DNA of 64,000 nucleotides from Candidatus Nomurabacteria bacterium RIFCSPHIGHO2_02_FULL_42_19. Its GTDB lineage: Bacteria > Patescibacteriota > Minisyncoccia > Phycocordibacterales > UBA9973. The stretch's first letter is position 1; each line of letters begins with the position of its first letter. The stretch covers positions 13,752 through 77,751 of the forward strand of contig MFUG01000016.1 of assembly GCA_001785615.1 (NCBI GenBank). The letters are read 5' to 3'. The position numbers were made by a program, and so were the translations under genes. This document shows positions 1-64,000 of the stretch, one piece after another. The notes below the pieces were generated by a model that was not told the DNA's origin, did no database searches, and saw only the letters and a program-made list of their open reading frames with translations.

Positions 1-614
1 TCTATTTGTGAAATAGAAATACCGTTATTATTATTCATAATTTCACTATTTGAGATATTCACCGAATTTTTACCTTGGTCCTCAATGCCTATGAAATTTT
101 TCTCAAAAATTGAATCTGTTATCTGGACATCACTTGCTTCTCTAAGTGAAAGACCTCGCTCGGCATATCGAACCACAGCGTTGCTAAGCACAAGGCCTAA
201 ATTACCTCCGTAAGAGTAAATTCCACTCCAGAAATATTCTCCCGTTGTCAGGTCAGGGATAGTAGCGCTCCCGTCACCGTTTGTATCTCCCCCTATTTCA
301 TCATCTACCGAACTGGTAAAGTAAATTTTATTTGTTGATGTTCCAATGGCAAAAATGGTCCCGTCTTGATCCATCGTTATCCTGACGAAAGGAGCCAACT
401 TTACTATGACACCTGCTTCGATAGTTAAAGTTGTAGAACTAGCAATAGTAATGTCGCTATCCACGATGTATGGGCTGTTTGCCAATGTCCAAGTGGTATT
501 TGTATCTATAACTCCTGATACATAGGTTTCAGCAAAGGCACGAGAAGCAAAAGCCAGAAAAGCGAAAACAAATATAATAGTTCCTAATTTCAATGCCTTT
601 TTAGAAAAAGTCAT
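1..614 (-). CDS. secreted repeat protein, possibly parallel beta-helix (partial; C-terminus lies beyond window start)
   Basis: Minus-strand frame is open from ATG (612-614) to the window edge. N-terminus MTFSKKALKLGTIIFVFAFLAFASRAFA looks like a signal peptide. It is followed by repeated N/S/I/G-rich units (NAVVRYAERGLSL.., NISNSEIMNNNGISIS). Not in ORF track because the stop lies outside the window. Confidence 0.5.
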   Translation of the reverse strand, partial: MTFSKKALKLGTIIFVFAFLAFASRAFAETYVSGVIDTNTTWTLANSPYIVDSDITIASSTTLTIEAGVIVKLAPFVRITMDQDGTIFAIGTSTNKIYFTSSVDDEIGGDTNGDGSATIPDLTTGEYFWSGIYSYGGNLGLVLSNAVVRYAERGLSLREASDVQITDSIFEKNFIGIEDQGKNSVNISNSEIMNNNNGISISQI

Positions 615-698
615 AATTATCCGTATACTAGCAATTTAAAATGGAGAGTCAAGGGGAAGATAGGAATAGATGTTTTTTGGTCGTCGGGCATATATTTA

Positions 699-1418
699 TT
701 ATATTTTTCCCATAAAAACACGCTCTAAAATATCACTCTTGGCGATATTAGAACCAGTATCAGTAGCAACAATTTTGCCGTGAACCAACACATATGCGCG
801 ATTAGTAATCGGAAGAAGTGAGTGAAGGTTGTGTTCAACTACAAGAATAGCTGTTTTTTTATTTTGATTTATATCTTTAATCGTCTGAAATATTTCTTTG
901 ACAACTTTAGGTGAAAGGCCAAGCGTCGGCTCATCAAGAAGAAGAAGTTTTGGCTCTGTCATAAGCCCGCGAGCAGTGGAGAGAAGTTGTTGTTGCCCCC
1001 CAGAAAGAGTTCCAGCTAATTTATCGTGTTTCGCATGAAGTGCAGGAAAAAGATTAAAAAGATGTTCTGCTCGGCGCATGCATTCTTTATTATCCTTCAA
1101 AGAATATCCGCCAAGCTCTAAATTTTCCTTAACTGTTAAATTATTAAAAACCCTTCTCCCTTGTGGCACATATGCTACTCCCATTTTCACAAGCTCGTGT
1201 GGAGAAGGATATATTTTTTCTCCTTCTAAAAGAACATCGCCTATATGCGTTATCAATCCGAAAATTGCTTTTAAAATTGTTGACTTTCCGGCTCCGTTTG
1301 GACCCATTAATGCCACGATTTCTCCTTCGTCTATTGCAAGAGAAATATCGTGAATGATTTTTGTTTCATTATATCCAGCCGAAACATTTTTTAATTCAAG
1401 TAATAATCCTTTTTCCAT
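699..1418 (-). CDS. livF: branched-chain amino acid ABC transporter ATP-binding protein (LivF-like)
   Basis: Walker A GPNGAGKST, ABC signature LSGGQQQ, Walker B LLLLDEP. Last gene of a 5-gene Liv-type operon. Confidence 0.8.
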   Translation of the reverse strand: MEKGLLLELKNVSAGYNETKIIHDISLAIDEGEIVALMGPNGAGKSTILKAIFGLITHIGDVLLEGEKIYPSPHELVKMGVAYVPQGRRVFNNLTVKENLELGGYSLKDNKECMRRAEHLFNLFPALHAKHDKLAGTLSGGQQQLLSTARGLMTEPKLLLLDEPTLGLSPKVVKEIFQTIKDINQNKKTAILVVEHNLHSLLPITNRAYVLVHGKIVATDTGSNIAKSDILERVFMGKI

Positions 1419-1430
1419 ATCTTTAATATT

Positions 1431-2165
1431 CTATTCACCTAAATACGCTTCTAAAACAACTCTTTCAGTAAGTACTTTTTCGGGATGTCCTTCTGCTAAT
1501 AATTTACCTGCATCCATAACAATGAGATGGTCGCATAAATTTCTAATTATATTCATATTGTGTTCTACTAAAACAATTGTTTTTCCTTCTTGTTTTAATG
1601 CCTTGATAATATTTTCAATTTTTTTGATAATCTCTGGGAAAAGTCCAGCGAAGGGTTCGTCAAAAAGAATAATTTTTGTATCCATCGCTAGTACTCGCCC
1701 AATCTCTAGAAGTTTTTTCTGTCCATATGAAAGCTCTCCGGCATTATGGAAACGTTTTTCAAATAAATCAACTTGTTTCAAAATATCTTCAGCCTGACTA
1801 ATGTGATATTTGCTATGACGTTCAAAAAGTGCGAGAAAGGGATTACGCTCAGTTATTATTACTAAAATATTATCCAATACGCTCATTTGATCAAAAAGCT
1901 TAATCTGTTGAAAAGTGCGTGTGATATTATAAATCTGATTTTCCCAAGGCGTAATTTTTTTCCTTTCAGCACCTCCGAAAAATACTGATCCGCCGTCATG
2001 TAAAGAAAACCCCGATAATAAATTAATAAGTGTTGTTTTCCCGCTACCATTTGGACCCACAAGCCCAGTTATCTGCCCTTCTTGAATATTAACAGATAGG
2101 TGATCAACAGCGTGCACTCCGCCGAATGATTTTATTAATTCTTTTGTTTCAAGAATATTTTTCAT
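1431..2165 (-). CDS. livG: branched-chain amino acid ABC transporter ATP-binding protein (LivG-like)
   Basis: GPNGSGKTT Walker A, LSYGQKKLLEIGR signature, ILFDEP Walker B. Confidence 0.8.
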   Translation of the reverse strand: MKNILETKELIKSFGGVHAVDHLSVNIQEGQITGLVGPNGSGKTTLINLLSGFSLHDGGSVFFGGAERKKITPWENQIYNITRTFQQIKLFDQMSVLDNILVIITERNPFLALFERHSKYHISQAEDILKQVDLFEKRFHNAGELSYGQKKLLEIGRVLAMDTKIILFDEPFAGLFPEIIKKIENIIKALKQEGKTIVLVEHNMNIIRNLCDHLIVMDAGKLLAEGHPEKVLTERVVLEAYLGE

Positions 2166-3028
2166 AACTTATATTGACCTAAAATTCCTTTTGGTCGGTA
2201 AAGCATTAAGAAAACAAGCAAAAGTCCATATATGCATTGTCGCATAAGTCCTGCAATTTCGTTTGGAAATCCAAAAAATCGCAATGCTTCGGGAATTGTT
2301 ATTAGAAGCAGAGCCCCCAGCAATGCCCCACGATTTTTCGCTATGCCACCGAGAATAATCATCGCCCAAAGAAGAATGGACTCATTCACAGTAAATAAAT
2401 TTGCATCAATAAAAGTTATATAACTTGCCAAAAGCACTCCGCCTAAAGACGAGAGCATTGCGCCAATTACAAAAACCATTAATTTATAAGTTGAGGTTTT
2501 ATACCCAAAAATTTTTAAAGCATCTTCATCTTCCCGAATGGCATTCAAAACACGTCCAAAAGACGAACGAGAAATAAAATAACAAATCCCTATGACAATA
2601 AAAAGAACAATGAGCGCAAGGACAAGGAAAGAAAAAGGTGTATCAAAAGTTAAACTAAAAATATGCGGCTTGGGGATTCCAGCTATACCGAAAGATCCGC
2701 CGGTTACATTTTCCCAATTTCTAACAACAGTATTAAAAATCATTAAAAAGCCAAGGGTCGCAAGCAGAAAATAATCATCACGAAAGCGTGCAAAACTTAT
2801 TCCAATGCCAAGAGCAATTAATCCCGCAACTATTGGCGCAATAATTAAAGTTGTAAAAATATTAAAGCCAAATGCTGTAGCTAAGATTGCCGCTGTGTAA
2901 GCGCCGATTCCATAAAAAGCGGCCCCAGCAATAGTAAGTAGTCCAGCCGATCCCATTACTAAATTTTGGGCAAGAGCTAAAATGCCGTAGATAGAGATAA
3001 GTATAGTGATGTGAAAAATATACTCCAT
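2162..3028 (-). CDS. livM: ABC transporter permease (LivM-like)
   Basis: Multi-TM hydrophobic protein of HAAT permease size. Lies between the LivH-like and LivG-like genes, with a 4-nt overlap to livG. Confidence 0.7.
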   Translation of the reverse strand: MEYIFHITILISIYGILALAQNLVMGSAGLLTIAGAAFYGIGAYTAAILATAFGFNIFTTLIIAPIVAGLIALGIGISFARFRDDYFLLATLGFLMIFNTVVRNWENVTGGSFGIAGIPKPHIFSLTFDTPFSFLVLALIVLFIVIGICYFISRSSFGRVLNAIREDEDALKIFGYKTSTYKLMVFVIGAMLSSLGGVLLASYITFIDANLFTVNESILLWAMIILGGIAKNRGALLGALLLITIPEALRFFGFPNEIAGLMRQCIYGLLLVFLMLYRPKGILGQYKL

Positions 3029-3029
3029 A

Positions 3030-3893
3030 TCATTTTTTTAATATTCCTTCTGGCCTCACTAAAAGCACAATGATAAGAATTACGAATGGCACTGCTTGTT
3101 CCCAGCTTCCCCCAAAAAACACAACAGTTAATTTTTGCGCTATTGCTAAAATGAAAGCGCCGATAATCCCGCCCCAAAAACTTCTTATTCCGCCAAGTAC
3201 AGATATAACTATTACTGGAAGCATAAAGAGTAGTCCGGAAGCTGGTACAATACCCACATTCAATCCTTGAATTATTCCACCCAAGCCCGCAAGCGCTCCC
3301 CCAATAAAGAAAAGTTGGGAAAATATTTTTCCTTTGGGTATGCCTACGAGCTCTGCTACTTCACTATCATCTTCCACTGCCCTAATTACACGCCCAAAAT
3401 GTGTTTTGAAATAAATAAAAGCAAAAATACAGATCAGAGTAAAAATAATGATAATAGCTAATGCCTCTACTATATTTAATGTTCCGCCAAAGATATTTAA
3501 AGAATGAATATCGCTCAAACGACGCGCAATGATCGTAGCTTGGCTACCAAAAATCATACCTAACACGGAAGATGTAGCGGTTAGAAAACCAAAGGAAGCA
3601 ATCAGGAGAACGAAGTTGTTGGCTTTTCGATTGATAAGGAAACTAAAAATAAATTTATGTGATAAAAAAAGATATAACCCTGAAATAAAAAGGCTTAGAA
3701 AAATAGCGGGGATAAAAGAAATAACAAGCACGCGGTAAAATAAAAACATCATGTACCCCCCAACGAGGAACGCTCCACCATAAGCAACATTAAAAAACTT
3801 CACGCTACGTAAAATAAATCCAAAACCTATAACTAATAAAGAGTATAAAACGCCAGCATAAAGGATATATAAAATTATTTGCCAAGTTATCAT
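3030..3893 (-). CDS. livH: ABC transporter permease (LivH-like)
   Basis: Multi-TM permease adjacent to the substrate-binding protein gene. Operon order SBP-H-M-G-F. Confidence 0.7.
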   Translation of the reverse strand: MITWQIILYILYAGVLYSLLVIGFGFILRSVKFFNVAYGGAFLVGGYMMFLFYRVLVISFIPAIFLSLFISGLYLFLSHKFIFSFLINRKANNFVLLIASFGFLTATSSVLGMIFGSQATIIARRLSDIHSLNIFGGTLNIVEALAIIIIFTLICIFAFIYFKTHFGRVIRAVEDDSEVAELVGIPKGKIFSQLFFIGGALAGLGGIIQGLNVGIVPASGLLFMLPVIVISVLGGIRSFWGGIIGAFILAIAQKLTVVFFGGSWEQAVPFVILIIVLLVRPEGILKK

Positions 3894-3967
3894 CGTGTTT
3901 TGCCTGCTAATTATACAACAAAACGAGCCACATGTGGCTCGTTTTGCATACTCTAAAGCGGTAAGTA

Positions 3968-5110
3968 TTACTGAGACACTTCCGTTAGTTTTCCGCCCAA
4001 AGCTCTTTTGATAATGTAAGCCGCTGTTGTAGGATCACCATTATTATCAAACATAACTTCCGCTGAACCAACTCCGCCTGTGTATTTAATTTTGGATAAT
4101 GCATCTTTAACTGCTGTTTTACTTACTGAATCAGCTTTATTTATTGCAGCCGCCAATATTTTCAATCCATCGTAGGCATAATTAGAACAGTAAATAAGAT
4201 CATCTTTCCCAAGTTTTGCTTTCATCTTTGCCTTAAAATCTGCGCTTGAATTTGTACCAACAACAGTAAACATTGCTCCGTCGCCGAGAGTTCCTAATTC
4301 ACTCCAAATTTTTGTATCATCCCAAGCATCAGCTCCGAAAAATTGCGCCTTGATTCCGAGATCGTGTGCTTGCTTAAGACCAGCGATTGAGGGATCTGTA
4401 TAACCCGCAAAATAAACTGCATCTACATTCATTCCTTTAATCGTAGTAAGTTGTGCTTTTAAATCTTTTGACGCAGGATCAAATGAATCAGACGAAACAA
4501 TTACACCGCCTGCTTTGGTAAATGCATCAGTAAATGCCTTTTTTAAACCATCACCCCAATCATCCTTACTGGTAAGCAGGGCAACATTTTTCATACCTTT
4601 GCCCATTAAATAATTTGCTGCGTAGTTCGCTTGAAAGAAATCAGAGGGAACATTTCTAAATATATAATCTCCTGCTTGGCTGACAGTTGGGTTAGTAGAA
4701 CAATAAGAGAGCATGGGAACTTTTGCCGCTTCAGCAATAGGCGCTGCGCCAAGGGTTGCTCCTGAACATGCCGCTCCTAAAATTGCCACAACTTTATCCG
4801 TATTTATAAGTTTTGATACTGCGTTAGCTGCAGTAGCGCCACTACAACCATCATCTTCATAAATTACTTCAACATTCTTACCCAATACTCCTCCGGCATT
4901 ATTTATTTCATCAACTGCAATCGCTATAGCTGCTTGGGCATTTTGTCCGATGTTGGCTGTATCGCCAGAAAGCGGTCCCATGAAACCTATTTTCACAGTT
5001 TCAGAATCAGTGCCACTTTTCTTAGACATTGAAGATAACCCAAAAATAACAAGAACTACAACCACTATCCCCACAACAATTTTCGCTGTTTTATTCATAA
5101 ATAATAGCAA
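3968..5110 (-). CDS. ABC transporter substrate-binding protein (type I periplasmic binding fold, Liv family), N-terminal membrane anchor
   Basis: N-terminal TM segment. Motifs KIGFMGPLSGDTA..GQ and FAGYTDP are typical of LivJ/K-like binding proteins. Confidence 0.75.
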   Translation of the reverse strand: MLLFMNKTAKIVVGIVVVVLVIFGLSSMSKKSGTDSETVKIGFMGPLSGDTANIGQNAQAAIAIAVDEINNAGGVLGKNVEVIYEDDGCSGATAANAVSKLINTDKVVAILGAACSGATLGAAPIAEAAKVPMLSYCSTNPTVSQAGDYIFRNVPSDFFQANYAANYLMGKGMKNVALLTSKDDWGDGLKKAFTDAFTKAGGVIVSSDSFDPASKDLKAQLTTIKGMNVDAVYFAGYTDPSIAGLKQAHDLGIKAQFFGADAWDDTKIWSELGTLGDGAMFTVVGTNSSADFKAKMKAKLGKDDLIYCSNYAYDGLKILAAAINKADSVSKTAVKDALSKIKYTGGVGSAEVMFDNNGDPTTAAYIIKRALGGKLTEVSQ

Positions 5111-5190
5111 CTTAAAACTAATAATAGACCAAATAATAAAATGCGTAAATCTTACATTATTCTATATAATATAAACTAATTGTCAACATA

Positions 5191-5238
5191 TTTTTAAAAA
5201 AGATGGCCACGCGGTTCCCGTTAGGGTTCCGCGTGGCC
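5191..5238 (-). terminator. rho-independent terminator (minus-strand sense)
   Basis: Perfect 10-bp GC stem ggccacgcgg/ccgcgtggcc (5205-5238). On the minus strand it is followed by ATCTTTTTTAAAAA. Confidence 0.6.
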
Positions 5239-5418
5239 GGCGATCAGAACACGCTGTTAATGCCAGCGCCTGCAAGACGGGCACGGAATTCGCCCATCCC
5301 CTTTCCACTATCGCGCGCCAGCGCGCGACCGATTTTTTCGCAGAAGTTCACGATTGTCCGTCCTCTTGGACTCGAATCCCGAAGAAAAGCATAACTTTCT
5401 ACGGGACAGGCCAAGAAC
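5239..5418 (-). ncRNA. GC-rich hairpin-dense element downstream of the tRNA (candidate structured ncRNA, identity unknown)
   Basis: About 180 nt at roughly 60% GC in an AT-rich genome. It carries several perfect GC stems (tcgcgcgc/gcgcgcga) and tRNA-T-arm-like GGACTCGAATCC. It sits between the tRNA and the terminator with no credible ORF. Confidence 0.3.
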
Positions 5419-5493
5419 TGGTGCACGTGCCTGGACTCGAACCAGGAACCTGTCGCGTATAAGGCGAAAGCTCTACCATTGAGCTACACGTGC
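5419..5493 (-). tRNA. tRNA-Ile (anticodon UAU), CCA encoded
   Basis: Reverse complement is GCACGTG-TA-GCTC-AATGGTA-GAGC-T-TTCGC-CTTATAC-GCGAC-AGGTT-CCTGG-TTCGAGT-CCAGG-CACGTGC-ACCA. Clean 75-nt cloverleaf with a 27:43 mismatch. Central loop triplet is TAT. Confidence 0.7.
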
Positions 5494-5526
5494 ATGTTTC
5501 AATACTACAAAATTATGGGGAAAAAG

Positions 5527-7452
5527 CTAGCTGGCAACTTCAAGCTTCGCTTTTTCTTCTCGTTTCTTCGGTATTATGCCGTGAGCGATTATTATTTTTT
5601 CGTATTCTTCTTGTTCCAAGGTTTCAACTTCAACGAGCTTTTGGGCAATAGCGTCAAAGGCCTTGCGGTGTTCTTTAAGCACACTCCCCGCGGACGCTAT
5701 TCCGTTGTTTATTATCTTTAAGACCTCCGCATCCACTTTCGCGGACACTATTTCCGAATATCCTTCTTCCCTAACTTCGCCCCATTCCACTCTGCGGCCA
5801 CCACGGTCGAGCGCCACTGGACCGATAACATCCGACATCCCGAAGCGGGTCACCATCGCCCGAGCTAAATTCGTCGCTACCTGAAGATCGCTAGATGGCC
5901 CTGTGGTGATATCCCCGAAAATCATTTTTTCCGCTACGTATCCGCCTAAAGACATGGCAATATCGTCGATGAATTCTTTTTTGGACTGAAGGCGCTTCTC
6001 TTCAATCGGCAATTTCAAAGTATAGCCCCCGGCGCTCCCGCGAGCGATAATGGAGACCTTGTGCACTGGATCAGCATAAGGTAAAACGGAAGCGACCAGG
6101 GCATGTCCGGCTTCATGGTAAGCGGTAATTTCTTTTTCTTTTTTAGAAAGTAAGTGGCTTTTGCGTTCCGGGCCGAGCATTACTTTCTCAATCGCCCGAA
6201 TGAGGTCAAATTGGAAGACCTTTTTGCGGTTTTCGCGAGCGGCCAGAATCGCGCCTTCATTCATCAGGGAATATAAATCAGCGCCGGAGAATCCCGGCGT
6301 GCGCTCGGCAATTAATGTTAAATTAATATCTTCCGCCAGTGGCTTTTTTACGGCATGAATTTTTAATATCTCTTCTCGATCTTTGCGATCCGGCATGTCT
6401 AGGAGAACTTTCCGGTCAAAGCGTCCGGGGCGGATCAGAGCCGGGTCAAGCACATCGGGCCGGTTGGTCGCCGCCATTACAATAACTTTTTCATTCGGTT
6501 CAAAGCCGTCCATTTCCACTAGAATTTGATTTAGGGTTTGCTCGCGTTCGTCATTCCCTCCGCCAAAGCCGCCCCCGCGAGTCCGCCCGATGGCGTCTAT
6601 TTCATCCACGAAGATAATGGCCGGAGCCGCCTTTTTCGCCATCTTAAATAAATCGCGCACGCGGGATGCGCCCACTCCCACAAACATCTCAACAAATTCA
6701 CTGCCAGAGAGATGAAAGAATGGCACATTGGCTTCGCCGGCGACGGCGCGAGCGAGCATCGTTTTTCCCGTTCCGGGTGCTCCTGTCAGTATTACGCCTT
6801 TCGGAATCCTGGCGCCAATATCCAAGAACTTTTTCGGGCTTTTCAAAAAATCCACGATTTCTTTCAATTCTTCTTTCGCCTCTCGGCAGCCGGCCACATC
6901 CTTGAAAGTTACTTTATTATTTTTATCGTTCGGGTCAGTGATGCGCGCCTTGGACTGGCCGAAAGTCATGGCCTGAATGCCGGCGCCTTTTACCTGGCGC
7001 GATAAATACCAAAAGAAAAATACAATAAACAAAATCGGCAAGAGGAAAGGCAAAATATTCAGAAGCCAAAAACCAAAACCGCTTTCATTTTTTACTTCGA
7101 TGGCTGTGCTCGAAAGCGCTTCAGGCCCTACCCCATAGTTAAAGAGTGTCTGGGAAAGCGAAGACCCGGTTTCTTTCTTGGACTGTTTTATTTCTTTGTT
7201 TTTATAAGTAATAGTTAGTTTTTCTCCCTCCACTAAAATTTTGGCCACTTCGCCCGCACTGACGCTCTTCGCCAAGTCCGAAATAGCTACTTCGGGCATC
7301 TCTTTTGCGGTGTCGGAGACCACTAAATAAAGTCCAGTAATGAGCATGAAAATCAAGAGCGCTCCAGCAATATTGCCCGAGAATTTGCTCCTGCTATTCC
7401 CCTTTTTCATTTTATTCGGCTCACTGTTCTGGCCCAGAAAGTTAAAATCCAT
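5527..7452 (-). CDS. ftsH: ATP-dependent zinc metalloprotease FtsH
   Basis: N-terminal TMs, AAA Walker A GAPGTGKT, second region of homology, HEAGHA zinc motif. 641 aa. Confidence 0.95.
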
Positions 7453-7516
7453 ATAAAGAGGTTAGCACAAAAAATACAAAAATCAAAGAAGAAATATTTA
7501 TGCTAATATTAAGTTC

Positions 7517-7963
7517 ATGGCTCATTACGCCGAAAACAGAAAAGCGCGATTTAATTATGAAGTATTGGAAAAATACGAGGCGGGTATTGAGCTTTTCGGT
7601 ACGGAAGTAAAGTCAGTGCGAGGAGGGCAGATGTCGCTCGAGGGTGCCTTCGTGATTGTTCGCGGTGGAGAAGCGTATTTAATTAATGCAAATGTTCCTT
7701 CATATCAGCCGAAAAACGCACCGAAGGACTACGATCCTTTACGCAATAGAAAACTTTTACTGACAAAAAAGGAAATTTCCACACTTTCGGGTAGCGAGAA
7801 AAATAAAAGTTTGACAATTGTGCCTATTTCAGTGTATAATAAAGGGAGGAAGATAAAGGTAGAAATTGCACTCGTGAAAGGGAAGAAAAAATATGACAAG
7901 CGTGAGAGTATAAAGAAGCGCGACACGGATCGTGAGATACGAAGAGAGTACAAAGCACGTTGA
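7517..7963 (+). CDS. smpB: SsrA-binding protein SmpB
   Basis: ENRKARFNYEVLEKYEAGIELFGTEVKSVR is the canonical SmpB N-terminus. Ends with TGA stop. Confidence 0.92.
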   Translation: MAHYAENRKARFNYEVLEKYEAGIELFGTEVKSVRGGQMSLEGAFVIVRGGEAYLINANVPSYQPKNAPKDYDPLRNRKLLLTKKEISTLSGSEKNKSLTIVPISVYNKGRKIKVEIALVKGKKKYDKRESIKKRDTDREIRREYKAR

Positions 7964-7975
7964 AAATAGAAACAT

Positions 7976-8373
7976 GGGGATGCAAGGCCTAGACAGTTGG
8001 CCTCTTGCCCTTGATGCATACCGAGCATGGGCGTAATCTCGTAAAACTTCGCTCAATAGCTTAATTGCAAAATTAGCTTCCAAAGTGAAGGCAATTGCTT
8101 CTCCGTACTTCGGTATGGGTGAGTTTGCTTTCGCTCACGTTTCCGCTTCGGCTTAAGCGTGTGTCTCTCTTATTGACTTCCGATAAATAAGACGGGCATA
8201 ACATTATCGGGATAGCCCCGACGCGGCTTCGCCGTCGGGGCAAAACATAGAAGATCGATTGAAAAATATTTGGCGCGTTTCTTAATTTTTTAATTTAAAC
8301 CTGCAAGCGCGCTATGTATGTAGATTTTAAGGCAGGCACCTTCTGCACGGGGATTCGATTTCCCCCATCTCCA
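7976..8373 (+). ncRNA. ssrA: tmRNA (ssrA)
   Basis: 5' GGGGAUG pairs with 3' CAUCUCC-A, including the G3:U70 alanine identity pair. The 3' T-arm is GGGGA-TTCGATT-TCCCC. GAUGCAUACCGAG matches the conserved PK1 region (E. coli GGUGCAUGCCGAG). In-frame tag ORF GCA..GCT TAA gives AKLASKVKAIASPYFGMGEFAFAHVSASA*. Lies immediately downstream of smpB. Confidence 0.8.
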
Positions 8374-8385
8374 CAATCATTGGTA

Positions 8386-8413
8386 TTGACATCTTTTTTG
8401 GGTTTGCTATACT
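8386..8413 (+). promoter_or_regulatory. sigma70-like promoter (TTGACA-16nt-TATACT) for the relB-like gene
   Basis: TTGACA at 8386-8391 and TATACT at 8408-8413, about 28 nt upstream of the ATG at 8442. Confidence 0.5.
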
Positions 8414-8441
8414 GTATATATATTAGATATAAAAAAGATAT

Positions 8442-8720
8442 ATGACCACACAAGTAATTTTTAGAATAGATAAGAAGATTAAAGCCCAAGCTCAAAAGAA
8501 AGCCAAAGGTAGCGGTTTAACCTTTTCTGATATTTTGCAAATGGCGACTTATGCCTATGTTAAAGACGACTTTGAGCCCGTGTTAATGCGAAAAGAGGAA
8601 AGATTTAACGACAAAACGGCTCGCGAAATTCATTCAGCCCTTTCCGATATTGCTAAAAACAAAAATCTATCCCGTAGTTTTTTCTCTGTGAAAGAAGCTA
8701 CAAAATATCTCAGTAAATAA
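8442..8720 (+). CDS. RelB/DinJ-family antitoxin
   Basis: MTTQVIFRIDKKIKAQAQKKAKGSGLTFSDIL matches the DinJ/RelB RHH pattern (xxVxxRIDxxxKxxAxxxxxxxGLTxSd). Stop is 1 nt before the toxin ATG. Confidence 0.75.
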   Translation: MTTQVIFRIDKKIKAQAQKKAKGSGLTFSDILQMATYAYVKDDFEPVLMRKEERFNDKTAREIHSALSDIAKNKNLSRSFFSVKEATKYLSK

Positions 8721-8721
8721 A

Positions 8722-8989
8722 ATGATTATTGTTTTTCAAGGGATTTTTGAGAAGAAATGAAGGAAGCTCTCACCGAAGATAAAAAAACAGTTTTACAACC
8801 GACTAGTTTTATTTCAAAAGAATAGATTTGACCCAATCCTAAATAACCACAGAATTGAAAAAAGATTTCCGGACTGTCGAAGTATTAATATAACAGGTGA
8901 CTACCGTGCTATTTTTAAGGAAGATAAAGAAGACGTCATTTCTTTCATCAATATCGGCACACATTCGGAATTATACTAGTAATACTAGT
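8722..8989 (+). pseudogene. RelE/ParE-family toxin with in-frame TGA at codon 13 (probable inactivated toxin)
   Basis: Single frame reads MIIVFQGIFEKK-TGA-RKLSPKIKKQFYNRLVLFQKNRFDPILNNHRIEKRFPDCRSINITGDYRAIFKEDKEDVISFINIGTHSELY*. The C-terminal GDYR(A)I(F)...I..IGHR/Y signature of RelE/ParE is intact. TGA at 8758-8760. Confidence 0.7.
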
Positions 8990-9066
8990 GAGGACGGTTC
9001 TCGCTAACCAAAAATCTCATATATATAAATTTCTTTGCAACTTTTTTAGAGTGATTTTTCCCCTAT

Positions 9067-9387
9067 CTAGGAAATAACCTCGTCTCCGTTTTGTCCCATA
9101 CTATTTCTATATTCTCCAACAGCTTGATGGGTTCCTATTGCAGTTACAACATCTTTAATTGACAATGATGTATTTAATCGTTCAAATTCCCTAACGTGTT
9201 CCTTTAATCGTTTGACTAATTCTCCAACAGAAGAAGTCCTTTCAACCCCAAGAGTTTGGTACATTAATCTCAAGTTGCTCTCAAGTCGTACAACTTCTCC
9301 AACCTTTAAACCCTTAAGACCAAGAACTTCCATAGAGATTTTTTGTTCACCACCTTTTGAACCTGGCGCACTGTTGAATTGATTCAT
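9067..9387 (-). CDS. hypothetical protein (106 aa)
   Basis: Clean ORF with no recognised motif. Confidence 0.4.
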   Translation of the reverse strand: MNQFNSAPGSKGGEQKISMEVLGLKGLKVGEVVRLESNLRLMYQTLGVERTSSVGELVKRLKEHVREFERLNTSLSIKDVVTAIGTHQAVGEYRNSMGQNGDEVIS

Positions 9388-9426
9388 GGTTAAATTATAG
9401 ACCTTGCTATAAAGGTGTCAAGTTGT

Positions 9427-9455
9427 TGACTTTAAGGCCTAAATACGCTATTATC
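9427..9455 (+). promoter_or_regulatory. sigma70-like promoter TTGACT-17nt-TATTAT upstream of infC
   Basis: TTGACT at 9427-9432, 17-nt spacer, TATTAT at 9450-9455. Confidence 0.55.
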
Positions 9456-9482
9456 CCCTAGTCAAAGCTTTATATACGTCAC

Positions 9483-10010
9483 TTGCGAGAAAGAATTAAC
9501 AATCAAATACGGGCTAAGGAACTTCGAGTTATAGACAGTGAAAACAAAAATCTCGGTGTTTTAAGCATAAAAGATGCCCTGGAATTAGCGCAAAGAGAGG
9601 GCTTGGACTTGATTGAAATATCGCCGAATGGCAACCCGCCGGTTGCCAAGGTAATGAATTTCGGCAAGTATCAGTACGAGGTAAGCAAAAAATTAAAAAA
9701 GGCCAAGGCCGGAGCCAAGTCCACCGAAACCAAGTCCGTCCAGGTAAAGATAGGCACCGGAGACCACGATTTGGAACTAAAAGCGAAAAACGCTTCAAAA
9801 TGGCTAAAGGAAGGACATCGAATTAAAATTGAACTCTTTCTGGCCGGACGCACGAAGTACATGGAGGAAAAGTTTTTAAGAGAGCGGTTAGACAGAGTAA
9901 TGCATTTGATTACTGAAGATTACAAAGTATCGGACTCATATAAAAGGGGGCCGAAGGGATTATTTATAACGATAGAAAAAGTCGTCGCCAGGGCGGGGCA
10001 AGCAAAATAA
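9483..10010 (+). CDS. infC: translation initiation factor IF-3 (non-ATG start, TTG at 9483 or an upstream AUU/AUA-type codon)
   Basis: NNQIRAKELRVIDSENKNLGVLSIKDALELAQREGLDLIEISPNGNPPVAKVMNFGKYQYE is classic IF-3. infC commonly uses atypical start codons. Confidence 0.9.
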   Translation: MRERINNQIRAKELRVIDSENKNLGVLSIKDALELAQREGLDLIEISPNGNPPVAKVMNFGKYQYEVSKKLKKAKAGAKSTETKSVQVKIGTGDHDLELKAKNASKWLKEGHRIKIELFLAGRTKYMEEKFLRERLDRVMHLITEDYKVSDSYKRGPKGLFITIEKVVARAGQAK

Positions 10011-10011
10011 A

Positions 10012-10209
10012 ATGGGAAAAGGAATGAAAACAAATAAATCGTATTCAAAAAGATTAAAAGTTACTAAAAACGGGAAGATTTTGTCGCGCAAGGCCGGCTT
10101 TAACCATTTCAATGCAAAACAATCCCGCACCAAACAGCTGGCTGGCCGTAAAGGTAGAAATTTTGTAATTAAAAACAAACCGTTGAGCCACCTATTACCA
10201 TTTAACTAA
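10012..10209 (+). CDS. rpmI: 50S ribosomal protein L35
   Basis: 65-aa basic protein MGKGMKTNKSYSKRLKVTKNGKI... in the infC-rpmI-rplT position. Confidence 0.85.
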   Translation: MGKGMKTNKSYSKRLKVTKNGKILSRKAGFNHFNAKQSRTKQLAGRKGRNFVIKNKPLSHLLPFN

Positions 10210-10297
10210 TCAGCTTTCTGGCTTATAGCTTTCTAGCTTCTTAGGAAAATTACCAGAAGCTAACAAGTTAAGTAGCTAATGGCTAACAAGCTAACCA

Positions 10298-10642
10298 ATG
10301 ACCAGAGTAAAAAAGGGAGTACACGCGTTAAAGCGAAGGAGAAGCATCTTAAAGCAAACCAAGGGATACCGGCATGGTCGCAAGAGTAAAGAGCGCCAGG
10401 CCAAGGAAGCAATCCTGCATGCCGGGGCCTACGCATACGAGCACCGCCGGGATAAAAAGTCCCACAATAGAAAACTTTGGAATATAAAAATCAATGCCGG
10501 AGCTCGCGAGTTCGGTACATCTTACTCCAAACTTATTGATAGCTTAAATAAAAAAAAGGTCTTACTGGATAGAAAAATCCTGGCCGACTTAGCGGAACAT
10601 CACGCAGATACCTTCGGAAGAGTTCTAAAACAGTTGCAATAG
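10298..10642 (+). CDS. rplT: 50S ribosomal protein L20
   Basis: MTRVKKGVHALKRRRSILKQTKGYRHGRKS..AYAYEHRRDKKSHNRKLWNIKINA matches L20. Confidence 0.9.
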   Translation: MTRVKKGVHALKRRRSILKQTKGYRHGRKSKERQAKEAILHAGAYAYEHRRDKKSHNRKLWNIKINAGAREFGTSYSKLIDSLNKKKVLLDRKILADLAEHHADTFGRVLKQLQ

Positions 10643-10643
10643 A

Positions 10644-11273
10644 TTAGGCCTTCGTTATTTTAAGTTCACCAGCTCTATATTTTTTAACCAGAGCTATCAC
10701 ATCCTCTACTAGCTTCTTAGGGTTGTCCCCTACGACAATTTTTTCGTGCGGACGATGGCTTTTAGCCACAATTTCTTCTAATTCACCACCCATCTCCCAG
10801 GGCCCCTCAAAAATACCGATGGGTTTTGATTCTTCAAAGGCAATAGTAAATTCGTGAACAGTACCAATACGCCCACAGCCGCAAATTACCGCATCCACAC
10901 AGCGGGTTAAGAGTAAGTCCCGTCCCGGGTAACCGAAGCCGGTATAAATAATCAAGTCCAGATAATCAATCGGAAGTTTGTAGACCTCTAGATGTTCCCG
11001 CTCGGAGGCCGCTGGAGAAAAACCGATGGATACTCCGTCCATTTCTTTTGCGCCCATCGCTACCCAAAGCGGGAAACCAGTCGTTGCTCCGGTTACCAGG
11101 ATCGCGCCCTGGCGGGCAATTTCGCGTCCAAGCTCTTTGGCTTTTTCCAGTGCATCGGGCCCACAGTGACCCGTTTCCGCCGCACCGGAAACACAGATTT
11201 TTATCCGGTTATGTCCGTGTTTGGTAAAAATATTAGGTGGTACTAAATCCATGGCCTGATTATACCTTAACAA
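10644..11273 (-). CDS. SLOG/TIGR00725-family Rossmann-fold protein (LOG/DprA-like nucleotide-binding)
   Basis: ICVSGAAETG..ILVTGATTG..VSIGF, a glycine-rich Rossmann pattern of the LOG/TIGR00725 superfamily. Confidence 0.45.
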   Translation of the reverse strand: MLRYNQAMDLVPPNIFTKHGHNRIKICVSGAAETGHCGPDALEKAKELGREIARQGAILVTGATTGFPLWVAMGAKEMDGVSIGFSPAASEREHLEVYKLPIDYLDLIIYTGFGYPGRDLLLTRCVDAVICGCGRIGTVHEFTIAFEESKPIGIFEGPWEMGGELEEIVAKSHRPHEKIVVGDNPKKLVEDVIALVKKYRAGELKITKA

Positions 11274-12643
11274 TGGAGCATCACGCTATCCCCCGGCTCT
11301 GGCGCATACGCTTCCAGGCCCAAATTGTCCCGCAATTTCTGTACTAAAAACATGGAACTTTTTGGCTCCCCCATGACGACGAAGACCTTTTTCACAGAGT
11401 CCTGCATGTCGGAAACAAAATTAAGCAAGCCGTCAGAATCCTTGTGCCCTGAATACCCGGAAATGGTTACGATGTGCGCCCTTACTTGTACATATTCCCC
11501 GGAAATTTTTACCGTCTTTACCCCTTCCTGAATCAGGCGCCCTGGAGTGCCTACGGACTGATATCCGGTCAAAAGCAGGGTATTGTTCGGATCCGGCAGA
11601 TAATGTCTTTCGTGGTGCACTACGCGGCCACCAGCGGACATTCCCGAGCCCGCAATGACTATCTTGGGATTTGGAACATTTCCGATTAATTTGGACTCCT
11701 CGGAGTGTAGCGTAGAACGAAGCCCGGGGAAACTGAATAAATGCTTGTCGCTTGATAGGACTTCTTGCGTATGTGCATTAAAATAATTTTTATATTGTTT
11801 AAAAATTTCAGTCAGGCGAATAGCAAGCGGAGAATCAAGGAAGATAGGCATCACGGGGATGCGATGATTCTCCACTAGAGAGTTGAGTTCAAATAAAAGC
11901 TCTTGAGAACGTTCCAGTGAAAAAGTGGGTATGATCAACGTGCCTTTTCTTTTATAATTATCTTCAATGACTTCTTCCAGGAATTTTCTGCGGTCGTCCC
12001 TGGACTCATGGTTTCGGTCACCATATACGCTCTCCATAATTAAATAATCCACCTCAGTGATTTTTTCGGTGTCCGGCAGTAGTGGTGAAGGACTATTGCC
12101 CAAGTCCCCGGTAAAAAGAATCTTTTTGCCATTATAAACGAACATCACCATCGCCGAGCCCAGAATATGCCCGGCGTTTTTGAAAGAGACCTCTAAGTTA
12201 TCGGCTAGTTGTATTTTCTCATGATAATTAAACCCACTCCAGAGCGAGAGCGCGGTTTTTATATTGTCCGGTGTATAAATTTCATCCAATTTAAGCGCGG
12301 TGTTCTTAGACAATATGCCCATGGTGTCGTCCAGCATCGGCCCGGCGAGCATTTTGGTAGGCATAGTGGAATAAATTTTTCCGCAAAATCCTTCCTGGAT
12401 TAATTTCGGAATCCTGCCTATATGATCCACATGGGCGTGAGTGATAAAAAGAATATCTATCTCTTTCGGATCATAACCAAAAGGCGCCCAGTTCACATCG
12501 TCTATCCACTTGGTTCCTTGCGTCAAACCGCAATCAACCAGAATTTTTTTACCGTCGGCTTCCATTAAAAAATTCGCTCCGGTTACTGAATTTACCCCTC
12601 CGTAAAATGTTATTTTTGCTGTTTTTTCTCCCGTACTTTCCAT
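11267..12643 (-). CDS. metallo-beta-lactamase / beta-CASP family RNA-metabolising hydrolase (RNase J/CPSF-like)
   Basis: HAHVDH (HxHxDH) motif, beta-CASP-sized middle region, 458 aa. Confidence 0.7.
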   Translation of the reverse strand: MESTGEKTAKITFYGGVNSVTGANFLMEADGKKILVDCGLTQGTKWIDDVNWAPFGYDPKEIDILFITHAHVDHIGRIPKLIQEGFCGKIYSTMPTKMLAGPMLDDTMGILSKNTALKLDEIYTPDNIKTALSLWSGFNYHEKIQLADNLEVSFKNAGHILGSAMVMFVYNGKKILFTGDLGNSPSPLLPDTEKITEVDYLIMESVYGDRNHESRDDRRKFLEEVIEDNYKRKGTLIIPTFSLERSQELLFELNSLVENHRIPVMPIFLDSPLAIRLTEIFKQYKNYFNAHTQEVLSSDKHLFSFPGLRSTLHSEESKLIGNVPNPKIVIAGSGMSAGGRVVHHERHYLPDPNNTLLLTGYQSVGTPGRLIQEGVKTVKISGEYVQVRAHIVTISGYSGHKDSDGLLNFVSDMQDSVKKVFVVMGEPKSSMFLVQKLRDNLGLEAYAPEPGDSVMLHC

Positions 12644-12653
12644 TGTTTATTAA

Positions 12654-13160
12654 TTATACAGTATTTTTTTCAATAGGCGTACTTTTTTTCATAGAGAAAT
12701 ATATGGCAGAGAATCCGCCAAGAAGGTCTAAGAAAATATCTGAGACGGTGTCAAAGGTATTAAAGGGACTACCGGTAAGATAATTCTGAGTATAAACTTC
12801 AAAAAATTCCCACAAAATTCCGACAATCAGCACCCACAGAATAACTTTAAGTACAGAGAGAGGAAGATTGTTTTTTCGTGAAAAAACATAAGTAAAAAAG
12901 AATCCTACCCAGGCCCCGCTTAGGAAATGCATAATGACGTCAAACCACCAGAAGGTAAAATAGAAATAGAACTCCTTTGCGGCTAGATCTACCAAAAAGA
13001 TGAAAAACATCAAAAATATTAGTGATTTTAGAATCCTCATTCTGTCCATTGGGAGATTGTACCGTAAAATAAGTATTTTTCCTAAGAAAAAATCCGCCGG
13101 AAATAAATCACAGAGCGGAGCTCTTCTTAGGACTATTTTCAAAATATTACCATAGCTCAT
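12654..13160 (-). CDS. hypothetical integral membrane protein
   Basis: Four to five hydrophobic helices. No diagnostic motif. Confidence 0.4.
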   Translation of the reverse strand: MSYGNILKIVLRRAPLCDLFPADFFLGKILILRYNLPMDRMRILKSLIFLMFFIFLVDLAAKEFYFYFTFWWFDVIMHFLSGAWVGFFFTYVFSRKNNLPLSVLKVILWVLIVGILWEFFEVYTQNYLTGSPFNTFDTVSDIFLDLLGGFSAIYFSMKKSTPIEKNTV

Positions 13161-13321
13161 AGCTAGGTGGGTGCTAGACGCGTGAGACCAAGGTCAAACC
13201 CGATCGAAGCTCCCATAGATTAGTGTTCTAGGTAATAAATGAAAATAACCCTACTTTGAGTATACACGCTTCACGATTTCACGCAACAATATTTGTAAAA
13301 CACCACAGATTTAGGAGTATT

Positions 13322-13927
13322 TCAAATGTGATTTAGATTGTATCGTTTCATTTTCTCCTTAAAATCTAAAAAGGTGGTGTAGAGTTCCGCATTAATACCA
13401 AAATCTTTTGCCCCTTTTATGTTTTTCGGGTCATCATCAAAAAATAATATTTCTTCTTTTTTCATATTATTCAAATCTTTCATCATTTTTTCAAAAAATT
13501 CTTGGTTCGGCTTCTTATCCCCCAAATGAGCCGAAGAATACGTCTTGTCAAAACTATTTGCGAAACCTATTTTTTCGAGTATATATTGAAAACGATATTT
13601 TTCATTATTTGTCGCAAGATAACACAATATCCCCCCTCTTCTTAACTCCCCTACATATTTAACCAATTCTTCATCGGTAATGTGCTCGGCCTGGAACCAA
13701 AAATCTAAAAAGGCATCTACTCCCTTAGCCCAACCCCAAGCGGACAGATATGGGGAAATGGTTTCCTTTAAGTCGGCTTTACCGATCAGGCAATCCTGAA
13801 AAGGTCCATTGAAAAATGGAAGTGTTTTTTCCAAAGGAATTCCGTATTTTTCCGCAAGCAGAATACTAAATTTTCTTTTGCTGTGAATTAATACCCCGTC
13901 TGCGTCAAAAATAATTACCTTTATCAT
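13322..13927 (-). CDS. HAD-superfamily hydrolase
   Basis: N-terminal IIFDADGVL (DxDG motif I) and C-terminal FFDDDPKN (motif IV). Confidence 0.75.
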   Translation of the reverse strand: MIKVIIFDADGVLIHSKRKFSILLAEKYGIPLEKTLPFFNGPFQDCLIGKADLKETISPYLSAWGWAKGVDAFLDFWFQAEHITDEELVKYVGELRRGGILCYLATNNEKYRFQYILEKIGFANSFDKTYSSAHLGDKKPNQEFFEKMMKDLNNMKKEEILFFDDDPKNIKGAKDFGINAELYTTFLDFKEKMKRYNLNHI

Positions 13928-13930
13928 AAA

Positions 13931-14291
13931 TTATTTCATACCGAATTTCTCATATAACATAATATCGTACTTACCATCGATAATTCGGTCTTCTTTTTTC
14001 ACACCTAGCGTTTCCAGAAAATTAAAAAGTTCTTCTTGGGTCTTTTTTCTGTCTTCTTTATCTTCGCTTTTTACAATTTTTTCTGCCTCAATAAACTCGC
14101 CTAAATCTTTCACGCTATCTAAAACAATTTCTATCTTTCAATTCTATAGGTGGCGGAAAATCCACTCCTTCCGGAATGAAAATGTGGTCAACTTGATGTA
14201 ACTCTTCGGAGAATTTACAGCCGAAACTTTCTAATTTTTTTATTACTTCTTTCCTATTTCTTAACCGCGCCTTTACTTCGACTTCATACAT
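13931..14291 (-). pseudogene. CYTH-domain (CyaB/thiamine-triphosphatase-like) gene remnant, split by a frameshift
   Basis: Piece 1 (14115-14291) MYEVEVKARLRNRKEVIKKLESFGCKFSEELHQVDHIF..ELKDR* matches the CYTH N-terminus (EhEhK motif). Piece 2 (13931-14113, GTG start) is a CYTH C-terminal-like fragment (DLGEFIEAE....LGV). The two are 1 nt apart in different frames. Confidence 0.6.
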
Positions 14292-14294
14292 AGA

Positions 14295-14879
14295 TTATTC
14301 GTCTACCCCGAACCGTTTGTAGTCGAAAGTTTTTGAATTACCGAACCAGTGCTTAATTTCATGTTCCGCCTCTTCTGCCGTTTCAGAACAATGGACAATG
14401 TTAGCAACTGCACGTTTCTCTTTATTGGCAAGCGCTGGAGAATCAATAGAAAAGTCACCTCGAATTGTACCCACCTCAGCTAAATATGGCATCGTAGGGC
14501 CGGCAATTTTGCGAACAACATCTACTGCATGTACGCCCTGTACCACCATTTTCACAAGCGGAGCGGACTTCATGTAATCAATTAGCCATTTTCGAATTTC
14601 CGGACCAATAACTACTGGATCAACAGTGCCGAAGTCAGACATTGCGTCATAGCCATATTTTTTATAAGTGGCCAAGGTCTTGTGTCCGAGCCGCGTAATC
14701 CATTCTTCCTTCTTAGGATAATGGTCATCTAGCTGTTTATGGTCTGGCTGGAACATTTCTAGCGCCACGATTTTCAAGTCCCGCTGTTCAAAACGTTTTA
14801 TAATCTCCCCAGTAAGTCCCTTACGCACTCCGTCCGGTTTGATCATCACATATGTCCTTTCTTCTTTTGGATGTTTCAT
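14295..14879 (-). CDS. ndk: nucleoside diphosphate kinase (with internal insertion)
   Basis: ERTYVMIKPDGVRKGLTGEIIKRFEQRDLKIVALEM plus catalytic NIVHCSE. 194 aa versus about 140 typical. Confidence 0.85.
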   Translation of the reverse strand: MKHPKEERTYVMIKPDGVRKGLTGEIIKRFEQRDLKIVALEMFQPDHKQLDDHYPKKEEWITRLGHKTLATYKKYGYDAMSDFGTVDPVVIGPEIRKWLIDYMKSAPLVKMVVQGVHAVDVVRKIAGPTMPYLAEVGTIRGDFSIDSPALANKEKRAVANIVHCSETAEEAEHEIKHWFGNSKTFDYKRFGVDE

Positions 14880-14880
14880 A

Positions 14881-15225
14881 TTATTTTAACCTTAAATTAC
14901 TTATTTTTTCTCTTATGTTTTGTTTTATCCTGCTTATTTCTTCTTGTAGATTTATATCTGCCATTCTTTTTACCTCTTCCCTGGTCTCATTACTAACACC
15001 TTGTTCCCTTGACCCCGCAATTCCTCTTTCGTGCTTAGTAAGTGCAAGTTTTAAATCACGATTTGCCTCTTGAATAATTATAGAAAATCTTAATTTCAGA
15101 TCATCCTTCGCTTCAACAAGAAGATCATTCCAAAGTACTAAGATCTCTTTGGTTGTCTTTGTTTCTGGCGTCTCCCCTCCTTCAAGTGGCTTAGGCACAC
15201 CACCTAATGTATCTTCCTGTCCCAT
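14881..15225 (-). CDS. hypothetical protein (114 aa, charged/coiled-coil)
   Basis: ORF abutting ndk (start is 2 nt after this gene's stop region). No motif. Confidence 0.4.
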   Translation of the reverse strand: MGQEDTLGGVPKPLEGGETPETKTTKEILVLWNDLLVEAKDDLKLRFSIIIQEANRDLKLALTKHERGIAGSREQGVSNETREEVKRMADINLQEEISRIKQNIREKISNLRLK

Positions 15226-15262
15226 GCCCCTATCCTAGCAGAAAAAATTAATTTTGCAAAAT

Positions 15263-15769
15263 TTAAAGCACTCGAAATTCTGCACTTATAGGTAATAACT
15301 TTCTCTCATTCTTTAAATGCCATAAAATTCTTTTTACGTTATGTTCTGGAACTAAACTACCCATTTCTTCTAATCCTAAATAGAGTTTTACAATAGGAAC
15401 TTTAAAACCTGGAACTGAAACATAAACAAATCCTTTGACTATTCTTCTTTCTAAATTCCTAAGCTCTAGGAAGCTTGGCGCGTGATCAGGCGCTATTTCT
15501 GTAGTTATGTCGGAAGCTAAGTCAAGATCAATGTTGTCATGACGACTGCTTTGTGGGGATTTTAAAGTTTTTGGATCAATTGCATATCCATTGAGTAAAT
15601 TTCCTCTAGAAAAAAGTCCACGACCTTCTTTGCTTTTTCGTTCTACCTCTGTCAAAAGATTATCTAGTTCCTGCGGAGTAAAGGCTTGAAGTTTTCTTAA
15701 CTCTATTTCATATTCTCTTTCTGGTTTCTTAGGAGCTTCTACCTTAAAGATACCTCTCCCCTTCGTCAT
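15263..15769 (-). CDS. hypothetical protein (168 aa)
   Basis: ORF between the ATPase gene and the 114-aa ORF. No motif. Confidence 0.4.
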   Translation of the reverse strand: MTKGRGIFKVEAPKKPEREYEIELRKLQAFTPQELDNLLTEVERKSKEGRGLFSRGNLLNGYAIDPKTLKSPQSSRHDNIDLDLASDITTEIAPDHAPSFLELRNLERRIVKGFVYVSVPGFKVPIVKLYLGLEEMGSLVPEHNVKRILWHLKNERKLLPISAEFRVL

Positions 15770-15789
15770 ATCTTCTGGAACGTCACATT

Positions 15790-18555
15790 CTACTGCATCG
15801 TTTCAAACCTCCCCATAATTTCGGCTTCTACTTCAGCGCGGTCGCGGCCGTATCTTACATAAGAAAGTTCTTTCAGGCCATCCACAATCTCCGGGTTTCC
15901 TTTTTCTGGCGGTAAAGTACGTAAATTAAATGGCTTAACCGGCTGGCCATTAACCAGCATGCTCATATAGGCATTATGGTTGTCCAGCTTGGTTATATCT
16001 TGCGCATTAAATATCGGCTTGAACTTTTGTTCTAAAAAATTCGCATCTTCGGTGCCCACGCGGAACACCGCCATAGAGCCCACGTTGCCGAAGACCGCAT
16101 TTTTAATATTTTCTTCGAGCTGGGTGATATATTGGTGCGCAATGTTAAGCGATAAACGATATTTTCTGGCTTCCGATAAAATGGAAGTAATGGAATCCGT
16201 AGTCACGTTCTGAAATTCGTCAATGTAGAGATAAAAATCATTCATGGCCTTACCAAACATGTCCACTCGTGAAAGTGCCGCCATCTGGATCTTGCCTACT
16301 AGCACAAGTCCTATTAGATTTGCATTTATGTCACCCAGGCGGCCCTTGGAAAGGTTGACCAGAAGAATTTTCTTCTCATCCATAATTTTGCGGAAATTAA
16401 AAACGGAATTCTGTTGCAAGACCACCGGACGCATGATGTCGTTGGAAATAAAATTATCAAATTTTGAAGAAATATATGGTACGAAATTCGCCAGCGATTG
16501 ATCCCCGGTGGTCTGCTCGGCGGAAACCCAGAATTGTTTAATGATGGGGTTCTTGCAACGCTCTAGTTTCATATCGCGGAATTCTTTATCCGCCAAGACG
16601 CGAGTAATTTCGAGCAATGTAGAACCGGACTCTGGATCTTCCATCACCAGAAAGGCGCTGTTGCGGAAATACTGCTCAAACATCGCTCCCCCGCCTATTT
16701 TCATATCAAAAAGTTTATTAAAAATCCCCATCAGTTCATTGACCACGAAGGTCTTCTGCTCCGGATACTTGGTATCGTATTCAAGCATATTTAACCCCAT
16801 TGGACGAGGAGTATAAGCCGGATCAAAATAAATCACATCATCAATACGCTCCTTGGGAATGCGTGAGAGGATCGTCTGAATGTCGGTACCGTGCGGGTCT
16901 ATAAAGCAACAACCGTCGCCATTTCGAATGTCCTGCGTTATCATGTTGAGTAGAATATTTGTTTTACCGGTTCCGGTCTGACCAATAGTGTAGAAATGCC
17001 TCATACGGTCTTCCCGCGCCATGTGAATTTCAGTATCTCGGCCTCGGTAGCTATTTATCCCAAGCAGAACTCCCTCCGTTCCCATTTCAAGCGGTGCGGG
17101 CGCAATGCCAGACTTCGCTTCTTTGAGTTGTGGCTGACTGCCGATACCTACCGGAAAATGAAACACAGAAGCCAGTTCTTTTAGGTTAAGCGGTATAATT
17201 TTATCTCCCGAAAAAGTACGATAAGAGAAATCGTGAAAAAGTTTTTTCAAATTACCCCCCGAGAGATGTTCAAAAACGAAAGAATTACTGGCCGCTTCGG
17301 AAAACTGGTGAAAGGATGACTCTATTTCTTTTAAGATTGCTTCCGCGCGTTCCCGAGTAGCGCCGGAGGCAATAACCCGGATGTTGGCTTTCATAATGGT
17401 GCTTTTTATTTTGTTTCCTATTTTCTCAACCGCCCCTTCATCCACTGCCCGTCTGCCTTTCATGTATTTTTCTTTTTTTTCTTCCGGCTCCTTTTTAACT
17501 CCAAATAAAAGATCTTTGCCCACTTTCAAAAATGCTTGATTGAATTTATAAAAATTATCCGCCGCATGCTTGACCGATGTTCCGTCTTTTACGTCGTCTA
17601 GTATTTTGTGAAATTCGTTTATAAATTTATCGCCAGCCGGAGCAACCACCAGCTGAATAGCGGCCCCTTCGCCTTCGGTCTTAAGTTTAGAAAACACATT
17701 CAGAATGGTATTCATGGGGTCATGCTCTATGTTGTCATAGGTCTTGATAGGCATCACCGGACGCTCCGAGAATCTGGCATAAGCGCCAGCGGACCCACCT
17801 TCTTTATTGAAAACGTTATAGTCCTCTTTGGTTTCGTGCACTTTGGCGTTGTGGTAAAAAGCCAGGACCTGTTTCTCAAAAAGCGATAAGTGGGCATTTG
17901 GCACTGCTGCATAGACCACCACTTCATCGCTTTGGCTGGACAGTGCCACTTCTAAAGTAAAATAGTTTTCCTTTTCATTGTTCCTGCCGATAGAGATAGA
18001 ATGCATCCCTGCGTAAAATTGTTCCATGGCGCCGATAAATTCTTTGAATCCTTTTGATTTGTCGGCTTCGTCCGTGGGCGGCGGTAGAGTTATTTCAAAA
18101 AGCGTCATCTGGAGGGACTTATACATGGGGGTACCCTCCTTGAAATCAAGATTGACCTTCCCGGTTTTCAGATACTGAATTAAGACGCGATGAAAATCGT
18201 CATCCAGGTGTGGGTTGCTCATGGCCTCTACCACCGAGAGCGCATTTCTAATACCTTTGGTAATAACAATGCCCAAAAGTTCCTCCATCACAGTATCGTG
18301 CGGTTCTGGTTTTAGTTTTAGAATAATCCCTTGTTCATCTCTTTGGCTTATTAGATTGTCTTTGTGTAAGGCCTGCCCCTTTGGCACATTTTCATATTCC
18401 AAAATTACATCGTGCGCGGCGGTATCTTTTGTATTTTCAAAGTGTCCTTTAGCAATTAGCTCTTGTTCTCGTTTGGTAACATGCGCACGCAAATAGTTAA
18501 GCTCTTCTTCGGGGCTCTTAAACTTCGGCATCTCTTTGAAAAAAGATGGTTCCAT
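15790..18555 (-). CDS. large P-loop ATPase of the TraG/TraD/VirD4 (T4SS coupling protein)-like family, no N-terminal TM
   Basis: Walker A TIGQTGTGKTN and Walker B-like LYIDEFQNV. ARKYRLSLNIAHQYITQL...VGSMAVFRVGTED resembles T4CP C-terminal motifs. The roughly 470-aa N-terminal region has no recognised domain. Confidence 0.55.
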   Translation of the reverse strand: MEPSFFKEMPKFKSPEEELNYLRAHVTKREQELIAKGHFENTKDTAAHDVILEYENVPKGQALHKDNLISQRDEQGIILKLKPEPHDTVMEELLGIVITKGIRNALSVVEAMSNPHLDDDFHRVLIQYLKTGKVNLDFKEGTPMYKSLQMTLFEITLPPPTDEADKSKGFKEFIGAMEQFYAGMHSISIGRNNEKENYFTLEVALSSQSDEVVVYAAVPNAHLSLFEKQVLAFYHNAKVHETKEDYNVFNKEGGSAGAYARFSERPVMPIKTYDNIEHDPMNTILNVFSKLKTEGEGAAIQLVVAPAGDKFINEFHKILDDVKDGTSVKHAADNFYKFNQAFLKVGKDLLFGVKKEPEEKKEKYMKGRRAVDEGAVEKIGNKIKSTIMKANIRVIASGATRERAEAILKEIESSFHQFSEAASNSFVFEHLSGGNLKKLFHDFSYRTFSGDKIIPLNLKELASVFHFPVGIGSQPQLKEAKSGIAPAPLEMGTEGVLLGINSYRGRDTEIHMAREDRMRHFYTIGQTGTGKTNILLNMITQDIRNGDGCCFIDPHGTDIQTILSRIPKERIDDVIYFDPAYTPRPMGLNMLEYDTKYPEQKTFVVNELMGIFNKLFDMKIGGGAMFEQYFRNSAFLVMEDPESGSTLLEITRVLADKEFRDMKLERCKNPIIKQFWVSAEQTTGDQSLANFVPYISSKFDNFISNDIMRPVVLQQNSVFNFRKIMDEKKILLVNLSKGRLGDINANLIGLVLVGKIQMAALSRVDMFGKAMNDFYLYIDEFQNVTTDSITSILSEARKYRLSLNIAHQYITQLEENIKNAVFGNVGSMAVFRVGTEDANFLEQKFKPIFNAQDITKLDNHNAYMSMLVNGQPVKPFNLRTLPPEKGNPEIVDGLKELSYVRYGRDRAEVEAEIMGRFETMQ

Positions 18556-18575
18556 TAAACTAATTATACAACAAA

Positions 18576-19343
18576 CTAGGGTTTAGTTAAAATTTCTGGC
18601 TCGTTGTCGGTGATGAGAATCGTATGTTCAAAGTGCGCGCTCTTTTTTCCATCCGCCGTGCGAAAAGTGTAGCCATCGGGGTCTAGGGTCACATTTTTTG
18701 TGCCCTGGTTTAACATCGGCTCCAGCGCTATGACCATGCCCGGCACCAGTTTTATTCCTTTTCCTTTCTTCCCGAAATTCGGAACGTATGGATCTTCGTG
18801 AATGGCTTTACCCACGCCGTGTCCCGCCAAGACCTCTACAATGCCGTATTTATGAGTCCGCACAAAGCTCTCAATGGCATGCCCAATGTCGCCGGTGCTG
18901 TTCCCCGCAACGGCGTTGCTGATGCCTACGTTTAGGGCTTGTTCGGTAATTTCTAAAAGCTTAGCTGAAGCAGGGCTAACCTCGCCCACTGGTACAGTCA
19001 GGGCCATATCGGTAAATAGTTCTTTATGCTGAAGGCCTAGGTCAATTGAAACAACGTCACCTGCTTTTAGAATTTTTTTTGTACTTGGGATGCCATGCAC
19101 CACTTCATCATTCACGGAAACACACAGAGAGGCCGGGAAGAGCGCCTTTGTCCCTGCTGGCCGATAGTTCAAAAAGGCCGGGGTATCCCCCATTTCTTTA
19201 ATTAGCGTAAAGGCGTAGTCATCCAGGTCCTTGGTAGAGAGCCCAGGGGCCACTTTGTCTTTCACTTTGCGGAGTATGGTCGCTAAACGCTTTCCTCCTT
19301 CGCGCAGGATTTCTATTTCTTGTGGTGTTTTAATTATAATCAT
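18576..19343 (-). CDS. map: methionine aminopeptidase type I
   Basis: Pita-bread fold motifs (VVHGIP, DVVSIDLG, HGVGKAIHE, EPM). Confidence 0.9.
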   Translation of the reverse strand: MIIIKTPQEIEILREGGKRLATILRKVKDKVAPGLSTKDLDDYAFTLIKEMGDTPAFLNYRPAGTKALFPASLCVSVNDEVVHGIPSTKKILKAGDVVSIDLGLQHKELFTDMALTVPVGEVSPASAKLLEITEQALNVGISNAVAGNSTGDIGHAIESFVRTHKYGIVEVLAGHGVGKAIHEDPYVPNFGKKGKGIKLVPGMVIALEPMLNQGTKNVTLDPDGYTFRTADGKKSAHFEHTILITDNEPEILTKP

Positions 19344-19357
19344 CTTATTTTATCTTG

Positions 19358-20041
19358 CTATGAAATAAGTGTCCCGGCAAATTTTTCTCCGTTTAGATAT
19401 TTTGCCAAGTTATCAATCGGCTTGCCGTTCATGATTACAACTTCCATACCCCCTTTCTCAGCTGTTTCGGAAGCCGTAGGGTCAAATGGAGAATTTAATC
19501 CCGAAGTCCACTCTTTTGGAATTATTTTTCGGTAGTCCGCCCAAGAAATTTTTTCAATCTTCTTTGCAGAAGGATTTGTTTTTGGGTCAGCATCATATAC
19601 GTAATCAATATTTGAAAGATTGATAATCTTTTTCGCGCCAACCGTCTTTGCCGCCAAAACGGAATCCCAATCAGTACTGTGTCCGGGTTCATAAGCAGAA
19701 CCGATTATTATTGGCTTATCGAAAGACAATTTAAGAGATAAGTTGGAAATGACTTTCCGGTTTGCGGTTTCTCCGAAAATAACACGCAGTAATTCAGCAT
19801 TTAACTTCAAAGAAGCGATGCCTATCCAGTCCAGATCTTCGCTCGTAGGAGTGGAAAGTTCCCTGGCTACTTCTTGATATTTTCTGCAGATTTTCCCCCC
19901 GCCCGTTATAATCAAGAACTTTTTTCCTTTCTCAACATGTGAAAGAATTAATTTCTTAAAATTTTTTAGAAAATCCGTATCTATGCTCTCCGGTATAATC
20001 AGCGACCCGCCCAATGAAATTACTATTATTTCTTCTTTCAT
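19358..20041 (-). CDS. pyrH: amino-acid-kinase family protein, probably archaeal-type UMP kinase
   Basis: IVISLGGSLI...ITGGG pattern, 227 aa. Sits between the adk and cmk nucleotide kinases. Confidence 0.55.
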   Translation of the reverse strand: MKEEIIVISLGGSLIIPESIDTDFLKNFKKLILSHVEKGKKFLIITGGGKICRKYQEVARELSTPTSEDLDWIGIASLKLNAELLRVIFGETANRKVISNLSLKLSFDKPIIIGSAYEPGHSTDWDSVLAAKTVGAKKIINLSNIDYVYDADPKTNPSAKKIEKISWADYRKIIPKEWTSGLNSPFDPTASETAEKGGMEVVIMNGKPIDNLAKYLNGEKFAGTLIS

Positions 20042-20042
20042 A

Positions 20043-20630
20043 TTAAAAATTTAACGCCTTTATTATATCTTTATGCACGTCCTCTACCGTCTGTTCCCCA
20101 TTGATAGTAAAAATTTGATATCCTGGTTTATTTTTAAAATAATTCATAGCTGGAATCACATTATTTTTATATTCCTCAAACCTCTTAGCCAAGCCCTCGG
20201 GGGTATCATCGTGTCGGCCACGCGCTAAAGTGCGTTTCATCGCCTTTTCTTCCGATAACTCAATAAAAATTATTTTTATATCATCATGCTGATAAAATTT
20301 CATCATGGCTTCGAACACTTTTGACTGCTCAACGGTCCTCGGGTAGCCATCTACGATTAGGTGTTTTTCCGGGGAGATTTTAGAACTTAAGAGATCAGCC
20401 ACAATGGCGTTGGCAAAAAAGTCATCCACCAACCCCCCGCGGTGCATTTTCTCATGCAGAAGTTTGCCGGCATAGCTTCCGGACTCAAGAATCGTTCGAA
20501 ATCCTTCCCCGGTACCCGCATAGACGCACTCCCTGCCGTCTTTCTTTGAAAGGTATTCTCTTAGAAGCTTTACCTGGGTCCCCTTCCCGGATCCCACTGT
20601 TCCGAAAAATACAAATGTCTTGCCGTGCAT
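20043..20630 (-). CDS. adk: adenylate kinase (likely start at internal Met MHGKTFVFFG)
   Basis: P-loop GTVGSGKGTQ, DGYPRT and RxDD motifs. The track ORF extends to 20666 but the conserved N-terminus begins at the ATG at 20628-20630. Confidence 0.85.
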   Translation of the reverse strand: MHGKTFVFFGTVGSGKGTQVKLLREYLSKKDGRECVYAGTGEGFRTILESGSYAGKLLHEKMHRGGLVDDFFANAIVADLLSSKISPEKHLIVDGYPRTVEQSKVFEAMMKFYQHDDIKIIFIELSEEKAMKRTLARGRHDDTPEGLAKRFEEYKNNVIPAMNYFKNKPGYQIFTINGEQTVEDVHKDIIKALNF

Positions 20631-20690
20631 ATGCCTAAGAATAGCGAATTTGTGATATAAAATCAAATATGTTTTAATTAAGATAAGTTA

Positions 20691-21257
20691 ATGAAAAAAC
20701 AAATCATAACCATAAGCGGGATCCCTGGTAGCGGTAAATCTAGCACCTCTGATTTAGTGGCCAAGAAACTTGGCTTCAAACGATTTTCTTCAGGAGATTT
20801 TTTTAGAGAAATCGGGTTGGAATTAGAAATTTCTATTAATGATGTTTCTAAAAGAGCTGAAATTGACCCAACGATAGACCAAAGAACAGATGCTGAAATA
20901 AAAAAGCTGGGTGGTTCTGAAAAAATTGTTATCGATTCTCGCTTGGCATTTCATTGGATACCGGAATCATTTAAGGTGTATTTGGACCTACCGCCAGAAG
21001 TGGCCAAAGGAAGAATTTTGAATAACTTAAAAGAAAATCCTTTACGCAAAGAAAGTGAAAATGCAGAAACACACGAGGAGGTTTATGAGAAAATAATCCA
21101 TCGCCTAGAAAGCGAAAAAAAGAGATACAAAGAGCTGTACGGGGTAGACCATACTAAAAAAGAAAACTTCAATTTGGTGATAGACACAAACAAAAATAAC
21201 CTGGAGCAGGTTGCGGACATCATCGTGTCAGAATATAAAAAGTGGCTAACTAAATAA
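20691..21257 (+). CDS. cmk: cytidylate kinase (archaeal/short type)
   Basis: ITISGIPGSGKSS P-loop, 188 aa. The last 13 codons lie inside a 40-bp sequence that is duplicated 684 bp downstream. Confidence 0.7.
   Translation: MKKQIITISGIPGSGKSSTSDLVAKKLGFKRFSSGDFFREIGLELEISINDVSKRAEIDPTIDQRTDAEIKKLGGSEKIVIDSRLAFHWIPESFKVYLDLPPEVAKGRILNNLKENPLRKESENAETHEEVYEKIIHRLESEKKRYKELYGVDHTKKENFNLVIDTNKNNLEQVADIIVSEYKKWLTK
21209..21248. repeat. 40-bp direct repeat, left copy (cmk 3' end)
   Basis: ggttgcggacatcatcgtgtcagaatataaaaagtggcta is identical to 21933-21972. Confidence 0.9.
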
Positions 21258-21278
21258 AGTAGCTTTTTTGAAATTCAT

Positions 21279-21310
21279 ACGTGAATTCTAGCATATGCTA
21301 GAATTCACGT
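21279..21310. repeat. 32-bp perfect palindrome acgtgaattctagcatatgctagaattcacgt
   Basis: Equals its own reverse complement. An imperfect copy lies at 21885-21915 overlapping the start of the 21352-21900 gene. Confidence 0.9.
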
Positions 21311-21351
21311 AGATACTTTTATCATTGAGTATGTAAATCTAGTGAGTAGTT

Positions 21352-21900
21352 TTAGAGACCAAAATGATCTTTTAGCTTTTTATCATCCAAAACTTTGCTT
21401 ACTTCTAAAATCTCAATGTGTTTTCGTACGCCGAAAAAGTCTGCCACAAAGAGCATCTCCCCTTCACAAGGATATGGGTATACCCAGGTGCTTTTTTGAA
21501 ATTGCATAAATCCTAAGTCCTTTAATTTCCACCTGAAGGCCTCTCGCGCTTTTTTAAATCTGATGGGCAGATCATACATCACGATACGCCATTTGCCATC
21601 CCATTTACTCTGCTCTTTTATCACAATTTCATCAATAAATATCTTGCGCAGTTTATTTTCTCCTTTTTCTGTAAGAGTATAAAAATCCTTTTGTTCTCTT
21701 TTCACACGTCTCACAAATTTATAACGCCTGAGACCACCCAAAACTCTCTGCGCTTCTTTATCGCGATATGACAATTTCTCTCCAAGAGCGATAGCGCACA
21801 AGAAACTATGCGCGAGATTCAATCCTTCCCCGCCAGCGCTAAATACTTTCTTAAGCTTAATCAAATGTTCCCGTTTAACCATATACGTGAATTCTAGCAT
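21352..21900 (-). CDS. PaaX-like regulator (wHTH N-terminus + PaaX-C/Cas2-like C-terminal domain); probable start at second Met (21882)
   Basis: C-terminal SKWDGKWRIVMYDLPIRFKKAREAFRWKLKDLGFMQFQKSTWVYP fits the PaaX C-domain / Cas2-like pattern W.G.W..v.YD.p...R...R..L...GF..lQ.SvW. N-terminal KFVRRVKREQKDFYTLTEKGENKL looks like a winged helix. First 6 codons are encoded by the palindrome itself. Confidence 0.55.
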   Translation of the reverse strand: MLEFTYMVKREHLIKLKKVFSAGGEGLNLAHSFLCAIALGEKLSYRDKEAQRVLGGLRRYKFVRRVKREQKDFYTLTEKGENKLRKIFIDEIVIKEQSKWDGKWRIVMYDLPIRFKKAREAFRWKLKDLGFMQFQKSTWVYPYPCEGEMLFVADFFGVRKHIEILEVSKVLDDKKLKDHFGL

Positions 21901-21915
21901 ATGCTAATTCTCACG
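21885..21915. promoter_or_regulatory. imperfect copy of the 32-bp palindrome overlapping the regulator gene start (candidate operator)
   Basis: acgtgaattctagcatatgcta-attctcacg differs from the perfect copy by 1 indel and 2 substitutions. Confidence 0.4.
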
Positions 21916-21932
21916 ACAAGGGTGATTAGGCG

Positions 21933-21972
21933 GGTTGCGGACATCATCGTGTCAGAATATAAAAAGTGGCTA
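21933..21972. repeat. 40-bp direct repeat, right copy
   Basis: Identical to 21209-21248. In the cmk frame it reads ..EYKKWLEN* ending on a stop overlapping the secY stop, i.e. the presumptive ancestral cmk 3' end. Confidence 0.9.
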
Positions 21973-21977
21973 GAAAA

Positions 21978-23249
21978 TTAATACTCCCGCATAGAGACCT
22001 GAGCATCTATTTTTTTGATCAGGTCTAGAACTACGGAGACGACGATGAGAAGCGCGGTGCCACCGAGCGCGATAGCGGTGATGCCGGTAACCGCGCGCAT
22101 GATGAGCGGCAGAATGGCAATGAGGCCCAAGAAAACCGCTCCGAGCATAGTGATGCGGCCCAGGACTTTGGAAATATAATCGGAAGTTGAAGCCCCCGGG
22201 CGAGTGCCTGGAATAAAGGCGCCGTTTTTCTGTAAATTTGTGGAAAGCGCTTCCGGATCAAAAGTTACGGCGGTGTAGAAATAAGTAAAGAGAAAAACCA
22301 AAATAAAATAGAGCACCGCATAGAGCACAGAGGTCTGCGAGAATGAGACCAAAACGCTGGAAATCTTGACGATAATGGGATTACTAAATTTGGCCAAAAA
22401 AGTACCAATCATCTGCGGAAAAAGCAGAATAGAAAGGGCGAAGATTATCGGGATAACTCCGGCTTGATTTACCCGCAGTGGTAAATAGGTAGAGCCACCA
22501 CCATAGATCTTAAGCCCCCTCACCCGTTTGGCATAGGTAACCGGGATAGGGCGTTCTGCTTCAGTGACGATGACTACTCCGGCGATAACGACAGCGCCCA
22601 CGGCAATGAACAAGAGCAATAAAGGAACCTGGGAAGCGTCAAAAGCAAATATAAGCTGCCCAACTTCCGCTGGAATCCCGGCGACAATACCAGCAAAAAT
22701 TATAAGGGAAACGCCGTTGCCGATACCAAACTCGGACATCAGCTCGCCAATCCACATCAGGAATATAGCCCCGGCCACGACGATAATTAAATTAGTAACT
22801 CTGTCAAAAGCGGTCAAATTCACTAAAATACTCTGGCTTTCCAAAAGAGCTAAAAGAGAAAATCCCTGAATCGCGGCCAAGGGCACTGTCAGGAGCCGGG
22901 AATATTGGGTAAATCTCTTTCGGCCGGCCTCGCCCTCTTCGTGATAAATCTTCTTTAGCGCTGGAACCATAATAGTTAAAAGCTGCATGATGATGGAGCT
23001 GGTGATGTAGGGACCGACCCCGAGCATGATGATGGAAAGATTGGAAAGTCCGCCACCGGAAAAAATATTCAAAATGCCGAAAAATTGGTTGTTGGAGAGA
23101 AATCGGTTTAAGGCAAGAGTGTCAATACCTGGGATAGGAATAGCGGCCAGCAAACGAAAAACGGCTAATGCCAAAAGGACGAAAAGGACCCTTCTGCGCA
23201 AGGTATTGTCAGTCCAGACCAATTTAACTTTATTCCAAAAATTTTGCAT
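21978..23249 (-). CDS. secY: preprotein translocase subunit SecY
   Basis: 10-TM protein of 423 aa with SecY signature regions. Position after rplO. Confidence 0.95.
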   Translation of the reverse strand: MQNFWNKVKLVWTDNTLRRRVLFVLLALAVFRLLAAIPIPGIDTLALNRFLSNNQFFGILNIFSGGGLSNLSIIMLGVGPYITSSIIMQLLTIMVPALKKIYHEEGEAGRKRFTQYSRLLTVPLAAIQGFSLLALLESQSILVNLTAFDRVTNLIIVVAGAIFLMWIGELMSEFGIGNGVSLIIFAGIVAGIPAEVGQLIFAFDASQVPLLLLFIAVGAVVIAGVVIVTEAERPIPVTYAKRVRGLKIYGGGSTYLPLRVNQAGVIPIIFALSILLFPQMIGTFLAKFSNPIIVKISSVLVSFSQTSVLYAVLYFILVFLFTYFYTAVTFDPEALSTNLQKNGAFIPGTRPGASTSDYISKVLGRITMLGAVFLGLIAILPLIMRAVTGITAIALGGTALLIVVSVVLDLIKKIDAQVSMREY

Positions 23250-23252
23250 CTT

Positions 23253-23567
23253 TTATTTTATTTTGATTTTTTTCCCTTTAATACCCAAGCGCTTCCGGAT
23301 GGCAGAAAACTTTTCCCGCTTGCCATCTTTCTCGGCAACAAGTTTATCTTTACGGATGACCAGAGGTCGGTCTATTGACTTGAAACTATACCCGCGGTTT
23401 TTCGGCAACTTCTTTATAATATCACGAAGTTCCGGGCGACGCTTGTTGCCGGCGCGAGCCGTCTGCCCTTTGCCGCCGCGGCCGGAGGTCTTGGCATGCT
23501 TGCCGCCGCGACCCACAGTACGGTCCTTTTTATTTTTATGTTGTCTTTTTAAGTTATTTATCTGCAT
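23253..23567 (-). CDS. rplO: 50S ribosomal protein L15 (short form)
   Basis: GRGGKHAKTSGRGGKGQTARAG...KKLPKNRGY matches the L15 N-terminal G-rich motif. Confidence 0.8.
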   Translation of the reverse strand: MQINNLKRQHKNKKDRTVGRGGKHAKTSGRGGKGQTARAGNKRRPELRDIIKKLPKNRGYSFKSIDRPLVIRKDKLVAEKDGKREKFSAIRKRLGIKGKKIKIK

Positions 23568-23574
23568 AAATTAT

Positions 23575-24147
23575 TTAACTTTTAACTTCTTTTTCTGCGT
23601 CCGCGATTTCGTTCTGGATTGGTTTGGAATATTTGGTGGAAAAAACAGAAAGAGCCGACATCACTGCTTTCGCATTATTTAATTTATTTTTGGTGCCGGA
23701 CAAAATTTTCCCCGTAACATCTTTAAGGCCGGCTAACTTCACAATGTCCCGAACGACTGACCCGGCTACCAATCCGCGACCGCGGTTCGGCATCAATACC
23801 ACCAACGCACTGCCAAATTTAGCTTTTACTTCATAGGGAATAGAAGTGTTCTTGGTAAGTTTTAGGCGAACCATATTTTTCTTGGCATTGCGAAGCGCTT
23901 TGTTGATGGCGAGCGATGTGTCCCCCGCTTTGCCAAGGCCCAGTCCAATAGAGCCCTTTTTGTCTCCGGCCACCAGAGCCACGCTGAAAGAAAATCGGCG
24001 CCCGCCAGCCACCACGCGGGTTACTCGACGAATACTTAAAATTTTCTGGTCAAATTCCGGCTTCGGTCGATTGAAAGATGACCCTCTCCGGCCGCTACTC
24101 CTTTTTTCTCGGATGCCTGTATTTTCTTTTACGTTTTTCTTTTCCAT
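23575..24147 (-). CDS. rpsE: 30S ribosomal protein S5
   Basis: RVTRVVAGGRRFSFSVALVAGDKKGSIGLGLGKA and the C-terminal domain. Confidence 0.95.
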   Translation of the reverse strand: MEKKNVKENTGIREKRSSGRRGSSFNRPKPEFDQKILSIRRVTRVVAGGRRFSFSVALVAGDKKGSIGLGLGKAGDTSLAINKALRNAKKNMVRLKLTKNTSIPYEVKAKFGSALVVLMPNRGRGLVAGSVVRDIVKLAGLKDVTGKILSGTKNKLNNAKAVMSALSVFSTKYSKPIQNEIADAEKEVKS

Positions 24148-24163
24148 ATTTTTTTTATGCTAA

Positions 24164-24505
24164 TTAGAATTTCAGCCCAGCAGCCCGGGCCTCATCGGCT
24201 ACTAATTTTATACGCCCGGTATATTTGAAACCATTCCGGTCAAAGACCACTTTGTCTATTTTGGCGGTCCTGCACACCCCGGCTATCATCTTACCCACTT
24301 CTTTAGCTCGTTCAAGCTTGGTACCTTTTTTTATTTTTAGATCGCTTGCTTCCGCTAGGGTTTTCATTTTCATATCGTCAATTACCTGCGCGTAAATGAA
24401 TTTGTTGGAACGAAAAACAGAAAGACGTGGCCGCTCTTTAGTGCCGACGATCTTGGCTCGGATCTTCGCCTTTAGTCGTATTCTTTTGTCAGTTTTGTTT
24501 TGCAT
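24164..24505 (-). CDS. rplR: 50S ribosomal protein L18
   Basis: RPRLSVFRSNKFIYAQVIDD... Confidence 0.95.
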   Translation of the reverse strand: MQNKTDKRIRLKAKIRAKIVGTKERPRLSVFRSNKFIYAQVIDDMKMKTLAEASDLKIKKGTKLERAKEVGKMIAGVCRTAKIDKVVFDRNGFKYTGRIKLVADEARAAGLKF

Positions 24506-24596
24506 AAATAAATATACGAATATGCGAATTATACTAATCTGCGAATTATTCGAATGTATTTGTAAATTTGTATCATTTGTATATTCGTATGTTAAT
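24506..24596. repeat. AT-rich intergenic spacer with tacgaat / cgaattattcgaat palindromic motifs (family copy A)
   Basis: Shares atacgaatat...cgaattattcgaatNtatttgtaNatttgtat with 25131-25213. Similar motifs at 30897-30960 and 34614-34670. Confidence 0.6.
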
Positions 24597-25130
24597 CTAG
24601 GCGGTTTTCTTGCCTTGCTTGCGCCTGATTACTTCACCCTCATAACGCATGCCCTTGCCTTTATATGGCTCTGGCTTCTTTAGGGCTCGAATAGAGGCCG
24701 AAAAACTTCCTACCAATTCTTTATCCGCGCCGGTTATCGTAATATTGTTTTTATCAGCCGTGGCAGTGATTGTATCCGGAATTTTTACCACTACTGGATG
24801 GGAAAATCCTAAAGCGAAATGGAACTCTTTGCCTTTGATTTCCGACTTGAATCCGACTCCTTCCAATATCAATTTCTTTGAGTATGGTTTTTCTACGCCT
24901 TCAATCATGTTCTTGATGTGTGAAGCATAAGTGCCCCAGAGTGACTTTGAAAATTTGTCGTTTCGCTTGGGTAGGAGAGTAATTATTTTGTCAGTTATGG
25001 TGATAACGATGTCGTCTCTGAAATTTTTCGTCAGTGTTCCCTTTGGCCCGACAACAGTAAAGACCCCGCTTACCTGGCTTACTTTCACTCCCGGGGTTAT
25101 TTGTATTTCTTGTTTTCCAATTTTAGACAT
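24597..25130 (-). CDS. rplF: 50S ribosomal protein L6
   Basis: MSKIGKQEIQITPGVKVSQVSGVFTVVGPKGTL. Confidence 0.95.
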   Translation of the reverse strand: MSKIGKQEIQITPGVKVSQVSGVFTVVGPKGTLTKNFRDDIVITITDKIITLLPKRNDKFSKSLWGTYASHIKNMIEGVEKPYSKKLILEGVGFKSEIKGKEFHFALGFSHPVVVKIPDTITATADKNNITITGADKELVGSFSASIRALKKPEPYKGKGMRYEGEVIRRKQGKKTA

Positions 25131-25213
25131 AAAAGATACGAATATACTAATTTACTAATGATACGAATTATTCGAATATATTTGTAGATTTGTATACATT
25201 CGCATACTGGTAT
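25131..25213. repeat. AT-rich intergenic spacer, family copy B
   Basis: See 24506-24596. Confidence 0.6.
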
Positions 25214-25600
25214 CTACCATAATTTGAATAATGCTTCCCCTCCGACCTGTTCACGCCTGGCATCCTTGCCTGATAAAATTCCCTTGGGTGTGGAAAGTAT
25301 CAGAAGCCCGGTTCCATTTTTAACTTTGTGAATGTCCTTCACGCCAAAATAAACGCGCCTGGATTGCTTAGAAATTCTTTCCGCTTCCGTAATTTTCGGC
25401 TTTTTATCAACATAAACCAGCCCTACTTCCAGCAACGGCTGGCCTTTTTTAACTTTTTTGGAAATTTCCGACACATAGCCCTCCTTTTTCAGACATTCTA
25501 AAATAGCATTTTTTAATTTGGAATGCGGAACGGCAATAGTGGCCTTGCCTACTAGACCCGCATTCTTCATCATTATTATCATGTTGGCTATTGAATCCAC
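25214..25600 (-). CDS. rpsH: 30S ribosomal protein S8
   Basis: MDSIANMIIMMKNAGLVGK...GEALFKLW. Confidence 0.95.
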   Translation of the reverse strand: MDSIANMIIMMKNAGLVGKATIAVPHSKLKNAILECLKKEGYVSEISKKVKKGQPLLEVGLVYVDKKPKITEAERISKQSRRVYFGVKDIHKVKNGTGLLILSTPKGILSGKDARREQVGGEALFKLW

Positions 25601-25630
25601 TTTTTTAATTCATAATTCTTAATTTTTAAT

Positions 25631-25816
25631 TTACCATGAAGATTTCCTGACTCCCGGCAACATTCCTTCATTGGCTAGTTCGCGAAAGCAAATACGGCAA
25701 ATGCCAAAGTCCCGCATGAAGCCATTGCCCCGACCACAGCGAAAACATCGGTTTTTCTGCCGAGTGCTAAACTTCGGTTTCTTTTTGCTTCTGGCGACGA
25801 CTGATGTTTTAGCCAT
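25631..25816 (-). CDS. rpsZ: 30S ribosomal protein S14 type Z (zinc-binding)
   Basis: 61 aa, CFRCGRGNGFMRDFGICRIC, four Cys. Confidence 0.95.
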   Translation of the reverse strand: MAKTSVVARSKKKPKFSTRQKNRCFRCGRGNGFMRDFGICRICFRELANEGMLPGVRKSSW

Positions 25817-26028
25817 AAATTAAGGAATGTTAATGACTATAGTTTATGAGCATCCCGCCATGGCGGGGAGCCATAAATAATGAGGGAATCTTGCCCCGCC
25901 TGAAATAGGCGGGTGAACTTCAGTAATATCGCATTTCTTTTCTTATTCCCTCAATCACTTGAAAAAACAAGGAGAAAAATGGATTAACCAAAACATTATT
26001 CCCTTAGCTAGATACTAGCAAAAAGTAG

Positions 26029-26223
26029 CTAAATAGTCAATTTTTTCTTCTTCTTTGTCTTCGCGTCAATTATCATAAACCCTCGCGGAATGCGCTTCAC
26101 TATTACCCTTTGCTTTTCTCGCCAGCCGATTTGTCGAATCATGGCAATGGGAATTATCACCGAAAAGGACTTCGATCTCCCGACTCTGGTTATTTTCCTA
26201 ATTGAATTTATTGGTCTGGCCAT
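26029..26223 (-). CDS. AbrB/MazE/SpoVT-family (swapped-hairpin) DNA-binding protein
   Basis: IRKITRVGRSKSFSVIIPIAMIRQIGWREKQRVIVKRIPRGFMIIDAK parallels the AbrB N-domain (GIVRKVDELGRVVIPIELRRTLGI.EKD.LEIYVDDEKIIL). Confidence 0.6.
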   Translation of the reverse strand: MARPINSIRKITRVGRSKSFSVIIPIAMIRQIGWREKQRVIVKRIPRGFMIIDAKTKKKKKLTI

Positions 26224-26248
26224 AACTCATGAGTTAACTCAGTAATTA
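26222..26248. repeat. 27-bp direct repeat copy 1 (contains 14-bp palindrome taactcatgagtta)
   Basis: ataactcatgagttaactcagtaatta is identical to 26880-26906. Confidence 0.9.
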
Positions 26249-26253
26249 AATAA

Positions 26254-26577
26254 TTATGCTTTTACTGGCTTTAGTTCTATTTCTTCCTTCTTTAGATTAA
26301 ATTGTACTACAAAATTATCGAAAAATCCCTTCTGACCTACAATCCCATAAGGCATCCTTTTCCCTGAAATGTCTGGCATAAAACCTGCTTCAATTTTATG
26401 AGCCCACCCTCCAACTTCAATCTCTACCTCGTGGAGATAATACAAAGAAGCTTTACCTCCAACACCAAACACCTCACGTGGTTTACCCTTAGGGATATCA
26501 AGACCAAGCGCTTCTCCAGCTTCCGAATGGAAAATACAAATATCAGCCCCAGAATCTACTAGCACTTCATAACGCAA
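26254..26577 (-). CDS. retropepsin-like (clan AA) aspartic protease
   Basis: EVLVDSGADICIF (hh-D-S/T-G-A-D active-site motif) and C-terminal GIVGQKGFFDNFVVQFNL flap/dimerisation-like segment. 107 aa. Confidence 0.65.
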   Translation of the reverse strand: MRYEVLVDSGADICIFHSEAGEALGLDIPKGKPREVFGVGGKASLYYLHEVEIEVGGWAHKIEAGFMPDISGKRMPYGIVGQKGFFDNFVVQFNLKKEEIELKPVKA

Positions 26578-26651
26578 AGATTGAGAATTTAATTTTAATT
26601 TAATTTCTATAACCGGCCTAAGTGTTGAACCGTATTTCTTATAACTGAATT

Positions 26652-26846
26652 TTATATGCTCCCGACATACGTATCTAGGGTTTCTGGCATTCGGCTAAAA
26701 ATAGGAGATTGGTACCCTTTTTCTTGTGCTTGATGTTTGGCTTCTTTAAGGGTTTTGCCACTTCCAACAACAGTTTCTTCGTCGTCTGCGAGAGCAACCC
26801 AAAGACCCTTATATTTATTGAATATTTTTGTCCAATCTTTTACCAT
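26652..26846 (-). CDS. DUF5678-like small protein
   Basis: KYKGLWVALADDEETVVGSGKTLKEAKHQAQEKGYQSPIFSRMP matches the DUF5678 pattern (KG.WVAl.D..vv..g.tl.e......ekG...P.i..vP). Confidence 0.5.
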   Translation of the reverse strand: MVKDWTKIFNKYKGLWVALADDEETVVGSGKTLKEAKHQAQEKGYQSPIFSRMPETLDTYVGSI

Positions 26847-26879
26847 ATCTTAATTATATCAAATTAGGAGGTAATAACA

Positions 26880-26906
26880 ATAACTCATGAGTTAACTCAG
26901 TAATTA
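26880..26906. repeat. 27-bp direct repeat copy 2 (overlaps the rplE stop codon)
   Basis: Identical to 26222-26248. Confidence 0.9.
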
Positions 26907-27542
26907 CTCCGCGGCTGGGGCGGTAAGGGGAACTTCTGCCTTTGGTTTGCGCTTGCGGGCTTTTTTTGCTTTCTGCTCTATGGTTGCTTGTTCTTCCTGT
27001 TTCTTGAAAGGAACACCCAGGAGCTCAAAGAAGGAGTGGCCTTCTTTTTTATTCTTAGCGGTAGAAACAAGAGTGATAGATAGGCCGAAAACGTCTTTAA
27101 TGTCTTCATCGGCTGTTTCCGGGAAAATAGTATGCTCTTTAATGCCGAGGGTAAGGTTGCCTACATTATCCACCGCGCTCGGCGGAATACCGCGGAAGTC
27201 CTTGGTGCGAGGGATAGCAATATTTATTAATTTCTCAAGAAAGGCGTACATCCTTTTCTCGCGGAGAGTCACTACTACCCCGATAGGGTCGCCCTGGCGG
27301 ACCTTGAAGGAGGCGATGGACTTCTTGGCGCCACGGAGAGCCGCTTTCTGTCCGGTTATTTTCGCCAAGCGGTCTGCGATCGTTTCATTTTTATTTTTAT
27401 CTTTTTTTACCGCAGTACCGGTACCGACATTCAGCACCATTTTCACCATTCTAGGCGCGGCCATGGCGTTTTTATAATGAAAAACATCTTTCATCTTCTC
27501 AAACACGCTTGTTTCTTTTTCTTTTACGGTCAAAAGTTTCAT
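26904..27542 (-). CDS. rplE: 50S ribosomal protein L5 (with K/A-rich C-terminal extension)
   Basis: MKLLTVKEKETSVFEKMKDVFHYKNAMAAPRMVKMVLNVGTG. Confidence 0.95.
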   Translation of the reverse strand: MKLLTVKEKETSVFEKMKDVFHYKNAMAAPRMVKMVLNVGTGTAVKKDKNKNETIADRLAKITGQKAALRGAKKSIASFKVRQGDPIGVVVTLREKRMYAFLEKLINIAIPRTKDFRGIPPSAVDNVGNLTLGIKEHTIFPETADEDIKDVFGLSITLVSTAKNKKEGHSFFELLGVPFKKQEEQATIEQKAKKARKRKPKAEVPLTAPAAE

Positions 27543-27544
27543 AT

Positions 27545-27763
27545 TTAATTTATCTTTTTAACATTTGATACATGAATCGGCATGGCGATATTTAGCATTT
27601 GCCCTTTTTCGTTGGTCTTTCTGGCTCGCTGGTGTTTCTTAGACATATTCAATCCCTCCACGATTACCTTATCCGCCCTGACCAAAACGCGAACAACTTT
27701 CCCTTTTTTGCCTTTATCTTTACCGGCTATCGCTATTACATTGTCTCCTTTTTTTATTTTCAT
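27545..27763 (-). CDS. rplX: 50S ribosomal protein L24
   Basis: [26 protein letters not shown]. Confidence 0.95.
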
Positions 27764-27769
27764 AGGTAT

Positions 27770-37190: not shown

Positions 37191-37829
37191 TTATTTATTT
37201 TTCTTCTCTTCTAAAAACTTTTTTCCATGACCAATTTCGGTATTAATTGGCACACCACTTTTGCAGAGTGGGCAATCTTTTTCATCCCAAACATCCATAC
37301 CTAGGATAGTTAAATAATCAAAAGGAACACCAATAAATTCTGGATTTATATTCAGAGGATCTTTGTTCACTATCGCGCATGCAGCAATAACCTTACCCCC
37401 TTCACTTAAAACACTATCAATGACCTTCTTCACAGAACCACCCGTCGTCACAATATCTTCAACAACTAAAACATTTTTCCCTTTTACAAATTGTCCGTAA
37501 CCCCTGGTAAAAATCTGATTTTTGTCTGGCTGTTTTTCTGTATAAACACTTAAAATTTCTTTGCCTTTCAAAATTCCAAGATGATATGCAGTCCATTGAG
37601 AAAGAATAATACCGCCCATAGACGGGCCAGCCACAACATCAATTGGGGTGTTTTTAAACTTTTCAGCAATAATTTCTGCAATTCGAGAAATGTAAGTAAT
37701 GTGCGGAAAAATATAATCTTTATTTATATACGTTGGTGCATGTTTGCCAGAAATATAAACGAAGTGGCTATCATTAATTACTGCTCCGGTTTTTTTTAGA
37801 ATGTCTACAACTTCTTGATTCGATTCCAT
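37191..37829 (-). CDS. pyrE: orotate phosphoribosyltransferase
   Basis: PRPP-binding VLVVEDIVTTGGS motif. Confidence 0.8.
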   Translation of the reverse strand: MESNQEVVDILKKTGAVINDSHFVYISGKHAPTYINKDYIFPHITYISRIAEIIAEKFKNTPIDVVAGPSMGGIILSQWTAYHLGILKGKEILSVYTEKQPDKNQIFTRGYGQFVKGKNVLVVEDIVTTGGSVKKVIDSVLSEGGKVIAACAIVNKDPLNINPEFIGVPFDYLTILGMDVWDEKDCPLCKSGVPINTEIGHGKKFLEEKKNK

Positions 37830-37833
37830 ATGT

Positions 37834-38913
37834 TTATCTTAACCTTTCTTTTATCTCCTTCGCAAGATACGGGTTCCACATTGCGCCAGTGGCCGACATC
37901 ACGATATCCGCACCCGCCTCCCGGTACTCAAAAAAATCTTCCGCATTCATAACTCCGCCGACACCGATGATGGTATAGGAGTAGCCAAATTCTTCACGTA
38001 ATTTTTTCAATCTTCTTACCATATCCAGTCCCGCCCATTTGATCGCATGCCCGCAAACCCCGCTGTGCGTACGTCCCGGAAGCGCTTCCCCTCCCTTTTC
38101 GTCCACAATCTCTGAAAAAATAGTGTTAATAGCGGAAATGCCTTGCACTAATGCTCCGACTTCTTTTACAAAATTGCGGAGAAGTTTTTCGTTTTTATAA
38201 AAAGAAACTTTAACAATCAGGGGGGTATCTTTAATCTCGCTTTTGATAGCTTTGACCACCTCCACGCTCCGCGCCACGTCATAACATAGAAGTTCAACTG
38301 TTCCCTCGTTCGGGCAACTAAAATTAACTTCCATCACCTGCACGCCGGTTTCTTTCATCATTCTGGCGGCTCTGACAAAATCATTTATATATTCTTCCAC
38401 GTCCGGCTTTTCTTTTTTTGTTCTTTGAAAAGCGCCGACCAGGATCTGGCCAGGGCGTAAATTTTTTATTACTTTTTTTATATCCTCCTGCCAGAATTCC
38501 GGGTCAAAAGACGGCACCCCGAAAGAATTGGTAATGGAAAGCGGCTCCTTAAAATTATGATTGGCAATTAATTTCTTGTCTTCTTTGCCTAAAGTTAAAC
38601 CAGCCGGCACCTCCACTGCTAAAACATTGGGCCATGGATGGCAAGGATATTTTTTTGTACGTACAGTTTTATAAGTGACGATATCAAAGCCCTTGTCCAA
38701 GGCCGCTTGGGCAAAATTCCCATTAATAAGCGGCCCCGCGGCAATGCCAAAAGGCGAATTTACCTTAAAGCCCAGAAAATCATATCCAAAATCTACCCCA
38801 TAGGTCTTGCCTATGGGGTTAGCTAGGACTTCCCCGTTTGCAAAAGCTCCAAAGGGGCCTTGTTCAAAGTTTTCTTTGTAGGATTTATCGGGATCGTAGA
38901 ATGGGACGAGCAT
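37834..38913 (-). CDS. pyrD: dihydroorotate dehydrogenase
   Basis: FGIAAGPLINGNF..., TIM-barrel DHOD motifs, 359 aa. Confidence 0.75.
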   Translation of the reverse strand: MLVPFYDPDKSYKENFEQGPFGAFANGEVLANPIGKTYGVDFGYDFLGFKVNSPFGIAAGPLINGNFAQAALDKGFDIVTYKTVRTKKYPCHPWPNVLAVEVPAGLTLGKEDKKLIANHNFKEPLSITNSFGVPSFDPEFWQEDIKKVIKNLRPGQILVGAFQRTKKEKPDVEEYINDFVRAARMMKETGVQVMEVNFSCPNEGTVELLCYDVARSVEVVKAIKSEIKDTPLIVKVSFYKNEKLLRNFVKEVGALVQGISAINTIFSEIVDEKGGEALPGRTHSGVCGHAIKWAGLDMVRRLKKLREEFGYSYTIIGVGGVMNAEDFFEYREAGADIVMSATGAMWNPYLAKEIKERLR

Positions 38914-38950
38914 TTAAGTATTTTAACATAACTCGTCGACTAAGAAAGAG

Positions 38951-41098
38951 TTACTTCCTAGCCGCGATAATAGTCTCCGCGACGTTGTTCGGCACGGTGT
39001 CGTAGCGTAAAAATTCCATTGTGAAAGAGGCGCGGCCCTCGGTCATAGAACGGAGGCCCGTCATGTAGCCGAACATTTCGGAGAGCGGCACGATAGCCCG
39101 CAGAACTTTATTCACGCCGCGGTCTTCCATTCCTTCAATCAATCCGCGCTTGCTCGAGAGATTGCCAGTAACGTCTCCCATGAATTTCTCCGGAGTGACA
39201 ACTTCTACTTTCATCATTGGTTCCAGGATTACCGGGTTTGCTCTTCGGCAAGCATCTTGAACTGCCATGGACGATGCAATTTTGAAAGCCATTTCGTTGG
39301 AGTCAACTTCGTGGTAACTTCCGTCCCAGAGATCCACTGAGACATTGACCATTCTAAATCCAGCCAGAATTCCGCGGTCAAGTCCTTCCTTGAATCCTTT
39401 TTCGCAAGGGGCAATATACTCCTGCGGAATCACTCCTCCTTTAATTGAATTTATAAATTCAAAGCCGGGCGAGCGCTTGGTATTTTTCGGCAAATCCTCC
39501 AATTCTTCTTTGGTCAGGGCTTCCATTGGTTTGACTTTTATTTTCACGTGGCCGTAGTTTCCACGTCCGCCGGATTGTTTGATATATTTTCCTTCGGCTT
39601 CAGCTCTGCCACTGATCGTCTCGCGATAAGCCACTTGCGGCTTGCCGACATTTGCTTCCACCGTAAATTCACGCTTCATGCGATCCACAATAATTTCAAG
39701 GTGTAGTTCTCCCATGCCGGCGATAATCGTCTCCCCTGTTTCCTGATCAGTAGAGACCTTGAAAGTTGGATCTTCCTGCGCTAGGCGGTTGAGCGCCATG
39801 CCCATCTTTTCCTGGTCGGCCTTTGTTTTAGGTTCAATGCGGAGCGAGATAACTGGTTCAGGGAAAACAATGCGGTTTAATTCTATCGGGTTATTTTCGT
39901 CACAAATAGTGTCTGAGGTAATGGTATCTTTCAGCCCTACCGCGGCGGCAATTTCTCCGGCAAAGACCTCTTTCACTTCCTCGCGGTCGTTGGCATGCAT
40001 GCGTAGGATACGCCCGATGCGTTCTTTGTTGCGAGTTCGGGGATTATAAATATAACTGCCGGCCGCTAGAGTGCCGGAGTAAACGCGGAAGAAAATAATT
40101 TGCCCCACGAATGGGTCTGTCGCTACTTTAAAAGCAAGAGCCGCAAATGGCTCCGAGTCCGATGCATGGCGCAACATTGGCTCTTCGGTTTCGGGGTTGA
40201 TACCTTCAATAGGAGGAATATCGGTCGGGGCTGGCAGATAATCCACTACGGCGTCTAGCACCAACTGCACACCTTTATTTTTTAAGGCCGAACCAGCAAA
40301 AACAGGAAAAATTCTATTTTCAATTACGGCTTTACGCAGCGTCGCCTTCAATGTATCAAAATCAGGGACAAGGCCGTCTAGGTATTGTGTCATTAGGGTA
40401 TCGTCTGTCTCCACTATTTTTTCAATAAGTTCGTTGTGATATTTTAGCGCCTCCGCTTTTAAATTCTCCGGAATTTCCGCTTCTCTTACTTGATTGCCCA
40501 TTTCGCCTTCAAAGTAATAGGCTTTCATACGAAGTACATCAATGACTCCTTCAAATTTATCTTCCAAGCCGATAGGAATCTGCATGCGCACCGCATTTTT
40601 ATTTAAGCGATCAAGAATGGTAGCGTATGACTTCTCAAAAGAAGCCCCGGTGCGATCTAATTTGTTAATGAAACAAACGCGAGGAACTTTCGCTTCATCG
40701 GCGTAGCGCCAATTTGTCTCGGACTGTGGTTCCACTCCAGCCACCCCGTCGAAGACCACTACTGCGCCGTCTAAAACGCGGAGTGACCTTTTCACCTCTA
40801 CGGTAAAGTCAATGTGCCCGGGAGTGTCAATAATATTAAAACGATGCTTCTTGGTCTTGTCAGTTAGTGCGTAAGTTGGCGTCCAGAAACAAGTCACCGC
40901 CGCCGAAGTAATGGTAATGCCGCGCTCGCGCTCTTGTTCCATCCAGTCCGTGACAGTATCGCCTTCATGCACCTCGCCGATTTTGTGTGAAACGCCAGTA
41001 TAAAAAAGCACGCGCTCGGTCGTGGTCGTCTTGCCCGCATCAATATGCGCGATAATTCCAAAATTTCTAACTTTTTCTAGCGGATAATCCCGTTGCAT
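38951..41098 (-). CDS. fusA: elongation factor G
   Basis: [27 protein letters not shown]. 715 aa. Confidence 0.98.
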
Positions 41099-41211
41099 AT
41101 AAACAAAAAGCGCTCATTGCGCTAGGAATAATATATACCAAATATCTTTTCATTGCAAACGGCTTGCTTGCGTGTTAAAAAGATAACTGAATAAAATTTT
41201 TCATCTAACTA

Positions 41212-41240
41212 CATATATGCGCGATAGCGTAAATATGTAG
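41212..41240. repeat. ~27-bp direct repeat copy 1 (exact 20-bp core cgcgatagcgtaaatatgta)
   Basis: Repeated at 41653-41680. Copies flank the 41251-41628 gene. Confidence 0.85.
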
Positions 41241-41250
41241 TTTAAGATAT

Positions 41251-41628
41251 TTAGATTATACTCTCCTTCCCTGTATAAGTTTTAGCTAATTTAAATGTTT
41301 TAAGTTGCCCCTTCAGCCCAATTTCTCTTAGATACTCTACAAATTCTTTCGGTAGCGGTGATGGTCCAACCCACACGCTTCGCTGTATCATAATGTAATC
41401 AAACTTTTTTAACTGCCTGCGAAACCAATCCCGCTCTTTTTTTCTGACATCTACGATGTCGTACATGACAATCAAGTTCTTGGGCGAATTTTTATGAAAG
41501 GGGGAAGAAAATGCTATGTGATAAAATTTTCTTTTCCGATTATTTTTCTTCACTCGACTTTTATCGGTCCAGACCGGAAGCCCAAGGGCGTTGATTCTTA
41601 TTCCTTTGTAGTAAAACTTTTTAGTCAT
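41251..41628 (-). CDS. Cas2/PaaX-C-like domain protein (125 aa), paralogous to the C-terminal domain of the 21352-21900 product
   Basis: NLIVMYDIVDVRKKERDWFRRQLKKFDYIMIQRSVWVGPSP versus RIVMYDLPIRFKKAREAFRWKLKDLGFMQFQKSTWVYPYP: the shared pattern is hVMYD-X6/7-R-X2-FR-X2-LK-X7-Q[KR]S[TV]WV-X-P. Confidence 0.5.
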   Translation of the reverse strand: MTKKFYYKGIRINALGLPVWTDKSRVKKNNRKRKFYHIAFSSPFHKNSPKNLIVMYDIVDVRKKERDWFRRQLKKFDYIMIQRSVWVGPSPLPKEFVEYLREIGLKGQLKTFKLAKTYTGKESII

Positions 41629-41652
41629 TAATGTAATTATACCCCAAAATAC

Positions 41653-41680
41653 ACATATACGCGATAGCGTAAATATGTAA
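41653..41680. repeat. ~27-bp direct repeat copy 2
   Basis: See 41212-41240. Confidence 0.85.
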
Positions 41681-41708
41681 GTGGAATTTTATTATATAGA
41701 GAAGCAGG

Positions 41709-42179
41709 CTACCAAGCGAAATGAGCAAAGGCCTTGTTGGCTTCGGCCATTTTGTGCGTATCTTCTTTTTTCTTTATCGCGGAACCCTCGTTTTTAGAAG
41801 CAGCGATTAATTCATCCGCTAACTTCAGGTGCATCGGACGCCCTTTGCCACTGCGAGCCGCGTCACGAATCCAGCGCATGGCGAGCGCGATTCGTCTCTC
41901 CGGGCGGACTTCTCTCGGCACTTGGTAGTTGGCGCCACCGATACGCTTGGAGCGGACTTCCGTGGAAGGACCGGCATTTCGCAGGGCCAAATCAAAAACC
42001 TCCAACGGATTCGGGTTGCCGGTTTTTTCTTTTATAATATCAAAAGTTGCATACATCATTTTGCGGGCTGTTTCCTTTTTCCCGGACCACATGATGTAGT
42101 TAATAAATTTCTCTAATTTTTGAGAATTATAGATAAAGTCCGGCTGTACGATATTTCTATTTTTTATTTTACGTCGCAT
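41709..42179 (-). CDS. rpsG: 30S ribosomal protein S7
   Basis: 156 aa, RIGGANYQVP, conserved S7 blocks. Confidence 0.95.
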   Translation of the reverse strand: MRRKIKNRNIVQPDFIYNSQKLEKFINYIMWSGKKETARKMMYATFDIIKEKTGNPNPLEVFDLALRNAGPSTEVRSKRIGGANYQVPREVRPERRIALAMRWIRDAARSGKGRPMHLKLADELIAASKNEGSAIKKKEDTHKMAEANKAFAHFAW

Positions 42180-42188
42180 GAAAATTTA

Positions 42189-42653
42189 TTAACCACTTGC
42201 TTTTACGTTATCACTTACTTTTACTGCTCTAGATTTCTTATCTTGTTTTGGTTTTTTATTCCCGTATAAAGATCTTCCTTGGCGCCTCTTCTCCACGCCC
42301 TGGGTATCGAGCACCCCGCGTACAATATGGTATCTCACTCCGATTAAGTCCTTCACGCGGCCGCCGCGGAGTAGCACCACTGAGTGTTCCTGTAGATTGT
42401 GCCCTTCTCCGGGGATGTAAGCGGTGACCTCCATGCCGTTGGTGAGACGCACTCTGGCAATTTTGCGAAGCGCGGAGTTCGGTTTTTTGGGAGTAGTAGT
42501 GGAGACCTTGGTGCAGACACCGCGCTTGAAAGGGCTAGAGAAAAAAACCGGCCTATTTTTAAGAACATTGAACCCCCTGGTGAGGGCGACTGTCTTGTCT
42601 TTAGGTTGGGATTTTACCCTGCTTTTTTTAATTAATTGATTGATTGTTGGCAT
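42189..42653 (-). CDS. rpsL: 30S ribosomal protein S12 (start at internal ATG 42651-42653; C-terminal K-rich extension)
   Basis: [12 protein letters not shown]...[10 protein letters not shown].. The track ORF is extended 37 codons upstream with no homology. Confidence 0.95.
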
Positions 42654-42778
42654 GAAATTTGACCACTTTAGAAAACAAAAGAGTCCGCCACCGCCTAGGC
42701 GGGGTCCCGAAGAAAGCGGGAAAGACTCGACCCGTAATTTACTACAAATAGCTAAAAATTGCAAATAGTCGAGAGCTG

Positions 42779-43405
42779 TTAGAGCGGCAAGCCAACCAGG
42801 AGATTGTACAAGAAAGACAATATTGGGTATAGGTAATTAGCAAAGTAAACAATAAATATAATAAGCAGGATAAAGGAGTAACGCTCTAATACTAAAACGC
42901 CGGGATCAAAAGACCGTGGGAAAAAGGAAAAAAGTATCTTGGAACCATCGAGCGGTGGAATAGGGACGAGATTAAATATGGCCAAGACCAAATTCGTTAC
43001 CACAATGGTGGAGGTTATGAAATAAAATGAATCCGGGAAGTTGAACCCTAAAGAAAAACGTATGAGTAGGCCAAAGATAATTGCGATAAAAAAATTCGCC
43101 AAGACCCCGGCAGTAGCTACCCAGATAGTGCCCCATTTTCTATTACTTAAATTTTCCGGATTGTACGGGACTGGTTTCGCCCAGCCAAACAGAAATGAGG
43201 AATGCGATAGAACTAAAAGCGTCGGTAAAATAATAGAACCGAAAAGATCTAGGTGTTTCAGCGGGTTTAAGGTGAGGCGCCCAGCATGGCGGGCGGTTTT
43301 ATCACCAAAATATTCCGCCATAAAACCGTGCGAAATTTCGTGAATCACGACGGACATTACCAGTATAGCTACATAAAAAACTACATCGATGCCTTGCATA
43401 ATCAA
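42779..43405 (-). CDS. site-2 protease family (M50) zinc metalloprotease
   Basis: HEISHG (HExxH) in a TM helix, polytopic membrane protein. Confidence 0.7.
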
Positions 43406-43431
43406 TATTTTAATGATAGCATGAAAAAACT

Positions 43432-43680
43432 ATGCCGAAAACATGCGTGATAACAAAAAAGGGTTCATTCGTCGGAGGCGGATATTCTAACCGAACTCGT
43501 GCCACCCAGTTCAACCCTACCGGTAAGAAGCGAAAATTTCTAAATCTTCAAAAGAAGAAGGTTTTTATTCCTGAATTAAATAAATCTATAAATATAGAAG
43601 TGTCCGCTCGCGGCCTGCGTACTATGAAGAAGAACGGCGTTTACGCCACCCTCCTTAAGGCCGGTTTGATAAAGGCCTAA
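43432..43680 (+). CDS. rpmB: 50S ribosomal protein L28
   Basis: MPKTCVITKKGSFVGGGYSNR..., 82 aa. Confidence 0.8.
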   Translation: MPKTCVITKKGSFVGGGYSNRTRATQFNPTGKKRKFLNLQKKKVFIPELNKSINIEVSARGLRTMKKNGVYATLLKAGLIKA

Positions 43681-44909
43681 GCGGGCACAAAAGTAAGCGC
43701 TGTTCCTTTTTTGCCAGAGCGGCCAGTTCGGCCGATGCGATGCACGTAAGTATCGTAGGTCTGCGGCACGTCGTAGTTGATGACGTGGGTTACATCCGGG
43801 ATGTCCAGTCCGCGAGCGGCCACATCTGTCGCGATCAAGATATTTATGCGATCTTTTTTAAATGAGTCCAGTATGCGGATACGTTCCCGGCTTCTTTTAT
43901 CACCATGTATGCCGCCAACTTTAAATCCGGCTTGCGCTAACTCTTTCGCCAGAGAGTCCACGCTGTGCTTCATCTCGCGGAAAATTAAAACTTTGTCCGA
44001 GCCGTCTTCTTTCAGAACTTCATGTAGTTTGGTTAGTTTTTCTTCTTTACTTCTTACTCTTATAACGTTTTGGTCAATATTCTTTAACGTCTCACCAGTA
44101 ATGACAGAAATAAAAACGGGCTCTTTAAGATATTGTTCAGTTAATTTCTTAATGTCCGGGGAAAGTGTCGCGGAAAAGAAAAGGGTTTGCCGCGCCTGTG
44201 GGGTTTTACCGATTATGTAAACCATATCGTCGCGAAATCCCATATCAAGCATTCGGTCTGCTTCGTCCAGCACTACAGAGTAGCAAGTTGAAAGATCTAA
44301 AACTTTTCTATCTAAGAGGTCGCGCAGTCGCCCCGGAGTACCGACGATAAAGGATACTCCCATTTTTATTTCTCTAATTTGTTTCATTATGGGTAGACCT
44401 CCTACACAAGCCACCGAAAACATCCCGAAGCCGAAAGCGAGATTCTTAAAATCCGATTCTATCTGAAGCGCCAGCTCGCGAGTCGGCGCCATTATCAAAA
44501 CGGTTTCTCTTTTGTTCTGCCCTTTGGTCTTAGAAATTTTTTCAATTAAAGGTAGAAGAAAAGCTGCGGTCTTACCCGTGCCGGTATTGGCCATGCCGAA
44601 AACATCCTTCCCTTTTAGGACAGCGGGTATCGCCTGATCTTGAATTGGTCGCGGATGCATAAACCCGGCGTGAGTTATATTTTTATGTAGTTGCGCAGGA
44701 AAAGGAAAATCGGCAAAACTATGCTTGGAAACATATGGCTTTTCCTCTACATACTGATTTCTCTTAACGAAACGAGAAAAATCGATCCTTTCTCCTCTGG
44801 ATCTGGTATTATTCTTTTTTTGGCTGAAATATTTTTTGGGCGGTCTTCCTCGGAAAGAAGGCGCGCGACGCCCGAATTTACTCGGGCTGCCCGAATGACG
44901 TGTATACAT
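43677..44909 (-). CDS. DEAD-box ATP-dependent RNA helicase (R-rich N-terminal extension)
   Basis: Q-motif, GTGKT, DEAD (VLDEADRM), SAT, HRIGRTGR. Confidence 0.9.
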   Translation of the reverse strand: MYTRHSGSPSKFGRRAPSFRGRPPKKYFSQKKNNTRSRGERIDFSRFVKRNQYVEEKPYVSKHSFADFPFPAQLHKNITHAGFMHPRPIQDQAIPAVLKGKDVFGMANTGTGKTAAFLLPLIEKISKTKGQNKRETVLIMAPTRELALQIESDFKNLAFGFGMFSVACVGGLPIMKQIREIKMGVSFIVGTPGRLRDLLDRKVLDLSTCYSVVLDEADRMLDMGFRDDMVYIIGKTPQARQTLFFSATLSPDIKKLTEQYLKEPVFISVITGETLKNIDQNVIRVRSKEEKLTKLHEVLKEDGSDKVLIFREMKHSVDSLAKELAQAGFKVGGIHGDKRSRERIRILDSFKKDRINILIATDVAARGLDIPDVTHVINYDVPQTYDTYVHRIGRTGRSGKKGTALTFVPA

Positions 44910-45006
44910 AATGGGTCATCCCCAAAATGCAAGAGAAATGCAAGCGATGAGAATGATATAGAAAGTATAGCATTTTCATAAAAATTTGTCAACGTTTCAT
45001 TAATAT

Positions 45007-45879
45007 ATGAACCCAAGCTATAATACAGATATGAAGATTTATATAGATGCCGTTAAGAAAATAATGGAAGAAGGGAATGATAGAGAAGGCCGATATGGAC
45101 CGACCAGAGCAATGTTTGCCGTACCTTTGCGTTTCAAAATGAAAGACGGCTTCCCGGCCATGACCACGAAAAAATTAGCATTCAGAAGTGTCGCCGCAGA
45201 ATTATTGTGGTTCATTTCTGGTTCCAGAGACAACAGAGAATTAAATAGATTGGGGTGTCATATCTGGGATGCAAACAGCAATGCAAATTATTGGAAACCA
45301 AAAGCAAAATATGAGGGAGACCTAGGGAGAATTTATGGAGTCCAGTGGCGTCATTGGGAAAAACCAGACGGAACGGAAGTAGATCAACTAAAAGAAATAA
45401 TAGAGAGAATAAAATCGAACCCTTATGACAGACGTTTGATTGTAACTGCCTGGAACCCGGGAGACCTTGACCAAATGGCCTTACCACCCTGTCATATGAT
45501 TTTTCAATTTTTTGTCTCCGATGGAAAACTTTCAATGTATATGTTTCAAAGAAGTGCGGATATGTTTTTAGGGGTACCTTTCAATATTGCTTCGTACGCA
45601 TTATTACTTCACATTGTCGCACAACTAACAAATTTAGAAGCAGATGAACTTATAATGACCCTGGGTGATGCTCACGTAGTACATAATCATTTTAATGCAG
45701 TCAAAGAACAGTTAGCACGAGAACCCCTTCCTCTTTGCAAGCTCTGGCTCAGCCCAGATATTAAGAGTTTGGATGATTTAAATACCTCTCAATTTAAAGA
45801 ACCAGATGATATATTTAAAATTTTAAAGTTAGAAGATTATCAATTCCACCCTGCCATTAAAGCTCCTATGGGAGTATAG
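45007..45879 (+). CDS. thyA: thymidylate synthase ThyA
   Basis: LAFRSVAAELLWFISG, ALPPCH catalytic Cys. 290 aa. Confidence 0.9.
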   Translation: MNPSYNTDMKIYIDAVKKIMEEGNDREGRYGPTRAMFAVPLRFKMKDGFPAMTTKKLAFRSVAAELLWFISGSRDNRELNRLGCHIWDANSNANYWKPKAKYEGDLGRIYGVQWRHWEKPDGTEVDQLKEIIERIKSNPYDRRLIVTAWNPGDLDQMALPPCHMIFQFFVSDGKLSMYMFQRSADMFLGVPFNIASYALLLHIVAQLTNLEADELIMTLGDAHVVHNHFNAVKEQLAREPLPLCKLWLSPDIKSLDDLNTSQFKEPDDIFKILKLEDYQFHPAIKAPMGV

Positions 45880-45881
45880 AC

Positions 45882-46370
45882 ATGATTTCACTTATTGCCG
45901 CAATTGGTAAAAATAATGAGATAGGAAAGAAAAATTGGCTTCTATGGGAAATGCCTGCGGATATGAAGCATTTCCGTGAAACAACTCGCGGCCACACGGT
46001 CATCATGGGACAGAAAACATTCGAATCTATCGGGAAACCACTGCCGAATCGCAGAAACATCGTGGTAACTAAAGACGATGCTTTCAATGCTTCAGGCGTT
46101 GAGATTTCTAAGGACTTAGAAAAAACATTAAGTGATTTTAAAGAAAATTTTGAAGAAGTTTTCGTAATCGGTGGAGCTATAGTTTACAGTCAGGCAATAA
46201 AAGTAGCAGACAAATTGTATATAACGCATGTGGATGGCAAATTTCCTGACGCAGATACGTTCTTCCCGGAAATTATTCCAGTCGTCTGGAACGAGGTGAA
46301 GCGTGAAGAACACAAAAAGGATACGGATAATGCTTTTAACTATACTTTTTCTATTTACGAAAGAAAATAA
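45882..46370 (+). CDS. folA: dihydrofolate reductase
   Basis: MISLIAAIGKNNEIGKKNWLLWEMPADMKHFRETT...VIMGQKTFESIG. Confidence 0.9.
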   Translation: MISLIAAIGKNNEIGKKNWLLWEMPADMKHFRETTRGHTVIMGQKTFESIGKPLPNRRNIVVTKDDAFNASGVEISKDLEKTLSDFKENFEEVFVIGGAIVYSQAIKVADKLYITHVDGKFPDADTFFPEIIPVVWNEVKREEHKKDTDNAFNYTFSIYERK

Positions 46371-46404
46371 TCTTACTATTCTGACGGCCGTTAGTATGGT
46401 AAGA

Positions 46405-46731
46405 TTAAGGGTCTTCTGGGGTTTTGACCCGGATAAAAACGTCCTTATCGTCAGGTGATTTTTCTTTTTTATACTTTCGGTTTTTGTTGACTTCGATTTT
46501 GCGCACTAACTCTTTTTCTAAATCAAAACCCATCTTCTCGCACATACCTAAAATAAATATTGTGACATCGGCAAATTCTTCCGCCACGCCGTTCTGTCCT
46601 TTATTATATTTAGAAAATGCTTCAGAGAGTTCTTCGTGCGCACGACAAAATTCTGTGGCCGTATCGGTGTCAAAACCTTTTTCCGCTTTATTCTGTATCA
46701 CTTCTTTTTGTAACTTTTTTAGATCAACCAT
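46405..46731 (-). CDS. MazG-like (all-alpha NTP pyrophosphohydrolase) protein
   Basis: EExEEL..EFADV..FILG..EKMG.DLE pattern of the MazG/dimeric-dUTPase-like NTP-PPase fold. Confidence 0.55.
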   Translation of the reverse strand: MVDLKKLQKEVIQNKAEKGFDTDTATEFCRAHEELSEAFSKYNKGQNGVAEEFADVTIFILGMCEKMGFDLEKELVRKIEVNKNRKYKKEKSPDDKDVFIRVKTPEDP

Positions 46732-46805
46732 CCCAGTAGTAAAATTTTATTAATAATCTTCACCATTATACCCCGTAATCAAAAATTTACTACGGGACAG
46801 GTATA

Positions 46806-47300
46806 TTATTGCTTAGAATACTTTTCGACTTTTTTATTTAAAATTTCTAATTTAACTCCAGCCCGTTTCAACATTTCTTTACTCCTCGCCGACGCATGGT
46901 AATCCATTTCAGCCACCACTCTTTTTATACCGGCAGTAATGGCAAGCTTGGCACACACGTGGCATAGAACCATTTTACAATATATCGTAGCCCCTTCGAG
47001 TGGTACTCCAAAACGGGCGGCTTGAATCATCGCATTCTGTTCCGCATGAATTGTTCGTATACAATGTTCAGATTTGGTGCCGTCTTCATTGATCACCATA
47101 TGCATATCATGCCCAACTTCATCGCAATGCGGAAGCCCCGGTGGAGAACCTACATAGCCAGTAGAAATTACTCTTTTTTCCCGAACAATCACACATCCAC
47201 TCCTCCCCCTATCGCAGGTAGCGCGAGTACCCACATAATTTGCCATACCGATAAAATATTCATCCCAGGAAGGTCTTTGATATTTAGAATTTTTTTTCAC
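46806..47300 (-). CDS. dCMP deaminase (cytidine/deoxycytidylate deaminase family)
   Basis: HAEQNA zinc motif and CxxC (LCHVCAK). Confidence 0.8.
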   Translation of the reverse strand: MKKNSKYQRPSWDEYFIGMANYVGTRATCDRGRSGCVIVREKRVISTGYVGSPPGLPHCDEVGHDMHMVINEDGTKSEHCIRTIHAEQNAMIQAARFGVPLEGATIYCKMVLCHVCAKLAITAGIKRVVAEMDYHASARSKEMLKRAGVKLEILNKKVEKYSKQ

Positions 47301-48001
47301 TTCTTTAATATACTCCCAAAAAGCGGTAGATACAAGTCATTTTTCGGACTAATTTTTAGTTCTTTTTTGTTTATTTTTTCGGTAAATACAACGGGAGCAT
47401 TTGTTATTACGGCAAGTGGCTGCTGTTCTTTCCCCTCTCCCATGCAAACGACGGCAGCCGTGGCCAGACTGTCTGCCACATCTGTTTTTGACATCTTTAG
47501 GATTCTGCCAAAGATATCTTTTCCCCCTACATAGTTGCGTACCCCCTGAAACCCAGCATAACCTAGCGCCACCCCGACAATTCCAGCTCGTAGCGGAAAA
47601 ATTCTACTATCGGTAATGAGTACGCCAAGGTTTTTAATTTTAAATATTTTTCTAAGTTTTTTTCTAATTAATTCTGCTGAAATAAAGCTATCTTTTGGTA
47701 AAAGTATCAGCTTGCCTTTCGCATTAGACTCATCAATGCCAGCGGAAGACATTACCATACCATCTTTGATGGTGAGCCAAGTTTGTTTTGTTTTGATTGC
47801 GTAGCTACTTTCTTTTTTTATAAGAGCGGCTTTTTGTTCCTTATTTTTATAATCTATTGTTCTGCCTTCGGAAAGAGCGACAATTTTTGAAGTAATAACT
47901 AGGACAGACTTCTCTCTCATTTTTTTGACATATTTTAAGACAAAAGAAAACAGATCTTCATTCTCGCGGAATATTCTAGTTTTGATCGCTTTAATTTGCA
48001 T
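47297..48001 (-). CDS. CofE-like gamma-glutamyl ligase family protein
   Basis: SSAGIDESN motif and size (234 aa) match the F420-0:gamma-glutamyl ligase (CofE) family. Confidence 0.5.
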   Translation of the reverse strand: MQIKAIKTRIFRENEDLFSFVLKYVKKMREKSVLVITSKIVALSEGRTIDYKNKEQKAALIKKESSYAIKTKQTWLTIKDGMVMSSAGIDESNAKGKLILLPKDSFISAELIRKKLRKIFKIKNLGVLITDSRIFPLRAGIVGVALGYAGFQGVRNYVGGKDIFGRILKMSKTDVADSLATAAVVCMGEGKEQQPLAVITNAPVVFTEKINKKELKISPKNDLYLPLFGSILKK

Positions 48002-48533
48002 ATTGATAATGGAGAAGTAGAGTACCTTTTTTATTTAACCTCTTTACTGATTTTAAACAAAATTTATATTTTTTAAATTTATCGCCAGCAAACATCGGAA
48101 CACCAGTCGTAAAAACATATGGCTCAATTGTGACAAAAAGCTCGTGCAATATTTTATTTTTGAGAAAAAAATTATAGACTTTTGGTCCGCCCAAAATAGC
48201 TAGCTTTTTGTAATTTTGGTTTTTGATAAATTTTATAAAATCGGATTTTCGAGGATTAAAAAAAACCACAGAGCCCGACAACCGTGGCTTGTTCACTTTT
48301 GAGGTGAATACTATCGTGTTTCTTTTTTTGAGCCGTGTTTCCGCCATCCTGTAGGTATTGTGCCCCGTCACCACAGCATCAAATTTTCCGAGAGATTTTT
48401 GAAAAAAGTTCCGGTCTTCCTTGCTAGTCCAGTGCATCTTGGATCGATTGCTTTCAGATATGCGCCCGTCAATACTTCCCGCGACATAAGCAACACAGAA
48501 AACTTTAGGCGGCGACTTATGTTTTCGGTTCAT
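47991..48533 (-). CDS. RibD C-terminal-domain-like (DHFR-fold) reductase (start at ATG 48531-48533)
   Basis: VFCVAYVAGSIDGRI..., TGHNTY, ILGGPKVY are typical of the RibD_C / dihydrofolate-reductase-like family. Confidence 0.6.
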   Translation of the reverse strand: MNRKHKSPPKVFCVAYVAGSIDGRISESNRSKMHWTSKEDRNFFQKSLGKFDAVVTGHNTYRMAETRLKKRNTIVFTSKVNKPRLSGSVVFFNPRKSDFIKFIKNQNYKKLAILGGPKVYNFFLKNKILHELFVTIEPYVFTTGVPMFAGDKFKKYKFCLKSVKRLNKKGTLLLHYQYAN

Positions 48534-49224
48534 GGCGAAAGGCGCCCAAGAGATATTTCTGATCAACGATAAAACCAAGATTCAAGATACGCTTCTTTTC
48601 TAAAAAAGCCAAGACGTTATTGACTAAAACAAAAGAAACGGCAATGCCGAGAGCAAAAAATATACGCTCTAGGGCTACCGTTGGTATAAGTGAGATCCAA
48701 ACTGGCGCTGGTAGTGCAAAAAACCATATCCATAAAGCTCCACCGATTGCATGAGCACTAAAAGTAGCGCCAAGCGCTCGCGCCAAGAGAAATCTGTCGC
48801 GAAGAAAATAGGCAATAATCGGAATGGTCCAAAAAAGCGCAAAATACCAAACAGTCCGGCCGATAGGATGGGCTATAAAAGCCACGATAGCGATAGCGGG
48901 TAGAATTAAATTGAATTTTCCTTTCTTCGCGAAGTACAGCACCGCAAAAAGCATTGGCAGAAAGCGAATAATTGTTCCCGCGTCCTCGATTACCGCTCCG
49001 TGTGCTAAGAAGTTGATAAACTGCATCAAAAACACCGCTATGACACCAGGTAAATTGCCGATAAAAGCCCCCGCCACGGGCGCAAAAGCGTCGTACACCA
49101 TAAATTTCGCCTTTGATCCTTCTAGTTGAGTTATGGGAATCTGTAATGTAATAAATCCTAAAACCGTAAAAATAACAATAAAGAGAATATTTTTCTTTGT
49201 AAAGTATTGTTTTATGTTTGACAT
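48517..49224 (-). CDS. polytopic membrane protein, possible ECF-transporter S-component-like
   Basis: 6-7 TM helices, 235 aa. Lies next to the folate/nucleotide gene cluster. Confidence 0.35.
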   Translation of the reverse strand: MSNIKQYFTKKNILFIVIFTVLGFITLQIPITQLEGSKAKFMVYDAFAPVAGAFIGNLPGVIAVFLMQFINFLAHGAVIEDAGTIIRFLPMLFAVLYFAKKGKFNLILPAIAIVAFIAHPIGRTVWYFALFWTIPIIAYFLRDRFLLARALGATFSAHAIGGALWIWFFALPAPVWISLIPTVALERIFFALGIAVSFVLVNNVLAFLEKKRILNLGFIVDQKYLLGAFRHEPKT

Positions 49225-49248
49225 GTTAATATATTAACACAATTAGAA

Positions 49249-49674
49249 TTAATTTTTCACCTCTATGCCCATAGAACGAGCTGACCCTGCAATAATATTT
49301 ATCGCCCCTTCGTCATCTTTAGCATTCAAATCCTGCATTTTCTTTTTGGCAATTTCTAGAGCTTGCGCCCGAGTAATTTTCCCAACTTTGGTAGTAATAT
49401 TAGTTCCGGAACCTTTCTCTACGCCCGCCGCTTTTAGGATAAGGCCAGTGGCTGGAGGAGTTTTTACCACGAAATCATAACTTCGGTCTTCGTAGACGGT
49501 AATAGAGACCCCTACTTTATCTCCGGCCATATTTTTAGTGGCAGCATTGAACTTGGTAACGAAGTCCCCTATATTTATGCCGGCTTGACCTAAAGCGGGA
49601 CCGAGCGGCGGAGCAGGGGTCGCTTTAGCGGCCTGTATTTGTAGTTTTATTTTTTTAGTAATTTTTTTTGCCAT
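49249..49674 (-). CDS. rplK: 50S ribosomal protein L11
   Basis: [24 protein letters not shown]. Confidence 0.95.
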
Positions 49675-49713
49675 GTTTATTTCAATTTGTAATTAATAAC
49701 TAATAACTTAAAA

Positions 49714-50259
49714 CTAGATTTTCTTCACCTGAAGAAAATCTAGCTCCACCGGGGTCTCGCGACCGAACATGGAAACCAGTACTTTTACCTTCCCGCGCTC
49801 TTGATCAACTGAATTTACTTTACCTTCCAGGTCTTTGAATGGGCCGTCTATTATCAAAACCGTCTCTCCCACAGCAAGGTCAATATTGTGCTTGGTCGTA
49901 CCAGCATCCATCTTTTTGAAAAGAAATTCTACTTCTTCTTTTTTGAGAGGAACGGGGTTTACCCCAGCGCCCACAAAACCGGTAACCCGGGGAGTATTTC
50001 TAACCACGTACCAAGAATCATCGGTAACCACCATGTCTACCAACACATAGCCGGGATAAATTTTTTCCTCCACTTCCACGCGCTTACCTCCCTTAATTTT
50101 TATTTTTTTTTCAACCGGCACAATGACGTTGAATATTTTTTCATTCATGCTGAGCGAATCAATACGCTGTTTTAAGTTGCGTAGCACCACGTTTTCATAT
50201 CCGGCGTAAGTATGTATCGCATACCAACTTCTAACTCCTTGTGTTTCCTGTTTGGACAT
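49714..50259 (-). CDS. nusG: transcription antitermination factor NusG
   Basis: SWYAIHTYAGYE NGN domain plus C-terminal KOW (GETVLIIDGPFKDLEGKV). Confidence 0.9.
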   Translation of the reverse strand: MSKQETQGVRSWYAIHTYAGYENVVLRNLKQRIDSLSMNEKIFNVIVPVEKKIKIKGGKRVEVEEKIYPGYVLVDMVVTDDSWYVVRNTPRVTGFVGAGVNPVPLKKEEVEFLFKKMDAGTTKHNIDLAVGETVLIIDGPFKDLEGKVNSVDQERGKVKVLVSMFGRETPVELDFLQVKKI

Positions 50260-50262
50260 GAA

Positions 50263-50448
50263 TTAAAAAGAAAGTATTTTTTCTAACCCCGTAGAAAAAA
50301 TAAAGTCAAATATTCCTAAAAAATACGCGATCAAGACAGAGAGCGCGACGACAATCAACGTATAGTAAAGGGTTTGGCTTCTAGAAGGCCAAATTACGTG
50401 CTTTAATTCTGTTTTGGTATCTTTGAGATATTCGACTAGCTTGGACAT
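50263..50448 (-). CDS. secE: preprotein translocase subunit SecE
   Basis: 61 aa, single TM, KHVIWPSRSQT motif, upstream of nusG. Confidence 0.85.
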   Translation of the reverse strand: MSKLVEYLKDTKTELKHVIWPSRSQTLYYTLIVVALSVLIAYFLGIFDFIFSTGLEKILSF

Positions 50449-50459
50449 AATTTTATAAA

Positions 50460-50486
50460 AAAGCCCCTCAAGAGGGCTTTTTTATA
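50460..50486 (-). terminator. bidirectional rho-independent terminator (agcccctcaagagggct + T-run)
   Basis: GC stem agccc/gggct with T-runs on both strands. Lies between the SIMPL gene stop and the secE start. Confidence 0.6.
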
Positions 50487-50581
50487 TTATTCCCTTTTTC
50501 CTGAAAAGTCAAACTATTATACAGTTACCCATATGGGGTGACAGTTTAGGTAAATTGGGGTGACAAAGGGTAACTAAACAA

Positions 50582-51388
50582 CTACCTTATCTCGTAAGTT
50601 ACTGTTACATCCGAGCTGATGATGTTCTCGCCTTTCGGAATTTGAGCTGGGGCAGGAGCTGTACTGGCGCCTTCCAGCATCATGGCATCTTTAGCGTAGT
50701 AAATTGGTCCTCCATAGCCGTCATTTTCACTGAAACTTGCAATTCGACCCAAGCGAACTCCCAGGTCGTTAGCTAAAACTTTTGCTTTGGTTCTGGCGTC
50801 CTCAATTGCTTCCTTCCTAGCTTCAGCTTTTAGAGCATCTTCATCATCTATGGAAAAATCTGGGCCATTTAAATCAGTCACTCCCAAAGTTCCGAGGTCT
50901 TGCATAATTTTACCGACCTCGTCTGTATTTCTAACTTTTACCGTAATACTTTCATATGCTTCGTAGCCCACGATCACGTTATCCCCCGAATTGGGAGGAC
51001 AGCCGTACTGAGTACATGGCATTGATACTCGTGTGTCATAAACATATTTATATTTTGGGTTGAAAGAAGCATTGGAGGTTTTGATATCCTTTTCCGCCAC
51101 GCCACTTGCCTTCAAGGAATCAAACGCGGACTTCTCCACTGTCGCCACGGCCTCTTGCGCTTCTTTTACTGTCTTCCCCTCTTTGTGAATAGAGAAATAA
51201 ATATTGGCAATATCCGGCACAGCGGAAACTTCTCCATGTCCAGAGAGCGTAATAGTATTGGCTTCATTACTACCCATCATTCCATAAGACCTAAATTCGG
51301 ACAGAAACTTTACGGCAAAAAATAAAGAAAGGACGACGACAAAAACGAGTGAAACCCTATACAAGTTTTTTATGTATTCATTTGGCAT
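50582..51388 (-). CDS. SIMPL-domain (DUF541/BP26-like) protein with signal anchor
   Basis: N-terminal TM, then ITLSGHGEVSAVPDIANIYFSI... and C-terminal VTVTYEI are typical of SIMPL. Confidence 0.65.
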   Translation of the reverse strand: MPNEYIKNLYRVSLVFVVVLSLFFAVKFLSEFRSYGMMGSNEANTITLSGHGEVSAVPDIANIYFSIHKEGKTVKEAQEAVATVEKSAFDSLKASGVAEKDIKTSNASFNPKYKYVYDTRVSMPCTQYGCPPNSGDNVIVGYEAYESITVKVRNTDEVGKIMQDLGTLGVTDLNGPDFSIDDEDALKAEARKEAIEDARTKAKVLANDLGVRLGRIASFSENDGYGGPIYYAKDAMMLEGASTAPAPAQIPKGENIISSDVTVTYEIR

Positions 51389-51456
51389 AATATTTTTGGA
51401 AAATTATTTCTAATAATTAAATTATAGCATAAGGGTATTAAAGTTCCAGTAGAAAA

Positions 51457-52431
51457 CTAAAATGGGTCAGTGCCTTGAATCAGTCGAACTGGTCCCGGCT
51501 GAATTATAATACCCTGATTACTATCTATAACGCGAGGGGGTAAACTTATAGGATTGTTTTCTGAACTCTCTGTATTTTGATTTTCTGTCTGATTTTCCGG
51601 GTCGGGGTTTGTGATAGGGCTGATTGGGACAGGAGTAGGAGACAAGGGCTCTATTTCCTCTTCTATCTCCGCTAACTGTTCTTGGACGGTAGTGACTTCT
51701 GTTTGCGCCTGCGTCACCACTGCCTGTTGTGCCACTACTTCTTCTGGCTCTATGGAGGTGGGGGGCGGAAAGTTGGAGGAAGTTTGACTGGATTCTACTT
51801 GTGAATTATGGTTTTCTATCGCGGTCTCAAGAGAAGTTAAGACCTCGTTTATATCTACTATGGACGGAAGTTGTGAAAAGTAAGTATCTATTTGAAATTG
51901 GGAAAGTTCTGAATCCTCCGGGGTCAAGCTTGCCACTATTTTAGCAAGGTTTTCTATGAACGTTTTGATTATTTCGGTATCTGCTTTTATTTTTTCTGCT
52001 TCACTTACGCCTATCTCTTTAATCGATAAAATATCGGTTTTTGCCAGCCACTCTGCAAGGAGTAGATTGATATATTGTCTCTCCGCATTTATTAGAATGT
52101 CGGGTAAAGGATTGTCTACAATTATTTCCGGGTTGGATCCATCGGGATCGGTAAATATAAAGTCGGTCTGTTTGACTATGTCCGAGGCCTGTTTTATTTG
52201 GTCTTGAACACTCGTACCTAATGCAAAAGAATTCTGCAGGTCGCCAAGCATAGTGCTCAATGCCCCCTTGGCTCTATTAAATTTATCTTCTGCGGTAATT
52301 AAATTACTTTCCAGTTTATTTTTTCGGGCCATTAAATCATCTAATTCACTCTCGCGCGTTAAAAAATATCCTCCCGTTAGAATAGTTATTAAAAAAGCTA
52401 TGCCTGCGCCAATAATAACTGATTTACTCAC
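51457..52431 (-). CDS. hypothetical membrane-anchored coiled-coil protein with P/T/E-rich linker
   Basis: N-terminal TM, heptad-rich middle, low-complexity C-terminus. Confidence 0.4.
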   Translation of the reverse strand: MSKSVIIGAGIAFLITILTGGYFLTRESELDDLMARKNKLESNLITAEDKFNRAKGALSTMLGDLQNSFALGTSVQDQIKQASDIVKQTDFIFTDPDGSNPEIIVDNPLPDILINAERQYINLLLAEWLAKTDILSIKEIGVSEAEKIKADTEIIKTFIENLAKIVASLTPEDSELSQFQIDTYFSQLPSIVDINEVLTSLETAIENHNSQVESSQTSSNFPPPTSIEPEEVVAQQAVVTQAQTEVTTVQEQLAEIEEEIEPLSPTPVPISPITNPDPENQTENQNTESSENNPISLPPRVIDSNQGIIIQPGPVRLIQGTDPF

Positions 52432-52449
52432 GTTTTTATTATAACATTT

Positions 52450-53463
52450 TTAAATTAAATTCACTTCTGGCGTCAGCTTCAATCCAAATTTAGAAAAAAC
52501 TGAGTCCGTAATTTCTTTAGCTAAATTTTTTATTTCTTCGCCTGTCGCCTCACCATGATTGACCAGTACTAACGCATGTTTCTCGTGTACTCCTGTATTC
52601 CCTATTCTTTTACCTTTCCACCCAGTCTGCTCCACCAGCCAACCAGCTGGAACTTTCATGACTTCATCTTCTTTATAGTGTGGCATATTCGGATAAATTT
52701 TTAATAACTCTTCCAATTTTTCTTTTTCTAAAAACACATTTTTAAAAAAACTTCCAGCATTCCCGATAACAGCCGGGTCTGGTAATTTAAGCTTACGTAT
52801 AAATGTTACAGCGTTACTTATGTCTTTTGAACTATTGAGCGGCAATTTACTTATTTCTGAATATTCGGTAAAAGCTCGATATTTTATATTTTTCTTTTCT
52901 ATTTTACTTAACTTTAAGGTTACGGCCAAAATAAAATATTTACCCCGCCATTCTTTTTTAAAAATACTGTCATGGTAACTAAACCCGCATTCTTCTTTTC
53001 TGAAAGTTTTTTTTGTGCCATTTTTAACGTCTAATGCTTCCACATTCTCCAAAACTTCGCAAAGTTCCGCCCCATATGCCCCCAAGTTTTCTACCAACGC
53101 GCCACCCACTGTGCCGGGTATAAATGATAAATTTTCAAGCCCCCACAGGTTCCGCTCCACCGCGAAGAACACTAAGTCGTGCCATATCTCCCCGCTCGTT
53201 GATCTAATGACCATGTTTTGTGAATCTTCTTTTAGAATTTCTATACCTTTTAATTTATTCAGAATAACGATACCGTCAAAGTTTTTAGTGAATAAAACAT
53301 TGCTACCGCCACCTAAAAACAATTTTTCATTGTTTTGAAACTCGGGCAGTTTGAAAAGCTCTTGCAACTCAAGTTCGCTTTTTATTTCAGTAAAAAATTT
53401 AGCTCGAACATTGATGCCGAAAGTATTCAATTTGGTTAAATCGTAATTTTTGTGAATCTCCAT
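52450..53463 (-). CDS. murB: UDP-N-acetylenolpyruvoylglucosamine reductase MurB (start at ATG 53461-53463)
   Basis: FAD-binding domain FGINVRAKFF..LGGGSNVLF and the C-terminal MurB domain. Confidence 0.85.
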   Translation of the reverse strand: MEIHKNYDLTKLNTFGINVRAKFFTEIKSELELQELFKLPEFQNNEKLFLGGGSNVLFTKNFDGIVILNKLKGIEILKEDSQNMVIRSTSGEIWHDLVFFAVERNLWGLENLSFIPGTVGGALVENLGAYGAELCEVLENVEALDVKNGTKKTFRKEECGFSYHDSIFKKEWRGKYFILAVTLKLSKIEKKNIKYRAFTEYSEISKLPLNSSKDISNAVTFIRKLKLPDPAVIGNAGSFFKNVFLEKEKLEELLKIYPNMPHYKEDEVMKVPAGWLVEQTGWKGKRIGNTGVHEKHALVLVNHGEATGEEIKNLAKEITDSVFSKFGLKLTPEVNLI

Positions 53464-53467
53464 ATTA

Positions 53468-54046
53468 TTATCGAAGTATAGACACAGAGCCATCAGGATG
53501 CAATCTAACAACTTTGGACGCTTCCCCGGCAAGCATGCCTCCATCTATGTACAGATCAACGGAGTCATTAAAATACTTTTTTGCTTCTTCGATGGTCTTG
53601 GCTGGGAGTAAACCTTCGGGATTAGCAGATGGCGCAATGAGCGGGCCTGTTTCCAAGAGAAGGTCTCGCAACTCTTTTATGGCCGGCAGACGAAAGGCAA
53701 GGGTTTTCGTCCCGCGATGTAGATAGGAAAATGACTCGTCGGGACAATCTAGAACGACACTGATAGGCCGAAGGTCCTGAGTAGGACTGAAGGACCAATA
53801 TTTTTTTAATTTTTCTTTTTGCTTTTCTGAAATATTTATAGAAAAATTTTTAAGTTCACTAATATCTCCGATAAGTATGATGCAAGGTTTCTTTGGATTT
53901 CGTTTGCGCAAAGCATAGATACGATTAACCACCGAAACATTTTGGGCGCTTCCCACCATTCCGTACAAAGTATCGGTGGGCATAACCGCGACGCCACCAC
54001 CCCTTAAGATTTTTATAAGATTCTTATTCTCTTGATCGCCCCACAT
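53468..54046 (-). CDS. tsaC: L-threonylcarbamoyladenylate synthase (TsaC/YrdC/Sua5 family)
   Basis: GGVAVMPTDTLYGM signature. Confidence 0.85.
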   Translation of the reverse strand: MWGDQENKNLIKILRGGGVAVMPTDTLYGMVGSAQNVSVVNRIYALRKRNPKKPCIILIGDISELKNFSINISEKQKEKLKKYWSFSPTQDLRPISVVLDCPDESFSYLHRGTKTLAFRLPAIKELRDLLLETGPLIAPSANPEGLLPAKTIEEAKKYFNDSVDLYIDGGMLAGEASKVVRLHPDGSVSILR

Positions 54047-54050
54047 ATTT

Positions 54051-54581
54051 TTACAAGATCTCTTTTTCCAGGTGTTTTTCTATCTCTTCTTCACTAACTG
54101 GACGAAGCATCTTCTTCAGTTCCGGGTCTTGTGATAAATCCATTCCTTGTTTTTCTAGAAGTAAAGCCATCATTTTCATAAGCTTAGTAATTTCCCGCTC
54201 GGAAATGAGATTTAGCTGTAAATGGGTCTCTTCCCGCAAATCATCTATCTTGGCGCTACGATTTTGGGAAATAAGCACGAAGATTGCTAGAATAATGGCT
54301 TCGAGGGAGACAATGGTAGTAAGTAAACTAAAAGGGAAAGGGTCAAAGGGGGATATTTCTTTTACCTGATTAGTGTTGATAAGTATCCAGGCAATAAATA
54401 AAAATACATTAAATAATAAAAAAATTATGCTCCCGAAGCTTGAAGTCAACCAGTCGGCCATTCGTTCCATGGTCGTTCTTTTGGCGTTCGCTTTGGCCTT
54501 CATGCTCTTGAATATTTTCCTACGCGGCTCCTCGTTTTCGCCAAATAATGCCGTTAGAAATGAGACGTAGTTGTTTGGCAT
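54051..54581 (-). CDS. DUF1003-family membrane protein
   Basis: 2 TM helices plus charged C-terminal coiled coil. Pattern typical of DUF1003. Confidence 0.5.
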   Translation of the reverse strand: MPNNYVSFLTALFGENEEPRRKIFKSMKAKANAKRTTMERMADWLTSSFGSIIFLLFNVFLFIAWILINTNQVKEISPFDPFPFSLLTTIVSLEAIILAIFVLISQNRSAKIDDLREETHLQLNLISEREITKLMKMMALLLEKQGMDLSQDPELKKMLRPVSEEEIEKHLEKEIL

Positions 54582-54630
54582 CTTTATATTATAACACTTA
54601 TTTTAAAAACTAGACGGTGTACACATAATT

Positions 54631-54704
54631 TGGGTGCCCGGAGAGAATTGAACTCTCGATATCGGCTCCACAAGCCGAAGTTTTACCACTAAACTACGGG
54701 CACC
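54631..54704 (-). tRNA. tRNA-His (anticodon GUG) with encoded G-1
   Basis: Reverse complement G-GTGCCCG-TA-GTTT-AGTGGTA-AAAC-T-TCGGC-TTGTGGA-GCCGA-TATC-GAGAG-TTCAATT-CTCTC-CGGGCAC-C. The extra 5' G opposite C73 is the His hallmark. Confidence 0.8.
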
Positions 54705-54707
54705 ATA

Positions 54708-55229
54708 TTACGAAGATTTTCTTCGTACTCTATATACTGACAGATTCTTCACAAATTTCAAGGATTCTTCTTTATTATGGTGAACCAAAAAATGACAATT
54801 GTGGCAAAGCCAAGACAAATTTGATATATTATTATTCTTTCTATTCTTATCAATGTGGTGAACAGCAAGTACTCTTTGGTCTTTGGTTTTACATAAAATA
54901 CAAAATTTGGGAATTTTGTGTCTTGATAATACACTTCTATAAGCAAACAATCCCATTTTCCAATTAGCGTGCTTGGCTCCAATAAATTCTTGATTTCTCC
55001 AAACTGTTTGGCAAGATTTGCTACAAAAAAATTTACCACTTTTTGACTTTGTTAATTGTTTTAGTTGTTTGTAAGTTTCTTTACCGCAAATATCACAAGG
55101 CACAATGGCTCCTTTTTTCCTCGCCTGATACTGACACGCAGAAGAACAATATTTTGCATACCCAATTTTGATGTGAGATGGCTTACCATAAAACTCTTTT
55201 GAGCATAATTGACATTTTACTATTGGCAC
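54708..55229 (-). CDS. HNH endonuclease with multiple CxxC zinc-ribbon pairs
   Basis: VHHIDKNRKNNNISNLSWLCHNCH HNH core plus 6 CxxC pairs. Starts 3 nt from tRNA-His. Confidence 0.75.
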   Translation of the reverse strand: MPIVKCQLCSKEFYGKPSHIKIGYAKYCSSACQYQARKKGAIVPCDICGKETYKQLKQLTKSKSGKFFCSKSCQTVWRNQEFIGAKHANWKMGLFAYRSVLSRHKIPKFCILCKTKDQRVLAVHHIDKNRKNNNISNLSWLCHNCHFLVHHNKEESLKFVKNLSVYRVRRKSS

Positions 55230-55320
55230 AGTTTTATTATATCAATAATGGAAAATTATGTAAAGAAAACAATTTGTGGATATTTCTACAATTTGTTATG
55301 CTACTATCAAGTGGAATTTT

Positions 55321-55740
55321 CTAACTAAAGACGGTGAAAATAAAAATCAGAGTAGAAATAAAGGCCGAGACAAGGCACCAAGAGCAACCTTTCTTTAGGG
55401 CGAAAATCTGCACGCCAATAAGATAAAGAGAGAAAAGAAAAGCAGTGGTAGAAATTATTAAACTAAAATCAATTGGAATACTTGAGAAAAAACTTGGGGA
55501 GAAGATTAAAATTATATGCCATAGGGAAATAATGGAATAGTAAAACATCCCCAAGAACTCCACCGGAATGCCAAAAAATCTAGAATAGTCACTATTGACG
55601 ACAGTGTTGCAATCAAACCTTATCGGGCAGACAAGTAATTTGCCAGTTTTTTTATGGTGATAAATATACTTGGCAACCATAAAACCGGAGATCCCCAAAA
55701 TCACAATGGCAACATGTATTAAAATATCATTTTCTAGCAT
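55321..55740 (-). CDS. vitamin K epoxide reductase (VKOR)-family membrane protein
   Basis: Loop Cys pair (VCPIRFDC), FGIPVEFLGMFYY, and TM CxxC (GCSWC). Confidence 0.6.
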   Translation of the reverse strand: MLENDILIHVAIVILGISGFMVAKYIYHHKKTGKLLVCPIRFDCNTVVNSDYSRFFGIPVEFLGMFYYSIISLWHIILIFSPSFFSSIPIDFSLIISTTAFLFSLYLIGVQIFALKKGCSWCLVSAFISTLIFIFTVFS

Positions 55741-55764
55741 TGTGTCTAAAGTATACCAATTTTT

Positions 55765-56300
55765 TTATATAAAACAAAAGCATAAACTAGTTCGCGCCGG
55801 GGGTCTTTGGGAAAAGACCGCGACCGGCGCGAATGTGTGATGGGGGGTTTGTCCCCTAGTCTCGACTGTGCCCATCGGGACCGTTGCCTTGAGCCGCGAG
55901 CGGATTATTGTTGGCCTCCCGTCGTTCTCGACGGTGGTGGTCACGAGCCACGTTCGGTGCCCACTGTGCGATCCGCTCCTCGACGGTGGGCGCCGGCGAG
56001 GGAGGGTCGATTTGGAGTACGGATTCTTGTCTGTACCTCTCAAGATGTTTCCTTGACATTATCTCTCCCTTCTTCCTCGTTAACGACTCGCTGGGCCGTA
56101 GGAAGTGGGTGCCGTGCCCTCCACGCGGGATCACGCAACCATTCATCCTCTTGATGGCATTGGTTCAGATGAAGTATCTTCGCCATGCCCTCGTCTGAGA
56201 CGGGCTTCATGTTCATGGGACCTCCGAAAATAAGAACGCAGAAAACACAACCTAAAATATACTCCCAAAAACACAAAAAATCAACGGTGCCCAGAGGGTT
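55765..56300. other. GC-rich (~60%) island with overlapping SD-preceded small ORFs (56040-56216, 55856-56059, minus strand); foreign-composition DNA
   Basis: Composition break, nested hairpin ttcgcgccgg..ccggcgcgaa. GGAGG-N4-ATG precedes MNMKPVSDEG...; a second ORF, MSRKHLERYRQ..., overlaps it by 20 nt. Confidence 0.4.
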
Positions 56301-56310
56301 CTTGGACTAA

Positions 56311-56538
56311 CTATATTTCTAATCTTTTAATCTTGAAAAGATCATATATAGCAGCAAGTATAAAGACAATCTGCAAAATTATGAATATTGTATCTTGAAG
56401 ATAAATACTATAAATTTCCAGACAAATTCCGCCAATTATAGATAAAATGTTTTGGCGCTTGCGATTTTTTAGCAATAAACCAATACAAATAAAAAAGAGT
56501 CCTACTGCGCCTACTAATTTAAAAATATCTATATCCAT
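56311..56538 (-). CDS. small membrane protein (75 aa; start at ATG 56536-56538)
   Basis: MDIDIFKLVGAVGLFFICIGLL.. gives two TM helices. The longer track ORF would overlap tRNA-Leu. Confidence 0.45.
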   Translation of the reverse strand: MDIDIFKLVGAVGLFFICIGLLLKNRKRQNILSIIGGICLEIYSIYLQDTIFIILQIVFILAAIYDLFKIKRLEI

Positions 56539-56543
56539 ATATT

Positions 56544-56630
56544 TGGTGCGCTGGGGGAGACTTGAACTCCCACGTCCTTGCGGACCTGTGCACCTCAAGC
56601 ACAGATGGTTACCAGTTACATCACCAGCGC
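56544..56630 (-). tRNA. tRNA-Leu (anticodon GAG), type II with long variable arm, CCA encoded
   Basis: Reverse complement GCGCTGG..TGTGC-TTGAGGT-GCACA-GGTCCGCAAGGACGT-GGGAG-TTCAAGT-CTCCC-CCAGCGC-A-CCA. Confidence 0.8.
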
Positions 56631-56659
56631 AACATTAAAATTATATTAGAGATAGAAAT

Positions 56660-57109
56660 TTATTCCGCGGCTTTGGCTACTGCTTCTGTTTCATTATCGG
56701 CTTCTGAATTGACGGAGCGCATCTTGCGGCGAACATCTTTTATCGCTTTAGTGCGAATATAATATAATTTACTTCTTCGGGCATGGGACTTTTTAATTAG
56801 TTCAATTTTATCTACCATGGGCGAGAAAAGCGGGAAAATTCTTTCAACCCCAACCCCTGAAGCAACTCGGCGCACCGTAAAGGTCGCCCCCGACTCTGTC
56901 CCGTGTTTGCGAGCTAAAACCGTCCCCTCAAATGCCTGGAGACGGAATTTGACGGTTTTTTCCGCTTTTTTGTTGGCTTTAGTGGACATTTTTTCTTCCG
57001 CTATCTTGCTCCACACCCGCACAGTATCCCCGGACCGAAAATCCAGTTTCTTGCGGGTTTCAATATCTACCGAGGTGAATTTAATTTTGTTTAATAAAGC
57101 AGTATTCAT
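56660..57109 (-). CDS. rplS: 50S ribosomal protein L19 (with C-terminal extension)
   Basis: FRSGDTVRVWSKI..RLQAFEGTVLARKHG..GATFTVRR.ASGVGVERIFPL.SP..RRSKLYYIR. Confidence 0.9.
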   Translation of the reverse strand: MNTALLNKIKFTSVDIETRKKLDFRSGDTVRVWSKIAEEKMSTKANKKAEKTVKFRLQAFEGTVLARKHGTESGATFTVRRVASGVGVERIFPLFSPMVDKIELIKKSHARRSKLYYIRTKAIKDVRRKMRSVNSEADNETEAVAKAAE

Positions 57110-57136
57110 GGTGATTTAATCTAACATGCCCTGTGA

Positions 57137-57200
57137 TTTTTTGCAATTTCCTCACCCCTGCTGCGCTTCCCCTCTCCATTTATAAATGGAGAGGGGCTAG
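57137..57200. other. nested GC hairpin (cctcaccc..cctctccattt ataa aaatggagagg..ggtgagg) between rplS and the Cys-rich gene
   Basis: Two concentric inverted repeats. No adjacent T-run, so not a canonical terminator. Confidence 0.5.
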
Positions 57201-57208
57201 AGGTGAGG

Positions 57209-58915
57209 TTAAAGAAATTCCCCTTGGTAGCACTTCTCACAATAAACTATCTCGGGCCGTTCCGGTGCATACGAAGTCCTAATTGGCTTTTCGCATTTCA
57301 TGCACTCTCGGTCAAAAAAGACAGGCGGGTTAGTACGGACAAAACGCAATTTCTGCCGGCAGTTAAAACATTGAACGGGAAGTGGTAAATTTAATTTACG
57401 CATTAAATTAAGCTCACCCATGGTAAAACGATATGCGTTACTACAATTGTTACATTCAATCACTTCGTTTAAAATAGACTCATCTGTTTCCTTAATAGTT
57501 TTTGGCAAGTCCTTTGCTTTTTTTGTGATATCATATTCATTTTTTATTTCTTCATGCCATTTATAACCTTCTGTTAGTGCTTGTTTTTCACTTTTAGGAA
57601 AAAACTGATATGCAACTGTTTCATTGTAGGCAAAAGGGGTAAGGTCAATTGGAAAAAATTCTCCATACGGCCAAATTTGTCCCTGCTTGTCTTTATAGGG
57701 ATTCGTTTTCATATCTTTAATAATTTGTGCCTTTAATTTTTCATATTCCGCTTTTGAATATTCTTTGTTGAGGATGCAATATCGTTTCTTCTTCAGATTA
57801 ACACTACCAAAACAATCTCTACATCCATTAAGGGCGTACATGCAATATTCTATATCGAGGGCATTAGGCCAGCATTGGTAAGAAAATTTAACGTTACTTG
57901 CTCCTTCCCCACTTATAGCAGATTCATAAATTTTCTCAGAATTGTTACCCCAGCCTGTGTAATCATAACAATCTTTGGCTTTTGCCAAACTTACAATTTG
58001 GGTATATTTTCCGTCTTCCACTCCGGAAACCATATAGCAATCTCTGGCATTTTTCGATTCATAAATATAGTCACCAGACACATTCTTATTTAAAGCGTTC
58101 CCGATATAAAATCTTCTCGGATATTTATTCCAAAATTCAAATGCTTTTTCGCGCATCTCGTCTAAGTTTTTACGCGAATCAAGATTGTATTCTTTCAATT
58201 TTGCAAAATAATTTTCACGCGAATACTGTTCATTAAAGATACAATAACTCTTATTTCGGAGATTTACACAGCCAAAACAATTTACCAAACCGGAACAACT
58301 GCGGGAAAACAGAGTATCCGTACAAGCATCGCATTCTTCGGAGAAAAAGGTTTTGTAGCACCTATCGCATCCCACAGATTCATAACATAATTCAGATTCT
58401 TTCATGCGATAACAATCTATCGAGTCTTTCAGCCCCGCGAGATATGAGGAATAGAAAACATTATCGCAATAATCTGCCCAAAATGTCATATAACAATTTT
58501 TCAGGTGAGCAACAGCATTCGTGTATTCGCTATTTTTTAAAGTTAAGTAGTTTAATTCAAGTGCTTGCCAGGGAGTTTTGGCTACTAAATCCTTAAGCTG
58601 TTCAAAAAAGGGGCGACTTGTGTCATATTTTTGCGCATACTCTGTTCCATCCCATGAGTCACTCCACCAACAACGACTGCAAAAGACGACTTCAGATTTA
58701 TCAGGAGAGTGATTAGAAAGAGTTACTTTGCCACATTTGTTACAATTTCTTTTATAAAGATTCCAAACATTCACAAATGAAAATCTTCGAATCATGCGGC
58801 ATTCCGGACACCAAGTCGGCGACGGAACGGAAATTTTTTCATAGAAATTAAAATCTTCCGTTTCTATAACGAAGTCCTTACGACAATTTTGACAAGATTT
58901 AGTTTCTTTATTCAT
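57209..58915 (-). CDS. large cysteine-rich protein (568 aa, ~45 Cys) with terminal zinc-ribbon-like CxxC pairs and internal repeated C..DCFG.VNL..K.YCI.N..YS units
   Basis: CQNCRK..CPEC, CNKCGK..CSRC at the N-terminus. Internal repeats GCDRCYKTF../GCVNLRNKSYCIFNEQYS and GCRDCFGSVNLKKKRYCILNKEYS. C-terminus CNNC..CFNC, CMKC..CEKC. Confidence 0.5.
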   Translation of the reverse strand: MNKETKSCQNCRKDFVIETEDFNFYEKISVPSPTWCPECRMIRRFSFVNVWNLYKRNCNKCGKVTLSNHSPDKSEVVFCSRCWWSDSWDGTEYAQKYDTSRPFFEQLKDLVAKTPWQALELNYLTLKNSEYTNAVAHLKNCYMTFWADYCDNVFYSSYLAGLKDSIDCYRMKESELCYESVGCDRCYKTFFSEECDACTDTLFSRSCSGLVNCFGCVNLRNKSYCIFNEQYSRENYFAKLKEYNLDSRKNLDEMREKAFEFWNKYPRRFYIGNALNKNVSGDYIYESKNARDCYMVSGVEDGKYTQIVSLAKAKDCYDYTGWGNNSEKIYESAISGEGASNVKFSYQCWPNALDIEYCMYALNGCRDCFGSVNLKKKRYCILNKEYSKAEYEKLKAQIIKDMKTNPYKDKQGQIWPYGEFFPIDLTPFAYNETVAYQFFPKSEKQALTEGYKWHEEIKNEYDITKKAKDLPKTIKETDESILNEVIECNNCSNAYRFTMGELNLMRKLNLPLPVQCFNCRQKLRFVRTNPPVFFDRECMKCEKPIRTSYAPERPEIVYCEKCYQGEFL

Positions 58916-59387
58916 ACTTTATATTCATTATCGCACAATTAATCCACAATTTACATTACGGACTAAGTAGTGCGGGCAAGTGCATGATCCCTCACTACCT
59001 TGCCCTTACTTTTCCCCACCCCCCTGTGATGGAGGTGGAACCACCATCATGATGAGACGCAGGCTGCAGATGATCATTCCCACCATCATGACAACCTTCG
59101 CCCAAAAAAGAACATTCCGGTTCCAGCACCAAGCGCTGGGGTTGAAACCGTTGCAGGTCATCTCCCCCCGTACCGCGAAAATCTCTAGCACGGCCAGCGA
59201 AATGAAAACCAACATTATTCTTATGATACTTTTTTCGTTCTCCATACACACTCCATCTGCATTAAAACATATTTAAATAAAACGTCAATTAAAACATTAA
59301 ATATATCTTGAAATACACCTTATTTATTAAACATTTTTCCTGTATTTTAAAATAAATGTCAGTTTTATTGACATTTTACTAGATAGG

Positions 59388-60161
59388 GTGTATGATGATT
59401 TTATGGATAATACACAAACGCTGAAGCAACTAGGGCTCTCCGAAAAACAAGCGAGGATATACCTGGCCCTGCTTGAATTGGGAGAGTCCCCTATGACCGA
59501 GATAGCCCGGAAAGCAAACTTAAAACGCCCTACGGTATATCTCATTATTGATGAGCTGATTATTTTGGGTCTTTGCTCGGAGCTGACCAAGGGAAAGAAG
59601 AAATTTTATTCCGCTATTCACCCGCGCCGACTGGTAGAAATGACCCATTTTAGGAATAAGCAAGCGGAAAAATTATTGCCCGAATTGGTGGCTTTGCAAA
59701 ACACTGCTGAAAAGCCAAAAGTGCGGATGCTGGAAGGGCTCGAAGGTATGCGCACCGCTTACGAAGAGGCCTATGCGTCCTTAAACAACAAAGAAGAAGG
59801 CCTATGGATAAGCAATATCGATTTTTTGGAGGAAAAATTCCCGGAGGTCATAAAACTATATTTAAAAACTCTAGAGAGGCTGCACAATCCCCCGATTCGG
59901 GAAATAGTTCAAGGCGGCGAAATAAGCAAAAACTATATCAAGCGGGTAGTAAACCTTAAAAAAGGAAAAAATTTCAAAATCAGATACGTGCCGCCGGCCT
60001 ACTTATTCGGTTACACCGATCAATTGATAATTGGCGACAAAGTCATGACCTTTGTCCTGGGTAAAGAAATTTTCGTGCTTATTGTAGAGAGCAAAGACAA
60101 CGCCCAAACTCAGCGCGGTATCTTTGAACTGGCATGGGCAGGAGCGGAGAAAATAAATTAG
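59388..60161 (+). CDS. TrmB-family transcriptional regulator
   Basis: N-terminal wHTH LGLSEKQARIYLALLELGESPMTEIARKANLKRPTVYLIIDELIILGL plus a C-terminal sensor-like domain. Confidence 0.7.
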   Translation: MYDDFMDNTQTLKQLGLSEKQARIYLALLELGESPMTEIARKANLKRPTVYLIIDELIILGLCSELTKGKKKFYSAIHPRRLVEMTHFRNKQAEKLLPELVALQNTAEKPKVRMLEGLEGMRTAYEEAYASLNNKEEGLWISNIDFLEEKFPEVIKLYLKTLERLHNPPIREIVQGGEISKNYIKRVVNLKKGKNFKIRYVPPAYLFGYTDQLIIGDKVMTFVLGKEIFVLIVESKDNAQTQRGIFELAWAGAEKIN

Positions 60162-60835
60162 CTGAACATTTTTTTTCCACCAGAGGCGGATCCGCCTAGG
60201 GCGGAGAATTCTTTCGGTAAGGGTGATTCTACTTTGATTGTTTTGTTTTTTCCACCAGAGGCGGATCCGCCTAGGGCGGAGAATTCTATGGATTTAGCAT
60301 GTAGGGCCATGCGTTTAATACCTTTCGGGCATGGACCGGTCGGATTATAAAGCGAGTCGCAAACAACTGGATGATTAAGGTATTTCATATGCACGCGGAT
60401 CTGGTGCGTGCGACCGGTTTTGGGCTTAACTTCAAGATAAGTAAATTTAATTCCATTATCTGTAAATCTTTTCAGTACTTTGTATTCCGTAACAGCGTCA
60501 CGCATTGTCCCTCGCGCACCCCGGCCCGCAAGCCAGCGACGGAAGTCGGAAGGACTGCGGCCAATGGGCTTGTTTATAATTTGATGGTCGCGGGTAACAA
60601 AGCCGGATACTATGGCATTGTAAATTTTCTTTACTGTTCTAGCCTGAAACTGGCTTTTGAGTGTTTCATGCGCTTTTTTATTTTTTGCCAGAAGCATCGC
60701 GCCGGAAGTTTCTCTGTCCAACCTATGAGCAAGAATAAAATTGGGATATTTTTTAGAAATAGCGTCGACTAAAACACCGGACGGTTTATCTATCGCTAAA
60801 ATATTTGCGTCCTCGTATAAAACTTTGATTTTCAT
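60158..60835 (-). CDS. rluA: RluA-family pseudouridine synthase with tandem-repeat C-terminal tail
   Basis: HRLDRETSGAML catalytic Asp motif and GRTHQIRVH. The C-terminus carries 2x EFSALGGSASGGK, encoded by 2x ~37-bp repeats containing ggcggatccgcc palindromes (60176-60290). Confidence 0.85.
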   Translation of the reverse strand: MKIKVLYEDANILAIDKPSGVLVDAISKKYPNFILAHRLDRETSGAMLLAKNKKAHETLKSQFQARTVKKIYNAIVSGFVTRDHQIINKPIGRSPSDFRRWLAGRGARGTMRDAVTEYKVLKRFTDNGIKFTYLEVKPKTGRTHQIRVHMKYLNHPVVCDSLYNPTGPCPKGIKRMALHAKSIEFSALGGSASGGKNKTIKVESPLPKEFSALGGSASGGKKMFS

Positions 60836-60836
60836 G

Positions 60837-60908
60837 TGCCCCCGGCAAGAATCGAACTTGCATTATCGGCTTAGAAGTCCGAAGTTCTGTCCATTGAACT
60901 ACGGGGGC
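60837..60908 (-). tRNA. tRNA-Arg (anticodon UCU), CCA not encoded
   Basis: Reverse complement GCCCCCG-TA-GTTC-AATGGACA-GAAC-T-TCGGA-CTTCTAA-GCCGA-TAAT-GCAAG-TTCGATT-CTTGC-CGGGGGC-A. One A:G mismatch at 31:39. Confidence 0.65.
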
Positions 60909-60965
60909 AAATTACAAAAGAACTTCTGTTAATATACTACAAAGATTTGGTTTTTCCAAAAAATT

Positions 60966-61041
60966 CTGGTGCGGGATGCAGGGCTTGAACCTGCGACCTT
61001 CGCTGTGTAAAAGCGCTGCTCTACCAACTGAGCTAATCCCG
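60966..61041 (-). tRNA. tRNA-Val (anticodon UAC), CCA encoded
   Basis: Reverse complement GCGGGAT-TA-GCTC-AGTTGGTA-GAGC-A-GCGCT-TTTACAC-AGCGA-AGGTC-GCAGG-TTCAAGC-CCTGC-ATCCCGC-A-CCA. Confidence 0.8.
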
Positions 61042-61063
61042 CATACCATTAAAATTAACACTT

Positions 61064-61372
61064 TTACCTTGATGGGTCAATGATGGGCGAAGGAGAATTT
61101 AGGATAGTAATTGCTTTTTTATTTTTTTCAGCAAAATATTCAAGCGCTTTATCAATTCTTTCTTTACTGAGGGTGGCCCCTTTACCCGCGGTGTTATCGT
61201 CCGATAAAGTAAATTCTTTATTTACTCTTTTGAAAAAATAAAAACTAAAGATGAAAGAGGCGAGCATCAGAATAAGCGCAACAACCTGAAGAACGTTCCA
61301 ATAAACGTCGGGATTGGTATGCAGACCTCCTTTTTTGAAACTTTTTTTTATTTTGAAAAATTTTATTTGCAT
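61064..61372 (-). CDS. small membrane protein downstream of pilO (possible pilus assembly accessory)
   Basis: Single TM, 102 aa, follows the pilMNO genes. Confidence 0.35.
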   Translation of the reverse strand: MQIKFFKIKKSFKKGGLHTNPDVYWNVLQVVALILMLASFIFSFYFFKRVNKEFTLSDDNTAGKGATLSKERIDKALEYFAEKNKKAITILNSPSPIIDPSR

Positions 61373-61384
61373 TTTGAAATTTAT

Positions 61385-61933
61385 TTATGGAATAAAACTT
61401 AAAAGCTTTATCTTGAAAACGGCCGCCCACTGCGGAGCTGGGTTTTTGCTGTCCAAGACCCCTCCCCCAGCGGACGTCTCCAGGGTCATGGAAATAAAAT
61501 CAAGTTCATAAGGAGAATTCTCCAGCAGGGTTAAAAATTTATAAAGTGCTTCAAAAGACCCGGTCGCGTTCACTCCGACCACCAGCCCGCTGTTATCCTT
61601 CGGCACTTCCACAAGGATAACTTCCGCTTTGGCCCCTGCGTCTCCGGCTAGTTTTTCAGTCATATTAAGAAACGGCACAATATCGGAACCCTGGATAAAG
61701 TGGGCGTTAAGTAATATATATTCTTTTTCAATTGTTTGCAGTAAGCGCTCTAATGATTTTATTTCGTCTTGCCTATTTACTTCACTTTGTCGTTCCATCT
61801 CCAGCTCGGCCGAGGTTTGATAATTATTTTGGGTCTGTCTATATAAAAAAATAAAAACAAAACAGGAAAGTAAAAGAAGGGCGGTGGAAAGTATAAGCGG
61901 TATTTTTTTAAATTTTTGAAAATTATTCTGCAT
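61385..61933 (-). CDS. pilO: type IV pilus assembly protein PilO-like
   Basis: N-terminal TM + coiled coil + periplasmic domain. Position after the PilN-like gene. Confidence 0.5.
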   Translation of the reverse strand: MQNNFQKFKKIPLILSTALLLLSCFVFIFLYRQTQNNYQTSAELEMERQSEVNRQDEIKSLERLLQTIEKEYILLNAHFIQGSDIVPFLNMTEKLAGDAGAKAEVILVEVPKDNSGLVVGVNATGSFEALYKFLTLLENSPYELDFISMTLETSAGGGVLDSKNPAPQWAAVFKIKLLSFIP

Positions 61934-61934
61934 A

Positions 61935-62477
61935 CTAAGAAGGGGTTAGTCCTAAAGAAAATTTAATATTTGATCCTTTGACAAAATTAGAAATAGGCAA
62001 GTCAACTTTTTTAAAGGCGATATTGTTTTCCAGTTCCCGCTTGAATAAAAGTAGCCGGTCCCGGGAAGACGCCACCCCGCTGATGCTTATGGTCTTGCCT
62101 TTTATGGATTCATTACGATACTGGATTTGAGTAATTTTAATATCGGGCATTTTCTCAGACATGATTTCATTTATTACTTTCTGCGAAACGAGGTATCTAC
62201 TATTACGGCTTTTTTCAATTAAATCCAGCTTTTTACTCAAGTCCTCAACCACCGTGAGAGTTTCTTTATCGGGAGAGGGTATGGATTGATTTTTTTCTGT
62301 TTCAAGTTTGCTGTTAATAAGATTTTTTCTGACCGAAGAAAGAAAATAAGCCGGCAACATGGCTACTCCGGCGATCAGAATAGAAAAGCCGAACACTGCA
62401 AAGGCGGTAACTAACAGACGGTAGTAAAAATCCTTTACTTTTTTCTTTTTTTCTTCATTTGGAATTAAATTAATCAT
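61935..62477 (-). CDS. pilN: type IV pilus assembly protein PilN-like
   Basis: MINLIP... then TM LLVTAFAVFGFSILIAGVAMLPAYF. 180 aa, directly downstream of pilM. Confidence 0.55.
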   Translation of the reverse strand: MINLIPNEEKKKKVKDFYYRLLVTAFAVFGFSILIAGVAMLPAYFLSSVRKNLINSKLETEKNQSIPSPDKETLTVVEDLSKKLDLIEKSRNSRYLVSQKVINEIMSEKMPDIKITQIQYRNESIKGKTISISGVASSRDRLLLFKRELENNIAFKKVDLPISNFVKGSNIKFSLGLTPS

Positions 62478-62480
62478 ATT

Positions 62481-63563
62481 TTATTCGTGCTCGAAGTCCC
62501 CCAAGGCGAGCCCCAAAGCCGCCGCAAAGGTCAGGGAGCGGTTAAAAGTTATTTCCGGAATATATTTTTCGGTATTTATTATATTAATCCAGACATTGGC
62601 TGTTTCTACTTTATTTTTTATACTAATAGAAAAATATTCAGGTAATCCCGTTAAGTTAGCGTCTCCGCCACAAAGAATTATTTTCTTAATAGGTGGATGA
62701 TTTCGATCCTTTTCGTCTTTGTGGGTATGCCAATATAAGAAATGCTTGACTATTTCATCGCGCAAAACAGAAGCACTATTTAGAAGCACCGAAAATATTT
62801 CTTTATTGGCCATATTGCGCTCCAGGCCGAACTTTCTTTTCATTTTTTCCGCCTCCTCCAGACCTACGTTAAAGTTTTTTGCAATCATTTGGGTAAGCAT
62901 TGCTCCGCCAAGATCCAAAGTGGAAGTAAATACCGCTATTCCATGAGAGATAATAAAAATTCCGGTTCGGGTCTGGCCAAAATCCACAATCATATAGGTT
63001 TCCATGTCGCCTTTTTTTATAACCGCTCGAGAGATGGCCTGGGCCTCAAGTTCAAACGACTGAACAGAGAGCATTGAATTTCTAAAAACCGATAAATAAT
63101 TTTCAATAATATTTTTTGGGATGGCGGCAACTTGAAGTTCTAGACCTTGTTCGTCTTCACTTAATAACTCATAATCAAATATCGCATCTTGGGCTGGAAT
63201 CGGTACGTGCTCTTCCAGAGAAAGTTCTATCCCCTCTCGAACGTTTACTAAACCCACTTTATCCAAATGCAACCGAAAGAGATAGACCTGCTCCTCCGGC
63301 AAAGAGACGCGTACAAAACGAAGTCCTTCATCCTTTTTAAGAGATAACAAGACCTGTTCCAGCCGTTTGGGGTCCTTGATCTTGCCGGACTCAATGATCC
63401 CCACGGGGATCTTGCGTTCTCCATATCTGCCTATTCTAATGCCACTTTTCGCCGGCACAAGCTCTACAAATTTTAGGGACTCATCGGAAATATCCAAACC
63501 GAAAGAGGGCGCCATCAGAAATCTTGGAGTCGGGAAAAACCTATTATACAAATTCCTGAACAT
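62481..63563 (-). CDS. pilM: type IV pilus assembly ATPase-like protein PilM (actin-like fold)
   Basis: FGLDISDESLKFVEL.., DFGQTRTGIFII, LGGAMLT. Confidence 0.7.
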   Translation of the reverse strand: MFRNLYNRFFPTPRFLMAPSFGLDISDESLKFVELVPAKSGIRIGRYGERKIPVGIIESGKIKDPKRLEQVLLSLKKDEGLRFVRVSLPEEQVYLFRLHLDKVGLVNVREGIELSLEEHVPIPAQDAIFDYELLSEDEQGLELQVAAIPKNIIENYLSVFRNSMLSVQSFELEAQAISRAVIKKGDMETYMIVDFGQTRTGIFIISHGIAVFTSTLDLGGAMLTQMIAKNFNVGLEEAEKMKRKFGLERNMANKEIFSVLLNSASVLRDEIVKHFLYWHTHKDEKDRNHPPIKKIILCGGDANLTGLPEYFSISIKNKVETANVWINIINTEKYIPEITFNRSLTFAAALGLALGDFEHE

Positions 63564-63595
63564 GCCAATATTATACGATATTCTGTCCCCAATCG

Positions 63596-64000
63596 CTACG
63601 ATACGGATTTATTTTGCTTGTCCAGATATCGCTGGAGTATCAAGGCGGCGGCTGAAGCGTCTATCCGTCCAGATTTTATTTGCTTCAATTTGCTATGCGC
63701 TTGCGATTGGGTCAGAGTTTGCTTATTATCTTTGGATTTTCTCGCCTCCACGGAAGTAAGAAACTCTTTTTGCTTGTGAATTGGAAGCTTAAATTTTTTT
63801 TCTAGGTCTTTTATAAAAAGCTCAATCCGCGCGGACAGGACATTCAGCCGCCCGGAGAAATCAACGGATTCACCTATCACAATTTCTGAAATTTTTTCCG
63901 CTTGAATAATCTTGCCTAGCCGCTCGAAAGTATCGGTGTCATTTGGCACTATTTCTTTCGGGAAAGCGAGGACGGCTTCGTCGTTTGAAACCGCCACGCC
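63596..64000 (-). CDS. ruvX: Holliday-junction resolvase-like RuvX/YqgF (partial, N-terminus beyond window end)
   Basis: ..VAVSNDEAVLAFP...IVIGESVDFSGRL....AAALILQRYL matches the YqgF pattern. The frame stays open to the window edge. Confidence 0.7.
   Translation of the reverse strand, partial: GVAVSNDEAVLAFPKEIVPNDTDTFERLGKIIQAEKISEIVIGESVDFSGRLNVLSARIELFIKDLEKKFKLPIHKQKEFLTSVEARKSKDNKQTLTQSQAHSKLKQIKSGRIDASAAALILQRYLDKQNKSVS

Follow-up and report, generated by a model that had tools for sequence, protein, structure and literature searches.

A palindrome-bounded cassette encoding a Cas2/PaaX-like protein between rpsG and fusA of a Nomurabacteria genome

In Candidatus Nomurabacteria bacterium RIFCSPHIGHO2_02_FULL_42_19, rpsG and fusA are separated by an inserted cassette of ~470 bp, which extends from palindrome to palindrome and encodes a 125-aa protein related to Cas2 and PaaX. 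Few gene adjacencies in bacteria are as conserved as the rpsG-fusA junction of the str operon. Sequence comparison indicates that the cassette belongs to a large set of cassettes moved among many genomic sites, and no description of this family or its layout was found in the literature. We lean, with moderate confidence, towards the view that the cassette is autonomous and self-regulated, that its protein binds the terminal palindromes and that it is moved via them.

The insertion between rpsG and fusA

The gene order on the minus strand of the window (the whole 64-kb stretch of DNA analysed here) is rpsL, rpsG, the 125-aa ORF and fusA (Table 1), and the coordinates agree with the first-pass annotation, made from the sequence alone, which had placed this ORF between rpsG and fusA. 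Four relatives with rpsG genes 91-92% identical and the same gene order (DEAD helicase, L28, M50 peptidase, rpsL, rpsG, fusA, dihydroorotate dehydrogenase) lack the ORF. In three of them, the fusA ATG lies 6-9 nt past the rpsG stop without a palindrome, and the fourth has a 128-nt rpsG-fusA spacer. Because relatives with the same synteny have a tight, palindrome-free junction, the cassette must have been inserted there, as the first-pass annotation had proposed for a normally tight junction; the str operon comparison that it had called for likewise revealed empty sites rather than a gene conserved at this position throughout the lineage. The same palindrome-free empty sites led us to reject the palindrome as a pre-existing target. 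Other relatives carry the cassette together with further small ORFs at the rpsG-fusA junction, which is thus a hotspot, occupied here by a discrete cassette and in relatives by an array of small genes and toxin-antitoxin pairs, with the unrelated genes of these arrays separated by the cassette-type palindrome.

Exact copies of the 20-mer CGCGATAGCGTAAATATGTA are found at 41220-41239 and 41660-41679, with no third copy in the 64 kb, where 0 matches are expected (100 shuffles). This 20-bp core is as the first-pass annotation described it, and the near-identical repeat around it proved to be in full a 30-bp unit, each copy an imperfect palindrome in itself, with 28 of 30 positions identical between the two copies. 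A repeat similarity stretching out to 50 nt was AT-rich, weaker and unconvincing. Both window palindromes could fold as RNA hairpins (-16 to -18 kcal/mol), and the hairpin predicted for the downstream one has a free energy of -16.4 kcal/mol (z = -4.7). The tail that follows the downstream palindrome in the window is GUUAGAUG, where a terminator scan made no call. Known RNA families gave only one chance sub-threshold match across 40900-42400, and the 64-kb window contains no CRISPR array, only four short tandem repeats.

The TATAAT box upstream of the cassette gene conforms to a leaderless layout shared by 18 of the 75 window genes, and an SD-like motif precedes only 7 of the 75. The promoter-like TTGCAA-17-TATATT ahead of fusA is absent from the empty sites, where fusA starts 6-9 nt past rpsG. 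The insertion separated fusA from rpsG, and fusA now appears to have a promoter of its own.

Table 1. Positions of the cassette, its neighbours and the sister cassette in the 64-kb window.
Feature	Position	Strand	Remarks
sister cassette	21209..21972	-	wHTH+PaaX_M gene between secY and kinase gene
fusA (EF-G)	38951..41098	-	right neighbour of insertion
short GC hairpin AGCGC-loop-GCGCT, then T-run	41109..41123	-	directly before fusA ATG (41098); also in locus L001
promoter-like TTGCAA-17-TATATT, candidate fusA promoter	41130..41158	-	also before fusA in L001, another filled site
downstream 30-bp quasi-palindrome	41210..41239	-	other cassette terminus, 11 nt past stop; RNA-hairpin capable
CDS, 125 aa	41251..41628	-	residues 1-48, YYKG..VN.FGLP motif and K/R-rich stretch; 50-113, Cas2-fold (PaaX_M)
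-10 box TATAAT	41636..41641	-	7 nt before ATG; leaderless-type cassette promoter, read from sequence
upstream 30-bp quasi-palindrome	41650..41679	-	cassette outer terminus, over -35; TACATATTTACGCTA/TCGCGTATATGTGTA in gene orientation
rpsG	41709..42179	-	left neighbour of insertion

The encoded protein and its relative in the window

The 125-aa protein matches Pfam PF20803 PaaX_M, the 'PaaX central Cas2-like domain' (E 5.5e-11, 42.8 bits, cut-off 24). The Cas2 models PF09827 (29.1 bits, cut-off 23.8) and TIGR01573 (25.0 bits, cut-off 24.5) also match, both spanning aa 52-103 only and scoring below PaaX_M; no Pfam match lies outside aa 52-116, and among defence-system models the Cas2 models alone match. 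A full PaaX was rejected because the protein reaches 12 bits with the full-length equivalog model TIGR02277, whose cut-off is 264.55. Structure prediction, which the first-pass annotation had suggested as a check, yielded an AlphaFold2 model (71 homologues, pLDDT 81) whose best Foldseek matches are Cas2 (5zyf, probability 0.99), followed by VapD and E. coli PaaX (8a39). The Cas2/PaaX-like character that had been read from the sequence is thus upheld by both Pfam and the fold search, whereas the domain is PaaX_M and not the PaaX C-terminal domain that had been named.

Residues 1-48 are modelled, at low confidence (N-terminal pLDDT 59-75), as a short beta-hairpin and a K/R-rich stretch. Conservation is tight over the full length of the protein: the 71-sequence family alignment contains 24 invariant columns, including D57 (the Asp of the Cas2 'YD' motif), E65 and D67, and the best 120 homologues are 61-76% identical. 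Among 1.84 billion cluster representatives, 2,012 relatives were found, mostly of 155-195 aa. The closest longer relatives share the N-terminal YYKG..VN.FGLP and carry a winged-helix-like segment where the 125-aa form has the basic stretch, with the winged-helix recognition helix and wing deleted relative to the ~160-aa relatives. Since the basic stretch replaces the winged-helix segment, the 125-aa protein is a shortened member of the winged helix + PaaX_M family, and by alignment it is a deletion derivative of ~160-aa wHTH+PaaX_M proteins. With the recognition helix and wing lost and the N-terminus at low pLDDT, sequence-specific binding by the short form is not assured. A phage-borne element was rejected, as no relative occurs in 2.9 million viral contigs, and PHROG matches were weak only.

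The window harbors one further member of the family. A profile search across the window ORFs retrieved two members only, the 125-aa ORF and the product of the gene at 21352-21900 (likely start 21882), whose C-terminal half is 32% identical to the 125-aa protein over 69 aa (BLASTP, E 2e-9), so that the homology proposed between the two holds. This product also matches PF20803 PaaX_M (E 2.5e-19); given that both products match PaaX_M, the shared domain is PaaX_M rather than PaaX_C, and on its sequence the longer product is assigned to the winged-helix + PaaX_M family. The sister gene is repeat-bounded, as had been claimed: a different palindrome brackets it, perfect over 34 bp at 21278-21311 and degenerate at 21884-21916. 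An exact 40-nt duplication is also present at the sister cassette (21209-21248 = 21933-21972), derived from the 3' end of the neighboring kinase gene. The palindrome-bracketed layout of this sister gene (ORF182) recurs with a wHTH+PaaX_M paralogue in locus L005.

A dispersed family bounded by clade-specific palindromes

The family comprises 1,803 homologous proteins and occupies 323 places in GTDB species genomes, all of them of the candidate-phyla Nomurabacteria/Paceibacterota type, with up to 3 copies per genome. The first-pass annotation had suspected a small mobile gene family; dispersal in multiple copies and homology ending at the repeats are borne out, but the family is not small. The rpsG-fusA position accounts for about 19 of the 84 loci examined, mostly copies from one clade, and the others lie in very diverse contexts. 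The flanking genes (~160) fall into 119 clusters; the contexts are varied housekeeping genes, and across 82 loci no partner gene is conserved.

Members follow a common layout. Of 82 family loci, 80 have an upstream palindrome, and for 75 of the 80 the distance from its end to the ATG is 19-22 nt. Almost every one of the 84 upstream regions aligned has a TATAAT between palindrome and start codon, placed 6-7 nt ahead of the ATG. This spacing centers the palindrome on the -35 position, which makes it operator-like. A downstream palindrome is present at 64 of 82 loci, and the flank beyond it is A(T/A)TTT-rich across the family.

The palindromes also delimit the unit of homology. Related copies in different contexts are homologous from -48 to -53 relative to the ATG through +39 to +50 relative to the stop, which correspond to the palindrome outer edges. 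Among 557 different-context pairs, alignment ends cluster within 0 +/- 5 nt of these edges, and alignments run more than 10 nt beyond them in only 24 cases on the left and 8 on the right, whereas copies in orthologous contexts align on through the flanks. Neither long nor short target duplications were detected: across 36 loci the longest common substring was no better than in shuffles, short duplications of 3-6 bp at the edges did not exceed the shuffled control, and no target motif emerged. The flanking repeats are palindromic sites belonging to the cassette and not target duplications, and a DDE-type insertion sequence was rejected on the absence of target-site duplication.

Signs of current movement are lacking at the strain level, which qualifies the mobility proposed by the first-pass annotation. 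No near-identical copies were seen in different contexts, and identical ORF125 and ORF182 proteins in other samples occupy the same context every time, so no current jumping is seen. The only close pair of copies within one genome (L008 and L010) shares >95% identity over a stretch that begins at the start codon and extends 6 nt beyond the downstream palindrome, with upstream palindromes only about 70% identical, a pattern that on its sequence looks like gene conversion.

Across 114 distinct sites, half-site positions 1, 3, 4, 5, 7, 9 and 10 from the center are near-invariant (A, C, G, C, T, T, A). The remaining half-site positions vary between protein clades, yet are complementary in 72-81% of sites, and most sites are palindromic through the center, without a loop. 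The palindrome type is specific to the protein clade. Identity between both sites of a locus is 84%, compared with 69% for random pairs, while the sites of paralogues in one genome are 43-83% identical and can differ greatly in their outer arms. Asymmetric sites mostly mirror each other at the two ends (GATA upstream, TATC downstream). This pattern fits double-stranded DNA recognition by a symmetric, sequence-specific protein diverging together with its site, and fits a merely structural hairpin less well; we infer that the encoded protein is the palindrome-recognizing factor. Measured as mutual information, the coupling of protein columns to the variable palindrome positions is highest in residues 22-41, which are also the most variable, and this signal is confounded by entropy and phylogeny. 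A test for compensatory change gave a mixed result, with 132 one-sided and 40 compensated within-locus site differences, which counts against the explanation that we favor.

Palindromes also exist without the gene and around unrelated genes. Metagenome contigs scanned for exact matches to the pattern of one palindrome class yielded 77 sites: 44 adjoin a family gene, 21 are solo and 12 are close to contig ends. No gene remnants were found within 600 nt of the 21 solo sites, and their origin as decayed cassettes was rejected on this ground, although a clean deletion between both repeats may still have produced them. The solo sites occupy tight intergenic positions, with 3-20 nt separating them from gene ends, and two orthologous RT-like ORFs contain the palindrome in frame, in opposite orientations. 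In the sequence scanned, solo sites appear few: the window has 2 palindrome sites, both flanking the 125-aa gene, and 708 kb of sequence contain about 6 non-adjacent sites versus 90 adjacent ones.

Arrays of modules were observed at three loci (L003, L126 and L136). Locus L126 has the order palindrome, cassette gene, palindrome, two unrelated genes and an identical palindrome, its second and third sites being identical direct repeats. The L136 island, again at rpsG-fusA, contains a toxin-antitoxin pair, the two genes of L126 and palindromes, without the cassette gene. The small ORFs of such palindrome islands are unrelated to one another. In addition, a solo site lies 13-14 nt past a xerD-like gene in two genome lineages (L124; L143/L151), whereas four further xer loci of the same lineage carry no such palindrome and one of them (L164) has a different dif-like site, so a general dif/Xer link was not confirmed. 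With about one quarter of the sites of one class being gene-less, and with palindromes bounding unrelated genes, the palindrome evidently has a life beyond regulating the cassette gene.

Possible mechanisms and likeness to known systems

The mechanism that we favor would operate as follows. The Cas2-fold protein would act as a dimer and bind both 30-bp palindromes sequence-specifically. Because the upstream palindrome is centered on the -35 of the TATAAT-N7-ATG cassette promoter, binding there would regulate the protein's own gene, whereas the downstream palindrome and its T-rich sequence would end the transcript and mark the other edge of the unit. The unit bounded by the palindrome outer edges has been placed in dozens of Nomurabacteria/Paceibacterota contexts without target duplication, probably by recombination at the palindromes. 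Movement may depend on the protein, on a host recombinase or on homologous exchange through the palindromes. Counting against this mechanism are the lost recognition helix and wing, the gene-less and cargo-bounding palindromes, the lack of near-identical copies in different contexts and the conversion-like pattern of L008 and L010.

If the protein were the mover, the system could resemble REP/RAYT, with the Cas2-fold protein serving as a nuclease or strand-transferase that recognizes palindromes (perhaps as hairpins) and mobilizes cassette, solo palindromes and cargo. The gene flanked by a cognate, clade-specific palindrome speaks for this scenario, as do the solo palindromes in tight intergenic spots and, in both orientations, within the RT-like ORF, the palindromes bounding unrelated cargo, the lack of target duplication and target motif, the invariant D57, E65 and D67, and the mirror-image ends of asymmetric sites. 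However, no HUH, tyrosine-recombinase, serine-recombinase or DDE signature is present, Pfam giving PaaX_M and Cas2 alone; solo copies seem few, recent jumps were not seen, and the nearest relatives are winged-helix proteins, which typically bind double-stranded DNA. We thus regard such a system as rather doubtful. Slightly more doubtful still is the specific proposition that a Cas2-fold protein without a known transposase or recombinase domain mobilizes its own cassette, gene-less palindromes and cargo as a new minimal mobile element; such an element would amount to a free-living relative of those parts of CRISPR adaptation that handle repeats, with the order repeat, Cas2-like gene, repeat. 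Alternatively, a host tyrosine recombinase may shuffle modules at the palindromes in the manner of Xer/dif, with the Cas2-fold protein as mere cargo or regulator. Module boundaries at ~30-bp sites that combine a short center with two types of half-site, the arrays, the solo site beside the xerD-like gene and the missing target duplication are in line with this. Yet the four additional xer loci lack the palindrome, paralogous cassettes within a genome have different outer arms, which would be unexpected for a single host enzyme, the cargo module of L126 lies between directly repeated rather than alternating sites, and the fixed phase between palindrome and -10 box would be left unexplained, all of which makes this scenario very unlikely.

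The family might also be an ordinary, vertically inherited, lineage-specific transcription factor with a small regulon, the palindromes being operators or terminators and the diverse contexts arising from genome rearrangement. Its strong conservation, the predominance of one clade among rpsG-fusA copies, the operator-like palindrome position and the extra sites near other genes are all consistent with this, but equally close relatives have empty sites, homology between different contexts stops exactly at the palindrome edges, genomes hold multiple paralogues, and sites 3-20 nt from gene ends or even within an ORF would be odd places for operators; such a factor is improbable. A single-gene toxin of the VapD/Cas2 type (addiction or abortive infection), silenced by its own N-terminal DNA-binding part, would be compatible with the self-regulated cassette that we favor. 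The fold with its conserved acidic residues, the patchy, multi-copy, island-like distribution beside toxin-antitoxin genes and variable small ORFs, and the autoregulation-type architecture would suit it, whereas no conserved neighbor could serve as a partner antitoxin, defence-system models match the protein as Cas2 only, and PaaX_M is not known as a nuclease, leaving this with a slim chance. A genuine adaptation Cas2, or the remnant of a CRISPR-cas locus, was in practice rejected and is exceedingly improbable: the Pfam and TIGRFAM Cas2 cut-offs are passed, if narrowly, and several databases label the protein Cas2, but its neighbors are rpsG and fusA, cas1, an array in the window and any conserved neighbor across 82 loci are absent, PaaX_M scores better, and the protein has a 50-aa N-terminal extension.

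These results bear on how such genes are annotated and on what the fold may do. Hundreds of candidate-phyla database entries named 'CRISPR-associated endonuclease Cas2' or 'PaaX' belong to this cassette family and should not be counted as CRISPR components; candidate-phyla genomes mostly lack CRISPR. As the cassette is an unusually small (~470 bp), sharply delimited unit with neither target duplication nor a recognizable recombinase, an explanation of its movement could uncover either a host recombinase employed in a new way or a DNA-handling activity new to the Cas2 fold. The latter, if real, would bear on how the partnership of Cas2 with palindromic repeats arose, and a role of the protein itself in moving the cassette would be categorically new. 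The layout also offers a directly testable protein/site pair in organisms with almost no characterized regulators.

Several known systems share parts of this architecture. PaaX, the repressor of phenylacetate catabolism, binds palindromic operators; its PaaX_M domain is the best domain match of the 125-aa protein, its structure 8a39 matches as well, and both PaaX and the larger relatives of the cassette protein combine a winged helix with PaaX_M. Unlike PaaX, the 125-aa protein lacks an N-terminal winged-helix domain and PaaX_C, and its gene has no paa genes nearby and is bracketed by its own sites as a discrete cassette. With CRISPR Cas2 and VapD, which are ferredoxin-like small nucleases, the protein shares the fold and the beta1 'hhhhYD' motif with its conserved Asp, but the cassette is not accompanied by cas1, an array or an antitoxin, the conserved N-terminal 50 aa are extra, and exactly two palindromic repeats flank the gene, whereas Cas2 lies beside an array. 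IS200/IS605-type elements and integron cassettes are likewise very small, have ends able to form hairpins, leave no target duplication and form arrays of promoterless or small ORFs separated by imperfect palindromes. In contrast to these, the cassette encodes no TnpA/HUH protein or integron integrase, carries the same palindrome at both ends and has its own promoter.

In REP/RAYT systems, a gene present in few copies and passed on mostly by vertical descent is flanked by cognate palindromes of clade-specific types, with extra intergenic palindromes and no target duplication (PMC3116915, PMC3337134, PMC5581495). The cassette gene shares these traits, its cognate palindromes being present at 80/82 loci upstream and 64/82 downstream, but its protein is not an HUH Y1 transposase (no PF01797 match; Cas2/VapD/PaaX fold), its solo palindromes appear few where REP/RAYT has hundreds, and its upstream palindrome is phase-locked to the promoter. 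The dif modules of Acinetobacter plasmids are small modules, often toxin-antitoxin pairs or single genes, with two-armed sites of ~28-30 bp, and occur in arrays (PMC6449649). Unlike them, the cassettes are chromosomal and inserted in housekeeping operons, and their sites do not alternate in orientation (L126), differ between the cassettes of one genome and are not generally linked to xer. The nearest analogies to the cassette, REP/RAYT systems and dif modules, both have defining features that it lacks.

The sister cassette and its wider family

The homologue of the 125-aa protein encoded elsewhere in the window lies in a sister cassette whose order is duplication, palindrome, gene, palindrome and duplication (21209-21972; see table). 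The outer elements are an exact, direct 40-nt duplication of the 3' end of a kinase gene (21209-21248 and 21933-21972), and on this arrangement the sister cassette looks like a recent integration with duplication of its target. No comparable duplication was found at any of the 36 tested loci of the 125-aa family, to which the Cas2-fold protein encoded between rpsG and fusA belongs.

In another genome (L005, 820-1390), a 160-aa wHTH+PaaX_M paralogue adjoins the str operon and has its own palindrome type, with a CAGACGGCCGTCTG core, both upstream and downstream of the gene; the upstream palindrome is followed by TATACT, 6 nt and the ATG. Because this paralogue is bracketed by its own palindrome type, the palindrome-bracketed layout reaches the wider family.

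Features of the window discussed in this part
Feature	Position
Perfect 34-bp palindrome, sister cassette	21278-21311
wHTH+PaaX_M gene, sister cassette	21352-21900
Degenerate palindrome copy, sister cassette	21884-21916
25-nt leader motif, GCGTACGCGTCCTATTTC(T/G)(A/T)ACGGG	30406-30433; 33353-33380
Promoter-like TTGCAA-17-TATATT and short AGCGC/GCGCT hairpin with T-run, directly before the fusA ATG	41109-41158

Start signals and the fusA leader

Across the whole window, a -10-like hexamer lies 5-8 nt ahead of the ATG in 18 of 75 genes and a Shine-Dalgarno-like motif precedes only 7 of the 75, and leaderless initiation seems, from these start regions, to be common in this genome. The promoter-like element and hairpin before fusA are both kept in a relative whose rpsG-fusA junction carries the cassette (L001) and are missing from the empty sites. 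In the ribosomal-protein region, two genes have the 25-nt leader motif directly before their ATG, and a near copy abuts the fusA ATG in a cassette-less relative (L085, 4070-4102); the motif may be a translation-related leader element.

Junction islands, other palindromes and repeats

Relatives have an island at the rpsG-fusA junction (L003, 2966-5063; L126, 266-2266; L136, 8482-10700), in which small, mutually unrelated ORFs, a toxin-antitoxin pair and a module of two genes are set apart by the cassette-type palindrome. A conserved promoter (TTGACA...GGGGGGG...TATACT) is common to several of these ORFs, whose first codons are also alike (MGMEGP, MSMED, MGFEGPSQ) and beyond these codons their sequences are unrelated. 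In a relative with an empty junction (L086), a gene for a Y1 (IS200-type) transposase is found close to the str operon (634-1296).

The cassette-type palindrome also occurs in frame, in opposite orientations, within orthologous reverse-transcriptase-like ORFs (L118, 853-875; L120, 1183-1205), between the IDSFH and KGLPLGNLTSQ motifs. Two further perfect 28-bp palindromes of the window, CAAAACGAGCCACATGTGGCTCGTTTTG (3919-3946) and CCCCTCTCCATTTATAAATGGAGAGGGG (57169-57196), are intergenic and bear no sequence relation to those of the cassettes. A 17-nt tandem repeat forms two short intergenic arrays (TATACGAATATGCGAAT; ATTTGTAAATTCGTATC) in the ribosomal-protein cluster (24513-24590). A dif-like site of another kind, AATATTGTGCAACA-TTATCA-TGTCGCACAATATT (L164, 1948-1985), is located 15 nt upstream of the conserved xerD-like gene and is a candidate for the site of chromosome dimer resolution in this lineage.

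Follow-up and report, generated by a model that had tools for sequence, protein, structure and literature searches.

Morons, as described in lambdoid phages by Hendrix and colleagues, are extra transcription units lying between conserved genes. Free-standing homing endonucleases are known beside tRNA genes, with SegB of phage T4 and the Mob HNH proteins as examples. Together with tRNA-linked islands and type II toxin–antitoxin pairs, these are the systems with which the present locus is compared.

The analysis covered a 64,000-nucleotide stretch of a Candidatus Nomurabacteria genome (candidate phyla radiation, CPR), hereafter the window, and concerned the interval between its genes for tRNA-Leu(GAG) and tRNA-His(GTG). 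All components described in an earlier, sequence-only reading, i.e., tRNA-His, an HNH endonuclease, a VKOR-family membrane protein, a GC-rich segment and the bounding tRNA-Leu, are present, and all are carried on the minus strand (Table 1). The two tRNA genes bracket a slot whose contents depend on the lineage; the loci of relatives compared at this slot are designated by L-numbers (L008, L105, etc.). In the genome studied here, the slot holds three lineage-typical, probably vertically inherited genes (M75, VKOR and HNH) plus a GC-rich cassette of ~0.47 kb (about 55785–56250) between M75 and VKOR, termed E1.

E1 resembles a phage moron in several respects. It is compact, with a promoter in front, a terminator behind and a base composition unlike that of its neighbours; in relatives, the genes and promoter elements on either side of it lie near one another; and the slot of L105 holds a different cassette built along the same lines. 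The moron hallmarks of an own promoter and terminator, distinct composition and insertion were all found in silico. Unlike morons, E1 resides in a cellular CPR chromosome rather than a prophage, its promoter appears resident rather than imported, and it has no homologue in phage collections. We put at roughly even the chance that E1 is a moron-like mini-operon, acquired recently and encoding two small proteins of hydrophilic character.

Table 1. Features of the tRNA-Leu/tRNA-His slot, in window positions.
Feature	Position	Strand	Remarks
tRNA-His(GTG)	54632..54703	-	ARAGORN; Rfam tRNA model 68.4 bits; distal slot boundary
HNH endonuclease gene, 173 aa	54708..55229	-	PHROG_1271 at 1.9e-18
HNH promoter	55236..55264	-	TTTACA-17-TATAAT with TG; 11/12 match, best in region
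VKOR-family membrane oxidoreductase, 139 aa	55321..55740	-	Pfam PF07884 at 5.2e-23
VKOR promoter -10 box TATACT	55750..55755	-	9 nt before ATG
E1 3' terminator hairpin	55791..55833	-	10-bp outer stem TTCGCGCCGG/CCGGCGCGAA and inner stem, then U-rich tail
ORF-B, 67 aa (predicted)	55856..56059	-	basic (pI 8.4), hydrophilic; GGGAGAG in front
ORF-A, 58 aa (predicted)	56040..56216	-	acidic (pI 5.5), hydrophilic
GGAGG Shine-Dalgarno	56221..56225	-	inside motif TTCGGAGGTCCCATG (56214-56228)
E1 promoter-like site	56256..56284	-	TTGATT-17-TATATT; consensus match; native in type
CCCTCTGGGCACC	56286..56298	-	identical to 3' end of the tRNA-Leu(GAG) allele of L047 and L142
M75, 75-aa predicted three-helix membrane protein	56311..56538	-	weak Pfam LAB_N and YgjV matches
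tRNA-Leu(GAG)	56544..56630	-	ARAGORN; proximal slot boundary, downstream of rplS

Composition, origin and signals of the E1 cassette

The GC-rich segment had been placed at 55765–56300 with about 60% GC; over these limits the value is 54.3%, and it is the core at 55790–56228 that comes near the original figure (59.2%). No 450-nt stretch of the 64 kb has a higher GC content than the one starting at 55791 (58.4%, ~3.4 sd over the mean), and 200-nt windows within E1 reach up to 65%, against a window mean of 41.6%. The comparison of GC and codon usage proposed earlier also sets E1 apart, with a mean ln RSCU of -0.11 versus 0.00 to +0.09 for native genes. Its AT skew fits minus-strand genes. The cassette recurs with 100% identity in 16 or more independent contigs, drawn from several samples, and is therefore not an assembly chimera. 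Strain variation within it amounts to a single SNP, which is nonsynonymous (D18A in ORF-B); in L089, six clustered changes lie at the junction of the terminator and the VKOR promoter.

According to the sequence-only reading, acquisition would be contradicted by the same content being syntenic in all relatives, with the GC-rich part matching a known structured RNA. What we found is that E1 is absent from the loci of 159 relatives (79 GTDB species and 80 metagenome loci; blastn, nhmmer) and matches no Rfam family. No relative of E1 DNA was detected in the window itself (blastn, nhmmer), blastn against phages and plasmids returned just 25–31-nt chance matches, two codon-degenerate E1 patterns had no match in IMG/VR, and no donor was found in the databases searched. 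An origin as a transposon or MITE was rejected, as terminal inverted repeats and target-site duplications were not found; an 18-nt, 78% direct repeat (55862–55879 / 56281–56298) is at chance level. We consider E1 probably foreign DNA.

The signals around the cassette point in part to the host. A 16-nt exact identity (TTTTGGGAGTATATT..) ties the promoter-like site of E1 to the DNA preceding the gene that ends at 47300, and the site is placed where relatives carry a TTTTTTTGnTATAA element between M75 and tRNA-His. It looks resident rather than imported, with E1 inserted between native signals. Just upstream lies CCCTCTGGGCACC, a possible recombination-junction scar whose identity to a tRNA-Leu 3' end is only suggestive: the 13-nt copy lies inside the interval rather than at its border, and the chance expectation of a 12-mer match is 0.37 per window. 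A possible tRNA-Leu 3'-end scar was also seen in L131.

Within the cassette, GGAGG stands 4 nt upstream of the ORF-A ATG. The surrounding motif TTCGGAGGTCCCATG, with 13 specified bases, has one further copy in the window, at 31357–31371, the start of the longest ORF of a second GC-rich element, E2. The earlier statement that native genes mostly lack strong Shine–Dalgarno (SD) motifs agrees with our count, in which an SD-like motif is missing ahead of the first start in 49 of 67 long ORFs; many have TATAAT 6–9 nt in front of the ATG, an arrangement of leaderless type. At the other end, the terminator corresponds to inverted repeat I5, is recovered in the fold predictions and was called as a minus-strand terminator-like site. 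Contig breaks are located at this GC hairpin.

From this arrangement we infer that E1 would act as a self-contained, moron-like transcription unit started from the resident native-type promoter. Its mRNA of ~460 nt would carry two SD-led, translationally coupled ORFs, and the strong hairpin would both end the transcript and insulate VKOR.

Coding potential of E1 and alternative readings

The two overlapping, SD-led small ORFs of the sequence-only reading were recovered: GGAGG precedes ORF-A, GGGAGAG precedes ORF-B, and the two overlap by 20 nt. Periodicity of the GC1 > GC3 > GC2 type runs in the ORF-A frame (p 0.002–0.003) and then in the ORF-B frame (p 0.014–0.018), equal in strength to that in the protein-conserved ORFs of the L105/L174 cassette. 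The value is identical on the codon-aligned antisense frames, so that the strand has to be chosen by other evidence. A coding reading of the minus strand is supported by workable SD spacing at both ATGs, the overlap of the ORFs, the shared direction of promoter and terminator, and the AT skew. Neither ORF length nor GGAGG alone is significant, because at ~60% GC all six E1 frames are open for 60–115 codons and GGAGG occurs three times on the minus strand of the cassette. The frame-specific periodicity combined with the start-site geometry suggests that ORF-A and ORF-B are coding.

The BLAST-type check of the two ORFs that had been suggested was run, and gave no homologue in any database searched. 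ORF-A and ORF-B matched only themselves among 5.8 billion clustered proteins (word-indexed search), as did a 96-aa frame-B read-through among 1.84 billion cluster representatives (full HMMER). No match to either ORF was obtained in NCBIfam, PADLOC and PHROGs (E <= 1), in Pfam (E <= 0.1) or, by tblastn, in plasmids, and the plus-strand frames of E1 were equally without a match in Pfam and plasmids. PDB sequences yielded nothing for ORF-B and one chance-level match for ORF-A (E = 0.69). AlphaFold2 single-sequence models show simple helices (pLDDT 64 and 72, pTM ~0.3), and ORF-B is of low complexity and rich in Pro and Arg. The predicted products are small and hydrophilic, probably helical or disordered, and lack an enzymatic domain.

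As small, overlapping ORFs in one operon, the first product acidic and the second basic, ORF-A and ORF-B recall type II toxin–antitoxin pairs. They differ in lacking any toxin, antitoxin or defence profile match, and in being very hydrophilic, with predicted simple helices or disorder and no apparent DNA-binding fold. Their likeliest status is that of a passenger, neutral or selfish, or of a small pair with a binding or regulatory role.

The strongest competitor, which we consider possible but rather unlikely, is that E1 is inert debris: a fragment of DNA, foreign or environmental, that illegitimate recombination left fixed in a permissive slot between genes, with accidental ORFs and, as its only function if any, the supply of a terminator. 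The cassette is indeed an orphan at every level searched, its ORF lengths match expectation at its GC content, its one polymorphism changes an amino acid, and its predicted proteins appear disordered. The slot demonstrably accepts arbitrary inserts, and the possible tRNA-Leu scar lies at the upstream edge of E1. Against this, the periodicity changes frame exactly where ORF-A gives way to ORF-B, both starts combine an SD with an ATG, and promoter, ORFs and terminator are co-oriented. A fragment of a real gene should, moreover, have found a match in protein collections of the size searched, and none was obtained for the tested frames.

Less probable still, and in our estimate improbable, is that E1 is a structured non-coding RNA specific to the species, rich in GC for the sake of folding in an AT-rich genome, with the same promoter and hairpin end and with incidental ORFs. 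Such a gene would fit a GC island with many local hairpins in an AT-rich genome and the lack of protein homologues; E2, the other GC-rich orphan, itself appears to be a structured RNA (z = -4.8 in sense). The GC-rich segment, taken at 541 nt, also folds better than all of its shuffles (minus strand, z = -2.4; plus strand, z = -3.0). The putative transcript from promoter to terminator, however, shows no structure beyond that expected from its composition (z = -1.37, with 7 of 100 shuffles folding as well), compared with z = -5.69 for the tmRNA of the window, and its minimum-free-energy and centroid structures disagree (-168.5 vs -109.4 kcal/mol). Strong folding has no power to tell an RNA gene from a coding one here, because the protein-coding GC-rich cassette of L105 reaches z = -5.6. 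E1 further shows codon periodicity, has no homologues and hence no covariation to show, and matched no Rfam 15 family at the gathering score. Even at E <= 10, only three chance-level matches emerged in the region: tsr31 on the terminator hairpin, Ref55 in the M75 region and mascRNA on the tRNA.

Other GC-rich cassettes

E1 is not the only GC-rich two-ORF cassette at this slot. Between tRNA-Leu and tRNA-His, L105 carries a different cassette of 62% GC that has two ORFs, both SD-led, and a terminator formed by a GC hairpin, and its second ORF is conserved at the protein level in L174. The E1 ORFs are unrelated to this family by hhalign (probability <1%), and the family itself has no match among viral contigs and phages.

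E2, the second GC-rich orphan of the window, separates rplB from rpsS. It does look like a structured RNA: its sense strand folds better than its antisense strand (z = -4.8 vs -2.1) and codon periodicity is absent. Searches of Rfam, both at the gathering threshold and at E <= 10, returned nothing. E1 and E2 share the start context TTCGGAGGnnCCATG, which occurs nowhere else in the window or in the loci of relatives. A paralogous relationship between them was rejected, local alignment being no better than that of shuffles.

These three independent examples (E1, E2 and L105/L174) raise the idea of an undescribed class of GC-rich, SD-led mini-cassettes of ~0.4–0.7 kb at highly transcribed sites in AT-rich, largely SD-less Nomurabacteria. 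We put this forward very tentatively, with a low estimate of its being correct. Their source might be hosts of high GC content, or the mobile elements of such hosts, and their spread might proceed by tRNA-Leu recombination. A search of the literature on GC-rich non-coding RNAs and on leaderless and SD usage in CPR bacteria found nothing. If the class recurs, it could mark DNA flow from GC-rich partners into episymbiotic CPR bacteria, and one would have to ask how a genome otherwise using leaderless-type starts translates its SD-dependent genes.

The slot and its resident genes

A positional orthologue of tRNA-Leu(GAG) follows rplS in ~60 relatives, and tRNA-His(GTG) likewise has positional orthologues; the tRNA-Leu gene is not in the Rfam output for the window at the gathering threshold. 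The genes flanking E1 and the slot are rplS, the tRNAs, VKOR, Sua5 and MurB, with no phage genes among them. In ~45 relatives, the Leu–His spacing ranges from 2 nt to 2.7 kb and the cargo is varied and ordinary, including P-type ATPases, CcdA/thioredoxin, MsrB, a CPBP protease, MGMT and an SDR. The empty site sought by the earlier reading does exist in nearly pure form, with 2 nt between the tRNAs in L008 and 32–131 nt in L029, L026, L028, L047 and L032. In the closest relative, the L096 lineage (P568 80% identical), the contig stops 129 nt past P568.

With its tRNA boundaries, variable content and near-empty counterparts, the interval resembles a tRNA-linked island, as it does in the IS110-like transposases found after tRNA-Leu in L056 and in the possible tRNA-Leu 3'-end scars of the window and L131. 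It differs from such islands in that no ORF between 54704 and 56543 matches an integrase or recombinase (Pfam, NCBIfam, PHROGs), no clean att direct repeats were found, and the greater part of the cargo has a native composition and is patchily shared with relatives. The interval looks less like an integrating element than like a slot that tolerates recombination. It offers a case study of a tRNA-bracketed CPR interval serving as a cargo slot instead of an integrase-driven island, in which just 0.47 kb appears truly foreign.

M75 begins 5 nt past tRNA-Leu, and its orthologues (64–74% identical) occupy the same position after tRNA-Leu in L030, L038, L048 and L051. The assignment of a VKOR-family membrane protein was borne out by PF07884, whose match scores 82.1 bits (cutoff 27.5) and spans 133 of the 134 positions of the profile. 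Both the Cys pair of the loop (CPIRFDC) and a CSWC motif can be read in the translation and are kept in the VKORs of relatives, and the protein would serve as a disulfide/quinone oxidoreductase. VKOR orthologues stand immediately upstream of tRNA-His in L018, L019, L031 and L043; in the present genome, HNH stands between the two. The VKOR genes of L018, L031 and L056 are likewise preceded by TGnTATACT, a few bases and the ATG.

The HNH protein matches PHROG_1271 over residues 5–159, which places it in the HNH superfamily, and more than 20 other HNH PHROGs; Pfam HNH_3 scored 21.6 bits, under the cutoff of 24.8. Contrary to the claim that the gene starts 3 nt from tRNA-His, it is the stop codon that adjoins the tRNA, with a 4-nt gap to the tRNA-His 5' end. 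Of the six CxxC pairs reported, six Cys pairs are indeed present, but four are CxxC and two CxxxC. In alignment with the orthologues of L030 and L051, residues H124, H125, N137, N144, H146 and H150 are invariant, as are the pairs C110/C113 and C142/C145; the conserved His and Asn residues are presumably catalytic and, with the Cys pairs, would belong to the ββα-metal core. The HNH promoter ends 6 nt before the GTG start, a leaderless-type layout also found before DUF1003 (repeat D1), and HNH and VKOR would each be expressed from their own promoter of this native type.

The earlier proposal of a horizontally acquired islet holds only in part: the interval is variable and E1 compositionally foreign, but M75, VKOR and HNH are native-like with positional orthologues. 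As these three genes are native and shared with relatives, the foreign part shrinks from 2 kb to ~0.47 kb. That the whole 2-kb interval is one acquired islet, mobilized by HNH or a tRNA-targeting integrase, is very unlikely and appears largely refuted by synteny: the variable interval with its near-empty counterparts, the adjacency of HNH to tRNA-His and the AT content of M75, VKOR and HNH above the window mean would all suit it, but an integrase is absent, codon usage in the three genes and the promoters of HNH and VKOR are native, each gene has positional orthologues in different relatives, and the parts separate there (M75 alone, VKOR alone, HNH beyond tRNA-His) with no sign of joint travel.

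HNH itself is most likely a free-standing, homing-type endonuclease, a reading suggested by its location on opposite sides of tRNA-His in different lineages. Like the phage enzymes, it is small and stand-alone, has its own promoter, sits beside a conserved tRNA gene on either flank of tRNA-His and is patchily distributed (3 of ~45 comparable loci); the difference is its residence in a cellular genome. The gene has 32.4% GC and native codon usage. Its orthologues in L030 and L051, located beyond tRNA-His, are 60–62% identical and intact, which suggests long residence.

A conserved GC hairpin after tRNA-Leu was seen in many relatives. As a candidate element it was set aside, being most simply a terminator, for example before the convergent 411-aa gene of L118, which we take, without a domain scan, to be a copper nitrite reductase.

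Gene content and variability of the tRNA-Leu/tRNA-His slot

The gene order between tRNA-Leu(GAG) and tRNA-His(GTG) and a GC peak (the 450-nt maximum across all 64 kb begins at 55791) bear out what the sequence-only reading had observed in this slot, including a GC-rich segment with SD-led overlapping ORFs, here termed E1. The VKOR prediction is secure from its Pfam score (82 bits vs. a cutoff of 27.5), and the predicted HNH endonuclease is secure through PHROG_1271 (1.9e-18) despite a Pfam HNH_3 score under its cutoff. Only 4 nt lie between the HNH stop codon and the 5' end of tRNA-His. P568, a protein with many CxxC pairs, has no Pfam domain; its closest relatives occur in MAGs labelled Candidatus Nomurabacteria, Paceibacterota or Patescibacteria, and its family forms tandem arrays of up to about eight paralogues in Parcubacteria-type genomes (loci L010, L016, L067, L072, L079 and others).

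Features of the slot and its surroundings, in order of transcription
Feature	Coordinates	Strand	Remarks
P568	57209-58915	minus	568 aa, Cys-rich; first in transcription order
rplS	56660-57109	minus	after P568
tRNA-Leu(GAG)	56544-56630	minus	after rplS
M75	56311-56538	minus	75 aa, predicted three-helix membrane protein; after tRNA-Leu
E1	about 55785-56250	minus	GC-rich; between M75 and VKOR
Promoter-like TTGATT-17-TATATT	56284-56256	minus	ahead of E1
E1 leader		minus	about 35 nt, after promoter-like site
GGAGG		minus	4 nt ahead of ORF-A ATG
ORF-A		minus	58 aa, pI 5.5
GGGAGAG		minus	ahead of ORF-B ATG
ORF-B		minus	67 aa, pI 8.4; 20-nt overlap with ORF-A
Small hairpin		minus	across ORF-B stop codon
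Strong hairpin, then U-rich stretch	55791-55833	minus	E1 3' end
VKOR	55321-55740	minus	Pfam
HNH endonuclease	54708-55229	minus	PHROG_1271
tRNA-His(GTG)	54632-54703	minus	after HNH gene
DUF1003, Sua5, MurB		minus	downstream of tRNA-His

The slot was compared across relatives' loci (L-numbers) around P568 orthologues, 79 of them belonging to GTDB species representatives and 80 to metagenomes. The order rplS–tRNA-Leu(GAG) is kept, and tRNA-His(GTG) usually comes next. Near-empty sites between the two tRNAs were found, with a spacing of 2 nt in L008 and of 32-131 nt in five loci (L029, L026, L028, L047, L032); elsewhere the spacing is about 280-320 nt (L030, L038, L048, L051), 0.9-1.4 kb (L018, L043, L031, L052) or 2.4-2.7 kb (L007, L019, L044). 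Ordinary genes in varied combinations make up the cargo: M75 alone, MGMT-like plus VKOR, MsrB plus VKOR, CcdA/thioredoxin plus MsrB plus VKOR, CPBP protease plus VKOR, SDR plus an adenosyltransferase-like protein, or P-type ATPases. Where present, VKOR lies directly upstream of tRNA-His, and M75 starts 7-11 nt past tRNA-Leu in every relative carrying it. HNH orthologues (60-62% identical, every Cys pair and the His/Asn core being invariant) are present among these loci only in L030 and L051, where they follow tRNA-His, whereas the window's copy precedes it. The slot is therefore variable lineage-wide.

M75, VKOR and HNH are members of the lineage's own gene pool, in agreement with their low GC (27-35%), native codon usage (mean ln RSCU +0.07 to +0.09, like housekeeping genes), the native promoters of HNH and VKOR and the absence of an integrase from the slot (ORF translations and Pfam search). 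The HNH promoter is the best sigma-70-type of the region and ends 6 nt ahead of the GTG start; VKOR has a TATACT 9 nt ahead of its ATG, with a similar TATACT a few bases from the ATG in L018, L031 and L056. The earlier proposal of a horizontally acquired islet is partly supported: it holds for the variability of the slot and for E1 as a foreign-like orphan, and it does not extend to M75, VKOR and HNH, native genes with positional orthologues and no integrase. The feature is genuine and of modest weight: the slot is of an ordinary variable type and contains a single orphan cassette.

In five genomes (window 56538-56544; L030, L038, L048, L051) the M75 start codon lies 5-11 nt past the tRNA-Leu 3' end, so tRNA 3' processing could produce the 5' end of M75 mRNA. 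L056, whose P568 fragment is the most similar among the relatives, carries an HTH gene and transposase genes (3353-3727 and 5348-6322) between tRNA-Leu and VKOR. The transposases are IS110-like as judged by their translations and not by a profile scan; the slot is thus indeed used by mobile elements.

Composition, occurrence and junctions of E1

As delimited in the sequence-only reading, E1 has 54% GC; its core (55790-56228) reaches 59%, with 200-nt windows up to 65%, at a window mean of 41.6%. Only two of the window's roughly 85 ORF-sized units have at least 60% GC, E1 and 31040-31400; the next highest has 53%. Codon usage is likewise non-native (mean ln RSCU -0.11). Aquifer metagenomes have yielded many assemblies of the same species. 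In a 2.1-kb comparison that takes in both tRNAs, 16 contigs match the window at 100% identity across the part they cover (11 of them along all 2.1 kb) and a seventeenth, L089, matches at 99.7%; these repeated assemblies rule out that E1 is an assembly chimera. The L089 differences form a cluster of six within about 75 nt (about 2545-2620; window about 55728-55802), five substitutions and a 1-nt insertion, at the E1-terminator/VKOR-promoter junction; they include a D-to-Y change in VKOR, and the 2.1 kb is otherwise identical.

No counterpart of E1 was found in the 159 relatives' loci (blastn, nhmmer, tblastn) or elsewhere in the window. The ORFs had no homologues in a word-indexed search of 5.8 billion clusters, a full HMMER search against 1.84 billion representatives, four profile libraries or the PDB, and E1 had none in phage, plasmid and IMG/VR collections.

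The promoter-like site occupies the position of the relatives' TTTTTTTGnTATAA element, which lies between M75 and tRNA-His, and 16 nt of its extended -10 region are identical to sequence upstream of another gene (47307-47322). VKOR's own promoter directly follows the terminal hairpin and U-rich stretch. Taken with the anatomy of E1, this junction comparison suggests that foreign DNA entered downstream of a resident promoter and ahead of that of VKOR. The tRNA-Leu(GAG) allele found in L047 and L142 has a 3' end identical to the 13 nt at the upstream edge of E1 (CCCTCTGGGCACC, 56286-56298); the tRNA-Leu gene of the window ends in ...CCCCCAGCGCACCA. Statistically the match is weak, with 0.37 such 12-mer matches expected per window. 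It is compatible with recombination junctions at tRNA-Leu and also with an ancestral E1 directly after tRNA-Leu, like the cassette of L105 described below. A similar stray tRNA-Leu(GAG) 3' end lies about 45 nt past the intact gene in L131 (about 7605-7622), and the two stray ends hint at repeated recombination at tRNA-Leu.

Coding potential of E1

We favour a small foreign mini-operon, to which we give roughly an even chance. Codon-position periodicity is an argument for coding: the ORF-A frame shows GC1 > GC3 > GC2 (0.63, 0.38 and 0.57 at successive positions, p about 0.003), the ORF-B frame, shifted by one base, gives 0.71, 0.49 and 0.61 (p about 0.015), and for both ORFs the annotated frame outscores the other two. 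The cassette ORFs of L105 and L174, conserved at the protein level, show a periodicity of equal strength. Codon-aligned antisense frames score the same, so the strand call rests on the promoter, SD motifs, ATGs, terminator orientation, AT skew and plausibility of amino-acid composition. AlphaFold2 without alignment returned simple helices (pLDDT 64 and 72), which is uninformative, and variation inside E1 consists of one SNP, D18A in ORF-B.

That E1 is inert debris is less probable than the mini-operon. Some points speak against relying on the ORFs: at 60% GC each of the six frames stays open over 60-115 codons, GGAGG occurs three times on the same strand of E1, and the searches above found no homologue of either ORF. 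A non-coding RNA is improbable. The promoter-to-terminator transcript is not unusually stable (z -1.37, with 7 of 100 shuffles folding equally well; the window's tmRNA has z -5.69), a longer 541-nt cut gives z -2.4 and -3.0 on the two strands, and the known structured RNA that would have spoken against an acquired segment was not found, no Rfam family matching even at E <= 10.

Similar cassettes and known systems

By analogy, E1 would work most like a phage moron, being a compositionally distinct unit with promoter and terminator between neighbouring elements; unlike a moron, it lies outside a prophage and its promoter looks resident. The slot shares variability with tRNA-linked islets but departs from their defining features: it has neither an integrase nor clean att repeats, and most of its cargo is native. 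T4-like phages carry free-standing homing endonucleases beside tRNA genes, and the HNH gene, patchy and flank-switching beside a tRNA, resembles these as a putative homing-type endonuclease. Toxin-antitoxin systems are alike only in two-gene geometry.

A different GC-rich cassette (62% GC, about 0.7 kb) occupies the slot of L105 (3150-3870). It comprises a promoter, a pair of SD-led ORFs of 88 and 114 aa, and a terminator, a GC hairpin whose sequence type is similar to that of E1 (ACGCGCCGG...CCCCGGCGC); the RNA fold of the cassette has z = -5.6. A homologue of its second ORF, 50% identical, lies directly past tRNA-Leu in L174 (6892-7321), and the two share the motif GFxYxPCHNPxSxYAGLRF...GWGFTP. 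This family has no above-chance Pfam or PHROG match, nothing in phage/viral collections and no detectable relationship to the E1 ORFs.

The second GC-rich orphan, E2 (about 31040-31400, minus strand, 58-61% GC; gap 30897-31566), separates rplB from rpsS by about 670 nt and was found in independent assemblies. Rfam gave no match, no homologue was found for its longest ORF (80 aa), and codon periodicity is absent. Its fold is strong and asymmetric (z = -4.8 sense vs. -2.1 antisense), and three perfect hairpins form its end, with a TTGACA-type promoter between them and rpsS. E2 looks more like a structured RNA, and could be either a novel one or a cassette. E1 and E2 have the start context TTCGGAGGnnCCATG in common, which occurs exactly twice in the window (0.06 matches expected even with one mismatch) and is absent throughout the relatives' loci; the link is suggestive only, because their overall alignment is not above shuffles.

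The L105 cassette, E2 and the shared TTCGGAGGnnCCATG suggest that E1 does not stand alone as a type of element. The recurrence of GC-rich, SD-led cassettes (E1, E2, L105/L174) in AT-rich, otherwise leaderless-type genomes is the lead of greater interest. In the window, 49 of 67 long ORFs lack an SD motif, and a TATAAT-like box precedes many starts by 6-9 nt (e.g., 12643, 18555, 41628, 54581, 55229, 63563), which suggests that leaderless-type expression is widespread in this Nomurabacteria genome.

Two same-species contigs with rpsS, L180 and L181, have S5 or S8 after it instead of L22; they represent artefacts of assembly or else variant strains in which a large part of the ribosomal-protein operon is deleted. 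In L118, a LOOT RNA (1107-1223; Rfam RF03000, 72.5 bits) adjoins a GC-rich segment of 0.8 kb with which the contig begins.
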